From positions 1,216,001 through 1,280,000 of the forward strand of contig OZ241326.1 in NCBI GenBank assembly GCA_965199855.1: DNA of 64,000 bases, written 5' to 3'. Numbering within the stretch: position 1 is the stretch's first letter; every line of letters begins with the position of its first letter. Shown here piece after piece: positions 1 through 64,000 of this stretch. Both the position numbers and the translations under genes were made by a program. The notes under the pieces are model-generated. The model was not told the origin of the DNA. It saw nothing but the letters and a program-made list of their open reading frames with translations, and made no database searches. Origin of the DNA: a bacterium (GTDB lineage Bacteria > UBA8248).

Positions 1-131
1 CGCTCCGCGACGACGAGAACTTCAGCCACGTGAGCGCGTGGGAGGCGCCGCGCAACGGCGGACGCCCGACGCTCCACAAGGAAAGCCTGGAGTTCGAGGA
101 AGTCCAGTTCAGCGTGAGGAGCTACAAGTAA
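1..131 (+). CDS. sdhA: succinate dehydrogenase/fumarate reductase flavoprotein subunit, 3' end (partial)
   Basis: Frame from nt 3 reads [14 protein letters not shown]...[19 protein letters not shown], typical SdhA C-terminus; TAA overlaps sdhB ATG. Confidence 0.85.
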
Positions 132-880
132 TGAACCTCACCCTCAGGGTCTGGCGTCAGAAGGACGCGCGGGCGGCGGGCAGGCTGGAAACCTACGAGG
201 CGAGGGACGTCATCCCCGACATGTCCTTCCTGGAGATGCTCGACGTGACGAACGAGCGGCTGATCCTCGAAGGGAAGGAGCCCATCGCCTTCGACCACGA
301 CTGCCGCGAGGGCATCTGCGGCACGTGCTCCCTGGTGATCAACGGCAAGGCGCACGGGGGCTTCAAGGGCACGACGACCTGCCAGCTCCACATGCGGAAG
401 TTCAGGGACGGCGACGCCATCACCATCGAGCCCTGGCGCGCGCGGGGCTTTCCCGTCGTCCGGGACCTGGTGGTGGATCGCTCCTCGTTCGACCGCGTCA
501 TCCAGGCGGGCGGGTTCATCTCCGCGAACGCGGGCGGGGCGCCGGACGGCAACGCCCTCCCCGTGCCGAAGCCCGACGCGGACGCCGCCATGGACGCGGC
601 GGCCTGCATCGGCTGCGGCGCCTGCGCGGCGTCGTGCCCGAACGGCTCGGCCATGCTCTTCGTGGCGGCGAAGGTCTCCCACCTCGCGCACCTGCCCCAG
701 GGCCTGCCCGAGCGCGGCCGGCGGGTGCGCCGCATGGTGGCGCGGATGGACGCGGAGGGCTTCGGCAACTGCGCGAACCACGCGGAATGCGAGGCGATGT
801 GCCCCAAGGAGATCAGCGTGAGCCACATCGCCAAAATGAACCGCGAGTTCATCCGCGCGGCCGCGCGCGGGGAGGAGTAG
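131..880 (+). CDS. sdhB: succinate dehydrogenase/fumarate reductase iron-sulfur subunit
   Basis: CREGICGTC 2Fe-2S motif, [12 protein letters not shown] and [12 protein letters not shown] clusters; start at ATG 131. Confidence 0.95.
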
Positions 881-994
881 AGGGAGGCTCCTCCCGCCGC
901 CGCTTTCAGACGCTTTTCTCAGCTCGTTTTTCCGGTGAATCCGCGGGGAGCGACTTTCACCTTCAGCGCGCTCGGGGTGAGACGGACATTCGGC

Positions 995-1639
995 TCAGGC
1001 TCCGCCGTTTCGGGGTTTATTGCGCGCGGCCTTGATGAGTTTTTCAAGGCAGCAAATCGCCCGGAATAGGCTTTCCGAGCGGTTGACCGCGACTTCGGGC
1101 CGCCATTTGTTCCGGACATACTCGATGAGCCGCGATGCATAGGCGGCTCCCACGCGGCGACCGCTTCCTTCACGAGGCGCCATATCCCGCTTGATGGCTG
1201 GCCGACGGGAACGCCGAGCCAGATTCACCATATCGTCCTTTGGTTTTTCAAGGTTCTCAGGGTTTTCGGATATCCGATTCGCCGACACGCTTAAATAAAC
1301 TGAGAGGGCTTTGGCGTCCGCCATCAGCCATGCCTCGACTTCTCGGACGGCGATCCGAAAGCAAAGGTTGGGCGCGGGATGAGGCAGCCACTTATCGCGC
1401 AAGGCCGGCGCGCAATCCGCGTCGCGATCGAGATCGATCAATACGAGCCATGGTCCATGAATGGAACGAGCTGCATTGTTGAAGCAGTCGATCTGCTTGA
1501 ATAGGTAAGGTTTTCCGGTTCTTCCATATACTTCGCCCGTCGCGCCGCCGACATGCGCGATGAGCTTCTGCGCGACCGCCTCGTCCAAGTATCCTTCAAC
1601 GGCGACGGTTATGCGCGGAACCACTTCCGGCTCACGCAT
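995..1639 (-). CDS. DUF4276-like/TOPRIM-fold protein, partner of ABC ATPase
   Basis: N-terminal VAVEGYLDE, DLDRD (DxD), REVEAWLMAD, C-terminal RSESL; overlaps ATPase stop. Confidence 0.65.
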   Translation of the reverse strand: MREPEVVPRITVAVEGYLDEAVAQKLIAHVGGATGEVYGRTGKPYLFKQIDCFNNAARSIHGPWLVLIDLDRDADCAPALRDKWLPHPAPNLCFRIAVREVEAWLMADAKALSVYLSVSANRISENPENLEKPKDDMVNLARRSRRPAIKRDMAPREGSGRRVGAAYASRLIEYVRNKWRPEVAVNRSESLFRAICCLEKLIKAARNKPRNGGA

Positions 1640-2780
1640 CCGCGAACAGGGGCAATTGGTCGGCGGCCTCCGGCCGCGTTTTGGGCAGTATGATGTCGCC
1701 GAGCGGAAGCCCGCCCTCCAGCAACGGGGAGATAGCGGCGTCCGATGCCGCTGGCCTTACTTCTGTTCTTTCCTTTCTGGGAAGCAAAAGCAACGTTTCA
1801 TCGAGTCCGATTCCCTCGTCGCGCAGAATATCCTGCGAATGCGTGCTCATGAATATCTGCTTTCCGGTGTTGCGCTGAACGCGCGCCAGCATCTGCGGGA
1901 GCCACCGCACGATCTCCGGGTGGAGCGAGAGTTCCGGCTCTTCAAGCAGTAGCGACTCGCCTTTTTCCATAGCCGCCCAGAGAAGCCCGAACAGGCGCAG
2001 CGTCCCATCCGAGAACTGCTCCTCGGTCTGCCATGCGCCTCGAGGCCGCCAATGCCGATACTTGCCGCGCAGGTGGGGCGTTCCCCGTTCGTCGTGCGTC
2101 AAAGCGATCTCTTGAAATTGCGGCACCGCCACGCGAAGCGCCTCCTGAATCCGTCTCATGCGGGCATCCCGCGTCCGCTTCTGCGTCTTCGCTATCTGCT
2201 CCAAGAAATCGCCGCCGAAAGGATCGTTCGAGCGGCCTTTCGATCTGTCTGGATCGCGGATGAGCTGCGGCACGATATGCAGGTAGCGGATGGACGCGAA
2301 GAACGCGGCCACGTCGCGGAACCGCTGGTTCATGTTCACCTGCTCGAGGTGGGTCTGGGTCAACCGCTCAGCATCGGCGCGATCTTCCTTGTCGGGTCGG
2401 TTGATGATGGTCTTGTCGTCTCGCAAAACGCGCTCCTGGCGGACCAGCGGCCGGCGGCGGCTGTCCTGGTGAAAGACGAGCTCGTATTGCCAGCGACGAT
2501 CCCCGCCTTCCTGGAGCTCGACGCCAATTTCGACGTCCGGCTTTCTTCGCGCCGCAAGGCAGCGGATGGCGTTCACTCCGCCCCGCCGTCGGGCCGCTTC
2601 TCCGAAGCCGCCGCCCTGCGAGGCGAGATCGCGCAGGAACCGGAAGGCGTCCAGCAAGTTGGATTTCCCCGATGCGTTGGGGCCGACGAGGAACATGCGA
2701 TCCCGGAGGTCGATTTCCGCGTCTATGAAATTCTTCCAGTTTTTGAGGCGCAGTTTGCGGAACTTCAGCACGGCACCCAT
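1632..2780 (-). CDS. AAA_21-type ABC ATPase (OLD/AbiEii/PARIS-like)
   Basis: Walker A GPNASGKS, signature FSDGT, Walker B LLLEEPE, H-loop STHS; probable start ATG 2780. Confidence 0.85.
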   Translation of the reverse strand: MGAVLKFRKLRLKNWKNFIDAEIDLRDRMFLVGPNASGKSNLLDAFRFLRDLASQGGGFGEAARRRGGVNAIRCLAARRKPDVEIGVELQEGGDRRWQYELVFHQDSRRRPLVRQERVLRDDKTIINRPDKEDRADAERLTQTHLEQVNMNQRFRDVAAFFASIRYLHIVPQLIRDPDRSKGRSNDPFGGDFLEQIAKTQKRTRDARMRRIQEALRVAVPQFQEIALTHDERGTPHLRGKYRHWRPRGAWQTEEQFSDGTLRLFGLLWAAMEKGESLLLEEPELSLHPEIVRWLPQMLARVQRNTGKQIFMSTHSQDILRDEGIGLDETLLLLPRKERTEVRPAASDAAISPLLEGGLPLGDIILPKTRPEAADQLPLFADA

Positions 2781-3097
2781 CCTTTGATTTTTTTCGTCGG
2801 GCGATTCGGACTCCCTCAAGCTCTCCCGGCCGCCGGGCGGAATCGCCCGCGCCGGGGCCGGCTTCGGCAAGGCGGCGTTCCGCAACACCGGCATTGATGA
2901 TACTGCTTGCCGGAAGAGATGCCAAACCGGGCCGCCGTTGCCAAAGCACCCCCCGTGCTTTCATAAACGCTCTTTGAAATTCGCTGTTTTGAGGAAGCGA
3001 GGTGATGTCCCCCCTTCCCCATCCCCGCGAATATGTGGTATGCTGGGCGCTCCCTGGAGAAGCCGCCGCGTCCGCGCCCAGCAGAGGAGGAAGGCCC

Positions 3098-3829
3098 GTG
3101 TCCACGCGCGTAGAGATTCTGGATCGCTCGGAGATGACGGAGCAGCTCAAGGAGATGGCGACGCTCGACCCGAAGGAGACCGTCATCGTCACCATCGACA
3201 TGCACCGGGGGCATCTGGACCCGGAGATCGCCACGATGCCGGCGAGCCCCGAGGACTGCGAGAGCGTCATCCGCCATTCGGAGGAGCTGCTCGGCTTCGC
3301 CAGAAGCCACGGGATTCCGATCGTCCACGTGAAGCTGGTGTTCCGCAAGATTCCCGGCCTCGGAAGCGAGGGGATGAAGGTCGTCTTCTGGAAGGCGCTC
3401 CACGACATCCAGGACGAGAAGAACCGCCTCACCCTGGGACGCAAGAGCACGGTGAACGATCACAACATCATGGGCGAGCCGACCACCGAGATGATCCCCT
3501 CCCTCGTGGAGGAGGGCGACTACGTCATCGACAACAAGAAGCGCCTCGACTGCTTCATGGGAACGGATCTCAAGGCGCTCCTCGATTCCCTGAACGCGAG
3601 GAACGTCTGCCTCATGGGCATCAACACGAACACCTGCGTCCTGAACACGGCCTTCACCGCCTTCAACTACGACTATCGGGTGGTGATGCTCTCCGACTGC
3701 GTGGCGAGCATGTATGGGCCCGACCTGCACGTCTTCGGGATGCAGAACGTCATGCGGTGCCTCGGCTGGGTGTTCGACAACGAGGAGTTCATGGAGAAGG
3801 TGGCCGAGGGCGCCGAGGCGAAGGCGTAG
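3098..3829 (+). CDS. isochorismatase/cysteine hydrolase family protein
   Basis: IDMH, K, GINTNTCV catalytic triad pattern; AGAGGAGG before GTG 3098. Confidence 0.85.
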   Translation: MSTRVEILDRSEMTEQLKEMATLDPKETVIVTIDMHRGHLDPEIATMPASPEDCESVIRHSEELLGFARSHGIPIVHVKLVFRKIPGLGSEGMKVVFWKALHDIQDEKNRLTLGRKSTVNDHNIMGEPTTEMIPSLVEEGDYVIDNKKRLDCFMGTDLKALLDSLNARNVCLMGINTNTCVLNTAFTAFNYDYRVVMLSDCVASMYGPDLHVFGMQNVMRCLGWVFDNEEFMEKVAEGAEAKA

Positions 3830-3918
3830 CCCGCCGTCCTTCGGGACGGAGACCTTGAGGAGCGCGCGCGGCCGGGACGTCATTCTTGACGCTTTGCTTT
3901 CAGGAGGGGATTGTCGGG

Positions 3919-4713
3919 ATGCCGAAAGTTCAGGTGGGAGACGTGGAGCTCTACTACGAGGAATACGGGTCGGGGACGCCCGTGGTTCTCATTCACGGCC
4001 TCGCGGGCGACTGCGGCGCGTGGAAGGCGCAGATCGAGAGTCTCGAGAAGAACTACCGCGTGCTCGCCTTCGACAACCGGGGGGCGGGGAGGAGCTCCGC
4101 TCCCGACTATCCCTATACGTCGAAGCACTTCGCGGACGACGCCATCGGCCTCATGGACGCGGTGGGCATCGCGGAGCCCGCCCACGTCATCGGCCGCTCG
4201 ATGGGGGGCGCCATCGCCCAGATCATGGCGCTCGACTATCCCGACCGCGTGCGCAGCCTCCTCATCACCGCCTCGTTCGGCAAGCTGGACAGATACGGCT
4301 ACCAGATTCTCTACAACATCAACGAGGTGGTGAAGGCCCAGGGCTACGGCCCGGCGGCGAAGCACCAGTCGCTCTTCTTCTTCCCGCCGCGCTACTTCAA
4401 CGAGAACAAGGAGCAGCTCGACGCCTTCGAGGCGGGGCTGGCGGACACGGATCGCCCGGTGCGCGGCTACGTTCACTCCACGCACGCCTGCCTCGCGCAC
4501 GACGCCCTGGATCGCCTCCGCGAGGTGCGGTGCCCGACCCTGGTGCTCGCCGGCGGGCGGGACGTGCTGTGCGCGGCCTCCGCCTCGCGGGAGATCGCCG
4601 ACCGCGTGCCGAACTGCGAGATCAAGATCTACGAGGAGGCGAGCCACTTCTTCCTCATCCAGTGCTTCGAGGAATCCCTGCGGGACATCGAGGCGTTTCT
4701 GGCGAAGAACTAG
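3919..4713 (+). CDS. alpha/beta-fold hydrolase
   Basis: LIHG, DNRGAGRS, GRSMGG nucleophile elbow, ASH catalytic His. Confidence 0.9.
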   Translation: MPKVQVGDVELYYEEYGSGTPVVLIHGLAGDCGAWKAQIESLEKNYRVLAFDNRGAGRSSAPDYPYTSKHFADDAIGLMDAVGIAEPAHVIGRSMGGAIAQIMALDYPDRVRSLLITASFGKLDRYGYQILYNINEVVKAQGYGPAAKHQSLFFFPPRYFNENKEQLDAFEAGLADTDRPVRGYVHSTHACLAHDALDRLREVRCPTLVLAGGRDVLCAASASREIADRVPNCEIKIYEEASHFFLIQCFEESLRDIEAFLAKN

Positions 4714-4893
4714 GCGCGGCGGGCGGGAGCGGGTGCGCCTCCGCCGGGGGCGATCCCGACGGGGCGGAGGGATTGCGGAATCCATCGCTTTCCCGCCGGC
4801 TCGCGGCTTCCGCCGCGATGGCGATGGAGAGCGAAACATCCTTCGACGCGCGTCGAACGCGCCGTCCAAAATGTTCGCGGGGGCGTTTTCCGA

Positions 4894-6087
4894 ATGGCGA
4901 AATTCACCGATCCCATCGAAGTGCGCGGCCTGCGCGTGAAGAACCGCATTCTCATGTCCGCGATGACGACCTCGCGCGCGGAGGAGGACGGCGCGCCCTC
5001 CGCGTGGAGCCGCGCCCACTACGAGGCGCGCGCCCGGGGGGGAGCGGCGGTCTGCTTCACCGAGGCGACCTACGTCAACCAGGAGGGCAAGGGGTTCCCG
5101 AACCAGCTGGGAACCCACGAGGACGCGCTCATCGAGCCTCTGGGCGCGCTCATCCGGGCGGTGGAGGCGGCGGGCGCGCCCCTGGCGGTTCAGCTCTATC
5201 ACGCCGGCAGGACGGCGCTCGGCGCCATCACGGGCATGGAGCCCGTGGGGCCCTCCCCCATCCCGCACCCCACGGAGGATGAGGTTCCCCGCGAGATGAG
5301 CGAGGCGGAGATAGGCGCCGCCGTCCGCGCCTACGGCGAGGCGGCGCGGCGGGCGCGCGCGGCGGGCGCGCGGTTTCTGGAGATTCACGGCGCCACCTGG
5401 TATCTGTGCCAGCAGTTCTTCTCCCCCGCCTCGAACCGGCGGACGGACGGCTACGGCGGAACGCTTGAGGGCAGAATGCGCTTTCCCCTCGAAGTCGCGC
5501 GGGCGGTGCGCGAGGCGGCGGGAGACGAGGTGGTCCTGAGCTACCGCCTGGGGCTTCTCGAACCCTTCGAGAACGGCTTCACGGTGGAGGACACCCTCGC
5601 CCTCGCCCCCGCGCTCGTGGAGGCGGGGGTGGACGTCCTGCACTGCTCTCGGAACGCGCGCGTGGGGCTTCCCGTCGGGCCCGATCTGTACAACCCCGCC
5701 TTCGCCCGGCTGCGCGCGGCGGTGGACGTTCCCCTCGTCGCCAACGGGGCGGCCTTCGAGCCTGAGCGGGCGCAGGCGTATCTCGACGCGGGCGCGGATT
5801 TCGTGGGCGTGGGGCGCGCCATGCTCACCGACCCCGACTACGCGAGCAAGGCGATCGCGGGGCGCGGCGCGGAGATTCTCCGGTGCGTCGAGTGCAAGCC
5901 GTGCGCCTACATGACGCAGAGCCGGTGTCCCGACGAGGCGTATCCCGGGGGCGTTCCCGCCTCCATGCGCGAGATTCTGAATATCGCCTCGAGCATGGCG
6001 GGCGGCGGCTACGCGCCCACGGCGAAGAAGCGCCTCACGAAGGACGCGCCCGTGGAGGCCCAGCCCGGGGAATCCTCCATCTCCTGA
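4894..6087 (+). CDS. NADH:flavin oxidoreductase (Old Yellow Enzyme family)
   Basis: KNRILMSAM, QLYHAGR, EIHGATWYL, SNRRTDGYGGTLEGRMRF, C-terminal CVECKPC. Confidence 0.9.
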   Translation: MAKFTDPIEVRGLRVKNRILMSAMTTSRAEEDGAPSAWSRAHYEARARGGAAVCFTEATYVNQEGKGFPNQLGTHEDALIEPLGALIRAVEAAGAPLAVQLYHAGRTALGAITGMEPVGPSPIPHPTEDEVPREMSEAEIGAAVRAYGEAARRARAAGARFLEIHGATWYLCQQFFSPASNRRTDGYGGTLEGRMRFPLEVARAVREAAGDEVVLSYRLGLLEPFENGFTVEDTLALAPALVEAGVDVLHCSRNARVGLPVGPDLYNPAFARLRAAVDVPLVANGAAFEPERAQAYLDAGADFVGVGRAMLTDPDYASKAIAGRGAEILRCVECKPCAYMTQSRCPDEAYPGGVPASMREILNIASSMAGGGYAPTAKKRLTKDAPVEAQPGESSIS

Positions 6088-6128
6088 GGCCGGCGAGGCG
6101 AACCCCGCCTCTCGTGATCGCCCTCGCC

Positions 6129-6232
6129 GTAGGGGGCGCTCCTGAACGCCCCCGCCGCCTCCGATGCGAATCCCTCCCCGAAACGGGCGGTTCACGAATT
6201 GTAGGGCGGGCCCGAGGAGGGGCCGCCCCTAC
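6129..6232. repeat. GTAG-family REP-like palindromes
   Basis: GTAGGGGGCG..CGCCCCC (6129-6153) and GTAGGGCGG..CCGCCCCTAC (6201-6232) between convergent genes. Confidence 0.6.
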
Positions 6233-6273
6233 GGAATCACGAAATCCCCACCTCCGCCGAACGAACGGCGCGG

Positions 6274-6741
6274 CTATTGCCCGGCCGGTCGGCCGCCCAT
6301 CCGCCGGCCGCTCTCATACCACTCGGCGCCGGGCTGTTCGGGGGGATCGTCGTAGCGCTTGATCTCGATTTCGACGTTGTCGGGGTCGTGGAAATAGGTG
6401 GCGTAGCCCACGCCGAAGGCGCCGAGATTCTTCTCCTCGCCCCGGTGGGGCTCGCGTCCGCTCGCGCGCAGGCGGGCGAGGACGGCGCGGTATTCGGCGT
6501 CGTCGAAGGAGATGGCGAGGTGATCCATCCCGCTCCTCGCCCCGACCTCCCCGGGGACGAACCCCTCGGAATGGAACAGGACGAGGACGTCCTCGCCTAC
6601 CCGGAAGACGACCTGCTCCACCTCGCCGCCGCGGATGGCGCGGCGGCCGACGGGCGCGAGGCCCATCACGTCGCGGTAGAAGGCGATGGAGCGGTCGAGG
6701 TTCGAGACGCGCAGGGCTACGTGCTCGATCATGCGCTTCAT
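6274..6741 (-). CDS. VOC/glyoxalase family protein
   Basis: IEHVALRVSNLDRSIAFYRDVMG, DHLAI, YFHDPDNVEIE. Confidence 0.9.
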   Translation of the reverse strand: MKRMIEHVALRVSNLDRSIAFYRDVMGLAPVGRRAIRGGEVEQVVFRVGEDVLVLFHSEGFVPGEVGARSGMDHLAISFDDAEYRAVLARLRASGREPHRGEEKNLGAFGVGYATYFHDPDNVEIEIKRYDDPPEQPGAEWYESGRRMGGRPAGQ

Positions 6742-6766
6742 GGGGCGGCCTCGAACCCGGCGGGGG

Positions 6767-7291
6767 CTAGTCCTCGTAGGCCTTCACGGTGGGCACCGTG
6801 ACGGGGGCTTCGGGCTCCGTCCTGCCCTCGGCCGCGGCGCGAATCGCCTCGATGATCTGGCGATACCCCGTGCAGCGGCAGAGGCTGCCGGTGAGCCAGT
6901 GCCGGATTTCCTCCTCGGAGGGGTCGGGATTCTCCTCGAGCAGCTTCTTCGCCGAGATGATCATGCCCGGCGTGCAGTAGCCGCACTGGGTCGCGCCGTA
7001 GGAGGCGAAGGCGGCCTGGAGGGGATGCAGATCGGCCACCCCGCCGCCGACGCCCTCTATCGTCTCGACGCGCGCGCCCTCGGCGCGAACCGCCAGCACG
7101 AGGCAGGAGCTGATGAGGGCGTCGTCCATGATGACGGCGCAGGAGCCGCACGCGCCCTGGTCGCAGGCGCGCTTGGTGCCCATCATGCCCAGATCCTCGC
7201 GGATGACGTCCACCAGATAGCGGTTGACGGGAACCAGCGCCTCGACGGGCTCCCCGTTCAGAACGAAAGATACCATCTTCTTCTCGGACAT
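6767..7291 (-). CDS. (2Fe-2S)-binding small subunit, CoxS/XdhA family
   Basis: [28 protein letters not shown]; start ATG 7291. Confidence 0.9.
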
Positions 7292-7580
7292 GGGCGTCCT
7301 CCCGTTTCGCGGACGCGGCGGCCTGCGGCGCGCGCCCTCGCGTTTCTCCCGACGTCGTTTCCCTGAATATACCACGCTCCGGCGCCGGACGCGAGGGGGA
7401 ATTTCCGCCCGGGCCCGCGCCGGGGTTCTTCGTTCGGGAGCGCGCCCCCGGCTTCTCCGCCCACGCCACGGGCGTTCCGGGCGCGTGTCTTCGCATGACG
7501 CTGAAATTCCTCTCGGAGGCGACCAGGAAGGGAAGGCGACCCCCTCATATGCAAGGAGAATTTATCTTTCTATATCGAGA

Positions 7581-7608
7581 CAACCCCTTGACAAAAGTCA
7601 AGAGGTTG
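7581..7608. promoter_or_regulatory. inverted repeat overlapping a TTGACA -35 box (possible operator)
   Basis: CAACCCCTTGAC-AAAA-GTCAAGAGGTTG, 12-bp arms with one mismatch. Confidence 0.45.
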
Positions 7609-7861
7609 TGTGAATTGCTTTTGGTTGCCAAGGGGGAGGCGAGAAATGGGCCGAGTTCACCCTGGAAAACACCATCATCAAGGTGCCGCGATTGTCAGAT
7701 TTTGCCCAGACGGCTGTTCAGGTGCCGCCAAACGGATCGCTGGCATGGCGGGCCTATAGTGTTCGATACCCGAAACTTCCAGCCAGAATGAAGCATCTGC
7801 GTTGCGTCCGTTCGCTCTATCACGGAGCGCCCGCCCTCATCGCAAACAAAAGGGAGAAAAC

Positions 7862-8104
7862 ATGGAGACCTTGGCTTCTTTCTACTGCGAGACATATGAC
7901 GAGGCCGTTGAGGAGGCTCAACGCCGCAAGTCGTCTCCGGAAGAACGGAGCATGATTCATTGCATCATGGATTCGCCCTACGGGAACGGATATGTCGTCC
8001 GGTCGGTCGATGCCGAGCTCTTTTGTGAGATTATTGCCGACAGCCCGGCCCCAACCCCTAGGCTCGGCCTCAGTTCTTGGCCGAAAAGCGCTCTCGGACG
8101 ATGA
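7862..8104 (+). CDS. hypothetical protein
   Basis: GGGAGA RBS before ATG 7862; ATGA coupling to next gene. Confidence 0.6.
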   Translation: METLASFYCETYDEAVEEAQRRKSSPEERSMIHCIMDSPYGNGYVVRSVDAELFCEIIADSPAPTPRLGLSSWPKSALGR

Positions 8105-8526
8105 CGGAAAACCCTGAAAACAGAGATTTGCCAGCTCCGGTTGGACCTGAGCAGGAACAACTGGAGCTTTTCTTCGCTATCGAGCGTCAGCGCATAGAAA
8201 GCAATGATCGGCGAACGGAAGTCGTGCGCGAGGCTATTCACGCGAGCAGCGCCGCGGATGAGCGGCAGTACAAATACCACATGGCGCGATTGGAGAACGA
8301 AAAGAAGATAGCTCAGAACAAGCATCTTTTCGCCAAGCAGGCGCTCTCTTTTGCCAGCATCATTTTTACGGTGCCGATGGCTTTGTTGTTTTGGATGCTT
8401 TTCTTCGGCGATGCGGGCCAGACCGCGTTGGCCAAAGACCTGCTCGGCGCAATCGGAACCGCAGTAGGCGGAGGCGGCGTGTTGTTCCTGCTGGCGCGCG
8501 CCATGCGGCGACTGTTGAATTATTGA
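8101..8526 (+). CDS. hypothetical two-TM membrane protein (DUF2335-like architecture)
   Basis: charged helical N-terminus then two hydrophobic segments; ATGA overlap. Confidence 0.65.
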   Translation: MTENPENRDLPAPVGPEQEQLELFFAIERQRIESNDRRTEVVREAIHASSAADERQYKYHMARLENEKKIAQNKHLFAKQALSFASIIFTVPMALLFWMLFFGDAGQTALAKDLLGAIGTAVGGGGVLFLLARAMRRLLNY

Positions 8527-8579
8527 TCGCCGCCCGCTATGGTGAGCGACCCTCGCCTTCAGCGCCCCCCGCGCCGGAA

Positions 8580-11500
8580 TCATCTCCCCTTCGCCAGGAG
8601 GAGAATCGCGGCGATGCGCCGCGCGGCCTCGGAGAAATGCCGAACCTCCGCGGGCTTCAGGGGACGGCCGAGGACGGCGCGCTCCCGGTAGGAGAGCCAC
8701 TTCTTCAATACCTGATACCCGCCGAGCCGATAGCCCCAGACGGCGGCGGGAACCCCGCGCCAGAAGGCGCGCTCGTTGAGGCGCACGTCAAAGGCGCTCC
8801 CCCCGAGCGCGGGAAGGGCGTCCCCCAGGGCGGCGCGCTCCTCCTCCGTCCAGGCGCGCTCGACGGCGCGGCCCGCCCCGGGCATGACGGCGCCGCCCGA
8901 ACCCAAGCGGCCCCAGCCCGCCGCCGCGATGAAGTCCGCCCCGCGCATCTGCCCGCCCCGCGCGGCGGCGGGGACGGCGATGGCCGCCGTCTCCGGCTTC
9001 AAGGCGCCCGCCGTCACGCCGGGGACGGGCCGCTCCGCGTCCAGCAGGCGGGCGAGCTCGCGCCCCCGCGCGGCGGATTCGGCGAGGAGCCTCGCGGCGT
9101 CCTCCCCCCCGCCTTCCGGCCAGCCGGGCAGGGGGATTCTCGGCCATTCCATGCGCAGCGCGCCGGCGTTCGCCTCCCGATACGCGGGGTCGTGCAGCGC
9201 GGCGAGGGCGTGATGAAACAAATCCTCCGCGTCCGCGCCCGCCCGCTTCAAATATCTTTGCGCCGCCTCCGTGAGATTCGGGCGGCGTCCATCCTCGCCC
9301 GCTTTCAGGGCATCCCCTCGGAGATATGCGGGGAACATATTGGTTCCACGTTCAATCAGATGCATCGAAGCGATATGCCGCGTGAAACATGCTTGTGGTT
9401 CTTCCCCGCCCTTCCTTAAATGCTGAGCAGAGGAGAACCAAAGGTTTTTCTCGAATACGTGCGGTTTGTATTCGGCGCGCTTCTCGTCAAGCAACTTCGT
9501 CTCTCCCTCCCAATAGAGCCATCGGGTATCGAAGGGGCGATAGGCGAAGCGAACGAAGCCGCTATCGTCCGGGCCGCCGCGGGCGAGAAGCGTTTCCCGA
9601 GTCTTGCGAGGGTCGAAACGCCCGGTCGTTCGCATCACGACCGGATAACGTCGGGCGATCTCTTCATTGTCCAGATCCGGATTGAAGTAATCGGCGACGC
9701 GGGCTTTCAGGCGGTCGAGATCGATATCCACGAGAAACGAATCGCGGCCAGTATTGACGCCGGGGAAGGAGACCGGAAACAGGTCGGGCAGGGCGGGCAA
9801 GCCGAACCAGTCCGCGCTCGTCTTCACCGGCGCGAAGGGAAGGCCGAGGGGCAAAACCGGCTCGACCCGCTCATAGAGGGCGTCCGGCGGCGCCTCGGCC
9901 GTGGCCAGCAGCTCCTCCCGCTTCGCCTCGCCCCACAGGTGGCGGAAGGCGACCTCGCCGGCGGGGGCGTGGTTCTCCTTCCGGACGAGGGTGGCGACCG
10001 CCGTTCCCACCTGGATGCCCACCGGGTCGCCCTCGGTGGAGAACACGCTGGGGTCGGGGGCGCCGTCCGGCGTCGTCTTGCCCGTCCGGTATCTGTCCCC
10101 GTTCAGGCAGTCGATGCGAATCGCGTCGAAGGCCTCCAGATACCGCTCGCGCATTCCGGGGAAGGAAAGCCCGTCCAGCCAGGAGTAGTTCGAGATGAAG
10201 CACACCACCCCCCGGCCCGTCTTCTCGGCGATGCGCCGCTCCGCCATGCGGAAGAAGCGGACGTAGAGGTCGTTCAGCCCCTGCCCCTCCGGCTTCCTCG
10301 CGCGCCTCGTCGTCCGGTAGGCTTCGCTCAGCCCGCGCTCCTCCTCGACGGCCACGCCCGCGAAGCCGTTGTAGGGCGGGTTGCCGAGGATGACGAGGAT
10401 GGGCGTCTCCCGCTTCACCCGCTCGGCGCGCTCGCGCTCCTCCTCCAGTTCGGGAAAGGGCAGGGGCTTGTTCGTCTTCGGCTCCCAGCCCGTGAGCGCG
10501 TTGGTGAGGAACACGCCCGCGCGCTCCTCCCCGCCCAGCGGCGCGCCGAGCGCGCGCAGGGCGAGCGCCACCTGCAGGTGCGCGACGACGAAGGGGGCGG
10601 GCATGATCTCGAAGCCGAACACGCGCCCGAGCGCCGCCTCCTTCACCCGCGCCCCCGCCAGCGCGCCCAGCCCCCGGCCCTCGAGGTTGGCGGCGATTCT
10701 CCTGAGAACCTCGGCCAGATAGGCGCCCGTGCCGCAGCAGGGGTCGAGCACATAGACGTTCTCCGCCGCCAGTCCCTCGGCGACGCCGAGGTCGTCCTTG
10801 AGCGCCCGGTCCACGCGGGCGACCATGTAGCGCACGACCTCGGGCGGGGTGTACCAGACGCCGAGCTGCTTTCTCAGGCCGGGGTCGAAGGCTTCCAGAA
10901 ACGGCTCGTAGAAGTAGGGAACCGCCTCGCCCTCGTGGAAGCGGGCGAAGAAGGCGGGCCCGTCCACGCGGTCAAGCGCCGCGGCCGTCCAGTCCAGCGC
11001 CTCCACCAGATCGAACAGCCTGAGGCGCCCCGGGGCGGCGACCTCCTGAAACAGGGCGGCAAGCGCGGGGACGCGCAGATGCCAGACCGTCTTTCGCCAG
11101 TCGAACTTCCCGCCCGGCGCGTCTCGCGCCCAGAGCGCCCACGCGGAGAAAATTCCGTAGAAAAGCGTCTGCACGATTGTTGAATGGAAAAAGCGCGTTC
11201 CGCGCGCCCCCTCGAAGCGGACGCCCAGGGCTTCCTCCAGCGCGCCCCGCAGGGCGGCGAGGGCGCCGCCGCCCGCGTCGATCGCCTGCGCGCGGGCGAG
11301 GCCGTCCCGCGCGTAGGAGGCCAGCAGCCAGGCCAGATCCTTCGGCTCGGAGATCGCCGCCTGATGCGCGAGGGCGCGGGCGAGGTATTCGACCAGCCCC
11401 GGGCCGGCGCTCCGGGCGAAGGCGCGCGGCTTTCGCAATTTGCGCTCGAAGTCCTCCGCGCTCTCCGCCAGCCGGAAGCTTTCGAGCTTCGCCGGCTCGC

Positions 11501-11927
11501 CCGCCCGCTCGCCCACGAGGAGGAAATCGCGCGTGTTCGTCACCAGAACGAGGCGGTAGCGCCTCCAGTAGCGGCTCACCTGCGCGCCCTCCGCCGTGAG
11601 CCAGGCGTCATCGGCGGCGGGCTTCACCTCCACCACGCCGCGCTCGGGGGTCTGCCCCTCTCTCGGCGCGCCCTTCTGCAGCTGCCGCTTCGCGTAGAGG
11701 CCGAAGTCGGGATGGCCCGCGCCCTGCTCCGCCAGCTGCGGGACGCAGAACACCCGCTCGCCGCGCGGGGCGAGCGCGCCGCCCACCGCGTTCAGCAGGT
11801 TCGCCAGCGCGGGATAGCGGGAGGACTCCGCCGTCGCCCCGCCCGAGGCGCGGACGGCTTCGAGTTCCGTGAAATAAGCCTCCGCCGCCGCCGTGAGTTT
11901 CGGGTTCGCTCCGCTCATGCGCCCCAT
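8580..11927 (-). CDS. single-chain type IIG/ISP-like restriction-modification enzyme (nuclease + N6-adenine MTase + TRD)
   Basis: GHPDFG...VVEVK PD-(D/E)xK motif, GVWYTP, LDPCCGTG (motif I), GNPPY (motif IV), C-terminal GGYQVLKKWL; no helicase motifs seen. Confidence 0.85.
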   Translation of the reverse strand: MGRMSGANPKLTAAAEAYFTELEAVRASGGATAESSRYPALANLLNAVGGALAPRGERVFCVPQLAEQGAGHPDFGLYAKRQLQKGAPREGQTPERGVVEVKPAADDAWLTAEGAQVSRYWRRYRLVLVTNTRDFLLVGERAGEPAKLESFRLAESAEDFERKLRKPRAFARSAGPGLVEYLARALAHQAAISEPKDLAWLLASYARDGLARAQAIDAGGGALAALRGALEEALGVRFEGARGTRFFHSTIVQTLFYGIFSAWALWARDAPGGKFDWRKTVWHLRVPALAALFQEVAAPGRLRLFDLVEALDWTAAALDRVDGPAFFARFHEGEAVPYFYEPFLEAFDPGLRKQLGVWYTPPEVVRYMVARVDRALKDDLGVAEGLAAENVYVLDPCCGTGAYLAEVLRRIAANLEGRGLGALAGARVKEAALGRVFGFEIMPAPFVVAHLQVALALRALGAPLGGEERAGVFLTNALTGWEPKTNKPLPFPELEEERERAERVKRETPILVILGNPPYNGFAGVAVEEERGLSEAYRTTRRARKPEGQGLNDLYVRFFRMAERRIAEKTGRGVVCFISNYSWLDGLSFPGMRERYLEAFDAIRIDCLNGDRYRTGKTTPDGAPDPSVFSTEGDPVGIQVGTAVATLVRKENHAPAGEVAFRHLWGEAKREELLATAEAPPDALYERVEPVLPLGLPFAPVKTSADWFGLPALPDLFPVSFPGVNTGRDSFLVDIDLDRLKARVADYFNPDLDNEEIARRYPVVMRTTGRFDPRKTRETLLARGGPDDSGFVRFAYRPFDTRWLYWEGETKLLDEKRAEYKPHVFEKNLWFSSAQHLRKGGEEPQACFTRHIASMHLIERGTNMFPAYLRGDALKAGEDGRRPNLTEAAQRYLKRAGADAEDLFHHALAALHDPAYREANAGALRMEWPRIPLPGWPEGGGEDAARLLAESAARGRELARLLDAERPVPGVTAGALKPETAAIAVPAAARGGQMRGADFIAAAGWGRLGSGGAVMPGAGRAVERAWTEEERAALGDALPALGGSAFDVRLNERAFWRGVPAAVWGYRLGGYQVLKKWLSYRERAVLGRPLKPAEVRHFSEAARRIAAILLLAKGR

Positions 11928-12012
11928 TCTGGCCCATTCGGAGAGGAGAAGCGAGGGGGGAGGATGTCTGTTTCCAGGGAAAACGCCTCCACAAGAGAGC
12001 CGTTCCCCCTGC

Positions 12013-13425
12013 CTAATTCAAAGACGACATCCCCAAGGCGCCGAAAATCCAAGTCGTTTCTTTCAGTAACGTCAAGGCATCGTCGCGGTCAAGGGGTCGG
12101 CTGTGCGCAATAGCTTTCCGCACCGGATGAAGCCTGCGAAGCGACGCTATGAAGTCGTCTCGTTTTCGGAAAACCGGTTTGAACGCATCATCCCAGTTGT
12201 CTTTTCGGCTGATTACGTCAGCCAAGTCCATGAAATTCGCATACTGCACAAGGGCATAAACCGGCCTGCCATAAGCGCGATCTTCTCCCTGACGCTCTTC
12301 CCAACATTTGCGCACCGACTCGGGAACCCGACGTTTAACCCAGTTCTCGCCATCCAAGGTGCGCAAATGCTCTTGCACCAAATGCCGGAGTCGTTGCTCC
12401 AGATCAGTCAGCACCCGCCAATGTTGCGAATCGAAAACGGCCTCCGAACCAGCTGATTCAATGGCTTGCGGTGCGGGCATCGGCGAGAATCGCAACTCGA
12501 ATTTGTGCGCGACCACCACTTCAGCCGCGGTCGCCTGATCATGTTCGATCTCCGTATCGGCTGGATGAGTTCTGACGCTGGAAGCAATGTCGTCGACGAC
12601 TATCTTCCCGATCTGCTTGGGAAAATGTCTCGGCAACTGGACTGCATCCCCACGGCGTGTTGGGAGAGCAGACCCGATTCTGGATTGTTCAAGCCGGTGC
12701 TTCGCCGCCGTGGCCGCCGCGAGCATGCGCATGGTTGCGTCCAGCCCGATTCTGGATTGTTCAAGTGCGCGTGTCCTCTCCCACGCCGCGCTCAGCATTG
12801 AGAGAGCAGACTCGATTCTGGATTGTTCAAGCTTCGCCTTCGCGGCGAAGCGCGCTACGCCGGTTGGGAGAGCAGACCCGATTTTGGATTGTTCAAGCCG
12901 GTGCTTCGCCGCCGTGGCCGCCGCGAGCATGCGCATGGTTGCGTCCAGCCCGATTCTGGATTGTTCAAGTGCGCGTGTCCTCTCCCACGCCGCGCTCAGC
13001 ATTGAGAGAGCAGACTCGATTCTGGATTGTTCAAGCTTCGCCTTCGCGGCGAAGCGCGCTACGCCGGTTGGGAGAGCAGACCCGATTTTGGATTGTTCAA
13101 GCCGGTGCTTCGCCGCCGTGGCCGCCGCGAGCATGCGCATGGTTGCGTCCAGCCCGATTTTGGATTGTTCAAGCCGGTGCTTCGCCGCCGTGGCCGCCGC
13201 GAGCATGCGCATGGTTGCGTCCAGCCCGGTTGCGGCTTGGTCAAATGCGGGCATGAGGAGGTCGCCCCTCACGCCGGAGCGGAGAGCCATGCGCAGGGTC
13301 TCGGCGATGGCGCAGCGCTGTTTTGTTGGAATTTTTAAGGCCGCCATTTGAATGGCTGACACCGAACCAAGAGCGGCCTTGAAGCCTTTTAATGTTCCCG
13401 CCGCTGAACTATTAACCGATGCCAT
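12013..13425 (-). CDS. Swt1-like HEPN domain protein with repetitive N-terminus
   Basis: C-terminal LEQRLR, YANFMDL, RKAIAH (RxxxxH); N-terminal LEQS(K/R)I repeats. Confidence 0.75.
   Translation of the reverse strand: MASVNSSAAGTLKGFKAALGSVSAIQMAALKIPTKQRCAIAETLRMALRSGVRGDLLMPAFDQAATGLDATMRMLAAATAAKHRLEQSKIGLDATMRMLAAATAAKHRLEQSKIGSALPTGVARFAAKAKLEQSRIESALSMLSAAWERTRALEQSRIGLDATMRMLAAATAAKHRLEQSKIGSALPTGVARFAAKAKLEQSRIESALSMLSAAWERTRALEQSRIGLDATMRMLAAATAAKHRLEQSRIGSALPTRRGDAVQLPRHFPKQIGKIVVDDIASSVRTHPADTEIEHDQATAAEVVVAHKFELRFSPMPAPQAIESAGSEAVFDSQHWRVLTDLEQRLRHLVQEHLRTLDGENWVKRRVPESVRKCWEERQGEDRAYGRPVYALVQYANFMDLADVISRKDNWDDAFKPVFRKRDDFIASLRRLHPVRKAIAHSRPLDRDDALTLLKETTWIFGALGMSSLN
12675..13245. 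repeat. in-frame tandem array: 19-bp core CGATT(C/T)TGGATTGTTCAAG x8 plus one degenerate copy, three alternating intervening segments
   Basis: cores at 12675, 12747, 12813, 12879, 12951, 13017, 13083, 13155, degenerate 13227; spacing 72/66/66 giving a 204-bp super-period. Confidence 0.95.
13255..13320. repeat. 66-bp direct repeat of 13829-13894 (1 mismatch)
   Basis: GAGGAGGTCGCCCCTCACGCCGGAGCGGAGA(G/C)CCATGCGCAGGGTCTCGGCGATGGCGCAGCGCTG at both places. Confidence 0.95.
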
Positions 13426-13498
13426 CTTTTGGCCTCCTCAATGTTGGGCGGAACCACACACCTACCACATTTTCGATGGAAAAACCAATCGAACGCCT

Positions 13499-13525
13499 AA
13501 CGGGCGGTTCCCGAACCGCCCCTAC
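13499..13525 (-). repeat. GTAG-family REP
   Basis: reverse complement GTAGGGGCGGTTCGGGAACCGCCCGTT, identical to 58915-58941. Confidence 0.75.
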
Positions 13526-13549
13526 GGAATCGTCTCTTGCGCTCCCCCC

Positions 13550-14467
13550 TCAGCCCTCCGCCTTCTCCCGCGCCTCGAACACCTTATAGACCGCCGCGCT
13601 GTCGAGATGCCCGTAGCCCAGCTCCTGCCCCTCGGCGAAGACGGGGAGGCAGACGTCGCCCACGGGGGTGAGGGCGCTCGCGCTCCTCGCGAGGGAGAGG
13701 CCGAGCCGGATGTCCTTCGCCAGCACGTCGAGGGCGCTCGCGGGCTTCGAGAACCTGCGGCGAATCATCCGGGGGCCGCGGTTTCTGAGCTGGCGGCTGT
13801 CGGCGGCGCTTCGCGTGAGCGCGTCCAGGAGGAGGTCGCCCCTCACGCCGGAGCGGAGACCCATGCGCAGGGTCTCGGCGATGGCGCAGCGCTGGAGGCA
13901 GGTGAGGTAGTTGATGAGCACCTTCATGGTCGCGCCCGCCCCCGCCGGCCCGCAGTGAATCTGATCGGAGAGCAGGCGGCGCAGCAGCCCCTTCACGCGG
14001 CGATGCGTCCGCTCCGACCCGCCCAGCAGGAAGAGCCCGGAGCGGCGCGCCACGTTCTCGCTGTTGCCGCTCACGCACGCCTCCATGAACGAGAAGCCGC
14101 GCGCCGCGCACAGGCGGGCGATCTCTCTCGCGTCGTCCGGGTCGGAGGTCGTGGCGTCGAGGACGGCCCCGGGCTTTCGCGCGGGCGCGGCGGCGAGGTA
14201 GCCGCTTTCCCCCGCCGCGCATTCGAGGGAGATTTTCGAGTCGGGCACCGAGACGAAGAGAACGTCCGCCGCCTCCGCCGTCTCCCGGGGGGAGGGCAGC
14301 GTCTCCCCGCCCAGCCGCTTGAACTTTCTCCGCGCCGCAGGGTCGGGGTCGGCGCCCACCACCCGGTGGCCGTCCTCGATCAGGTTTTTGGAAAACGCCC
14401 GGCCCATGAGGCCCAGGCCGATGAAGCCGATTGTCTCCTTTCGCCTCGCGCCCGCTTTTCTCGCCAT
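13550..14467 (-). CDS. NAD(P)-dependent oxidoreductase, 3-hydroxyisobutyrate dehydrogenase family
   Basis: IGFIGLGLMG, EACVSG, GAGATMKV, KDI motifs. Confidence 0.9.
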   Translation of the reverse strand: MARKAGARRKETIGFIGLGLMGRAFSKNLIEDGHRVVGADPDPAARRKFKRLGGETLPSPRETAEAADVLFVSVPDSKISLECAAGESGYLAAAPARKPGAVLDATTSDPDDAREIARLCAARGFSFMEACVSGNSENVARRSGLFLLGGSERTHRRVKGLLRRLLSDQIHCGPAGAGATMKVLINYLTCLQRCAIAETLRMGLRSGVRGDLLLDALTRSAADSRQLRNRGPRMIRRRFSKPASALDVLAKDIRLGLSLARSASALTPVGDVCLPVFAEGQELGYGHLDSAAVYKVFEAREKAEG

Positions 14468-14564
14468 GCGCCCGTCCTCTCCTTGAGAATGGTGGTGGAT
14501 GATGCGTCGGTTCGCTGATGAAAGCGCCCGTAGATGAGGGCGGACGGCGGAAGAAGCGGGACGC

Positions 14565-15611
14565 TCAGCCCTCGCGCGGCATGAGCGCCACCTTGACGGC
14601 GCCGTCCCTGCGCCCGCGCATCATGTCGATCCCCTCGTGAACCATCGAGAGGGGAATCCGGTGGGTGATCATGGGGCGGACGTCCAGCGCGCCGCGCGCC
14701 GCCAGGTCGATGCAGACCTCGAAGGCGTCGGGGTGTCCGCGCGAGCCGATGATCTCCTTCTCCAGGTGCTGGATGCGCTCGAGGGGCAGGGGCGCGTCCA
14801 CCGAGAACGCGCCCACGACGACGACGCGCCCGCCCTTGCGCGCCATCTCGACGGCCTGCTCCATCGTCTTCGTCTGCGCCCCGCCCACGACTTCGAGCGC
14901 GGCGTCCGCCCCGCGTCCGCCGGTAAGGCCGCGGACGGCGGCGACGGGGTCGTCCCGGGAGGCGTCTATCGTCTCGTCCGCCCCCATCTCCCGCGCGATT
15001 TCGAGCCTCTCCGCCGCGGCGTCGACGGCGAGGACGCGGGCGCCCGCGTATTTCGCGGCGGCGAGCGCGCACAGCCCCACGGGCCCCATGCCGAGAATGG
15101 CGGCGCTCTCGCCCGCCTCCAGGCGCGCGCGCTTCATCACGACGTGGTAGCCCGTTCCCAGCGTCTGCATGACGGCGGCCGAGGCGTCGTCGAGCGCGTC
15201 CGGCAGGGGGAGCAGGCACCGCGCCGGGACGAGGACGTGCCGGCTGTAGCCGCCGTCGGCGTTCATGCCGATGGAGCGCGAATCGTCGCACAGGTTCACC
15301 CGGCCCATCCGGCAGAAATGGCATTTTCCGCAGTGGACGTGGTTCTCGACGCAGACGCGCGCGCCGACCTCCGCGCCGGAGACGCCCTCGCCCAGCGCGG
15401 CGACCAGGCCCATGATCTCGTGCCCCGGCACGACGGGATACCTCGCGCGCTTCACGTGGCCGTCCATCAGGTGGAAGTCGCTGCCGCATATCGCGCAGGC
15501 GCCGACCTCGATGAGCGCCTCGCCCGGCCCCGGCTCCGGCACGGGACGCTCCTCGAGCTCCAGGCGTCCGGGCTCACGCAGCACGGCGGCGAGGGAGCTT
15601 CGCGCGGACAA
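14565..15611 (-). CDS. zinc-binding (MDR) dehydrogenase
   Basis: ICGSD, GHE, CGKCHFC...C structural Zn, GMGPVG. Confidence 0.9.
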   Translation of the reverse strand: MSARSSLAAVLREPGRLELEERPVPEPGPGEALIEVGACAICGSDFHLMDGHVKRARYPVVPGHEIMGLVAALGEGVSGAEVGARVCVENHVHCGKCHFCRMGRVNLCDDSRSIGMNADGGYSRHVLVPARCLLPLPDALDDASAAVMQTLGTGYHVVMKRARLEAGESAAILGMGPVGLCALAAAKYAGARVLAVDAAAERLEIAREMGADETIDASRDDPVAAVRGLTGGRGADAALEVVGGAQTKTMEQAVEMARKGGRVVVVGAFSVDAPLPLERIQHLEKEIIGSRGHPDAFEVCIDLAARGALDVRPMITHRIPLSMVHEGIDMMRGRRDGAVKVALMPREG

Positions 15612-15828
15612 GGAGAATCCTCCGGGCGTTCATGCGGGGAGACGTGGCGATGCGGACGCCATCATAGGAGCTTCCGGCGCGCTTCGCCAGGGCGCGGGGC
15701 GCTTTCCGCCTTTCTCGGCGTCCCGTTTGGCCTTTGCGCTCGCCCGCGCTCTCCGTCAATGAGCGCGCGCGCCTTGCGGAGTCCGCCGCCGCGCTGGTAG
15801 GATTCGCCCGTCCCCGGGGGAGAAAGCG

Positions 15829-16920
15829 ATGGTCATTCAGAAGAGGGAGGTCGGCGTCGGCCTCATCGGCGCGGGCAAGATCGGCTCGCTCCGCGCGCAT
15901 CTGGCGGCGACCTCGCCGGTGGTCAACTTCTTCGCCGTCGCCGACGTCGACCCCGAGCGCGCCCGCGCCGTCGCCCAGCAGAACGAGGCGGCGCTTCACA
16001 CCTCTGACAACCGCGAAGTCATCGAGCACCCCCAGGTGGACGCCCTCATCGTCTCGACGCCCGAGGGCGAGCACGCCGAGGCCATCTGCATGGCGCTCGA
16101 GGCGGGCAAGCCCGTGCTGGTGGAGAAGCCCATCGCGCTCACCCTGCCCGACGCCGACCGGATTCTGGAGGCGCGGGCGCGGGGCGGGGCGGAGCTCTAC
16201 ATCGGCTACACGCAGCGGCTGCGCCGGAAATTCCTGGCCGTGAAGGAGCACATCGACGCGGGGCGCCTGGGCGAGGTGATGACCGCCCGCATGACCATCT
16301 ACAACACGCGCCCCACGGCGCGGCAGGTCTATCTGCGCGCCCCCCGCGCCAACCCCTTCACGGACGAGATCACCTACATGGCGGACATGGCGCTGTGGTT
16401 CTTCGCCCCGAGAAGGCCGGTTCGCGTCTATGCGCAGGCGGGCAGCGAGGTGTTTCACGAGCATCCCGACCAGATGGGCGACTACGGCTGGGCCATCGTC
16501 ACCTTCGAGGACGGGGCGGCGGCGTGCCTGGGCGGAAACTGGGCGCTGCCGGAACACTGGCCGGCGACGGTGGCGACCATCAGCATGGACGTATTCGGGA
16601 GCGAGGGAGCGATACGCATCGACGACGGCCACAAGGACGTGATGATGGTGGGCAACGAGCGCCTCCCCTCGCCCTACGCGCCGGACTCCTCGGTGGAGGT
16701 CGCCTTTCTGGGCTCCGCCATGCCGGGCGACTGGGCGGTGGGGGACTTCGTGGGGCCGATGCGCGACGAGACGAGGCTCTTCCTCGAGCGCGTGACGACC
16801 GGAAAGGAAGTGCCGCTCTGCGACGCGGAGACCGCGCGCGCGGTGCTGGAGCTCACCCTGGCGATGGAGGAGAGCGCGCGCCGCGGCGGCGAGGTCGTCG
16901 CGCTGCCGCTCGGGGGATGA
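15829..16920 (+). CDS. Gfo/Idh/MocA family oxidoreductase
   Basis: GLIGAGKIG, STPEGEH, GKPVLVEKP. Confidence 0.9.
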   Translation: MVIQKREVGVGLIGAGKIGSLRAHLAATSPVVNFFAVADVDPERARAVAQQNEAALHTSDNREVIEHPQVDALIVSTPEGEHAEAICMALEAGKPVLVEKPIALTLPDADRILEARARGGAELYIGYTQRLRRKFLAVKEHIDAGRLGEVMTARMTIYNTRPTARQVYLRAPRANPFTDEITYMADMALWFFAPRRPVRVYAQAGSEVFHEHPDQMGDYGWAIVTFEDGAAACLGGNWALPEHWPATVATISMDVFGSEGAIRIDDGHKDVMMVGNERLPSPYAPDSSVEVAFLGSAMPGDWAVGDFVGPMRDETRLFLERVTTGKEVPLCDAETARAVLELTLAMEESARRGGEVVALPLGG

Positions 16921-16924
16921 GGCG

Positions 16925-18007
16925 GTGAGGCGAATCGGACTGGGAATCATCGGCTCGGGGCGCATGGGCAGACTCCGCGCGCATCTGGCCTCGGGCGCGC
17001 CGGAGGTGGGCTTCCTCGCCCTCTCGGACAGGGACCCGGAGCGCGCCGCGCGCCTGGCGGAGGAGACGCGGGCGGACTTCCATTCGGGCGACAACGAGGC
17101 CGTGCTCTCCCGCCCGGAGGTGGACGCCGTCATCGTCTCGACCCCCGAGTTCGACCACGCCGACGCCGTCTGCCGCGCGCTCGAACTGGGAAAGCCGGTG
17201 CTTTGCGAGAAGCCCATCTCCCTGTCCCTGGAGGACGCGGACAGGATCGTGGCGGCGCATGAGGAATCGGGGACGGAGCTCTTCATCGGCTACACGCAGA
17301 GGCAGAGGCGCCGCTTCCTGAACGCGAAGGAGCAGATTCAGCGCGGGCGGCTGGGGCGTCTGCAAACCGCGCGCGCCACGCTCTACAACGCGGTGACGAA
17401 CGGGGCGGAAATCTACAAACGCGCCGCCCACGCGGGGCCCGTCACCGACACGCTCACCTACATGGTGGACATCTGCCTGTGGTATTTCGAGGGCAGAAAG
17501 CCCGCGCGCGTCTATGCCCAGGGGGGGAGCAAGGTGTTTCCCCACCACCCCATGGGCTGCGGGGACTGGGCCTGGGCCATTCTCACCTTCGAGGACGGCG
17601 GCACGGTGAACTTCGGCTGCTCCTGGATTCTGCCGGACAACTGGCCGGCGAACATCACCTCCATCGACCTCGAGGTCATGGGCGAGGAGGGCGCCATCGC
17701 CATCGACGATTCCCACAAGAACGCCGTCATGGCGACCAGCAGGGGCGTGCCCTCGCCCTACGTGGAGGGCGCCTCCTCGAACGTGGTCTTCCTGGAGACC
17801 ATGATGGCGGGCGACTGGCTGGTGGGCGACTTCTGGGGCCCCATGCGCGATGAGACGAGGCTTTTCCTCGAGCGGGTGACGATGGGACGGAGCGTCTCGC
17901 TCGCCCTGCCGCGTCACGCCCGCGCGGTGCTGGAGGTGACGCTGGCGATCGAGAAGAGCGCGAAGGAGAACCGCCCCGTGGATTTTCCGCTCGAAAACGG
18001 CCATTAG
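16925..18007 (+). CDS. Gfo/Idh/MocA family oxidoreductase (tandem paralog)
   Basis: GIIGSGRMG, STPEFDH, GKPVLCEKP; shares GPMRDETRLFLERVT with upstream gene. Confidence 0.9.
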   Translation: MRRIGLGIIGSGRMGRLRAHLASGAPEVGFLALSDRDPERAARLAEETRADFHSGDNEAVLSRPEVDAVIVSTPEFDHADAVCRALELGKPVLCEKPISLSLEDADRIVAAHEESGTELFIGYTQRQRRRFLNAKEQIQRGRLGRLQTARATLYNAVTNGAEIYKRAAHAGPVTDTLTYMVDICLWYFEGRKPARVYAQGGSKVFPHHPMGCGDWAWAILTFEDGGTVNFGCSWILPDNWPANITSIDLEVMGEEGAIAIDDSHKNAVMATSRGVPSPYVEGASSNVVFLETMMAGDWLVGDFWGPMRDETRLFLERVTMGRSVSLALPRHARAVLEVTLAIEKSAKENRPVDFPLENGH

Positions 18008-18040
18008 CCCGCCGATGACGGCGAAGCGGCTCCGCTCCGC

Positions 18041-18424
18041 GTGACTTCCTGGCGCGTCCTGCTCGCGCATCCCCGTTACGAGCTGAAAAGGCGCGCCGGG
18101 CGCGAGGGGGCGCGCTTCGTCCTCGCGGGCGACGTGGACGGGGCGGCCGCCGCGCGGGCGCTCGACGCCGTGGAGCGGGAAGTCGCCGGGAAGCCGGAGG
18201 AGAGCCTCGCGCGCCTGGACCTGGAGGAGCTGGAGCTCGCCGACGGCGTCGCCGCCGCGCGCATGGTGGATCTCATTCGCCTTCTGCTGGACGCGGCGCG
18301 GCGGGTGGAGGTGCTCCGCTCCCCGCAGACGCTGGCGCACGCCCTCTATCGGACGGGAATGCTGGAGGGGGCCTCGAGGCTCGCGCTGGTCGAGCCGCGC
18401 CGGGAGGAAGGCGCCGCGAGCTGA
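18041..18424 (+). CDS. hypothetical protein (possibly STAS-like)
   Basis: codon usage matches genome; LAGDVD...LDLEELELAD pattern reminiscent of STAS. Confidence 0.55.
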   Translation: MTSWRVLLAHPRYELKRRAGREGARFVLAGDVDGAAAARALDAVEREVAGKPEESLARLDLEELELADGVAAARMVDLIRLLLDAARRVEVLRSPQTLAHALYRTGMLEGASRLALVEPRREEGAAS

Positions 18425-18481
18425 GCGTGAGCGCGCGGCCCGCGCCCTTCCGAATCGCCCTTGAAGCGCAGGGAGTCCCGC

Positions 18482-19366
18482 ATGAGTCCCGTATCCGCGA
18501 AAGACCCCTGGCCGAGAAAGCGCGCGCGCGTTCTCGACGCGGAGATGTCCTACCTGGAGGCGGGCGCGGGCGACCCCATCGTGCTCCTGCACGGGAACCC
18601 GACCACCTCCTATCTCTGGCGGAACGTGATTCCCCGACTGGAGCCCCTGGGGCGGTGCCTCGCCCCCGACCTGATGAACAGCGGCGCCTCGGACAACGTT
18701 CCGGGCGGGGGCTGCCGCTTCGGCGATCACGTTCCCTATCTGGATGCGTGGCTCGAGGCGGCGGGCGCCGTGGAGAACGTCTTTTTCATACTGCACGACT
18801 GGGGAGCGGCGCTGGGGTTCCACCGCGTCTCCCGGTATCCGGAGCAGGCCGCCGGCCTCGCCTACATGGAGGCGATGGTGCGGCCGCGCCTGTGGTCGGA
18901 CATGCCGGAGGATCGCGTCGCGCAATTCAAAAAAATGCGCGGGGCGGACGGCCTCTCGATGATCATGGAGACCAATTTTTTCGTGGAGACCATGCTGTTC
19001 GAGCGCGGCATCGTCCGCGAACTCGGCGAGGAGGAGAAGCGCGCCTACCGCGAACCCACTCTCGATCCGCAGAAGAGAAGGCAGACCCACCGGTGGGCCT
19101 GCGAGATTCCCTTCGAGGGCGAGCCCGCGGACAATTATGAAATCGTGAGGCGCTACGGCGATTTTCTTCGCGCGAGCGCGGATTTGCCCAAGCTCTTCAT
19201 CAACTGCGAGGAGGGCCACGCCCTGGCGGGGGCGGCGCGGGCGTTCTGCCGCGAATGGCCGAACCAGGAGGAGGTCTCCGTCCCCGCGCGCCACTACGCG
19301 CAGGAGGACTGCCCGGACGAGATCGGCCGCGCCCTCGCCCGCTTCATCCGCAAGACGAGGGGGTGA
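18482..19366 (+). CDS. dhaA: haloalkane dehalogenase (HLD-II)
   Basis: HGNPTTSYLWRN, HDWG nucleophile, YMEA, HYAQED. Confidence 0.9.
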   Translation: MSPVSAKDPWPRKRARVLDAEMSYLEAGAGDPIVLLHGNPTTSYLWRNVIPRLEPLGRCLAPDLMNSGASDNVPGGGCRFGDHVPYLDAWLEAAGAVENVFFILHDWGAALGFHRVSRYPEQAAGLAYMEAMVRPRLWSDMPEDRVAQFKKMRGADGLSMIMETNFFVETMLFERGIVRELGEEEKRAYREPTLDPQKRRQTHRWACEIPFEGEPADNYEIVRRYGDFLRASADLPKLFINCEEGHALAGAARAFCREWPNQEEVSVPARHYAQEDCPDEIGRALARFIRKTRG

Positions 19367-19379
19367 GGGGGAAGCATCA

Positions 19380-20441
19380 GTGAGGCGTTCGCGGAGGGGG
19401 GGCAGTTTCCGGCGGCTTCCCCGTCTTGTCCTTGTTGTTGCTTTTTGCGCTTTCCTGCCGAGCGGCGCCGTCTCCGGGGAGGACGATTCGGAGCGGGGCG
19501 GCGTCGCCGAGCCGCTGCGCATCGTCAACCTCCATCCGTTTCATCTCCTGTATGGGACGCCCGCCTCTTTCGGCGCCCGGATACTGGCGCCGGGCGCGTC
19601 GGAGCTGATCGTCTCTGCGGATATGGCTTCCTACCTGATTGAAGAGAGCGCCGGCATGGAGCGCGTCCTGCTTGACGGCGAGACCTACAGGCTGGCGCTC
19701 GCCCTGCGAAGCGGATTCCGAGATCGCTGGGAGTGGTTCGTCGAAGCGCCCCTCATCGCGCATCGCGCAGGCGCGTTCGACGGGTTCATCGAGAGCTGGC
19801 ATGGCTTTTTCGGCTTGCCGCAGGGCGGCAGGGACAAGGCGCCGCGCGACCGGCTGGCGCTCTTCTACGGGGATGAAGCCGGCGCCCGCGTCGATATCCG
19901 CGGAAGCGTCCTCTCGTTCGGGGACGTCAGCTTCGGAGTGGGCCATGCGCCGCCGCAGCGGCGCTCGTCGAATGATGGCGTGGCGATTCGGGCGAGCGTA
20001 AAGTTGCCGACTGGCGCGAAAGACGCCCTGGCCGGCTCCGGCGGCTTTTCGGTCTCGGTCTGGGCGGAAGCCTCGGGCGCGCTGCCCGGCGCGGCCGACT
20101 CGCGCAGGTGGCTCTACGCGGCGACTTTGGGAGCGCTCGCCGCCGAGGGGCCGCGGAATCTTCCGGGATTCGGCGGCGGACTCATCGCCTTCGGACGCTT
20201 CGGGGTGACCTGGAGACCCTTGGCGCGCCTCGCCCTGACGGCGCAGATGGACGTTAACTCCTCCCCCTACGGATCTTCCGGCGCGTCTTCGCTTTCCGAT
20301 CCGATCGTCATGCTGGGCATCGGCGGCGCGCTGCGGCTTTCCGCGCATACGACGCTTGAAGCCGCTCTCACGGAAGACGACGGCTCGAGGCTCGCCGCGC
20401 CCGACGTCGGCTTCCACTTCGCCCTGCGCCGGAGACTGTGA
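19380..20441 (+). CDS. DUF3187-like outer-membrane protein
   Basis: signal peptide, LLDGETYR, DGFIESWHGFFGLPQGGR, KLPTG, EDDG...APDVGF. Confidence 0.7.
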   Translation: MRRSRRGGSFRRLPRLVLVVAFCAFLPSGAVSGEDDSERGGVAEPLRIVNLHPFHLLYGTPASFGARILAPGASELIVSADMASYLIEESAGMERVLLDGETYRLALALRSGFRDRWEWFVEAPLIAHRAGAFDGFIESWHGFFGLPQGGRDKAPRDRLALFYGDEAGARVDIRGSVLSFGDVSFGVGHAPPQRRSSNDGVAIRASVKLPTGAKDALAGSGGFSVSVWAEASGALPGAADSRRWLYAATLGALAAEGPRNLPGFGGGLIAFGRFGVTWRPLARLALTAQMDVNSSPYGSSGASSLSDPIVMLGIGGALRLSAHTTLEAALTEDDGSRLAAPDVGFHFALRRRL

Positions 20442-20616
20442 AAGCGGGCCGGAATGAAAATCGCGGCGGGGAGTCCGGGCGCCGAGCCTTGCGCTCCCGC
20501 CGGCTTCGGCGCCGCGAGAAGGTTGTTTTCCGCTCTTCCGGGGACATCGATCGCCGTTCAACCCGGGCGCCGTCTCCCGTATAATGCCGGCGCCTCCGCC
20601 CACGAGGAGAGAGCCC

Positions 20617-21795
20617 ATGGTCGTCAAGGCGGTGCGGAAGGTTCCCTGGTTCGCCCGGTTTCCCGACAACTATCGCTGGTCGTTCATCGCCTCCATCGCG
20701 CTGATGCGCGTGGCGGGCGGGGGGGCGGACGTCGCCGAGATTTTCGAGGTCTGCCGCCGCCTGGAGGGAAGCGCGGGCGACGACGCCCGCTGGTTCGAGG
20801 AGTGGCGCCGCATGGGGGCGCGCGTCCGCGCGATGGGGATGGCGGCGGCGCGGCGCGGCCGCGGCCTCACGGCGGCGGGGTGCTTCTGCCGCTCGGCCGC
20901 CTATTACCAGACGGCCGACAGGTTCCGCTTCCCGAAGGACGCGGCCTCGCGGGCCGCCTACCGCAAGTCCATCGACGGCTTTCAGCGCTACGTCCGCCTG
21001 AACGACAGCCCCCGGGCGGAGATCGTGGAGATTCCCTTCGAGGGCGGCAAGAGCCTGCCCGCCTATTTCGTCCACGCGGAGCGCGCGCGCCGCTCGAAGC
21101 CGCCCGTGGTCGCGCTCTACACGGGCTTCGACGGCACGAAGGAGACGCCCATGATTCTCGCCGCGCGCGAGCTCGCCCGGCGCGGGATGAGCGTGGTGGT
21201 TCCCGACACGCCGGGGGTGGGCGAGGCCATCCGCTTCCGCAAGATCTATCTGCGGCACGACTACGAGGTCGCCGGCGCCGCGATTCTCGACTGGCTGGAG
21301 AAGCGCGGCGACGTGAACGCCCGGCGCGCGGGGATAATGGCATCGAGCCTGGGCGGATACTACGCCCCCCGAACCGCCGCCATGGAGCCGCGCTTCAGGG
21401 CGTGCGTCGCATGGGGCGCGGTGTGGGACTACCACGCCGTGTGGAAAAGGCGCATCGAGGCGGCCTTCCGGATTCAGCTGCCCTCGCCGGGGAATCATCT
21501 GGCGTGGAGCTTCAACGTGAAGACGCCGGAGGAGGGTCTGAAGCGGCTGGAGGGCTTCCGGCTGGACGGCGTGGCGCAGCGGATGCGCTGCCCCTTCCTG
21601 CTGGCGCACGGGGCGGACGACCAGCAGATTCCCGTGGAGGACGCGCGAAGGCTCTTCCGCGCGGCGGGCGCCAGGGACAAGACGCTCAAAATCTTCAGCG
21701 GGCGGGACGGCGGCGCCCAGCACTGCCACATGGACTACGCGGGCCCCGCCGTGGCCTTCATGGCCGACTGGATGGCCGAGAAGCTGGGCGCGTGA
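20617..21795 (+). CDS. alpha/beta hydrolase, 2,6-dihydroxypseudooxynicotine hydrolase-like
   Basis: GFDGTKE, DTPGVG, SSLGGYYAPR, HGADD, QHC. Confidence 0.8.
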   Translation: MVVKAVRKVPWFARFPDNYRWSFIASIALMRVAGGGADVAEIFEVCRRLEGSAGDDARWFEEWRRMGARVRAMGMAAARRGRGLTAAGCFCRSAAYYQTADRFRFPKDAASRAAYRKSIDGFQRYVRLNDSPRAEIVEIPFEGGKSLPAYFVHAERARRSKPPVVALYTGFDGTKETPMILAARELARRGMSVVVPDTPGVGEAIRFRKIYLRHDYEVAGAAILDWLEKRGDVNARRAGIMASSLGGYYAPRTAAMEPRFRACVAWGAVWDYHAVWKRRIEAAFRIQLPSPGNHLAWSFNVKTPEEGLKRLEGFRLDGVAQRMRCPFLLAHGADDQQIPVEDARRLFRAAGARDKTLKIFSGRDGGAQHCHMDYAGPAVAFMADWMAEKLGA

Positions 21796-21907
21796 GGGGC
21801 GCGGCGCGAAAGAGATTGACTTGTCCGGGGATGGCTGATTATCCTTCAGGAGGCCATCGCTGCGGCATCGGGAACGGCATGGAAATTCTGGGGTGAGAGG
21901 GGGCAGG

Positions 21908-22081
21908 ATGGACAGCGCCTGGATCGGCTTCCTGGTCGTGGCGCTGACGGTTCTCGGATCGAACGTATGGCTTCACAGGGACATAGCCTCTCTTCGGGAG
22001 CGCATAGCGACTCTCGAAGCGCGCATGTCGAGGCTGGAGGGAATCATCGAAGGGTTCATGGCGGGCCAGAAAACGGGATGA
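21908..22081 (+). CDS. small TM + coiled-coil protein
   Basis: GAGAGGGG RBS; hydrophobic N-terminus then LRERIATLEARMSRLEG heptads. Confidence 0.6.
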   Translation: MDSAWIGFLVVALTVLGSNVWLHRDIASLRERIATLEARMSRLEGIIEGFMAGQKTG

Positions 22082-22326
22082 GCCCGGTTGCGTAGGGACA
22101 TGGATCGCAAGCGAAGCGGGCGGGGCGGACGACGCCCTCCGCTTCCGTTCCCGACAGCCTGAAAGCGCGGCCTTGGCCGTCATGCGCCCCCATCCGCGCG
22201 GAAGCGCCTCGCGCGAAAGAAAGCCAAGGTCGGGGCGCGCCTCCGCTCCCTGAAAGCGCCCGGGCGTCGTTCCCCTTCCGCAACGTGATGGTCGGCCTTC
22301 TCGCGCCCGCCCGCGAGGGTTCTCGC

Positions 22327-23787
22327 ATGAAGCCCAACTTCAGAAACCGCACCCTGTGGACGGGGGACAACCTCGACATTATGCGGGGGATGAACTCGGG
22401 CGCGGCGGATTTGATCTACCTCGACCCTCCCTTCAACTCGAACCGGGACTACGCCGCCCCCATCGGCTCCGAAGCCGCGGGCGCCGCCTTCAAGGACACC
22501 TGGACGCTGAGCGACGTGGACGAGGCGTGGCACGGCGAGGTCGCCGAGCAGGACCCCGCGCTCTACCGCATCCTCGACGCCGCCGGCCACGCCCACGGCA
22601 GGGGCATGAAATCCTACCTCATCATGATGGCCGTGCGCCTGCTGGAAATGCGGCGGCTCCTGAAGCCCTCAGGCTCCATCTACCTGCACTGCGACCCCAC
22701 GGCGAGCCACTATCTCAAGACGCTGATGGACGCCGTGTTCGGGGCGAGGAACTTCCGAAGCGAGATTGTCTGGAAGCGCACTTCGAGCCATAACCGCGCC
22801 AAGCGGTGGGGGCCGATCCACGATACGATTCTGTTCTATTCGGCGGCGGGGAAATCCACCTGGAACCGCGTTTTGCAACCATTGGACGAGGGCTACGTCG
22901 AAAGATTCTATCGCTACGAAGACGACAGAGGGCGCTACCGGGTCGGCGATTTGACCGGGCCGGGATTGCGCGACGGCGACACCGGCCGGCCCTGGCGGGG
23001 AATCGACCCCTCGACCCGCAGCCGCCACTGGGAATTGCCGCCGGATCGCGCGTTGCCCGGCTGGTTCGTCTTCCCGGAAGGCTACTCGAAGTTGAGCGTA
23101 GGGGATCGCCTGGACGCGCTGGACGGACAGGGCTTGATCTACTGGCCGAAGAAGAAAGGCGGAATGCCCACCTTCAAGCGCTATCTGGGCGAGAACAGCG
23201 GCGCGCCCGTCCAGGACATGATCCTCGACATCAAGCCGCTTTCAGCCGCCGCCATGGAAAATGTGAGCTACCCCACCCAGAAGCCGCTCGCTTTGCTGGA
23301 GCGCGTCATCCGCGCGAGCTCGAACGAGGGCGACGTGGTGCTGGATCCGTTCTGCGGGTGCGCCACCGCCCTGGTCGCCGCCGAGCGGCTGGGCAGGGAG
23401 TGGGTCGGCATCGACCTCTCTCCGCTCGCCGCGAAGCTGGTGAAGTCGCGCCTGGAGAAGGAGATGCGCCTTTTCTACGACGTGCATCACCGGACGGACA
23501 TTCCGAGAAGGACGGACCTGGGCGAGCTGCCCAGCTACAAGACCCACAGGCACACGCTCTACGGCAGGCAGGAGGGCCTGTGCGCGGGCTGCCGCGTGAT
23601 GTTCCCCTTCCGCAACATGACGGTCGACCACGTCGTGCCGCGCGCGAGGGGCGGGAGCGACCACCTGGAGAACCTGCAGCTGCTCTGCGGCGCCTGCAAC
23701 GCCAAGAAGGGAACGCGCCCGCACGAGGCGCTCATCGCCGACCTGGAGCGGGAGGGGCTGCGCCAGCCCCCGCCCCCCCGCGCATGA
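22327..23787 (+). CDS. beta-class N6/N4 DNA methyltransferase fused to C-terminal HNH endonuclease
   Basis: IYLDPPF, YPTQKP, LDPFCGCAT; CAGC..VDHVVP..GG..HLENLQLLCGACN. Confidence 0.9.
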   Translation: MKPNFRNRTLWTGDNLDIMRGMNSGAADLIYLDPPFNSNRDYAAPIGSEAAGAAFKDTWTLSDVDEAWHGEVAEQDPALYRILDAAGHAHGRGMKSYLIMMAVRLLEMRRLLKPSGSIYLHCDPTASHYLKTLMDAVFGARNFRSEIVWKRTSSHNRAKRWGPIHDTILFYSAAGKSTWNRVLQPLDEGYVERFYRYEDDRGRYRVGDLTGPGLRDGDTGRPWRGIDPSTRSRHWELPPDRALPGWFVFPEGYSKLSVGDRLDALDGQGLIYWPKKKGGMPTFKRYLGENSGAPVQDMILDIKPLSAAAMENVSYPTQKPLALLERVIRASSNEGDVVLDPFCGCATALVAAERLGREWVGIDLSPLAAKLVKSRLEKEMRLFYDVHHRTDIPRRTDLGELPSYKTHRHTLYGRQEGLCAGCRVMFPFRNMTVDHVVPRARGGSDHLENLQLLCGACNAKKGTRPHEALIADLEREGLRQPPPPRA

Positions 23788-24611
23788 GCGCGCCCGCCTT
23801 CGAGACGTTGCTGTTCGAGACGCGCGGGCGGGTGGCCGTTCTGCGGCTGAACCGCCCGGAGCGGCTGAACGCCATGAACCGCGTCATGCTCCGGGAGCTG
23901 GGCGAGGCGTGCGACCGGGTGGAGGCGGACGACGCCGTATCCGTCCTCGTGCTCACGGGGGAGGGGACTTCCTTCTCCTCGGGCTTCGACCTGAAGGAGC
24001 AGGCGGAGGAGACGCCCGAGGGCTTCGCCGCGTGGCGGCGCGCGCTCAGGCAGGACTTCGACGCGGTGATGCGCTTCTGGAATCTCGCCAAGCCCACCGT
24101 CGCCGCCGTGCGGGGGCACGCCCTGGCGGGCGGCTGCGAGCTGGCGCTCGCCTGCGACCTCACCATCGCGGCGGAGGGCGCCGCGTTCGGCGAGCCCGAG
24201 CTCAAATTCGGGGCGGGCATCGTCGTGATGCTCCTGCCCTGGCTCACGAACCCCAAGGCGGCGAAGGAGATTCTCCTCACGGGGGAGGACGGCATCTCCG
24301 CGCGCGAGGCCCGGCGCCTGGGGCTGGTGAACCGGGTCGTCCCCGACGCGGAGCTGATGGAGGCGGCCATGTCCACGGCGCGGAGGATGGCGCGAATGGA
24401 CTTGAGCCTTCTCAGGGCGACCAAGGCGGCCGCCAACCGCGCCTTCGAGATCATGGGCATGGGGCGCGCGCTGGAGGCGGCCCTCGACATCGACCTCGCC
24501 ATCGAGGGGCGCGGCACGCCGGACAAGGCCCGCTTCCTCGAAATCGCCGGAAGCGAGGGCCTGCGCGCCGCCGTCGCCTGGCGCGACGCGAGGTTTCGGG
24601 ATTCGGAGTGA
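23784..24611 (+). CDS. enoyl-CoA hydratase/isomerase family protein
   Basis: LNRPERLNA, FSSGFDL, AGGCEL, FGEPE. Confidence 0.9.
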   Translation: MSAPAFETLLFETRGRVAVLRLNRPERLNAMNRVMLRELGEACDRVEADDAVSVLVLTGEGTSFSSGFDLKEQAEETPEGFAAWRRALRQDFDAVMRFWNLAKPTVAAVRGHALAGGCELALACDLTIAAEGAAFGEPELKFGAGIVVMLLPWLTNPKAAKEILLTGEDGISAREARRLGLVNRVVPDAELMEAAMSTARRMARMDLSLLRATKAAANRAFEIMGMGRALEAALDIDLAIEGRGTPDKARFLEIAGSEGLRAAVAWRDARFRDSE

Positions 24612-24685
24612 TCCTTGTTGTCTCTACGCATCTCGTAAGGTGCGCTGATTGCTGATACGGGCTTCTTTGGTTTAGGCTCCATTGT

Positions 24686-25285
24686 ATGGGGACTAATGAA
24701 TTAAGAAAGAGAGATGTATGGCAGGATATTGGTGGGGCAAGAGCGACTGCGGCCGCACGCTCTTTTTTTAGCGTATTTCAAAACAGTTTTCAGGGAACAA
24801 ACTTTAGAATTAGGGCGAATCCACAAGAATTCAGAACTGTTTATGTGAATTACCCTCTTTCAGATGAAACGCTATCCGAAATATACACCCCATCTGCTCC
24901 AATCAAAAGACATGGCATAGCGCCGGACTATGCAATCGAGCATATAGAGTCAGGGAAGGCTCTATATGTGGAAGTAAAAAGACAGGATGGTTGGGTAGAA
25001 GGCAAACCCAGAAGTGCGGGCAGAGGAAATGTTCACGAAAGGTGTTGTAGATACTTCACTCCGGGATTGCTAAAGATTTTACGCGAAAAAGGTAAGATAC
25101 ATGAAAGCGCCTTGCCTTTTTGGGCAGTCTTTCAGGGCGACATAACCAGAGACCCGTGCAGGGTAAGGGAAATTACTTGTTGGTTTGACATATACGCTAA
25201 TCATTGCTTCTTTTGGCGCGATATTAAAGACCCGACTCAGTTGATAGAGCATTTCGATCAAAACCTGAAACATCTTCTTTGTTAG
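24686..25285 (+). CDS. MunI-family type II restriction endonuclease
   Basis: GIAPDYAI..YVEVKRQDGWVEG..GRGNVHERCC..FTPGL..FQGDITRDP resembles R.MunI; AT-rich. Confidence 0.8.
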   Translation: MGTNELRKRDVWQDIGGARATAAARSFFSVFQNSFQGTNFRIRANPQEFRTVYVNYPLSDETLSEIYTPSAPIKRHGIAPDYAIEHIESGKALYVEVKRQDGWVEGKPRSAGRGNVHERCCRYFTPGLLKILREKGKIHESALPFWAVFQGDITRDPCRVREITCWFDIYANHCFFWRDIKDPTQLIEHFDQNLKHLLC

Positions 25286-25967
25286 CAATAGCGTTGTCGT
25301 GAAACGTCTCTAAACCCCAAGACTCCCAGCCGTTTCTTTTTGCTCTGGCAAACAGTTCGATTTTTTTCTGAGCGGGAAACATTTTTTCTATGTTTTCGGC
25401 TACTTGGATTGGTTTTTCGCTATGTCTTGCTCTTGGCGAGCTTATCAGCTGTTTGATGTTTCTAGCTCCCCTTGGCTTGGGTATTCGCCCTTTCTTGAAC
25501 AGGAGACACAATTCACAATAAGAAAGGGTGTATTGCCCCGGATTGTGCATCATTTTGTTCCATACGAACGCCACGGTTTTATATTCAAAACCCCAAGCAT
25601 TGCCAAGTTCCATGGCTTGTTGCAAATGCGGATTAGTTGTCCACAAAAATAAAAGGCTGTCATCTTCGGCTATCGAGGCTATGTTAAGTTTTTTCAATTC
25701 CGATGTTTTTATAGTTGGGTATTTGAACGAGGCGGCACTGACAAAAACATCTTTTCGCCACCCATCATTTTCTGCGATGGTTCCCGACTTATCAAATTGC
25801 AATTTCCCGTTATAGTGCCAAGGTGGATCGGCGTATAGAATTGAAAACTTTGAATCTGGCAATGGGGGGTAAATTTCCCCAAGAGTGTTTGTCTTCGTTT
25901 TTTTAATGACTTTTTCACCGTAGATGGCGTAACCAGACCTCACTTGTTTTGTGCTCGAACCTTTCAT
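25224..25967 (-). CDS. MT-A70 family adenine methyltransferase (M.MunI-like)
   Basis: ILYADPPW, LFLWTT, AWGFEY, HSEKP, IELFAR. Confidence 0.9.
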   Translation of the reverse strand: MKGSSTKQVRSGYAIYGEKVIKKTKTNTLGEIYPPLPDSKFSILYADPPWHYNGKLQFDKSGTIAENDGWRKDVFVSAASFKYPTIKTSELKKLNIASIAEDDSLLFLWTTNPHLQQAMELGNAWGFEYKTVAFVWNKMMHNPGQYTLSYCELCLLFKKGRIPKPRGARNIKQLISSPRARHSEKPIQVAENIEKMFPAQKKIELFARAKRNGWESWGLETFHDNAIANKEDVSGFDRNALSTESGL

Positions 25968-26115
25968 AATTCACCTCTTGTTGAAGGTTCAATGCTATGG
26001 CATCAGCTTATTCACATGCCCAATTTGCCAAACACCTTTGGCCTTAATTCGATAATATGTTTTATTGTATTTTTCTCCAACCCGATTTGTGCTAGCATAT
26101 TAGATGTCGGGGGAT

Positions 26116-26185
26116 TGGTGGAGCGCCGGGGAATCGAACCCCGCGAGCGTGGGCTCTAAAACCTGCCCGGGAACCTCCGCGCCCC
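26116..26185 (-). ncRNA. tRNA-like/tmRNA-TLD-like element with Ala acceptor stem
   Basis: GGGGCGC/GCGCTCC-ACCA acceptor with G3.U70; T arm CGGGG-TTCGATT-CCCCG; no D stem or canonical anticodon arm. Confidence 0.6.
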
Positions 26186-26294
26186 ATAAATCCCGCTTTG
26201 TCGCTTGCCGGCTCAGGGACGAACTGAAACCGGCTAGCGATTCGGCCCTACCCAGGAACGTTCTGGGTAGGGCTTCAAATCCCCGCCCACGCAA

Positions 26295-26323
26295 AACATA
26301 GCCCCTTGCGGGCTCCCTGTCAA
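26295..26323 (-). promoter_or_regulatory. sigma70 promoter upstream of tRNA-like element/MTase
   Basis: TTGACA-17 nt-TATGTT on minus strand. Confidence 0.6.
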
Positions 26324-26402
26324 GGCGCTAACGCTCATGTTGTCGATATTGTTGTTAAATTTTACCCACCAAATCAGTTAAGTTTTATTTTGTTGGCAGG
26401 GG

Positions 26403-26431
26403 TTGACAGGGGGAATGAAAACCCGTATCGT
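26403..26431 (+). promoter_or_regulatory. sigma70 promoter for 26456 gene
   Basis: TTGACA-17 nt-TATCGT, then GGAGGT RBS. Confidence 0.6.
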
Positions 26432-26455
26432 GGTGGAAGGGTGGGAGGTGTCGCT

Positions 26456-27265
26456 ATGAATAATGATGCAACAGAAGGTCCTAAAAAGAAGCGTGCTGGC
26501 CGGAGCCCGAGTTATCCTGTAATAGATATTCAAACAGCCTTGAAGCGCGCCCAAGAACTTTACGATCAAGCTCAGCATCACTATTCCCCGGTGGATATCG
26601 TGGCAAAACATTGGGGATATAATCCTGGAAGCGGATTGGCGGCTAGCACTATCGCGGCCCTGATAAGGTATGGGTTTCTGGTAGCTGAAGGTGCGGCGAA
26701 AGAGCGCAAAGTCCGCCTTACGGATTTTTCCCTCGATATAATCAGGGATAAAAGAAGGGCCTCTGCGGAGCGAGATCGGAGGATCATGGAGGCTGCATTA
26801 AGGCCGAAGATTCATGCTGAAATATATGAAATGTATGGATATGATTTGGTGTCAGATGCAGATCTCTTATATGAATTGGAGAGGAATAAGAACTTCACGC
26901 CTAGCGGAGCAAAAGAGTTTATCTCTCAATATAAACGGACATTGGAGTTCATAAAGGGCTTGGGGGTTGAAGAGACCTTCTCTGGCGAAGGCGCTGATGA
27001 ACAGCCAGTAAGCGCACTGCCAACAGAGCATCAAACCGATGAAACGGGTGGGGACATTCCTTCTCCTCCAAAAGGGGGGAATGTGCAAACAATAAAGATT
27101 CCCATGCTGGAAGGCGTGTGGCCCACTTTAACCGCACAATTCCCGATGAACAAAGAGGACTGGGATTATATGATAAAAGTCTTAACAACAATGGAACCAA
27201 AGTTGGTTAAAGCAGAACCCCAATTTCAAGAGGTTGCAACAGAAGGAGAGGCGGAGAATCCCTAG
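26456..27265 (+). CDS. hypothetical protein, probable winged-helix DNA-binding N-terminus
   Basis: RSPSYP..LKRAQELY..AKHWGY..IAALIRYGFL..RLT helical/wing pattern; AT-rich; RBS before ATG 26456. Confidence 0.7.
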   Translation: MNNDATEGPKKKRAGRSPSYPVIDIQTALKRAQELYDQAQHHYSPVDIVAKHWGYNPGSGLAASTIAALIRYGFLVAEGAAKERKVRLTDFSLDIIRDKRRASAERDRRIMEAALRPKIHAEIYEMYGYDLVSDADLLYELERNKNFTPSGAKEFISQYKRTLEFIKGLGVEETFSGEGADEQPVSALPTEHQTDETGGDIPSPPKGGNVQTIKIPMLEGVWPTLTAQFPMNKEDWDYMIKVLTTMEPKLVKAEPQFQEVATEGEAENP

Positions 27266-27415
27266 AGTAAAACGAAAAATTTTTTGAGGGTTGGATGGCA
27301 TTGAAGAAGAGCTTTCGTGCCCGTGTGTGAGCTGTGTGAGAAGGCGCCGCCATAAGCGAGGCGCCGTTTTTGCTTCTCCTTTATTTTTCTATTCCTACGG
27401 AGGAACGACAAGGAA

Positions 27416-27979
27416 ATGCACCCCCTCATCAAGAACCGCAGAAGCCGGCGCGACTTCAACGGCGAGCCGCCGGAGCCGGAGAAGCTCGAAGCCATGCTCG
27501 AGGCGTTCCGCTGGGCGCCCTCCTCGAACAACCGCCAGCCCTGGCGCGTCATCGTCGTACGCTCGAAGGAGGCGCACGAGAAGTTCGACGCCTGCCTGAA
27601 CGAGGGAAACCGTCAGTGGGCGACCGCCGCCCCGATCAAGATGGTCATCCTCGGAAATCCCGAGGAGCAGCCCGCGCGCTTCGAGCAGGATCGCTGGCTG
27701 CTCGACGTAGGGATGGCGCTCGAAAACCTCCTGCTCCAGGGCAGCGACCTGGGTCTCACCGTGCACGCCATGGCGGGGTGGGACGAGGCGAAGGCGCTCG
27801 AGAATTTCAGCGTCCCCGAGCCGTTTCGCGTCGCGGCGCTCTTCGCCGTGGGCTATCCGGGTAAGACGGAGGATTTGCATCCCGAAGTCCGGGCGAAGGA
27901 GAACAAGCCGCCCGCGCGGAAAGACCCCGCCGAGATTTTCTTCCAGGATTCGTTCGGCCAGGGGGCGAAGCCCGAATAA
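27416..27979 (+). CDS. nitroreductase family protein
   Basis: RRSRRDF, WAPSSNNRQPW, DVGMALENLLL, VGYP. Confidence 0.9.
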   Translation: MHPLIKNRRSRRDFNGEPPEPEKLEAMLEAFRWAPSSNNRQPWRVIVVRSKEAHEKFDACLNEGNRQWATAAPIKMVILGNPEEQPARFEQDRWLLDVGMALENLLLQGSDLGLTVHAMAGWDEAKALENFSVPEPFRVAALFAVGYPGKTEDLHPEVRAKENKPPARKDPAEIFFQDSFGQGAKPE

Positions 27980-28025
27980 GGGCGGCGTTCGCCCGGCTCG
28001 CCCGCGCGAAGCGTAAGGAACTCTC

Positions 28026-28697
28026 TTGTTCTCCTCCGACTTCATCCAGCAGCTGCTGATAGCGATTCCCGCCATTCTGCTCGCGCTCACCTTCCACGAG
28101 GTGGCGCACGGCTGGATGGCCGAGAAGCTGGGCGACGGCACCGCCCGCGCCCTCGGCCGCCTGAACCTCAACCCCTTCGTCCATCTCGATCCGCTCGGAA
28201 CGCTGGCCTTCGTCGTCTCCATGCTGAGCGGCGTGGGCTTCGGCTGGGCGAAGCCGGTGCCGGTGGACCCGGGCAATTTCCGCCGTCCCCGGCGCGCGAT
28301 GATGTGGGTGGCGCTCGCCGGGCCGGCGGCGAACGTCGTCCTCGCCGTCGCCAGCGGCTTCGCCCTTCACGCCATGCGGCGCCTCGGGCTGGAATTCAGC
28401 TGGGCGGGCGAGCCGCTCGCGCTCATGCTGCGGGCGAGCTTCGTCATCAACACCGCGCTGGCGGCGTTCAACCTCATCCCCATCCTGCCCTTCGACGGGG
28501 GGAGAATCCTCATGGGGCTTCTGCCGAGGCGGTGGGCGTGGGGCTACTCCAAGAGCGAGCCGTTCGGCTTCTTCATCGTGCTGGGTCTGCTGATGCTGGG
28601 GCTTCTGCACGAGATCATGATGCCGATTTTCATCGCCCTGGCCGCCGCGGAGCAGGTTTTTGTGGTAAATCTTCTCAGAATCGTCGGGCTGGCCTAG
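28026..28697 (+). CDS. site-2 protease (M50) family
   Basis: [26 protein letters not shown]. Confidence 0.9.
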
Positions 28698-28721
28698 GCG
28701 GCGCTCTTCGTGGGGAGGAAG

Positions 28722-29765
28722 ATGGCGGACAAGCGGAAAAAAGAGGGGCCGACGCGGATTCTCTCGGGCGTCCAGCCCTCGGGACAGCTGCATCTGGGCA
28801 ACTATTTCGGCGCGCTCCGGCAGCACGTCGCCCTTCAGGAAGAAGCCGAGGCCTTCTACTTCATCGCCAACTACCACGCGATGACGACGGTGCGCGACGC
28901 GGAAGCCCTCGCCCGCCGGACGCTGGACGCGGCGATGGACTATCTCGCCCTGGGTCTCGACCCCGAAAAGGCGGTGTTCTTCCGGCAGTCCGACGTGCCG
29001 GAGGTGAACGAGCTCGCCTGGATTCTCGCCACGGTCACGGGCAAGGGGCTGCTGGATCGCGCCACCTCCTTCAAGGACAAGACGGCGCGGGGCGTCACGC
29101 CCTCGATGGGGCTGTATTGCTATCCGATGCTCATGGCGGCCGACATTCTCATCTATCGCTCCACCCTCGTGCCGGTGGGGGAGGATCAGGCGCAGCACGT
29201 CGAGATGACGCGGGACATGGCGCAGGCGTTCAACGCCGCCTACGGGGAGGTTTTCCCCCTTCCCGAGGCGCGGCTCGACGAGGGGGCGAAGGCGCCCGGC
29301 ACGGACGGCAGGAAGATGAGCAAGAGCTACGACAACGCGATCGGGATTTTCGAGGAGGGGGGAAGCCTCAAGAAGCGCGTGATGTCGATCGTCACCGACT
29401 CCACGCCGATCGACGAGCCCAAGGACCCCGACGCCTGCAACGTGTTCGCCCTGTTCAAACTCTTCGCCGACGAGAGCGAGCAGGAGGCGCTGCGGGCGCG
29501 ATACCGCGCGCCCGGGTTCGGCTACGGCCACGCGAAGCGGATGCTGCTGGAGAGGATCGACGCGCGCTTCTCGCCCTACCGGGAGGAGAGGAAGCGCCTG
29601 GAGAAGGACCCCGCCTACGTCGAGAGCGTTCTGGCCGAGGGCGGCGCCAGGGCCAGGGCGGAGGCGCAGGCCACGATGCGCCTGGCGCGGGAGGCGGCGG
29701 GCATTCCCGCCGCGCCCGTTCGGGCGGCCGATTGGACGCGGAGAAGGGATCGGACGGAAAAATGA
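28722..29765 (+). CDS. trpS: tryptophan--tRNA ligase
   Basis: [36 protein letters not shown]. Confidence 0.97.
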
Positions 29766-32623
29766 CGACGAACTACAAGGAGCTGCTGAACCTGCCGAAG
29801 ACCTCGTTCCCGATGAAGGGGAACCTCCCGCGGCGCGAGCCCGAGATGCTCGAGGCCTGGGAGAAGCGGGACATCTACGCGCGGATACGCGAGCAGTCTC
29901 GGGGGCGCGAGAAATACGTTCTGCACGACGGCCCCCCCTACGCGAACGGACACATCCACCTGGGGACGGTGCTGAACAAGATTTTGAAGGACATCGTGGT
30001 GAAGTCGAAGCAGATGGCGGGCTTCGACGCCGTCTTCGTGCCCGGCTGGGACTGCCACGGCCTGCCCATCGAGCATCAGGTCGATAAGGAGCTCGGCGCG
30101 AGGCGCTTCGAGGTCGCGCCCGTCGAGAAGCGCAGGCTGTGCCGGGAATACGCCGAGAAGTTCATCGACATCCAGCGCGAGGAGTTCAAGCGGCTGGGCG
30201 TCTTCGGGGACTGGGAGCGGCCCTATCTCACCATGAGCTTCGACTACGAGGCGGCCACCGTGCGCGAGCTGGCGCGCTTCATGGAGCGCGGCGGCGTGTA
30301 TCTGGGCTTGAAGCCCGTGCACTGGGCGCCGGGGCTGAGAACCGCGCTCGCCGAGGCGGAGGTGGAGTATGAGGAAATCACCACCCCGAGCGTCTATGTG
30401 AAGTTTCCCGTCCCGGAAGATCATCTGGCCGGGTGGGCGGAGAAGATTCCCGGGCTCGCCGAAGCCGTCGGAGAGGCGCCGCTGAGCGTCCTCATCTGGA
30501 CGACCACGCCCTGGACGCTGCCCGCCAACCTCGCCCTCGCCTTCGGCGCGTCCCTGGAATACGGCGTGTTTCGCCACGGGGAGGAGTTTCTCGTCTTCCA
30601 CGAGCATTTCCTGCCGCGTCTCGGGCGGCTGGCGGAGAAGGAGGGCGCGGGCGTCCCGTTCGAGAAGGCGGCCGTCTTCCGGGGGGCGCAGGTCGAGGGG
30701 CTGCGCGCGCGGCATCCCTGGATAGCGCGGGACTCCCTGGCCGTGCTGGCCGACTACGTGACCCTGGAGCAGGGAACGGGCGTAGTCCACACCGCCCCCG
30801 GCCACGGGCGCGAGGACTACGAGACCGGCCTGGAATACGGCCTTGACGTGTATAGCCCGGTGGACGACGACGGGAAATTCGCGCCGGAGGTCGAGCATTT
30901 CGCCGGCCAGTTCGTCTTCGACGCGGACCCGAACATCATCGCGCATCTGCGGGAGGCGGGCCGCCTCTTCGCCGTGGAGGACTACGCCCACCCCTATCCG
31001 CACGACTGGCGCAGCCACAGGCCGACCATCTTCCGCGCGACGCCCCAGTGGTTCATCTCGATGGAGCGCGGCGGCCTGCGCGAGCGTGCCCTGGCGGAGA
31101 TTCGCAAGGTGGCGTGGATTCCCCCCTGGGGCGAGGAGCGCATCTACGGCATGGTGGAGAACAGGCCGGACTGGTGCATCTCGCGCCAGCGCGCGTGGGG
31201 GGTGCCCATCGCCGCCTTCCACTGCGAGGGCGAGGGCTGCGCCCGCCCCGTCGTGGACGCCGAAATCGCCCGCCGGGTGGCCGACCTGATGGAGGAGGGC
31301 GGCGCGGACGTGTGGTTCGAGCGGGAGGCCGCCGCGCTTCTGCCCCCCGGCTACAGGTGCCCCGAATGCGGGGGGGCGTCCTTCCGAAAAGAGACCGACA
31401 TCCTCGACGTGTGGTTCGACTCGGGCGTGAGTCAGGCGGCCGTCCTGGAGAGGCGCGAGGAGCTCGCCTGGCCCGCCGACATGTATCTCGAGGGCAGCGA
31501 TCAGCACCGGGGCTGGTTCCACAGCTCCCTGCTCGCCGCCGTGGGCGCGCGCGGCGCGGCGCCCTACCGAGAGGTGCTCACCCACGGCTACGTGGTGGAC
31601 GGCCGGGGCAAGAAGATGAGCAAGTCGCTCGGCAACACCATCGCGCCCGAGGAGATCATCAAGAAATACGGGGCGGAGATTCTCAGGCTCTGGGTGGCGG
31701 GGGAGAACTACAGGGAGGACATCCGCATCTCCCCGCAGATTCTGGATCGCATGGCCGAGGCGTATCGCCGCATCCGCAACACCTGCCGCTTCCTGCTCGG
31801 CAACCTGCGCGACTATGAGGATTTCGACCCCCGCAGGGACGCGGTTCCCCCGCCCGATCGCATGGAGATCGACCGCCTGATCATGAGCCGCCTGGACAGG
31901 CTCGTCGGGCGCGCGCGCGAGGCGTACGCCGCCTACGAGTTCCACGCGGTCTATCACGCGCTCAACAACTTCTGCGCGGTCGATCTCTCCTCGTTCTATC
32001 TGGACGTGCTCAAGGACAGGCTCTACATCTCGCTGCCCGACGACGCGGAGCGGATGTCCGGCCTGAGCGCGATGCACGACGTTCTGGACGCGTTGCTGCG
32101 GATGATGGCGCCGCTTCTGCCCTTCACGGCGGAGGAAGCCTACCGCCTCACGCCTAAGCTCCACGGCGAGAGCGTTCACCTGGCCTCTTTGCCCGAGAGC
32201 GACCCCGCGCGGCGCGACGACGCCCTGGAGGAGAAGTGGGAGCCGCTCATGCGCGCGCGGGGCGAGGTGCTCAAGGCGCTCGAGCTCGTCCGCCGAAGCC
32301 GGGAGAAGGGCAAGGGCGGCTCGCTCAACTTCAGCGTCAGGCTGTTCGCCGACGGGGAGGCGCGCGAGAGGCTGGCGCCGCTCGAGCCGCAGATGGAGGA
32401 CGTGTTCATCGTCTCGGGCGCGGCGCTCGCCGCGGCGGGCGAGACGCCCCCGGCGAAGGCCTATCGCAGCGAGGAGGTGGAGGGGCTGGCCGTCGAGGTG
32501 CGCGAGGCGCGGGGGGCGAAGTGCGCCATGTCCTGGAAAATCTCCGAGGACGTGGGCGCCGACCCGCGCTTTCCCGATCTTTCGGCGCGCTGCGCGCGCA
32601 TCGCCGCGAAGACGCTTTCGTGA
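29762..32623 (+). CDS. ileS: isoleucine--tRNA ligase
   Basis: [48 protein letters not shown]. Confidence 0.97.
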
Positions 32624-33129
32624 GCGGGCGGCCGAGGCTCAAGCCGCTTTTTCTGTTCGCCGCCGCTTTCGCCCTGGCCGATCAGGCGCTCAAGCGGATG
32701 GTGGACGCCGCCTTCGCCCTGGGCGAGTCGCGCGCCGTCGTTCCCGGATTCTTCAGCCTCGCGCATCTGCGGAACCCGGGCGGCGCGTTCAGCGTTCTGA
32801 ACGATCTGCCGCCCCCGTGGGGCCGCCTGTTCTTCATCTGCGCCACCCTGGCGGCGCTGGGCTTCGTCCTGCATCTCTACCGGAGCCGCCGGCCGGGAGG
32901 CCCGTGGGGGCGGGCGGGGCTTTTTCTCGTCTTCGGCGGCGGCCTGGGCAACCTGATCGACCGCGTAGCCCACGGCGAGGTGATCGACTATCTCCTGTTC
33001 TATTACGGGGCGTATCACTGGCCCGCGTTCAACCTGGCGGATTCGGGCATCACGGTCGGGGTCTGCCTCCTGGCGGTCGATCTGCTCCGCAATCCGGCGG
33101 AATCCCCGGCGCGCGGAACGGAGGGATGA
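32620..33129 (+). CDS. lspA: signal peptidase II
   Basis: [30 protein letters not shown]; follows ileS. Confidence 0.95.
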
Positions 33130-33176
33130 GGGGCGGGGCGGTGATTTTCGCGCGCGCCCGCGCGGAGGATTGAGAG

Positions 33177-33716
33177 ATGCCGGCCCCCTTCTCCTTCTCC
33201 GGCGCCCGAGCGGGGCGCGACGGCCCCTCGATAGGCTCGGCGACCCGGGCGCGAGGCTACGCGCGCCATTACCTGTGGAACACGTGCGCCTTCTGGGGGG
33301 CGGCTTCTCTGGCGTGCGCCTCGGGCCTGGGGTTCCTCATCGCCGCCCGCCCGCTCGAAGAAGATACGCTCTTCTACGCCGCCTCCGCTCTGGGCGCCGT
33401 TTTCGTCTATGCGTTCTGGCGAGCCTCCCGCGCGCTCGCGGACCTTGGCGGCAAGCCCGCGCGCTTCGAGGGCCGGGTGGCGTCGAAGTCCGCCTCCGTC
33501 TTCTGGAACAAGCTGGCGTTTCTGGAGGAGAAATACTACGTCGAAATCGCGCGCGGGGCGGGGATGCGCCCGCTCACGCTCGGCGGCGAGCGCGTCGTCG
33601 GGGAGGGGTGGTTCCTCTCCGCGCGGGGCTACCACGACCTGCTGGCGCCGGGAGATCAGGTGCGGGGGACGCTCTACCCCCGAACGCGCCTCATCGACGC
33701 CCTCGTCAAGGTGTGA
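33177..33716 (+). CDS. hypothetical membrane protein
   Basis: two hydrophobic segments then beta-rich soluble part; operonic position. Confidence 0.55.
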   Translation: MPAPFSFSGARAGRDGPSIGSATRARGYARHYLWNTCAFWGAASLACASGLGFLIAARPLEEDTLFYAASALGAVFVYAFWRASRALADLGGKPARFEGRVASKSASVFWNKLAFLEEKYYVEIARGAGMRPLTLGGERVVGEGWFLSARGYHDLLAPGDQVRGTLYPRTRLIDALVKV

Positions 33717-33719
33717 GCG

Positions 33720-34670
33720 ATGGAGGAGCGGGGAGAGGAGCGCCGCGCGCTGACCTGCCGTGACGGGGCGAAGCGCATGGATTCGTTTCTGGCCGGAGAG
33801 CTGGAGAGCCTCTCGCGCTCCCGCGCGCAGGCGCTCATCCGCGAGGGCATGGTTTGCGTCGATGGACGGGTCGAGCGCAGGGCGGCGCGCGGCCTGGAGC
33901 GCGGCGCGCGCCTCGAGGTGCGGCTGCCGCGGCCCGCCCCCTCCCGGGTCGAGGCCGAGGACGTCCCGCTCGACGTCCGCTATGAGGACGCGCACCTGCT
34001 CGTCGTCAACAAGCCGCCCGGCATGGTGGTGCACCCGGGCGCGGGCCGGCGCGGGGGCACCCTGGCCGCCGCTCTTCTGAGCCATTGCAGGGGGCAGCTT
34101 TCGGGCATCGGCGGGGTCGAGCGGCCGGGCATCGTCCACCGCCTCGACAAGGACACCTCGGGCCTGCTGATCGCCGCGAAGACGGACGCGGCCCATCAAA
34201 GGCTCTCCGCCGACCTCAAGGCGCGCCGGGTGCGGCGGCGCTATCTGGCCGTCGTCCGGGGCGCGCCCGCGCGGCGCGAGGGGACGATAGACGCCCCCAT
34301 CGGCCGGCATCCCGCGCGCAGGACGGCCATGGCGGTCGTGGGCGGCGGCCGCCGCGCGGTGACGCATTACGCGGTGCGCGAGGCGCTCGAGGGAGCCTCC
34401 CTCCTCGAGGTGCGGCTGGAGACGGGCAGGACGCACCAGATCAGGGTGCATCTGAGCTACATCGGGCATCCCGTCGTGGGCGATTCGGCCTACGGCGCGC
34501 GCCGCCCGTCCAGGGGGGTGAGCGCGCCGGAAGGGGCGGACCTCATCGGCAGGCAGGCGCTCCACGCGCGCGAGCTGCGCTTTCGCCACCCCGTCGATGG
34601 CGGGGAGCGGGGGCTGAGAGCCGAGCCGCCCGCCGATTTCCTGAATCTGCTGGAGCGGCTGCGCGGATGA
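33720..34670 (+). CDS. rluD: RluA-family pseudouridine synthase
   Basis: S4 domain, NKPPGMVVHP, HRLDKDTSG, TGRTHQIRVH, QALHA. Confidence 0.9.
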   Translation: MEERGEERRALTCRDGAKRMDSFLAGELESLSRSRAQALIREGMVCVDGRVERRAARGLERGARLEVRLPRPAPSRVEAEDVPLDVRYEDAHLLVVNKPPGMVVHPGAGRRGGTLAAALLSHCRGQLSGIGGVERPGIVHRLDKDTSGLLIAAKTDAAHQRLSADLKARRVRRRYLAVVRGAPARREGTIDAPIGRHPARRTAMAVVGGGRRAVTHYAVREALEGASLLEVRLETGRTHQIRVHLSYIGHPVVGDSAYGARRPSRGVSAPEGADLIGRQALHARELRFRHPVDGGERGLRAEPPADFLNLLERLRG

Positions 34671-35252
34671 GCCCCGCTTTCCGCGCTGAAATTGCCCCGT
34701 CAAAATGCTCCACGCGGAACATCGCCGCGCATTTGCCCGCAACTGCCCGCATTTGCGAGGCGGAGGCGGCGCCGGGGTCGGGTTATATTCCCGGTGCGGC
34801 GGAAGTGCGCCTCCGGGGGGAGGGAAAGCGGGCGAATCGGGGAGCGGGCGGGATGGTCAAAGGGGTCTCTAAGGGGTGGAAAAAGGCCGGAAAACAGCTG
34901 CGTATTTGTCTATATTGGCCTTGAATTTGTCTGTTTTTGTCGAAATTCGCGGGAATTCATCGGAGCGGGCGGGCGGGGCTTCCGAATCCCTGAAGGCGCG
35001 CCCTCATCCCGTGAATTCCCGGGCGGGGCCGGAGGGCGAGAAACGCCTCCGGAATATGGAGCGGCTCGGCGAAGCCCGCAGGGGGCGGCCCCTCCTCGGC
35101 GGACGTTGCGCCTTGCCCGGCGCCTTCTGGATGTGTCATAAGAATGAAAACAGAGATTCCGGGAGCGCCGCGCGCAGGCTTCTCCACCTCCTCTTGCCGG
35201 GGTTCAACGGCGAGGCGGAATCCATCTTTTCTGAGCGGGAGAGAGGGCTGAT

Positions 35253-36437
35253 ATGAAGGACGTAGCCATTCTCAGCAGCGTTCGCTCCCCGGGCGGGGCC
35301 TTCGGGGGCGCGCTCAGGAGCCTGACCGCCCCGGAGCTGGGCGTTCGCGTCGCGCGCGAGGCCATCCGGCGATCAGGCGTCGCGCCGGAGCATTTCGACG
35401 AGACCGTCATCGGGCACGGCTGGCAGGCGGGCGCGGGGCCCAACTCGGCGCGGCTCATCTCGGTGGGGGCGGGCCTTCCCGAGGAGACGCCCGCCTACAC
35501 GATCAACAAGCGCTGCGGCTCGAGCATCAAGGCCGCCGCCCTGGCCGCCCAGGCGATTCGCGCGGGCGACGCCGGGGTCGTCCTGGCCGGAGGCGTCGAG
35601 AGCACGACGAACGTCCCCTTCGTGAACCCGGGCGCGCGATGGGGCAGCCGGTTCGGGCACGCGCGGCTGCTCGACCTGATCTACAAGGACGGCTATGAGG
35701 ATCCCCTCTCGGGGCAGCTCATGGGCGCGACCGCCGAGAATCTGGTCGAGCGATACAACCTGAGCCGGGAGGAGCAGGACGAATACGCCCTCGAAAGCCA
35801 GGAGAAGGCCGTGGCGGCGGCGGAGGGAGGCGGGTTCGACGAGGAGATCGTCCCCATCGAAATCAAGGGGCGCAAGGGGGAGTCCTCCTGGTTCGACAAG
35901 GACGAGACGCCGCGCGCCGGCATGTCCATGGAGAAGCTCGGCAGGCTGAAGCCGGTGTTCGACGAGAACGGCTCCGTGACCCCCGGAAACTCCTGCTGCC
36001 AGGCGGACGCGGCCTCGGCGCTCGTGCTGGCGTCGAGGGAGAAGGCGGAGGAGCTGGGCGCGAAGCCCCTCGCCTTCCTGCGCGGCTGCGCCTCCACGGG
36101 CGTGGAGCCGCGCTTCATGGGGCTCGGACCGGTCACCGCCATCCCCGGGGCGCTCGACCGCGCGGGGCTCAAGCTCGCCGACATGGACCTCATCGAGGTG
36201 AACGAGGCGTTCGCCGCCCAGGTCATCGCCTGCGAGCGCGAACTCCGATGGGACAGGAAGAAGCTGAACGCGCACGGCGGCGCCATCGCGCTCGGCCATC
36301 CGGTGGGGGCGACGGGCGGCAAGCTCATCGCCACCTGCCTGAGCGCGCTCTCGCGGAGGGGCGAGCGGTTCGGCGTCGTGAGCGCCTGCGTCGGCGGCGG
36401 CCAGGGGGTGGCCGTCGTCCTGGAGCGCGTCGCCTAG
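35253..36437 (+). CDS. acetyl-CoA C-acyltransferase (thiolase)
   Basis: NKRCGSS, NEAFA, GHPVGATG, ACVGGGQG. Confidence 0.93.
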   Translation: MKDVAILSSVRSPGGAFGGALRSLTAPELGVRVAREAIRRSGVAPEHFDETVIGHGWQAGAGPNSARLISVGAGLPEETPAYTINKRCGSSIKAAALAAQAIRAGDAGVVLAGGVESTTNVPFVNPGARWGSRFGHARLLDLIYKDGYEDPLSGQLMGATAENLVERYNLSREEQDEYALESQEKAVAAAEGGGFDEEIVPIEIKGRKGESSWFDKDETPRAGMSMEKLGRLKPVFDENGSVTPGNSCCQADAASALVLASREKAEELGAKPLAFLRGCASTGVEPRFMGLGPVTAIPGALDRAGLKLADMDLIEVNEAFAAQVIACERELRWDRKKLNAHGGAIALGHPVGATGGKLIATCLSALSRRGERFGVVSACVGGGQGVAVVLERVA

Positions 36438-36476
36438 GCGCGGCGGCCCCGGCGTTCGGCGGCGCGAGAGGACGAA

Positions 36477-37337
36477 ATGAAGATTGAAAGGGCGATGGTG
36501 GTGGGCGCGGGCGCCATGGGCGCGGGAATCGCCCAGGCGTTCGCGCAAAGCGGCATTCCGGTAACGCTCGCCGACCTGGACGAGGAGACGGCCGCGAAGG
36601 CGATCGCGGGCCTCGAGGCGCGCGCGGCCCGCCGCGTCGATCAGGGCAAGATCAGCGCGGAGGAGAAGGAGGCCGTCTTCTCGCGCATCGCGCCGGGGGC
36701 GGGCTATGCGGGAGCGGCGGAGGCGGACTTCGTGATCGAGGCGGTCTTCGAGGACATGGCCGTCAAGAAAGAGGCGCTGGCGCGTCTGGACGAGGCGGCG
36801 CCCGAGGGGGCGATTTTCGCGTCGAACACGACCTCGCTCTCCATCACCGAGATGGCGGCGGCCACCGCGAGGCCGGAGAAGGTGGTGGGCGTCCACTTCT
36901 TCAACCCGCCCCTGGTGATGAAGCTCGTGGAGATCATGCCGGGCCTCCAAACCTCCCCCGGGACGCTGGCGGCGGCGCGCGCCCTCGCCGAGCGGCTCGG
37001 CAAGACGCCCGTCGTGGCGAATTTCGACAGCCCGGCGGGCATCGGCAGCCGCGTGCTGGCGGGGATGCTCAACGAGGCGGTGGAAGTGTATGCGGGCGGC
37101 CTGGCGTCGGCCGAGGACATCGACCGGGCGATGAAGATGGGCGCGGGCCTGCCCATGGGCCCGCTCGCGCTCATCGACCTGATCGGCGTGGACGTCCACC
37201 TCGCCAAGACGGAGACGCTCTACCGGGAACTCGGAGACGCGCGCTACCGGCCCAATTTCCTGCTGCGCAAGATGGCGCGGGCGGGGCGTCTGGGCAGGAA
37301 GACGGGCCGCGGCTTCTTCGCCTACGACGAAGACTGA
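36477..37337 (+). CDS. 3-hydroxyacyl(butyryl)-CoA dehydrogenase
   Basis: GAGAMGAGIA, EAVFE, SNTTS, HFFNP, PMGP. Confidence 0.93.
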   Translation: MKIERAMVVGAGAMGAGIAQAFAQSGIPVTLADLDEETAAKAIAGLEARAARRVDQGKISAEEKEAVFSRIAPGAGYAGAAEADFVIEAVFEDMAVKKEALARLDEAAPEGAIFASNTTSLSITEMAAATARPEKVVGVHFFNPPLVMKLVEIMPGLQTSPGTLAAARALAERLGKTPVVANFDSPAGIGSRVLAGMLNEAVEVYAGGLASAEDIDRAMKMGAGLPMGPLALIDLIGVDVHLAKTETLYRELGDARYRPNFLLRKMARAGRLGRKTGRGFFAYDED

Positions 37338-37352
37338 CCCCCCGGAAGAAAA

Positions 37353-38504
37353 ATGGACTTCGAGCTCAGCGAGACCCAGCGGCTCATCAGGGAGACGGCG
37401 GCGGACTTCGCCCGGACGCGCATCGCCCCCGTCGCGCGCGAGAACGACGCCGAGGAGCGCTTCCCCGCGGACGTCGTGCGGGAGATGGGGACGCTTGGAA
37501 TGTTCGGCGGGCCCGTTCCCGAGGAATACGGCGGGGCGGGGCTGGACTACGTCTCCTACGCCATTCTGAACGAGGAGATCAGCAAGGCGTGCAGCTCGGT
37601 GCGCACCGTCCTCTCGGTGCAGCTCTCCCTCGTCGCGACCACCATCCTGAAATGGGGGAGCGAGGCGCAGAAGAGAAAGTATCTGCCCAGGCTCTGCTCG
37701 GCGGAGTGGCTCGGCTGCTTCGGCCTCACCGAGCCGGACGCGGGCTCGGACGCGCAGAGCCTCAAGACCTTCGCGGAGAAGACGGCGGACGGCTGGAGGC
37801 TGAACGGGCAGAAGATATGGATCAGCAACGGCGGGGTGGCGCGGCTCGCGCTCGTCGTCGCGCAGACGGATCGGGAAAATCCCCGGAAGATGGCGGCGTT
37901 TCTGGTGGAAACCGACAGCGTGGGCTTCGAGGCGAAGTCGATGCGCGGGAAGCTCGGGCTTCGCAGCTCGAACACGGCGGAGCTTTTCCTGGCGAACGTG
38001 GAGGTTCCCGACGAGGCGCTGCTGGGCCGGGTGGGCGACGGCTTCAAGGTGGCGATGAGCGCGCTGGACAACGGGCGCTATTCGGTGGGCGCGGGCTGTC
38101 TGGGAATCGCGCAGGGCTCGCTCGAGGCCTCCGTCGCCTACGCGAAGGAGCGCCGCGCGTTCGGCAAGCCCATCGCGGCGCATCAGCTCGTGCAGGACAT
38201 GATCGCCCGCATGGTGGTGGACGTCGAGGCGAGCAGGCTTCTGCTCTACCGGGCGGGGGAGCTCAAGAACGCGGGGCGGCCGAACGCGCGCGAGACCAGC
38301 ATCGCCAAGTACTACTGCAGCGAGGCGGCGCTGCGCTGCGCGAACGACGCCATCCAGATTCACGGGGGCATGGGCTACAGCAGCGAGTATCCCGCCGAGC
38401 GCTACATGCGCGACGCCCGCGTGGCGACCATCTACGAGGGAACCAGCCAGATTCAGAAGCTCATCATCGCCGGCCACGAAACCGGAATCCGCGCGTTTTC
38501 CTAG
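37353..38504 (+). CDS. acyl-CoA dehydrogenase
   Basis: LTEPDAGSD, KIWISN, KLGLR, QIHGGMGY, IYEGTSQIQ. Confidence 0.95.
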   Translation: MDFELSETQRLIRETAADFARTRIAPVARENDAEERFPADVVREMGTLGMFGGPVPEEYGGAGLDYVSYAILNEEISKACSSVRTVLSVQLSLVATTILKWGSEAQKRKYLPRLCSAEWLGCFGLTEPDAGSDAQSLKTFAEKTADGWRLNGQKIWISNGGVARLALVVAQTDRENPRKMAAFLVETDSVGFEAKSMRGKLGLRSSNTAELFLANVEVPDEALLGRVGDGFKVAMSALDNGRYSVGAGCLGIAQGSLEASVAYAKERRAFGKPIAAHQLVQDMIARMVVDVEASRLLLYRAGELKNAGRPNARETSIAKYYCSEAALRCANDAIQIHGGMGYSSEYPAERYMRDARVATIYEGTSQIQKLIIAGHETGIRAFS

Positions 38505-38572
38505 GGGCGGACGCCGCCGGCTCGCTGGTTTTTCCATGTTGTGCTTGGTGAAGCTGAAAATCCATTATATCA

Positions 38573-39289
38573 TTGCCTATACATTCCCATTGCAATTTTC
38601 TAAACTTCGAGAGTGGCGACTCCCGGGTGGAGGAGTTCCGTCCGAAACTGGAGCGAAAAGGGGGTGATGACGCTGTGTTGCATGTGAGCAGCTTCGTATT
38701 TGCCGGGAATTTCCCGGAAAATATGTTTGACGAACGAGAATTGTTTGATGGAAGGATCGATCCTGGAGGACGCCTTCACGCCGGTCCAGTCCTGCAATGC
38801 TCGTATGCGGGCGGAGTGTATCAATTCCATGCCATGCCGGATCGAATTGATCTGAGAGCGAACACGCCGAACATTATGCCCGATACCCTTATCGAGGCGG
38901 GTCAATTTATAGCCAAACAACTCGACGATGTAAAGCGAGCCGTCAAGGTTTCAGGCTTTGGAATGAATTGTGATACCATTTTTGATCAACATTTGATTCG
39001 CGCCAAGGGGCGTGACTATTGCTTTAACTTATTGGCTGGACACAAAATGAGGGCAATCGTTGACTCAGAAATTACCAATCCTCTCTCAAGAGTGCAATTC
39101 ATAAAAGGCGCAATGCGCTATGATGTGCGGATTGAGCCTCACTTTCAATCTGAGGGCAACAATTTGTTTGTGGCCGTGAACGGTCATCAAAATATCAGCG
39201 CGCAAGACTCCCTGGGTGAAAGGCTCCAATACACAGACGCTTTCAGGGAATATGTCGAAGGATTGCATCGGCGTGTTCTAAAGACTTGA
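38573..39289 (+). CDS. hypothetical protein (TIGR04255-like appearance); true start probably near GTG 38675
   Basis: SSFVFAGNFP..., SGFGMNC, VNGH pattern; AT-rich cassette gene 1. Confidence 0.6.
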   Translation: MPIHSHCNFLNFESGDSRVEEFRPKLERKGGDDAVLHVSSFVFAGNFPENMFDERELFDGRIDPGGRLHAGPVLQCSYAGGVYQFHAMPDRIDLRANTPNIMPDTLIEAGQFIAKQLDDVKRAVKVSGFGMNCDTIFDQHLIRAKGRDYCFNLLAGHKMRAIVDSEITNPLSRVQFIKGAMRYDVRIEPHFQSEGNNLFVAVNGHQNISAQDSLGERLQYTDAFREYVEGLHRRVLKT

Positions 39290-39302
39290 AGGAGCGAATG
39301 AT

Positions 39303-39866
39303 ATGGAAACGGCGGTTGCGTCAACGACATCTCGGGATAGCAATGCAGAATCAGGGCCTCGCAATCATGGGCTTACGCTGGCATTGCATAAACTATACCA
39401 AGATGAGCGCGCTCCAGAATACAAAGGGGAATTAAGTCGTCTCCTTTGTGAGGCTTCTCAACCAAAGCAAGATGCTGTCCAGATTCCTGAATACATTTTT
39501 GAGCGCGAATCCCTCAAGCAAGAAGTCAACGAACTTCTTGAAAGCGCCGGGTCAGAAAACTGGGACGGCGAGGGCGCTCTTGCGATTACGCCCGGTCTTG
39601 TCGGGATTGCGCATGAGGTCATCGAGAAATTGCCGATATACGCCGCCAAACCTGATGTCGAGGCTACGCCGCACGGCGAGATCGATTTCGATTGGGTCGT
39701 CGATCAGAATACGATGCTCACCGTCAGCGTGGCGCCTCCAAATGTAGTCGCATTCGCAGGTACGTTTCCAGAAGCGCGTCTTGCGGGCAAGGAAGAGTGG
39801 GCAGGCGAACTTCCCCATTTCGTAGAGTGTTGTCTTAAGCGAATCAAGCAAATCGGGAAACTGTAA
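39303..39866 (+). CDS. hypothetical protein with ENWDGEGA...PHGEIDFDW motif
   Basis: GGAG RBS; cassette gene 2. Confidence 0.7.
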   Translation: METAVASTTSRDSNAESGPRNHGLTLALHKLYQDERAPEYKGELSRLLCEASQPKQDAVQIPEYIFERESLKQEVNELLESAGSENWDGEGALAITPGLVGIAHEVIEKLPIYAAKPDVEATPHGEIDFDWVVDQNTMLTVSVAPPNVVAFAGTFPEARLAGKEEWAGELPHFVECCLKRIKQIGKL

Positions 39867-39869
39867 TAT

Positions 39870-40258
39870 ATGGCCTCCCGAGCGGAGGGTTCGCTTGCTC
39901 GGTTTGCGGTGGAAAGCGGACGCTTCGGCCCTCGACTGTAAAGCCGAAACTCTTTGAGCCCAACAGAAACCTTGAGCTATCCGTGTTTGGCATCGGAGGG
40001 CTTGTCTGCGCGGAGGTACGGGATTTGGGCATTGCCGTTGCGCGACGGCATCCAACGGCCCGCCAACTCCATGGCTGGGGAGAAATATCCGAGGAAGCGG
40101 TGGCCAGTGCGGAACTTGATATTGAGTATGACAACCAACCTGAACGTCATGCCAACATAACCGGCTGGCCCGAAGATATAGAGGAACGAAAGCTGAAGCA
40201 GCAACTTTTAGCAAGCCGCGCGCATCCGGTGAAGTTTGATTCACCGATCCCGGTATAA
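39870..40258 (+). pseudogene. ART/RES-like small protein, apparently frameshifted near 39929
   Basis: ATG 39870 MASRAEGSLARFAVESGRFG stops at 39941; the -1 frame continues PSTVKPKLFEP..ELSVF..HANITGWP. Confidence 0.55.
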
Positions 40259-40444
40259 TTCCCGAACCGGTCGTTGTTTGTCATGGAGCGGATGATTGCG
40301 AAATTCGCTTTCCGGCGTTCGCTCCACTCCCCGCGCCGTTGGCGCGCATTCTCTGGGCTTGGCCTTGAAAACCCCTTGAAATTCGCCCCGGAACGGGGTA
40401 AGGCTCATCCGGAGCCGGAATTTCACGGCGAGGGGGGGGCGCTC

Positions 40445-41554
40445 ATGGCGGGCGAGGCGAGGGAGTTGCGCAGAACCCCCCTGTATGAGAGGCACAGGGC
40501 CGCCGGCGCGAAGATGGCGCCGTTCGCGGGCTTCGAGATGCCCATCCAGTACACGGGCGTGATGGACGAGCACCACGCGGTGCGGCGGGCGGCCGGCCTG
40601 TTCGACGTGAGCCACATGGGCGAGTTCGAGGCGCGCGGCGCGGGGGCGGGCGCCTTTTTTCACAAAATGGTGACGAACGACGTTTTGAAGCTCGACCCCG
40701 GGCGCGTCCTCTACGCCGCCATGTGCAGGGACGAGGGCGGCATCGTGGACGACCTCACGGTGTATCGGCTCGAGGCGGATCGCTACATGGCCGTCGTGAA
40801 CGCGGCGAACGTCGAGAAGGACTGGGAGTGGATGTCCTCCCGGCACGACGGCTCCTGCGAGTTCCGCGACGCGAGCGGGGAGACGGCGCTCCTCGCCCTC
40901 CAGGGCCCCGGGGCGGAGGCCATTCTGGCGAAAGTGATTCCGGGGGGCGGCGCGCTCGACGCCATCCCCTACTACGGGGCGCAGCGGCGGGAGGCGGCGG
41001 GCCTGGACGCGCTGGTCTCCCGCACGGGCTACACGGGAGAGGACGGCTTCGAGCTCTATTGCGCCCCGGAGGCCGCCCCCGCGCTCTGGGACGCGCTGCT
41101 CTCCGAGGGGCGCGGCGAGGGGCTGAAGCCCTGCGGCCTGGGCGCCCGGGACACCCTGCGCACCGAGATGAAGTTCGCCCTGTATGGAAACGACATCGAC
41201 GAGACGACCAACCCGCTCGAGGCGGGCCTCGGCTGGGTGGTGAGGTTCAAGGCGGGCGACTTCATCGGCCGCGAGAGGCTGCTGGCGATAAGGGACGGGG
41301 GCGTCGGGAGAAAACTGGTTGGATTCGAGATGGCGGATCGTGGTATTCCTCGGCGCGGCGCGCCCATCCTGATCGCCGGGGAGGAGGCCGGCCGCGTCAC
41401 GAGCGGAACGATGAGCCCCTCGCTTGGCAGGGCCATCGGCATGGGCTACGTTCCCGCCTCGAGCGCGGAGGAGGGCTCGGCGCTGGAAATCGACATCCGC
41501 GGCAGGGCGAGGCGGGCGCGGGTCGTGAAGACGCCTTTTTACAAAAAAGCCTGA
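40445..41554 (+). CDS. gcvT: glycine cleavage system aminomethyltransferase
   Basis: RTPLY, FDVSHMGE, SRTGYTGEDGFE, GLGARDTLR. Confidence 0.97.
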   Translation: MAGEARELRRTPLYERHRAAGAKMAPFAGFEMPIQYTGVMDEHHAVRRAAGLFDVSHMGEFEARGAGAGAFFHKMVTNDVLKLDPGRVLYAAMCRDEGGIVDDLTVYRLEADRYMAVVNAANVEKDWEWMSSRHDGSCEFRDASGETALLALQGPGAEAILAKVIPGGGALDAIPYYGAQRREAAGLDALVSRTGYTGEDGFELYCAPEAAPALWDALLSEGRGEGLKPCGLGARDTLRTEMKFALYGNDIDETTNPLEAGLGWVVRFKAGDFIGRERLLAIRDGGVGRKLVGFEMADRGIPRRGAPILIAGEEAGRVTSGTMSPSLGRAIGMGYVPASSAEEGSALEIDIRGRARRARVVKTPFYKKA

Positions 41555-41626
41555 GGGCGGAGGCTGCGCCCTCTCGAACGAAGCGACTCGGAATCGGCGT
41601 CATCCAAAAGGGAGGCATTCAGAAAC

Positions 41627-42016
41627 ATGGAACTACCGAGCGGCCTCAGATATTCCAGGGAGCACGAGTGGGTGAAGGTGGAGGGCGCGGTCGCGCTGAT
41701 CGGCATCACGGACTTCGCCCAGGCGGAGCTGGGGGACGTGGTCTACGTCGAGCTGCCCGAAGTCGGCGCGGAGCTCGAGGCGAACGCCGCCTTCGGGGTG
41801 GTCGAGAGCGTCAAGGCGGTCTCGGACCTCTACGCGCCCGTCACGGGCGTGGTCGCCGAGGTGAACGCCGCGCTGGAGGATGAGCCCGAACTCGTGAACT
41901 CCGACCCCTATGAGGACGGCTGGATGATTCGGGTGGAGATGAAGGACGAATCGGAGCTGAACGATCTGCTGGACGCGGAGTCGTATCGCTCGTTCGTCGA
42001 AGAGGAAAGCGGCTAG
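41627..42016 (+). CDS. gcvH: glycine cleavage system H protein
   Basis: HEWV, GITDFAQ, VESVKA lipoyl-Lys, NSDPY..GW. Confidence 0.97.
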
Positions 42017-42138
42017 CCCGGGGCGGCTTCTCCCGCGCCTCCGGCCGGGTTCTCCCGTCCGGGACGCGCCGGAGCGGCGGCCTCGCCCGAACCTCCCCGA
42101 AAAGCCGTCCGAATCGCCCTTGTGGAAGGCGCGTGCTC

Positions 42139-45019
<2,881 letters not shown>

Positions 45020-45027
<8 letters not shown>

Positions 45028-45877
45028 GAATGGGACTCCGCGCTCCGAACCCCCGGAAATCTCCCGCGCGCGCTTTCTGAACACGGGCGCGGCGCCCGCC
45101 GCCTGGAACATGGCGGTGGACGAGGCGCTCTTCAAGCGGTGCCAGGCCCATCTGAGGAGCGGCCGCGCCCCCCGGAAGGTGCCCCTCGCCTTTCGCGTCT
45201 ATGGGTGGTCGCCCCCGGCGATCTCCCTGGGGCGGGGCCAGGCCGCCGCGCGCGACGTTTTTCTGGAGCGCCTCGCCGGGGAGGGCATCGACCTCTGCCG
45301 AAGGCTCACCGGCGGGCGCGCGGTGCTGCACGACTGCGAACTGACGTATTCCGTCACCGGCCCCGAGGCGCTTCTGGGCGCGACGATAGAGGAAGCCTAC
45401 CGGAGCGTCAGCGAGGGGCTGGCCGGGGGGCTGGCCTCCCTGGGGGCGCGGGTCGAGCTCTCTCCCCCGGGGGGGAGCGCCTACGCCTCGCAGGGCTCCT
45501 GCTTCGCGACGGCCTCCGTCTGGGAGATCGCGGTCGGCGGCCGGAAGATGGTGGGCAGCGCGCAGTGCAGGGAGGGCGGCGCGGTCCTGCAGCACGGCAG
45601 CGTCCTGCTCCGCTCCTCCGAGGAGCGTCTGGCGAGGCTTCTCAGGCCGAGGGGCGCCGGGGGCGGCCGCCCTTCCCGCGCTCACGCGGTGGGTCTCCGG
45701 GAGGTTCTGGGCGAGGAGGTCTCGTTCGGCGAGGTCGCGGGCGCCCTCAAGGCGGGCGTCGAGCGCGCCCTGGGCGTCCGGCTTCGGCCGGACGCGCTCT
45801 CCGAAGCCGAGCGCGCGGAGGCGCGGGAGACGGCCCGCGCGCGATACGAGAGCCGCGCGTGGACGCTGGCGCGGTGA
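45020..45877 (+). CDS. lipoate--protein ligase/octanoyltransferase family
   Basis: [31 protein letters not shown]. Confidence 0.9.
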
Positions 45878-45974
45878 GTCCTCGATCCGCCGCCCCGGAG
45901 CTTCGCCTCGTCTCTCCGCGAATGAAGCGCCTCCTTGACACGGCGGGCGGGGCGGTCTTATCGTCAGGGTTCTG

Positions 45975-46049
<75 letters not shown>

Positions 46050-46104
46050 TTCACCGAACCGGGCGCAGACCCGGCGCGCCGCCCGCATTCGGGAATCCGC
46101 ATCC

Positions 46105-46992
46105 ATGACGGACCTCTCGATTCTCCACGGCCTCCCCCCGGACGAGAAGGTCGTGGAGCTTCACGCGCACTCGAGCGCGTCCGACGGTTCGGACGCCCCG
46201 GAGAAGGTCGCGCGAAGGGCGCGGCGCGCGGGAATCCGCGCCCTCTCGCTGACGGATCACGACACGCTCGCCGGCCTCGCCCGCGCGGACGCGGAGGCGG
46301 AGAAGCTGGGGATGGCGCTCATCCCCGGGGTGGAGCTCTCCTGCGCCCACGAGGGCCGGGTCGCGCACGTGCTCGCCCACTTCATCCGGCCGGACGCGCC
46401 GCGCCTCATGGAGCGGATGAAGTCCTACGCGGCGGCCAGGGTCGAGAGAATGAAGGAGATCATCGCCCGGCTCGCGCGCTGCGGCCTGCCCATAGACGGG
46501 GAGGACTTCTTCGCCGCCCACGCGGGCGCGCCGAGCGTCACGCGGGGGCAGCTGGCGGACTACATGCTCTCGAAGGGGCTGGCGGGCTCGCGCGCGGAGG
46601 TTTTCGAGAAGTACATCGGCGAGAGCGCCGTCGCCTACGTGGCGCTGGAGGCGCCCTCCCCCTTCGAGGCGATCGCCCTCGTTCACGAGGCCGGAGGCGC
46701 CGCCACCCTGGCGCATCCGGTATCGAGCGGGTGCGACGGCCTCATTCCCGCGCTGGCGGAGGCGGGCCTGGCGGGCCTCGAGGTGGAGCATCCCTCCCAG
46801 GATGCGGAGGCGCGCGCGCGCTACGGGAAGATGGCGAAAGAATGCGGGCTTCTGCGGGTGGGAGGCTCCGACTGCCACGGCGTCCGGCGCGGAAGCGAGA
46901 GGCTGGGGAAGTTCTCGCAGCCCCTGCGTCTGCTGTTCGCGCTGTCGGAGCGGGCGGAGGCGCGCCGGGCGGAATCGCGGGCGAGGGGATAG
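46105..46992 (+). CDS. PHP domain protein (TrpH/YciV-like)
   Basis: LHAHSSASDG, TDHD, GVELS, AHP, GGSDCHG. Confidence 0.9.
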   Translation: MTDLSILHGLPPDEKVVELHAHSSASDGSDAPEKVARRARRAGIRALSLTDHDTLAGLARADAEAEKLGMALIPGVELSCAHEGRVAHVLAHFIRPDAPRLMERMKSYAAARVERMKEIIARLARCGLPIDGEDFFAAHAGAPSVTRGQLADYMLSKGLAGSRAEVFEKYIGESAVAYVALEAPSPFEAIALVHEAGGAATLAHPVSSGCDGLIPALAEAGLAGLEVEHPSQDAEARARYGKMAKECGLLRVGGSDCHGVRRGSERLGKFSQPLRLLFALSERAEARRAESRARG

Positions 46993-47041
46993 GGGAGCCG
47001 GGCGCGCCGGGCGTCCGCGAAATTTCACGGGAAACCCCATC

Positions 47042-48109
47042 ATGGCGCTTCCGGATCAGTTCATACGCCGCTGGCGGCTTCTCCGCGTCCTGGAAGGCGG
47101 GGAATCCCTGACGAGGGCGGAGCTCCTCGCGCTCCTGAAGGAGGAATCGTCCCGGGGCGGCCATGAATGGAGCATGAGGACGCTTCAGCGCGACCTCTCG
47201 CATCTGATGGAGGCGGGCTTCCCGCTGGAGAGGTCGCGCGCGGGCCGGAAGATGCGGTATCGTCTCTCGCGGGCGTATGCGGATTCCGTCTCCGCGCCGT
47301 TTTCGCCCTCGCAGTGGGCCGCCCTGTATTACGCCCTCCGCCTGTTGCGGGATTTGCCGGGAAGCCCCCTGCGCGAGGAGTCGCTGGCCGCCAGCGTCGG
47401 CGGCGTCTTCGCCCGCCTGCGCGAATGCGTTCCCGAGGCCCTTCGCGCCTACGCGGAGGGAATCGAGCCGCGCTACGCGGGCGTCGTGGGCGCGCTCAGG
47501 GAGCATCGGCGGCGGCGCAGGGTGAGCGGCGTCCTGCTTCAGGCGATAGAGGAGGCGAGGCCCGCCCGCATCCTGGCGGAGCGGCCGGGAGAGGGGCGGA
47601 AGCGCTGGCGGAAGGTGGACCCCTATCTTCTGTGCTTTCACGGCGGACGCCATTATCTGCTGGCGCGCGAATCCGGCAGGGACGCCCTGGCGGCCTGGCG
47701 CCTGGAGGATATCGAAGGCGCCCGCCTCGCCGCCGGCGCCTTTCAGATGCCGCTCGAACTCGACCTGCGGGCGCTGCTGGTCGAGTGTCTGCGCGAAGGC
47801 GCGGACAGCGGCTTGAGCGTGAGGGTTCGATTCGGCGACAATGCGGCGGTTCACTCCGTCGCCGCCTTCATGGAGGAGGCGTTCGGCGAGGTGGAGCGGA
47901 TTGAGGGCGCGGGCGCGCCGGGGCGCGACTTCATCGTGCGGGTGAGCGACGTCCGGGGCTTCCGGCGCTGGCTGATGGCCTTCGGCGCGGAGGCGGAGCT
48001 GCTCGCGCCGCCGGAGCTGCGCGAGGGCTTCGCCCGGGACCTGGCGGCGGCCCTTGGGAAATACCGCGGGGCGCGGCGCGGAAAAAAGACGCGCGGCGCG
48101 GCCTCGTGA
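47042..48109 (+). CDS. HTH-WYL domain transcriptional regulator
   Basis: RTLQRDL wHTH, VDPY..HYLLA..WRLEDI WYL-like, C-terminal WLMAFG..PPELR. Confidence 0.8.
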   Translation: MALPDQFIRRWRLLRVLEGGESLTRAELLALLKEESSRGGHEWSMRTLQRDLSHLMEAGFPLERSRAGRKMRYRLSRAYADSVSAPFSPSQWAALYYALRLLRDLPGSPLREESLAASVGGVFARLRECVPEALRAYAEGIEPRYAGVVGALREHRRRRRVSGVLLQAIEEARPARILAERPGEGRKRWRKVDPYLLCFHGGRHYLLARESGRDALAAWRLEDIEGARLAAGAFQMPLELDLRALLVECLREGADSGLSVRVRFGDNAAVHSVAAFMEEAFGEVERIEGAGAPGRDFIVRVSDVRGFRRWLMAFGAEAELLAPPELREGFARDLAAALGKYRGARRGKKTRGAAS

Positions 48110-48130
48110 AGGTCGAGGGAGGGCCTTGGC

Positions 48131-48412
48131 ATGAGACTCAGAAGGGAGATGATAGAGCGGATTTCCCGCAAGATCGTCGAGAGGCTGGCTCGCCGCGAGC
48201 TGATCTCCGAGGATTCCGACCAGGAGGTTCTCAGAACCCGGATCGCCCACGTCATCGAGTCCGACCTGCTGGTGGAGGATCGCCTGAACGACGAGGTGAA
48301 GGACATCCTGCGCGACTTTCAGGACGAGATGGACAAGGGCAACGTGGACTACAGCCGGATGTTCACGATGGTGAAGACGAAGCTGGCGCGCGAGCGGAAC
48401 CTGGTGCTCTAG
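48131..48412 (+). CDS. DUF507 family protein
   Basis: MRLRREMI..VEDRLNDEV..VDYSRMF..LARERNLVL. Confidence 0.75.
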   Translation: MRLRREMIERISRKIVERLARRELISEDSDQEVLRTRIAHVIESDLLVEDRLNDEVKDILRDFQDEMDKGNVDYSRMFTMVKTKLARERNLVL

Positions 48413-48457
48413 CGGCGCGCGCGGGGGCTTCCTTCTTTCGATGAGGAGAGCGCGGCC

Positions 48458-48733
48458 ATGAAGCTCAGCCGCGAGAAGATCAACCACCTGACGAATCTCG
48501 TCGTCAAGGACCTCGAGGCGTGCGAGGACGTGGACTTCCTCGTCGAGCCCCAGGAGCTGCGCATGAACGTGCTGCGCGCCATCAGCAACGAGCTCATCAT
48601 CGACGACGAGATCGAGGAGGAGGTGCGAAGAATCCTGAGCACCTACTCCAGCAGGCTGGTGGAGGGGAGCCGGGACTGGGACGTCCTCTTCAACAAGCAC
48701 TACGAGCAGGAGGCCAGGCGGCGCGGAATCTGA
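48458..48733 (+). CDS. DUF507 family protein
   Basis: MKLSREKINHL..EGSRDWDVLFNKHYEQE. Confidence 0.75.
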   Translation: MKLSREKINHLTNLVVKDLEACEDVDFLVEPQELRMNVLRAISNELIIDDEIEEEVRRILSTYSSRLVEGSRDWDVLFNKHYEQEARRRGI

Positions 48734-48787
48734 CTCCGCCCGAGCGCCCTCCCCGCGAGATGCCCCCCGAGAGCGGAGGCCGCTGAC

Positions 48788-49393
48788 GTGCGCCGGGTGG
48801 GCCTGACCGGGGGAATCGCCAGCGGAAAATCCACGGTGAGCCGGATGCTCGGGGAGCTGGGGGTTCCGGTGATCGACGCGGACTTGCTCGCGCGCGAGGC
48901 CGTCGCCCCGGGCTCGGCCGCGCTCGCGGCCATTGCCGAGGCGTTCGGGGAGGAGGTTCTCGCCGGGGAGGGGGGGCTGAACCGCGCCCGGCTCGGGGAG
49001 ATCGTCTTCGCCGACCCCGGCAAGAGGAAAGTTCTGGAGGGGATCCTGCATCCCCTCATCATCGCCGAGCAGGACAGGCGGCTGGACGCGCTGGAGGCGG
49101 CCGGCGCCGCGCCGCTGGCGGTCGTGGACGCCGCCGTCATGATCGAGTCCGGCAGCTGGAGGCGCTTCGACGCCGTCGTGGTCGTCGCCTGCGAGGAGGC
49201 GCAGCAGATCAGCCGGCTGCGCCGCCGCGGCGGCCTGAGCGAGGAGGAGGCGAGGCGGCGCGTCGCCGCGCAGATGCCGCTGGCCGAGAAGGTGAAATAC
49301 GCGGATCACGTCATCGACAACCGGGGTTCCGTGGCGGACGCCCGGAGGCAGGCGGAGGCGCTCCTGAAGTCCCTTCTGGAGGAAGCGGAATAA
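48788..49393 (+). CDS. coaE: dephospho-CoA kinase
   Basis: VGLTGGIASGKST, IDAD, LNRARLG, AQMP, ADHVIDN. Confidence 0.95.
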   Translation: MRRVGLTGGIASGKSTVSRMLGELGVPVIDADLLAREAVAPGSAALAAIAEAFGEEVLAGEGGLNRARLGEIVFADPGKRKVLEGILHPLIIAEQDRRLDALEAAGAAPLAVVDAAVMIESGSWRRFDAVVVVACEEAQQISRLRRRGGLSEEEARRRVAAQMPLAEKVKYADHVIDNRGSVADARRQAEALLKSLLEEAE

Positions 49394-49399
49394 AAGGTG

Positions 49400-49428
49400 T
49401 TGACAAACGCGCCCGGACGCGTTACTTT
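49400..49428 (+). promoter_or_regulatory. sigma70 promoter of rho operon
   Basis: TTGACA-17 nt-TACTTT. Confidence 0.6.
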
Positions 49429-49804
49429 CCGCGAGTGTTTGTCGGCTGACTCCGATGCGGCTTCATCATCGCCCCGAACCTCATGCGACATTCGACGCGC
49501 TTCGACTTGACGCTTCATGGGAATAAACGCATTCGTCCTGGGGAAGACAGCCATCCTCGCTGATGTTTCCGCTCGCGGCTTCGCGCGCGCGGCCGTCCTT
49601 CAGGGACGCCGAACGCGCGCTTCGCATCCGGCGCCGACCGCTCCCGAAAACGGAAAGTGAAGGAATTTCATCACGTCAACCTTACCGCTTGAGGCCAGGA
49701 GGAGAAGCCTCCCCGCGCAGGAGGCGGCGAACGGCGCGACCCAAGGGCGTCGTCCCGCGTCCCAGGCGGTGAAAAGGATCCCCCCAGGGAAGGAGAAGGA
49801 AATC

Positions 49805-51094
49805 ATGGCGACGGGAACGAAGTCTCGAGGGCTGAATCTGGCGGAGCTGAAGAAGAAGACCATCGTGGAGCTCAACCAGATTCTCAGGGAGCTCGCCGTG
49901 GACGGCGCCGGCGGCCTCAAGAAGCAGGACATGATCTACAAGATCATCGAGGCGCAGTCCGAGAAGGACAGAAACGACGGCGGCGGAACCATCACCGGCG
50001 AGGGCGTGCTGGAAATCCTCCCGGACGGCTTCGGGTTCCTGCGCTCGCCGGCGTACAACTATCTGCCGGGGCCGGACGACATCTACGTCTCCCCCAGCCA
50101 GATTCGCCGCTTCGACCTGCGCACGGGCGACACGGTGAGCGGCGAGATTCGCCAGCCCAAGGAGGGAGAGCGGTATTTCGCCCTCCTCAAGGTCGAGAAG
50201 ATCAACTTCGAGCCCCCCGAGGCGAGCAAGGACAAGGTGCTCTTCGACAACCTCACGCCGCTGTATCCCGACCGCAGGGTGGGGCTCGAAATCTCCGGGG
50301 AGGAGCTCGGCTCCCGCGTGCTCGACCTCATGACGCCCATCGGCTTCGGGCAGCGCGGCCTCATCGTCGCCGCCCCGAGGACGGGCAAGACGATGATGCT
50401 TCAGTCCATCGCCAAGAGCATCGCGACGAACCACCCCGACGCGCACCTGATCGTCCTGCTCATCGACGAGCGCCCCGAGGAGGTCACCGACATGGAGCGC
50501 TCCGTGCGCGGGGAGGTCATCAGCTCGACGTTCGACGAGCCGGCCTCCCGCCACGTCCAGGTGGCGGACATGGTGATCGAGAAGGCGAAGCGGCTCACCG
50601 AGCACAAGCAGGACGTCGTCATCCTGCTCGATTCCATCACGCGGCTGGCGCGCGCCCACAACACCATCATCTCGCCGAGCGGGAAGGTGCTCTCCGGCGG
50701 CGTGGACTCGAACGCCCTCCAGCGCCCGAAGCGCTTCTTCGGCGCGGCGCGCAACCTGGAGGAGGGCGGCAGCCTCACCATTCTCGCCACGGCGCTGGTC
50801 GAGACGGGCAGCCGCATGGACGACGTGATCTTCGAGGAGTTCAAGGGCACGGGCAACATGGAGGTGCACCTGGACAGGAAGCTCTCCGACAAGCGCGTGT
50901 TCCCCTCGGTGGACATCAACAAGTCCGGCACCCGCAAGGAGGAGCTGCTGCTCAGCCCGCAGGAGCTCAACCGCGTGTGGGTGCTGCGCAAGGTGCTCCA
51001 GCCCCTGGGGGTGGTGGATTCGATGGAGCTGCTGCTCGAGAAAATCCAGCAGACGAAGACGAACGAGGCTTTCCTCGCCTCCATGAACGCCTGA
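49805..51094 (+). CDS. rho: transcription termination factor Rho
   Basis: [44 protein letters not shown]. Confidence 0.98.
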
Positions 51095-51279
51095 AGAGGC
51101 TTCCGCGGCGCCTCCCGGCTTTCCCCGCTTTCGGGTGGACAGGCGCGCCGGGTTTCGGTATAAAGCGCTTTCCTCGCGGCGGGGGCCGGCTTTTTCGCGG
51201 AGGCGCGTCCCTCCCGCCGTCTTTCGGTTTTTCGGAGCGGGAAGGCTTCCGGCGTCCCGGTATTTTGGAGTTTGCGGCT

Positions 51280-52104
51280 ATGAGGACCGGGATTCACCCC
51301 GAACTGTTCGAGTGCCGCGTCTCCTGCAGCGGCTGCGGCGCGGAGTTCGCCACCTTCACCACGCGAAGCGAAATTCGCGTGGAGGTCTGCTCGCAGTGCC
51401 ACCCCTTCTTCACCGGCAAGCAGGCGCGCATCGTGGACACCGAGGGCCGCGTGGAGAAGTTCATCCGCAAGTTCGAGGGCAAGGAGGCGCGGGTCTCGAA
51501 GCGCAAGAGAAAGCAGGCCGCCGCCGCGACCGAGCGGGCGGCGATGGAGGAGCGCGAGGCGCGCCTCGCCGCCGAGAAGGAGGCGGAGGAGAAGGCCCGC
51601 AGGGAAGAAGCGAGAAGGAAGCGCGCCGAGGAGCGCGCCGCCAGAAAGGCGGCTCAGGAGCGGGAGGAGGAAGCCGCGGGTGCTCCCGAAGCCGGGGCCG
51701 TCTCCCCTGAACCGGAAGCCGCGCCCGTTGCGGCGGAGACCCCGCCCGACCCGCCGCCCGCGCCTCAAGCCGCCGGGGAAGACGCCGGCGGCGCGTATGC
51801 GATGGTTGATGAGGAATTGAAAAAGATAGCGAAAGCAGGAAAAACGGCCTATTACAGCGATATCGCTCCCCTTGCTGGGTTAGCTCCGGACTCGAAGGAA
51901 TTCAGGATTATCCTTACGAGGATTTCCCGAGATGAGCATAAGGCGGGCCGGCCCCTTTTGTCGGTGGTTGTTGTAGGAACAGACAAAGGGATTCCTGGAC
52001 CGGGCTTTTTCACTCTCGCCAAAGAATTGGGGCTGATGCAAGGGGAAGATCAGAAAGCCTTTTTTGAGGAAGAGCTCAAGAAAGTCCACGAGCAATGGCG
52101 TTGA
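51280..52104 (+). CDS. rpmE: 50S ribosomal protein L31 with long tether and extra C-terminal domain (274 aa)
   Basis: [32 protein letters not shown]; rho-rpmE-prfA synteny; no stop until 52104. Confidence 0.9.
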
Positions 52105-52182
52105 GCCCGCAAGTCCCGGGGGTTGCTGTTTTCCGCTAGCCATCGCCGCGCCGCTCCCTCCCCCCTCCGCCGGTTGGCTCCC

Positions 52183-53270
<1,088 letters not shown>

Positions 53271-53274
<4 letters not shown>

Positions 53275-54179
53275 CGCCCCCCGCTTCCGCGGCGCGAGGC
53301 GCATCGGAGGCGACGGCGGGCGCGCTCCTCTCCCGCCTGCGGGAGCGGCTCGCGGCGGCCGGTGCGGACGCCCCCGCGCTGGACGCGCGGCTCATCCTGG
53401 AGAGGGCGCTCGGCCGCCGCGGCGCGCACCTCCACGCCCATCCCGAAAAGGCGGTCTCCGCCTCCGCGCTCGCGCGTGCCGAGGCGCTGGCGCGCAGGAG
53501 AATCGCCCGCGAGCCGATGGCCTACATCGCCGGCGAGAAGGAGTTCTGGTCGATGCCCTTTCTCGTCTCGCCGGACGCGCTGATTCCCCGGCCGGAGTCG
53601 GAGCTGCTCGTCGAGCGCGCGCGGGCGGCGCTGAGAGGCAAGCGGACGCCGCGCGCGCTCGACCTCGGCGCGGGAAGCGGCGCGGTGGGGCTGGCGATCG
53701 CGCGCGAGCTGCCGGGCGCCTCGGTCTTCCTGCTCGACGTCTGCCCGAAGGCGCTCGGGCTGGCGGGGCGGAACGCGCGCAGGCTCGGCCTGGCGGGACG
53801 GACGAGGCTTCTGGCCTCCGATTTGTTCGGCGGCCTGGCCGGAGGGCGCGGCCCCGCCCGGGGCGCGCGGTTCGACCTCATCGCGTCGAACCCGCCCTAC
53901 GTGCGAACGGGCGAGCTGGAGAGGCTGCCGCCCGAGATTTCCTCCTTCGAGCCGCGCCTCGCCCTGGACGGCGGCGCGGACGGGATGCGCCTCATCCGGC
54001 GAATCATCGAGGAGGCGCCCGCGCGTCTGGCGCGCGGGGGCTTCCTCCTGGTGGAGATGGCGCCGGATCAGATGGCGGAGGCGGTGGATTTGTCCGCGGA
54101 ACGGGGGGATTATTCCGGGGCGGCGCGCCGCCGGGACCTCGCCGGGCGCGAGAGGGTTCTCGAACTTCAGAGGGCGTGA
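53271..54179 (+). CDS. prmC: release factor glutamine methyltransferase
   Basis: EPMAYI, LIPRPE, DLGAGSG, SNPPY. Confidence 0.95.
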
Positions 54180-54182
54180 GCG

Positions 54183-55445
54183 GTGGAGCAGCTTCGGATT
54201 CGGGGGGGCAGGCCGCTTCGGGGGGAGACCGGGGCGTCCGGCTCGAAGAACGCTTCCCTGCCGATGCTGGCCGCGGCGCTTCTGGCCGGGGGCGTGAGCC
54301 GCGCGCGGCGGATTCCCGAGCTGAGCGACACGAACACCATTCTGCGGCTTCTGGCGGAGTTCGGGGTCGAGACGCGGCGGGAGGCGCCCGGCCGCGTCCG
54401 CCTGGACGCCTCGAACGTCACCGGCGGCGTCGCGCCCTACGAGCTGGTGCAGCCGATGCGCGCCTCCATCCTGGTGCTGGGGCCGCTGCTCGCGCGCTTC
54501 GGCCGCGCCCGCGTCTCCCTGCCGGGCGGCTGCGCCATCGGGGCGCGGCCCATCGATCAGCACCTGAAGGGGCTGCGCGCGATGGGGGCGGAGGTCGGCG
54601 TGGAGCGCGGCTACATCCAGGCCAGCGCGCGGAAGCTCAGGGGGGCGCGCATCGCCTTCGACCTCGCGACGGTGACGGGGACGATGAACCTGATGATGGC
54701 GGCCGCTCTGGCGAAGGGCGTCACCGTTCTCGAGAACGCCGCGCTCGAGCCGGAGGTTTCGACCCTCGCGGACCTGCTGAACGGCATGGGCGCGCGGGTG
54801 AGCGGGGCGGGCGCGCCCGTCATCGAAATCGAGGGGGTGGACGCGCTCGGGGGATACGACGCGGCGGCGCCTCCGGACCGCATCGAGACGGGCACCCTGA
54901 TGATCGCGGCGGCCATCACGGGAGGCTCGCTCAAAATCGCGGACTGCGAGCCGGCGCAGGTGCGCGCCCTCACGCGCAAGCTCGCCGAGGCCGGCGTGGA
55001 GGTTTCGGAGGGGGAGGACTGGGTGCGCGCGCGCGGCGCGGGCGCGGCGGCGCCCGTGAGCGTCAAGACGGCGCCCTATCCGGGATTTCCCACGGATCTC
55101 CAGGCGCAGTTCATGGCGCTGATGACGCTGGCGCGGGGAAGCTCCGTGATCACGGAGACCATTTTCGAGAACCGCTTCATGCACGCCGCCGAGCTTTCGA
55201 GGATGAACGCGCGGATTCACCTCGACGGCCGGACGGCGCGCGTCGAGGGCGTGGAGCGCCTCGCCGGCGCTTCGGTGATGGCGACCGACCTGCGGGCGAG
55301 CGCCTCGCTCGTCCTGGCGGGCCTGGCGGCGCAGGGGGAGACCATCGTCCGCGGGGTGGGGCACATCGACAGGGGATACCAGTGCCTCGAGGAGAAGCTG
55401 CGGAGCCTCGGCGCGGACATCGAGCGCGAATCGGAGCCGCGATGA
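54183..55445 (+). CDS. murA: UDP-N-acetylglucosamine 1-carboxyvinyltransferase
   Basis: [33 protein letters not shown]. Confidence 0.97.
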
Positions 55446-56152
55446 AGGAGAGCCGCGGGAGGGAACTGACGATCGCCCTGCCCAAGGGGAGAATCTTCGG
55501 CGAGGCCGCGGCGCGTCTGGCGAAGGCGGGGATGCTCTCGGCGCCGGTTTCGGAGAAATCCCGAAAACTCATCCTCCGCGACGCGAAGACGGGCGTCCGC
55601 GTCCTCATTCTGAGGAATCACGACGTGCCCATCTACGTGGAGCGCGGCGCCGCCGATTTGGGAATCATCGGCCGCGACGTGCTGCTCGAGCAGGGCAGGG
55701 ACGTCTATGAGCCTCTGGATTTGAAGATGGCGCCGTGCCGCCTCATGGTCGCGGCGCCGGAGGGGGTGGAATGGCGCGACCTCGCCGGACGCGCCTCGCT
55801 GCGCGTGGCGACGAAGTTTCCGGTCATCACGGCCGGGTTTTTCGAGCGCATGGGGGTTCAGGCGCGCGTCGTCCGCCTCTACGGAAACGTGGAGATCGCC
55901 CCCGCCCTGGGGGTGGCGGACGCGGTCGTGGACCTGGTGGACACCGGCGGAACGCTGCGGGCGAACGGCCTGGCGCCGGTTCGGGAGATTTTCAGCGCGA
56001 CGGCGCGGCTCATCGCCAACCGCGCGAGCCTCAAGACGAACTACGAGAAGGTGAGCGAGGCGATAGAGCGGTTCCGGCGGGCGATTCCCGCCGCCGGCGG
56101 CAGCCGCGCCCGGCGGGGCGCCGGCCCCTCGCCCCGGAGGAAAAAGGCGTGA
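55442..56152 (+). CDS. hisG: ATP phosphoribosyltransferase (short form)
   Basis: IALPKGR, DLGIIG.DVLLE, VATKF, VDLVDTGGTLRANGL. Confidence 0.95.
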   Translation: MKESRGRELTIALPKGRIFGEAAARLAKAGMLSAPVSEKSRKLILRDAKTGVRVLILRNHDVPIYVERGAADLGIIGRDVLLEQGRDVYEPLDLKMAPCRLMVAAPEGVEWRDLAGRASLRVATKFPVITAGFFERMGVQARVVRLYGNVEIAPALGVADAVVDLVDTGGTLRANGLAPVREIFSATARLIANRASLKTNYEKVSEAIERFRRAIPAAGGSRARRGAGPSPRRKKA

Positions 56153-56221
56153 GTCGCCGGGAGACGGCGGGGGGCGGCGGCGCGCGCGTCTCCTTGGGCG
56201 GCGCCCGCGCGAGGAGAAGGC

Positions 56222-57553
56222 GTGCGGCGCGTTAGGTGCGGCCAGGAGAATTTCGACGCCGAGATCGAGCGGCTCTCCCGGAGCGGGGCGGACGCGCTCT
56301 CGGACGCGGAGCCGGCCGTCCGCGCGATCGTCGAGCGCGTGCGCGAGGGCGGCGACGCCGCCCTCATCGAGTTGACGCGCGAGCTGGACGGCGTCTCCCT
56401 GGAGGAGGCGGGATTCTGGGTCGGCGAGGAGGAGATGGCGCGGGCGGCCGCGGCGCTGCCGCCGGAGACGCTCGACGCCCTCGAGCTCGCCGCCGGGCGG
56501 ATTCGCGCGTTTCACGAAGCCCAGGTTCCGCGGAGAATCACGCTGGAGCCCGCCTCCGGCGAGCGGCTCTCCCTCATCCCCGCCCCGCTCGCGCGCGTGG
56601 GACTGTACGCGCCGGGGGGGACGGCGGCCTATCCCTCCACCGTGCTGATGAACGCGATTCCCGCGCGCGCCGCGGGCGTGGAGGAGCTGGTTCTGTGCGT
56701 CCCGCCGGGGGCGGACGGACGGGTTCCCGACGCCGCGCTGGCGGCGGCCTCCCTGGCGGGTCTCTCGCGCGTCGCGCGCGTGGGCGGGGCGCAGGCGGTC
56801 GCCGCCATGGCCTACGGAACCGAGAGCGTCCCCCGGGTGGACAAGATCGCGGGGCCGGGCGGCGTCCATGTCGCCGCCGCCAAGCGCGTCGTTCGCGGGG
56901 AGGTGGAAATCGACAAGGAGGCGGGACCGAGCGAGGTGGTCGTCCTGCTGGACGATCCCGCGCTCGCGGAGTGGGCGGCGGCGGACCTCCTCGCCCAGGC
57001 CGAGCACGACGCGCGCGCCATGGCGGTGGGCGTCTGCGTGGGAGAGGCGGCGGCGGACGCCCTGCTCCGGGAGGTGGAGCGCCAGCTGCGCCTCATGGGG
57101 AGGCGCGAGGCGGCCTCCCGCGCGCTCGGGAGCCGGGGCGCCGTCATCGAGGCGCGCTCGCGCGAGGAGGCGCTGGAGGCGGCGGAGAGGCTCGCGCCCG
57201 AGCATCTGGAGATACTGCTGGAGGACGCAGAGGAGGCCGCCGCCGGGGTTCGCCGCGCCGGCGCCGTGTTCTGCGGGCCGTGGAGTCCCGCGGCCCTGGG
57301 CGACTACCTCGCCGGCCCGAACCACGTACTTCCCACCGGCGGCGCGGCGCGCTTCGCCTCTCCGCTGGGGGTCCATGACTTCATCAAATGGCGGAGCGAG
57401 GCGCGCTTCGACGCGGCCGCCGCCGCCCGGCTCGCCGCGCCCGCGGCGCGGCTCGCCGATCTCGAGGGCCTGCCCGCCCACGCGCGCGCCCTGCGCCTGC
57501 GGCTCGCCGCGCCCCGCGGGGACGCTGGCGGGGCGGGAGCGGATCAAGCATAA
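56222..57553 (+). CDS. hisD: histidinol dehydrogenase
   Basis: YAPGG, GGAQA, AGPSE, QAEHD, APEHL, GDYLAGPNHVLPT. Confidence 0.95.
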   Translation: MRRVRCGQENFDAEIERLSRSGADALSDAEPAVRAIVERVREGGDAALIELTRELDGVSLEEAGFWVGEEEMARAAAALPPETLDALELAAGRIRAFHEAQVPRRITLEPASGERLSLIPAPLARVGLYAPGGTAAYPSTVLMNAIPARAAGVEELVLCVPPGADGRVPDAALAAASLAGLSRVARVGGAQAVAAMAYGTESVPRVDKIAGPGGVHVAAAKRVVRGEVEIDKEAGPSEVVVLLDDPALAEWAAADLLAQAEHDARAMAVGVCVGEAAADALLREVERQLRLMGRREAASRALGSRGAVIEARSREEALEAAERLAPEHLEILLEDAEEAAAGVRRAGAVFCGPWSPAALGDYLAGPNHVLPTGGAARFASPLGVHDFIKWRSEARFDAAAAARLAAPAARLADLEGLPAHARALRLRLAAPRGDAGGAGADQA

Positions 57554-57598
57554 TCGGCGGCGCCGGAATCGTCCGCCCCATCCGCCGGGAGAGAGAAG

Positions 57599-58201
57599 GT
57601 GGCCTCGGAACCCAGGCCCAGACGCGCGCGCGCGAGCCGCAGGACGAAGGAGACCGACTTCTCCGTCTCGGTGAACCTCGACGGCGCGGGCGAGGCGAAA
57701 ATCGACACGGGAATCGGCTTTTTCGACCACATGCTCGCCCAGATCGCCCGCCACGCGCTGGTGGACGTCTCCGTTCGGGGCAGGGGCGACCTCGAGGTGG
57801 ACGCCCACCACACGGTGGAGGACGTGGGCATCCTCTTCGGCCAGGCGCTGTCGAAGGCGCTGGGCGACCGGGCGGGCATCGTCCGCTACGCCGACGCGCG
57901 CCTGCCCATGATGGACGCCCTCGTTCAGGTGGCGGCGGATTTCGGCGGCAGGGGAAACCTCGTGTTCCGGGGAACGTTTCCCGAGGCGCGAATCGGCGGC
58001 TTCGACGCCGCCCTCGCGCGCGAGTTCTTCTGGTCGGCGGCTACGCACGGCGGCATAGACCTCCACGTCGAGGTCCGCTACGGGGAGAACAGCCACCACA
58101 TGGTGGAGGCCGTCTTCAAGGGCTTCGCGCGCGCGTTGCGGGCGGGGGTCGCCCTCGACCCCCGGGGCGCGGGGATTCCCAGCACGAAGGGCGTTTTGTA
58201 G
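57599..58201 (+). CDS. hisB: imidazoleglycerol-phosphate dehydratase
   Basis: FFDHML, DAHHTVED, NSHHMVE, PSTKGVL. Confidence 0.96.
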   Translation: MASEPRPRRARASRRTKETDFSVSVNLDGAGEAKIDTGIGFFDHMLAQIARHALVDVSVRGRGDLEVDAHHTVEDVGILFGQALSKALGDRAGIVRYADARLPMMDALVQVAADFGGRGNLVFRGTFPEARIGGFDAALAREFFWSAATHGGIDLHVEVRYGENSHHMVEAVFKGFARALRAGVALDPRGAGIPSTKGVL

Positions 58202-58243
58202 AAAAAAAATTCTTTCGGGACTCACCGGCATGGCGGGAGGAGA

Positions 58244-58918
58244 ATGGGCGGCGAAATCGTCGTGATCGACTACGGCATGGGCAACGTCCTGAGCGTGGGG
58301 AACGCCTTGCGGAAAATCGGCGCCGAGGCGGCGCTGAGCGCCGATCCGGCGGACATCGAGCGGGCGCGGGGCGTCATCCTGCCCGGGGTGGGCGGCTTCC
58401 CCGACTGCATGGGCGCCCTGGAGGCGGCCGGCCTCACCGACCCCCTGCGCCGCGCCATCGGGCGGGGCGTCCCCTATCTGGGAATATGCCTCGGCCTCCA
58501 GATTCTCTTCGAGGAGAGCGAGGAGTTCGGCGCTACGCCGGGCCTGGGGCTGCTGCCCGGGCGCGTGCGGCGCTTTCCCGAAGGGATGACGGAAAACGGC
58601 GGCGCGCCGCCCCTCAAGGTTCCCCACATGGGCTGGAACCGGCCCCGGCTTCACGGCTCCTCCCCGCTGCTGGAGGACGTGCCGCCGGGGGCGCGCTTCT
58701 ACTTCGCGCACTCCTACTACGCGGAGCCCTCCGGGGCCGCGCGCCCCTGGATCGCGGCGACCTGCGAGTTCGGCGTTCCCTTCATCGCCAGCGTCCGCAA
58801 GGGCAGCCTCTTCGCCACCCAGTTCCACCCAGAGAAAAGCGGCGCGCCCGGCCTGGGGGTCTTGAGGAAGTTCGCCGACATCTGCCGCGCGGGCGCGAAA
58901 GGTTTTTCGCCTTCGTAG
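58244..58918 (+). CDS. hisH: imidazole glycerol phosphate synthase glutaminase subunit
   Basis: DYGMGN, LPGVG, GICLG, VPHMGWN, QFHPEKS. Confidence 0.96.
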   Translation: MGGEIVVIDYGMGNVLSVGNALRKIGAEAALSADPADIERARGVILPGVGGFPDCMGALEAAGLTDPLRRAIGRGVPYLGICLGLQILFEESEEFGATPGLGLLPGRVRRFPEGMTENGGAPPLKVPHMGWNRPRLHGSSPLLEDVPPGARFYFAHSYYAEPSGAARPWIAATCEFGVPFIASVRKGSLFATQFHPEKSGAPGLGVLRKFADICRAGAKGFSPS

Positions 58919-59329
58919 GGGCGGTTCGGGAACCGCCCGTTTTGCAAGAAGGATTCGCATCGGAGGCGGCGGGTGGTTCACGGACGACCCCTACGGAAGA
59001 TTTTTCGCGCCTCGGCGGGATATGAACCCGGCGCGGACAACCCCCTATGGTTGTCCCTACGATCGGCATTACGACCCGGAACGGGGCGCATGAATGGAAG
59101 CGCTCTCGCTCTTCACCTGGCAAACCGTCGCCGCCCTCGCCCGTAGGGGACGCATTCATGCGTTCCGCGCCGTTCCCGTTGACGGCGATGCGGGCGGGTT
59201 CACGCGCCGCCCGATTTGGAATGGCGGCCGTCAAAAGGGGCCGTAGGGACAACCCTCTGTGGTTGTCCCCGGCTGCCGTCCCCCTTTTCGCCGTCCCTCT
59301 CCTGGATTCCGGCCTTCGCCGGAACGACG
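58915..59329. repeat. cluster of GTAG-family REP palindromes plus one CGTC-family REP
   Basis: palindromes with GTAG/CTAC foot at 58915, 58971-58994, 59035-59060, 59143, 59243; CTGGATTCCGGCCTTCGCCGGAACGACG at 59302. Confidence 0.8.
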
Positions 59330-59498
59330 GCGGGAGTGGAGGTTTTCACGTTTCCGCGAGGGCGGCGCCGAAAGGACGCGCCGCCGGGGGGAGCGCGGCC
59401 GCCGGGGGGAGCTTTTCGCGCGCGTTTGCAATAAAATCCGTTTGGGTTTAAGGAGAGGCGCGGGCGGAGGCGAGGCTCATTCATCTGCGGGGGCGGCG

Positions 59499-60224
59499 GT
59501 GCTTCTCATTCCGGCGGTCGATCTCAGGGGCGGCAGGTGCGTGCGGCTCGTCCAGGGCCGAAAAGAGCGCGAAATCGTCTATGACGGCGACCCGGCGGCG
59601 TGGGCCTCGCGCTGGGCGGAGCAGGGGGCGCGGCGGCTGCACCTCATCGACCTGGACGGCGCCTTCGGCGGCGCGCCCGCCCACCTGGACGTTCTGGCGC
59701 GGGTGGCGGCGGCGGTGGACGCGCCCGTGGAATTCGGCGGCGGCGTGAGGTCGGAGGAATCGCTCGCGGCCGTCCTGGAGGCGGGGGCGCGCTTCGTCAT
59801 CCTGGGAACCAGCGCGCTCAGGGCGCCGGAGTTTCTCGAATCCGCTGCCCGCGCCCATCCCGGACGAATCCTCCTGGGCGTCGACGCCAGGGACGGGCGG
59901 GTGCGAATCGCGGGCTGGGAGGAGGGGAACTCGATCGCCCCCGAGGCTCTGGCGCGCCGCTTCGCCGACCTTCCCCTGGCGGGCGTCGTCTTCACCGACA
60001 TCAGGCGCGACGGCGCGCTGGAGGGCTTCGACCCCGCCCCCGCCGCCGCCCTCGCCGAGGCGTGCGGCCTGCCCGTCATCGCGGCGGGCGGGGTGAGCCG
60101 GCTCGAGGACGTGGAGAAGCTGATTCCCCTGGAGGAGAAGGGCGTCGTGGGCGCGGTCGTGGGGCGCGCCCTGTATGAGGGGACGCTGGACTTCGCCCGC
60201 GCGATGGAGATGCTCTCTTGCTAG
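59499..60224 (+). CDS. hisA: ProFAR isomerase
   Basis: [33 protein letters not shown]. Confidence 0.96.
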
Positions 60225-60982
60225 CCAGGCGCGTCATCCCCTGCCTCGACGTGAAGGAGGGCCGGGTGGTGAAGGGGGTCAACTTCGAGGGGCTGCGCGA
60301 CGCGGGCGACCCCGTGGAGTGCGCCGCCCACTACGACGAGATGGGGGCGGATGAAATCTGCTTTCTCGACATCACCGCCTCGAAGGAGAAGCGCGGCGCC
60401 CTGCTCGACGTGGTGCGCCGGACGGCCGAGCGGGTGTTCGTGCCGCTCACGGTGGGCGGCGGCGTGCGCGAGGAGGACGACGTGCGCGACCTGCTGCGGG
60501 CGGGGGCGGACAAGGTGAGCATCAACAGCGCGGCGCTCCGGGACCCGGAGGCGCTCAGGCGCTCGGCGGAGCGCTACGGGAGCTCCACCATCGTGTGCGC
60601 CATCGACGCCAAGCGCGTCCGCGGCGACCCGCCCGCGTGGGAGGCGTTCACGCACGGGGGCTCGCGCCCCACGGGCCGCGACGCCGTGGCCTGGGCGGAG
60701 GAGGCGTGCGCGCTGGGCGCGGGCGAGATTCTCCTGACCAGCATGGACAGGGACGGCACCCGGGACGGATACGACCTCGCGCTCACGCGCGCCGTCGCGG
60801 AGCGCGTGGGCGCGCCCGTCATCGCCTCGGGCGGGGTGGGCGGCCTGGAGCATCTATACGAGGGGCTGGCCGAGGGCCGCGCCGACGCCGTTCTGGCCGC
60901 CTCCATCTTTCACTTCGGCGACTACTCGGTCGCGGAGGCGAAAGCCTACCTGCGCGAGCGCGGCGTGGAGGTGCGGCTGTGA
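60218..60982 (+). CDS. hisF: imidazole glycerol phosphate synthase cyclase subunit
   Basis: [27 protein letters not shown]. Confidence 0.97.
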
Positions 60983-61653
60983 GCGGCGCGGACTTGCCCG
61001 AGGTGAAATGGAGCGCGGAGGGCCTGGCCCCCGCGATTTGCCAGGACGCGCGCACGGGGCAGGTTCTCGCCCTCGCCTGGGTGAACGAGGAGGCGCTGCG
61101 CCTCACGCTGGAGAAGGGGACGGTCCACTTCTGGTCGCGCTCGCGCGCCGCGCTCTGGCACAAGGGCGAAACCTCGGGAAACTATCTGCGCCTCGTCTCG
61201 GCGCGGCTCGACTGCGACGCGGACGCGCTGGTGTTCCTCGTGGAGCCCGACGGTCCGGCCTGCCACACGAACCGGATGTCGTGCTTCTTCAACGAAATTC
61301 CCGCGCCCGCGCGCGAGGGGAGCGGGGCGGAGCCGTCCTTCGACCAGAACCTGCTCGAGGCGATCTACCGGCTCATCCTGGAGCGGAAAAGCGAGGGCGA
61401 CGCGGACGCGAGCTACGTGGCGCGCCTGTTCGCCGGGGGCGAGGACAGGATTTTGAAGAAGATAGGCGAGGAGGCCACCGAGGTCGTCATGGCCATGAAG
61501 AACGACGACGCGGACGAGATCGTGAGCGAGATGGCGGATTTGTGGTTTCACTCCCTGGTGGGGCTGGCCGCGCGCGACGCGCCGCCCGGCCGGGTTTTCG
61601 CGGAACTCGCCCGCCGGTTCGGGCGGGGGGGCAGGCCCGAATCGGAGAGATAG
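60979..61653 (+). CDS. hisIE: bifunctional phosphoribosyl-AMP cyclohydrolase/phosphoribosyl-ATP pyrophosphatase
   Basis: KGETSGN, DCDAD, ACHT..SCF; [14 protein letters not shown]. Confidence 0.95.
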
Positions 61654-61719
61654 GCGCCGCCGCGCCGGGAATCCGGGGAGGCGGCGGATCGCGCCGATGT
61701 TTCATTTTTTTCATTATAT

Positions 61720-61748
61720 TTGACAATTTCGCCCCCGCTTCCTATATT
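61720..61748 (+). promoter_or_regulatory. near-consensus sigma70 promoter upstream of mutS2
   Basis: TTGACA-17 nt-TATATT. Confidence 0.65.
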
Positions 61749-62062
61749 GGCGACTGGCGGCGGGAGAGACGCTCCGCCGCGTGGCGCGGCGTCGGAAGCC
61801 GTTGAATATCAATGAAATGCGGGATGGGGCGGCTCATCCCCCTTGTTTTGTCCACCGCCGTTCGCTTTCGGGATCATCCGGCAGGCGCGGCCGGCCCGAA
61901 AGACGCCGGATGGCCATTTCGCCCGGTCGGCGTTACCGACGGATTCCAGAGAGGTTTTTCGAGAAAACGCCGCCCCGCTTCGAGGCCTGGCGCTTTCGGA
62001 CGGCGCGCGGAAAGCGCGGCGCCTTCGCAATCGTGAAATCGCATATCCTTGGAAGACGCTTG

Positions 62063-64000
62063 ATGGATAGCCGCACCCTGCGAGGCATCGAGTTTCCGGA
62101 AGCCCTGAAGCTGCTGGCGGCGCGCTGCGTCTCCGCTTCGGGCGCGGCCCGCGCCGCCCGCCTCGCGCCGGCCGCCGCGTCCGCCGACGTGGACGCCCTG
62201 CTGGATGAGACGGACGAGGCGACCGCGCTTTCGGGGGCGGGCGAGTCCCCGCCGCTCCGCGCCTTCGACGATCCGGCGGAATGGCTGGAGGATATCAGAC
62301 GCCGGGGCGGAAGCCTCGAGGGCGAGAAGTTCCTCTCGATTCTCTCGCTGCTGGACCTCGCCTCGGACGTCCGCCGCTTCCTGGAGGAGCGCGCGGGGCG
62401 GACGCCGGGGCTCGCGGGGCTGCTTCGGGGGGCGGACCTGCTGCGTCCCCTGGCCGCGCGCGTCAGGCGGACGTTCGACGAGCGCGGCGAGGCGCGCGAC
62501 GAGGCGAGCGCGGAGCTGCGGGAGGCCAGGGCGAAGCAGCGCGCGCTCAGGGGCGAGATGCGGCGCCTGCTGGATCGCGTCATGGCCGCCCACCCCGAGG
62601 CGATCCGGGAAAGCCTGATCGTCCAGCGGCGCGAGCGGTACGTGATTCCCGCCCGGACGGCGTTCCGGCGCTTCTTCGAGGGCGTGATTCAGGATCGTTC
62701 GGCGAGCGGGGAGACGCTGTTCGTGGAGCCGCTCCCGGCGGTGCCCGTCAACAACGCCATCGTCTGCGCGCGCGAGGCCGAGCGCGCGGAAGTAGAGAGA
62801 ATTCTGCGCGAGCTGACCGCCGCGGCGATGGAGGCGCGCGGGGCGCTCGCGCGTCTGGTCGAGCGTCTGGCGCGGCTCGACTTGATCTGCGCGAAGGCGC
62901 GCCTGGGGCGCGATTGGCGCGGCGCCCGCGCGGGGGCGAGCGCGGACGGGCGCCTCCGTCTGAAGGACGCGCGGCATCCGCTTCTGGCGGCGGGCGCCGT
63001 GGCGGCGGAGCGGGTGGTGCCCATCGACCTCGAGGTGGGCGGGGCGGGCGTCCGCCAGCTCATCATCACGGGCCCCAACACGGGCGGAAAGACCGTGGCG
63101 CTCAAGACGGCGGGGCTTTGCGTGGCGCTTCACCAGTGCGGGGTTCCCATACCGGCCGCGCCCGACAGCGCGCTTCCCCTCGTCAGGACGCTGTTCGCCG
63201 ACATCGGCGACGAGCAGGACATTCACCAGAACCTGAGCACCTTCTCGGGCCACGCGGCGCGCGTGTCGCGCGCGGCGCGGGAGGCGGGCGAGGGGACGCT
63301 CGCGCTGCTGGACGAGCTGGGCTCCGGCACCGACCCGGCGGAGGGCTCCGCCATCGGGGTCGCCGTGCTGGAGCATCTGGCGGCCAGCGGCGCCCTCTGC
63401 ATCGCCACGACGCACCACGACGCGCTCAAGCATTACGCCTATGCGTCCCCGCGCGCGGAGAACGCCTCCGTGGAGTTCGACCCCGAGGACCTCTCGCCCA
63501 CCTACCGGATCCGCATGGGCGCGTCGGGCCCCAGCAACGCCGTGTCGGTGGCGAGGAAGATGGGGTTGCCCGCGTCGGTGCTGGCGCGCGCGGAGGCGCT
63601 GCTGCGGCAGGGCCCCGTCGAGGCGGATCGGCTGATGGCGAATCTCTCCGCCCGGGAGCGCGACATCGCCGGGAAGGAGGCCGCGCTGGCGGCCAGGCGG
63701 GCGGAGGTCGAAAAAGACGGGGCGGCCCTGGAGCGCCGGATAACCGAGGAGGCGCGCCAGAGGAGCGAGGAGGCGGCCCGCTTCCTCAAGGAGCTTCGGC
63801 GCGAGGCCGACCGCCTCCTGGAAGAGATGCGCGGGGCGCGCGAGGCGGAGGAGGCCAGGAGAGTCGCGCGCGAGCGCATCCGCGGGATGGGCGCGAGAAT
63901 CGCGGAGGCGCTCCCCGCGCCCCCGGAGGCGGCGGCGCGTCCGCCCGCTTTCTGCCGCGTGGGCGACAGGGTGCGCGTTCCGCTCATGAACTGCGTCGGC
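62063..64000 (+). CDS. mutS2: endonuclease MutS2 (partial, runs off window)
   Basis: MDSRTLRGIEF start, SASGETLFVEP, ARHPLL, ITGPNTGGKT, DIGDEQ, STFS, DELGSGTDP, TTH. Confidence 0.93.
   Translation, partial: MDSRTLRGIEFPEALKLLAARCVSASGAARAARLAPAAASADVDALLDETDEATALSGAGESPPLRAFDDPAEWLEDIRRRGGSLEGEKFLSILSLLDLASDVRRFLEERAGRTPGLAGLLRGADLLRPLAARVRRTFDERGEARDEASAELREARAKQRALRGEMRRLLDRVMAAHPEAIRESLIVQRRERYVIPARTAFRRFFEGVIQDRSASGETLFVEPLPAVPVNNAIVCAREAERAEVERILRELTAAAMEARGALARLVERLARLDLICAKARLGRDWRGARAGASADGRLRLKDARHPLLAAGAVAAERVVPIDLEVGGAGVRQLIITGPNTGGKTVALKTAGLCVALHQCGVPIPAAPDSALPLVRTLFADIGDEQDIHQNLSTFSGHAARVSRAAREAGEGTLALLDELGSGTDPAEGSAIGVAVLEHLAASGALCIATTHHDALKHYAYASPRAENASVEFDPEDLSPTYRIRMGASGPSNAVSVARKMGLPASVLARAEALLRQGPVEADRLMANLSARERDIAGKEAALAARRAEVEKDGAALERRITEEARQRSEEAARFLKELRREADRLLEEMRGAREAEEARRVARERIRGMGARIAEALPAPPEAAARPPAFCRVGDRVRVPLMNCVG

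What the first reader, a model, noticed from the sequence alone, without database searches (positions are those of the whole stretch)
26109..26323. Promoter-preceded tRNA-like (mini-tmRNA-like) element with alanine identity upstream of an R-M methyltransferase
Seen on the minus strand: TTGACA-17-TATGTT, then a structured leader with an 11-bp hairpin GCCCTACCCAG/CTGGGTAGGGC and a nested TCGCT-GCCGG-TCAG/CTGA-CCGGC-AGCGA stem. Next is a 70-nt domain GGGGCGC GGAGGTTCCC GGGC AGGTTTTAGA GCCC ACGCTCG CGGGG TTCGATT CCCCG GCGCTCC ACCA. It has a full 7-bp acceptor stem with G3.U70, discriminator A, encoded CCA and a perfect T arm, but no D stem or 7-nt anticodon loop. Alternative pairings exist: the 5' (GC)GTGGGC with internal GCCCAC(GC), and either of two GGGATT copies with AATCCC after the CCA. 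Knowledge: G3.U70 plus A73 is the AlaRS determinant, and acceptor + T arm without D stem is the tmRNA tRNA-like domain. No tag frame is evident. Inference: an ncRNA that could be processed by RNase P and alanylated, acting as a tRNA decoy, SmpB/EF-Tu ligand or processing switch for the MTase mRNA ~150 nt downstream.
Basis: partly seen in the sequence, partly recalled or inferred. Interest (0 to 1): 0.75.

Follow-up and report, generated by a model that had tools for sequence, protein, structure and literature searches.

The report
Transposon-borne alanine tRNA-like RNA relic
A small tRNA-shaped RNA gene that carries the mark for charging with alanine but has no usable anticodon, left here with a DNA-binding partner gene by a family of jumping genes found in many bacterial phyla; the restriction-modification genes next to it are a later, unrelated insertion.

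Summary
A 70-nt tRNA-like RNA lies at window 26185-26116 (minus strand), behind a TTGACA-17-TATGTT promoter. It has a 7-bp acceptor stem with G3:U70, A73, an encoded CCA and a perfect T arm. It is not a tmRNA, not a canonical tRNA and not an att scar.

It belongs to a widespread family that Rfam 15 does not hold. I collected 58 distinct copies from many phyla. G1-C72, G2-C71 and G3:U70 are fixed, with at most one exception each, while acceptor pairs 4-7, a miniature D stem and the T stem covary.

The conserved neighbour is not the methyltransferase. It is the divergent 269-aa gene at 26456-27265 ("B"), an unnamed winged-helix protein family of 6657 clusters. In intact copies, the RNA, B, a ~100-aa protein C and an IS1-family DDE transposase all lie inside one pair of terminal inverted repeats (2.1-4.2 kb).

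The window holds only RNA + B; I found neither that transposase nor such repeats. The MunI-like R-M cassette is missing from the same slot in two sister species.

Best reading: a transposon-derived, RNase P-matured, AlaRS-recognised, non-decoding tRNA mimic. Its function is inferred, not shown. No RNA-seq data were available.

The parts
26295..26323 (-). sigma-70-like promoter TTGACA-17-TATGTT for the RNA
   Evidence: 10 of 12 matches.
26186..26288 (-). 5' leader: hairpin 1 (26273-26245), hairpin 2 (26240-26201), a conserved GCGACAAAG stretch, and GGGATT (26194-26189) that pairs with the trailer
   Evidence: Hairpin 1 is kept in G008 with a compensatory A-U to G-C change but is absent in G015. 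Hairpin 2 is kept as a structure in all three species. The leader is not conserved across the wider family.
26116..26185 (-). tRNA-like RNA: acceptor 26185-26179 with 26126-26120 (G3:U70), vestigial D hairpin 26178-26170, central hairpin 26169-26144, T arm 26143-26127, A73 at 26119, CCA 26118-26116
   Evidence: model R1 scores 60.7 bits; covariation in relatives.
26060..26115 (-). conserved 3' trailer: ATCCC (26115-26111) pairs with the leader; a TATGCTAGCACAA motif lies at about 26100-26087
   Evidence: The three-species alignment is conserved to about 26062. A similar ATAGCA-type motif lies 10-25 nt after the 3' end in many relatives. Its function is unexplained.
26403..26431 (+). divergent sigma-70-like promoter TTGACA-17-TATCGT for gene B
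   Evidence: 10 of 12 matches.
26456..27265 (+). gene B: a 269-aa protein with a tandem winged-helix N-terminal domain, a disordered linker and a small C-terminal domain; the conserved partner of the RNA
   Evidence: 6657 clusters; pLDDT 80; FokI recognition domain Z 8.4, BrxA Z 7.4. Homologues sit divergent from the RNA in 13 of 42 RNA-first loci. RNA hits lie 128-255 nt upstream of B in 15 of 77 B-first loci.
24686..25967 (.). Not part of the element: a later-inserted MunI-like restriction enzyme (24686-25285, +) and MT-A70 methyltransferase (25224-25967, -)
   Evidence: Pfam E = 3e-74 and 7.5e-22; GC 0.43 against about 0.69 around it; absent from the syntenic slot in G008 and G015.

Best explanation
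The element is the RNA gene of a degraded mobile module.

Origin. An IS1-family transposon lineage carries four things between its terminal inverted repeats: a DDE transposase, a small tRNA-like RNA gene placed just upstream of the transposase on the same strand, a divergent winged-helix DNA-binding protein B, and often a ~100-aa protein C. The window keeps only the RNA and B. They sit as a low-GC island in the spacer between an enoyl-CoA hydratase gene and a nitroreductase gene. A MunI-type R-M cassette later landed beside them.

Likely mechanism (inferred):
1. The RNA is transcribed from its own strong promoter.
2. RNase P removes the ~100-nt leader at G1 (26185).
3. The trailer is trimmed back to the encoded CCA (26116).
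4. Alanyl-tRNA synthetase recognises the product through the invariant G3:U70 and A73.

The D arm is vestigial, there is no variable region, and the central loop is not a 7-nt anticodon loop. So the RNA most likely does not decode. It would act as a stable, chargeable tRNA mimic that serves the element, most plausibly together with B. In intact elements it also heads the transposase transcription unit.

Shown: the structure, the family, the synteny, and the transposon context.
Inferred: processing, alanylation and the trans-acting role.
For: Structure and family
- 42 distinct copies, counting the window, share the architecture.
- On 17 of them, acceptor pairs 4-7 and T pair 1 change on both sides, while pairs 1-3 are GC, GC, GU in 17 of 17. 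97% of cells pair; 0 of 500 shuffles reach this.
- 16 further copies were found through protein B, not through the RNA pattern. There 11 of 16 pairs carry compensatory changes, including all 4 D-stem pairs, and G3:U70 is 16 of 16.

Synteny
- All 15 R1 hits with E < 1e-3 in 302 kb of B-containing loci lie on the opposite strand, 128-255 nt upstream of B.
- A transposase lies directly downstream in 20 of 42 RNA-first loci and beyond the tRNA-like gene in 23 of 77 B-first loci. It matches Pfam DDE_Tnp_IS1 at 3e-8 and NCBIfam transpos_IS1 at 6e-17; that NCBIfam score, 62 bits, is below the model's 100-bit cut-off.
- GGTAGTG-type inverted repeats enclose C-B-RNA-transposase in 6 of 17 loci examined and in 9 of 32 loci examined. 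Unit sizes are 2.1-4.2 kb.

Stand-alone RNA gene
- In L039 and L041 a strong intrinsic terminator follows the RNA directly.

The R-M cassette is unrelated.

Patchy distribution
- RNA + B occur in 3 of 23 genomes of the genus, at one slot. The closest relative has an empty 129-nt spacer.
- The RNA was found in 4 of 51 genomes of the phylum at E <= 1e-6.

AlaRS
- G3:U70 as the main AlaRS determinant, and alanylation in E. coli of irregular tRNAs that carry it, are stated in passages of PMC5389517.
Against: - No expression, end-mapping or charging data exist. No RNA run was available.
- The window has neither the transposase (one query only) nor the inverted repeats, so transposon origin for this copy rests on homology of B and the RNA.
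- My RNA-first set was filtered on acceptor pairing of at least 6 of 7, so its acceptor statistics are partly built in.
- The B-first alignment was fitted to the model, which leans towards the structure.
- Some relatives carry canonical-looking tRNAs in the same slot: Asn GUU in L133, L151 and L164, and Val UAC in L158. A generic tRNA-type role that needs no alanylation therefore remains possible.
- 40 of the 77 B loci showed no supported tRNA-like gene with my tools.
- The central hairpin could not be aligned consistently, so its covariation is shown only within subgroups.
Confidence: 0.5

Rival explanations
1. A cis-acting tRNA-type processing signal. The tRNA-like fold serves only as an RNase P / RNase Z cleavage site that detaches and sets the 5' end of the downstream mRNA. 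That mRNA is the transposase message in intact elements and, by accident, the methyltransferase message here. Charging would be irrelevant.
For: - The RNA lies 15-50 nt upstream of the transposase start on the same strand in most of the 20 transposase-bearing RNA-first loci (20 of 42).
- No terminator is evident between them in the L032 group, nor before the MTase in the window.
- Canonical-looking tRNAs fill the same slot in L133, L151, L158 and L164.
Against: - G3:U70 stays a wobble pair in 57 of 58 copies while its neighbours covary. A pure cleavage signal would not need that.
- The RNA occurs without any downstream gene in G008 and G015.
- It has its own terminator in L039 and L041.
Confidence: 0.2
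2. A non-functional relic in this genome. The family may be functional elsewhere, but the window copy is a decaying leftover of a dead transposon.
For: - No transposase was found in the genome with one query.
- No inverted repeats were found in the window.
- The module is present in only 3 of 23 genomes of the genus.
- This copy has the shortest D region of the set.
Against: - All helices are intact, and this copy scores 60.7 bits.
- Both divergent promoters match 10 of 12.
- B is an open 269-aa frame.
- The three species' copies differ by compensatory changes: acceptor 5:68 C-G to U-A in G008, and the central stem.
Confidence: 0.13
3. A decoding tRNA that inserts alanine at stop or other codons. 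It would be a suppressor or mistranslating tRNA used by the element for recoding, or as a toxic RNA.
For: - ARAGORN reads one family member (L097) as tRNA-Stop with anticodon UUA.
- Many central loops contain YU followed by UUA or CUA.
- Irregular G3:U70 tRNAs do decode in E. coli, according to passages of PMC5389517.
Against: - Central loops are mostly 7-10 nt, and the base after the would-be anticodon is often C.
- The window loop is 6 or 8 nt.
- The D arm is 3-4 bp with a 3-4 nt loop, and there is no variable region.
- ARAGORN and the Rfam tRNA model do not call the window copy.
- The transposase frames are uninterrupted in most loci.
Confidence: 0.1
4. A miniature tmRNA, the first reader's idea: an SmpB-binding, alanine-charged domain that enters stalled ribosomes or competes with tmRNA.
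For: - The Rfam tmRNA model aligns both ends, at 23.5 bits.
- The acceptor, G3:U70 and T arm are those of a tmRNA tRNA-like domain.
- One subgroup lacks a D stem, as tmRNA does.
Against: - There is no tag frame and there are no pseudoknots.
- The score is far below the cut-off of 47 bits.
- The genome has a normal tmRNA elsewhere.
- Most family members have a real, covarying D stem.
- Nothing links the family to smpB.
Confidence: 0.07

Closest known systems
tmRNA tRNA-like domain (Rfam RF00023)
   Same: A 7-bp acceptor stem with G3:U70, discriminator A, CCA, a canonical T arm, and a reduced D region. The Rfam model aligns both ends.
   Different: Only 35 nt lie between the acceptor 5' strand and the T arm. 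There is no tag reading frame and there are no pseudoknots. The score is 23.5 bits against a cut-off of 47. The host has its own 360-nt tmRNA with tag ADNELALAA, 185 kb away.
Allo-tRNAs and other irregular tRNAs linked to transposable elements or toxin-antitoxin loci (Mukai et al. 2017, PMC5389517; passages read; review PMC7609411, passages read)
   Same: - Both are non-canonical tRNA-like genes, patchily spread in environmental bacteria.
- Some allo-tRNAs carry G3:U70 and were shown to be alanylated.
- Some are judged not to be used for translation and are suggested to belong to transposable elements.
- tRNA-Sec-like genes of ~92 nt lie next to B homologues in L120, L126 and L128.
   Different: - Allo-tRNAs have 8/4 or 9/3 acceptor/T stems and a long variable arm.
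- This family has 7/5 stems, no variable region, a 4-bp/4-nt D arm and a non-canonical central loop.
- In the passages I read I saw no description of this RNA, of protein B, or of the IS1-type unit.
Canonical tRNA-Ala (Rfam RF00005)
   Same: Acceptor identity elements G1-C72, G2-C71, G3:U70 and A73, plus the T arm.
   Different: Neither ARAGORN nor Rfam calls it at gathering score. There is no 7-nt anticodon loop with a GC-ending alanine anticodon, no D loop of 8-11 nt, and no variable loop.
IS1-family insertion sequences that carry passenger genes
   Same: Intact relatives have a single-frame DDE transposase that matches IS1 models (Pfam above its cut-off, NCBIfam below its cut-off), and terminal inverted repeats that begin GGTAGTG.
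   Different: The window lacks both. A tRNA-like RNA gene and the B and C genes as fixed internal parts of an IS1-type element did not turn up in my literature searches.

Membership tests
tmRNA (RF00023) | tRNA-like domain: acceptor stem with G3:U70, plus a T arm | tested here: met
tmRNA (RF00023) | mRNA-like domain with a resume codon and a tag reading frame, flanked by pseudoknots | tested here: not met
   The 5' acceptor strand and the T arm are separated by only 35 nt. ARAGORN finds no tmRNA here but does find the genome's true one.
tmRNA (RF00023) | Rfam gathering score of 47 bits | tested here: not met
   23.5 bits.
canonical tRNA (RF00005) | Cloverleaf with a 7-nt anticodon loop, a D loop of 8-11 nt and a variable loop; gathering score 29 bits | tested here: not met
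   No hit at gathering score, no ARAGORN call, and the constrained fold.
allo-tRNA (Mukai 2017) | 12-bp acceptor branch split 8/4 or 9/3, with a long variable arm | tested here: not met
   The split is 7/5 and there is no variable arm. The definition is taken from the abstract and passages of PMC5389517.
the tRNA-like family defined here (model R1) | G1-C72, G2-C71, G3:U70, A73; short D hairpin with a GG loop; central hairpin abutting the T arm; T loop UUCRANY | tested here: met
   60.7 bits. Members score 38-82 bits; ordinary tRNAs score 28-40 bits.
the tRNA-like family defined here (model R1) | Divergent B-family gene within about 300 nt of the RNA's 5' end | tested here: met
   B starts 271 nt from G1. 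The same layout is seen.
IS1-family transposon | DDE transposase of the IS1 type | tested here: not met
   None lies beside the RNA. None was found in the whole genome with one transposase query; a profile search was not run.
IS1-family transposon | Terminal inverted repeats of the type seen in intact relatives | tested here: not met
   0 matches in the window with up to 3 mismatches.
att-site remnant of a tRNA or tmRNA gene | The 3' half is an exact copy of a host tRNA or tmRNA 3' end, and the 5' strand is not conserved | tested here: not met
   The 3' half differs from the host tmRNA end. It shares only the T arm with the host tRNA-Lys and differs at 2 of the 7 acceptor positions. The 5' strand covaries.
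   No such family is listed at E <= 10 over 25900-26500. Whether these models are in the Rfam 15 copy was not checked.

The most novel reading that the evidence does not exclude
A previously undescribed class of alanine-identity, non-decoding miniature tRNA is an integral, selected component of a family of IS1-type transposons, together with a FokI/BrxA-like DNA-binding protein and a small protein of unknown fold. The charged or uncharged RNA would be a working cofactor or sensor for the element. For example, it could tie transposase expression or activity to tRNA processing and aminoacylation status, or it could manipulate host translation. If so, this would be an RNA-dependent layer in DDE transposon biology, distinct from guide-RNA systems.
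Probability: 0.3. Interest if true: 0.85.

Novelty: new variant of a known kind. Interest (0 to 1): 0.66.

Why it matters
Irregular tRNA-like genes on mobile DNA have been noticed before, but their role was left open.

This work gives a sharply defined family:
- a fixed AlaRS identity set in an RNA that cannot decode by normal rules;
- a fixed gene order;
- a large unnamed partner protein family (6657 clusters at 50% identity);
- clear transposon boundaries.

That makes a long-standing loose end testable with ordinary tools: charging assays, RNase P cleavage, B-DNA and B-RNA binding, and transposition assays with the RNA mutated.

It also warns annotators of two things. These loci are missed by tRNA, tmRNA and Rfam scans. 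And the nearby R-M genes are not functionally tied to the RNA.

Tried and rejected
- Expression: no RNA holder was listed for 25900-27300.
- Complex prediction was not used, because it cannot take RNA.
- Protein B: no Pfam, NCBIfam, PADLOC or PHROGs family. Foldseek against PDB gave nothing at E <= 0.001.
- B versus DUF5343: hhalign gave probability 5.8% and E = 0.0065. The Atlas's nearest cluster with a Pfam family was DUF5343 at 0.90. I treat this as a lead only.
- Protein C is absent from the window. Its model is confident (pLDDT 92), but Foldseek PDB found no match.
- Inverted repeats of the transposon type: none in the window.
- I looked for a link to the host tmRNA or to an att scar and rejected it.
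- I could not pin down exact insertion boundaries or a target duplication for the island from occupied and empty sites.
- The central hairpin could not be put into one consistent alignment, so it is left unpaired in model R1.
- The ATAGCA-type motif after the RNA fits no promoter spacing that I tried.
- Literature: searches for tRNA-like + IS1 + transposase + insertion sequence, tmRNA-like / tRNA-like domain / transposase and candidate structured RNAs + tRNA-like + transposase listed nothing on this RNA. 'ISMhu11' and 'DUF5343' gave 0 papers each. Supplements were closed, so those of PMC5389517 may hold related loci that I could not see.
Full report
**1. The observation**

- TTGACA (26323-26318), a 17-nt spacer, then TATGTT (26300-26295);
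- an 11-bp hairpin (26273-26263 with 26255-26245);
- a nested stem (26240-26201);
- a 70-nt domain from G1 at 26185 to the CCA at 26118-26116.

That domain has acceptor GGGGCGC/GCGCTCC with G3:U70, A73, and a T arm CGGGG-UUCGAUU-CCCCG.

The promoter scan scores the promoter 10 of 12. It also finds a second, divergent 10-of-12 promoter at 26403-26431. The 201-nt stretch folds better than all but 1 of 200 shuffles, z = -3.05.

ARAGORN calls nothing here, and Rfam 15 has no hit at gathering score. At relaxed thresholds only the two ends align to tmRNA (23.5 bits, cut-off 47) and to mascRNA (25 bits, cut-off 42.5).

**2. Not the host tmRNA and not an att scar**

The genome is one 3.04-Mb contig. 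Its ordinary 360-nt tmRNA lies 185 kb away and has tag ADNELALAA. Its 3' end differs from the element.

The only other similarity in the genome is a 28-nt, 93% match to the 3' part of tRNA-Lys(CUU). The T arm is identical, but 2 of the 7 acceptor positions differ. The same T arm is found in family members from other phyla, so it belongs to the family and was not copied from this host.

**3. The methyltransferase link is accidental**

The island from about 24680 to 27400 has GC 0.43-0.58 against about 0.69 around it. It holds:
- a MunI-type restriction enzyme (24686-25285, Pfam 3e-74);
- an MT-A70 methyltransferase (25224-25967, Pfam 7.5e-22);
- the RNA;
- a divergent unnamed gene, B (26456-27265).

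It lies between an enoyl-CoA hydratase gene and a nitroreductase gene.

In two species of the same genus, G008 and G015, the same slot holds the RNA and B but no R-M genes.

Of the 23 genomes of the genus, 3 have RNA + B at this slot. Eight have a short, empty spacer of 126-160 nt, and one of these is the closest relative G001 (129 nt). The other twelve carry other or unresolved content.

B is only about 55% identical in protein among the three species. The flanking nitroreductase is 84-87% identical in DNA. In the phylum sample, the RNA was found in 4 of 51 genomes at E <= 1e-6, all in this genus; G015 falls just below that cut-off.

**4. A widespread RNA family**

A pattern taken from the window and its sister copies matched 59 stretches among 185,579 species genomes and 2 viral contigs. 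I then asked for a 5' strand that pairs with the 3' strand at 6 or more of 7 positions.
- 47 of the 61 loci passed.
- 4 of those 47 are archaeal tRNA-like sequences with G3-C70, which I dropped.
- 14 loci failed.

With the window and four genus copies this gives 42 distinct sequences. They come from records labelled Acidobacteriota, Desulfobaccales, Dehalococcoidia, Planctomycetota, Gemmatimonadota, Nitrospinota, candidate-phyla bacteria and others. G3:U70 is in register in 41 of the 42; L073 has a 1-nt deletion.

This filter biases the acceptor statistics, so the independent test in section 6 matters more.

On 17 of these sequences (alignment A4):
- acceptor pairs 1-3 are GC, GC, GU in all 17;
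- pairs 4-7 and the first T-stem pair change on both sides;
- 97% of cells pair, and 0 of 500 shuffles reach this;
- sliding the partners drops pairing to 50-74%.

Constrained folds show the common plan:
- a 7-bp acceptor stem;
- one linker base;
- a D hairpin of 4 bp with a 4-nt loop that carries GG. It is shortened to 3 bp/3 nt in the window and lost in one subgroup;
- a central hairpin of 5-8 bp with bulges, which abuts the T arm with 0-2 nt between;
- the T arm.

The central loop is mostly 7-10 nt and often reads YUUUACAC or CUCUACAC. In the window group it reads UUUAGA or CUUGAGA.

**5. Gene neighbourhood**

I clustered open frames within 3.5 kb of the 42 loci. The recurring neighbours are:
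- a ~273-aa protein directly downstream on the same strand, in 20 loci;
- homologues of the window's B, in 13 loci (divergent and upstream in 12, downstream in L040);
- a ~100-aa protein C beyond B, in 13 loci;
- a DUF5343 protein, in 4 loci;
- an HTH protein with a small partner, in 6 Acidobacteriota loci.

The remaining 13 loci have none of these. Several of those sit beside other mobile-element genes or are cut by contig ends.

The downstream protein is an IS1-type DDE transposase. It matches Pfam DDE_Tnp_IS1 at 3e-8 and NCBIfam transpos_IS1 at 6e-17, though the latter is below that model's curated cut-off.

Two copies within one genome assembly (L042 and L056) are alike from 71 nt before to 1110 nt after the conserved core, at 76% identity.

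Terminal inverted repeats that begin GGTAGTG enclose the whole set C-B-RNA-transposase:
- 6 of the 17 transposase-bearing loci I examined;
- 9 of 32 B-first loci.

This gives units of 2.1-4.2 kb. Examples are L054 at 2264 bp, L083 at 2598 bp and L107 at 4242 bp. The RNA gene is therefore inside the transposon and is not its target.

**6. An independent test through protein B**

A profile of B finds 6657 clusters at E <= 1e-3, and 2563 at <= 1e-30, among 1.84 billion representatives. None carries a name in the sources I saw.

A peptide pattern from B fetched 77 metagenome loci with no reference to the RNA. Model R1 then found 15 hits at E < 1e-3 in their 302 kb. All 15 lie on the strand opposite to B, 128-255 nt upstream of the B match. 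Two more appeared with filters off.

On 16 distinct copies:
- 98% of cells pair;
- 11 of 16 pairs carry compensatory changes, including all four D-stem pairs;
- G3:U70 is 16 of 16;
- 0 of 500 shuffles reach any measure.

This alignment was fitted to the model, which favours the structure.

ARAGORN finds another 15 tRNA-like genes in the same divergent position. They are called Asn GUU, Val UAC, 87-88-nt "Pro UGG" and "Leu UAG" genes, "Ser ACU", Ala, and "Stop UUA".

Five more tRNA-like genes lie on the same strand as B, just upstream of it: three tRNA-Sec-like hits (L120, L126, L128), an ARAGORN tRNA-Stop call in L104 and a tRNA-Val in L100. A sixth, weaker tRNA-Sec-like hit in L111 (E 0.48) is not counted.

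Altogether, about 37 of 77 B loci have a supported tRNA-like gene within about 450 nt upstream. Eight of the 77 have less than 300 nt of upstream sequence.

The transposase lies beyond the tRNA-like gene in 23 of 77, and C follows B in 12 of 77.

**7. What B looks like**

The AlphaFold model has mean pLDDT 80, and above 90 for residues 20-170. It shows a winged-helix plus helical N-terminal domain, a disordered linker (177-207) and a small beta-beta-alpha C-terminal domain.

The wide structural search gives these best matches:
- the FokI DNA-recognition domain (Z 8.4, 166 residues aligned);
- BrxA (Z 7.4);
- SspB (Z 7.1);
- the N.BspD6I recognition domain (Z 7.1);
- many MarR-type winged helices (Z about 6).

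By the tool's own note, Z near 8 may reflect only a common arrangement. So I read B as a probable DNA-binding protein and no more.

**8. How it most likely works**

Shown: the fold, the family, the synteny, and membership in an IS1-type transposon.

Inferred from established tRNA biology: RNase P would cut at G1, and the trailer would be trimmed to the encoded CCA, or CCA would be added in the many relatives that lack it.

The strongest single clue is that G3:U70 remains a wobble pair in 57 of 58 copies while the four pairs next to it change freely. A neutral G-U would quickly become G-C. The known reader of that pair is alanyl-tRNA synthetase, and irregular tRNAs that carry it are alanylated in E. 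coli (passages of PMC5389517).

Three features argue against ordinary decoding:
- the vestigial D arm;
- the missing variable region;
- the odd central loop.

In L039 and L041 the RNA is followed at once by a strong terminator. It is therefore a gene in its own right, not just a leader.

I therefore favour a stable, chargeable tRNA mimic that serves the element, probably with B. I cannot say what it does once charged.

The main rival is a pure processing signal for the downstream message. That would fit the canonical tRNAs seen in the same slot, but it would not explain the fixed G-U.

**9. Comparison with what is known**

The RNA works like a tmRNA tRNA-like domain or a tRNA-Ala acceptor/T minihelix, but it fails the membership tests for tmRNA, tRNA and allo-tRNA.

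The nearest published idea is in Mukai et al. 2017. They found allo-tRNAs, some with G3:U70, near toxin-antitoxin genes and a transposon-related frame. They suggested that some are not used for translation (passages read; repeated in the review PMC7609411).

My searches found no description of this 7/5 miniature form, of B or C, or of the transposon unit. Subscription journals and supplements were outside my reach.

**10. Verdict**

The alanine-identity tRNA-like reading is supported. The methyltransferase link is rejected.

The element is a new variant of a known kind: tRNA-like RNAs on mobile DNA. Here it is reduced to RNA + B. Expression and charging remain untested.

Noticed in passing
window 24686-25967: A convergent, slightly overlapping MunI-type restriction enzyme gene and MT-A70 methyltransferase gene form a 1.3-kb cassette of GC 0.43. 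The cassette is absent from the same slot in G008 and G015.
   Followed up: partly
window 22285-23787 (+): A 500-aa protein that joins an N6/N4 DNA methylase domain (Pfam 5e-38) to a C-terminal HNH nuclease domain (Pfam 2e-12). It lies just upstream of the hydratase gene.
   Followed up: no
L014 1406-1493 (-), and L013 1410-1485 and 1973-2048 (+): In G003 the tRNA-like RNA is followed directly by an 88-nt tRNA with a CUA anticodon, which ARAGORN labels tRNA-Pyl. In G004 it sits between two genes called tRNA-Ala. These look like arrays of odd tRNAs in low-GC DNA.
   Followed up: no
L120 2849-2941, L126 1526-1617, L128 787-878, L104 2839-2932 (all +): tRNA-Sec-like genes of about 92 nt lie just upstream of B homologues, on the same strand as B. 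Rfam scores them at 32-35 bits, below the cut-off of 47; ARAGORN calls the L104 one tRNA-Stop. They may be allo-tRNAs. If so, B is tied to several kinds of irregular tRNA.
   Followed up: partly
window about 26100-26087; 10-25 nt after the RNA 3' end in L032, L054, L080, L040, L070, L057 and others: An ATAGCA / TATTAGCA-like motif recurs after the RNA across subfamilies. It is present even where no transposase follows. It fits no promoter spacing that I tried.
   Followed up: partly
L064, L067, L068 (RNA at about L064 4141-4214): Nearly identical copies of the RNA and its flanks occur in assemblies labelled as different phyla. They sit between frames that, from memory only, look like type I-C cas genes. 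I did not test this with any family search.
   Followed up: no
L012 about 1390-1470: In G015 the last ~28 nt of the hydratase gene are repeated directly about 60 nt downstream, beside the island. This may be a trace of site-specific insertion.
   Followed up: no
hydratase-nitroreductase spacer, loci L168-L190: This spacer varies widely across the genus. It is 126-160 nt in 8 genomes. A shared insert of about 320 nt is present in 3 genomes. In the others it is 400 nt to more than 1300 nt. It looks like a recurrent landing site.
   Followed up: partly
L037 5171-5241 and 7355-7427 (both -): One cyanobacterial contig carries two copies of the tRNA-like RNA 2 kb apart, scoring 38.7 and 52.7 bits.
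   Followed up: no
L156, within the 527 nt upstream of B (minus strand): A tRNA-like sequence with what looks like a 9-bp acceptor stem lies between the transposase and B. None of my detectors called it.
   Followed up: no
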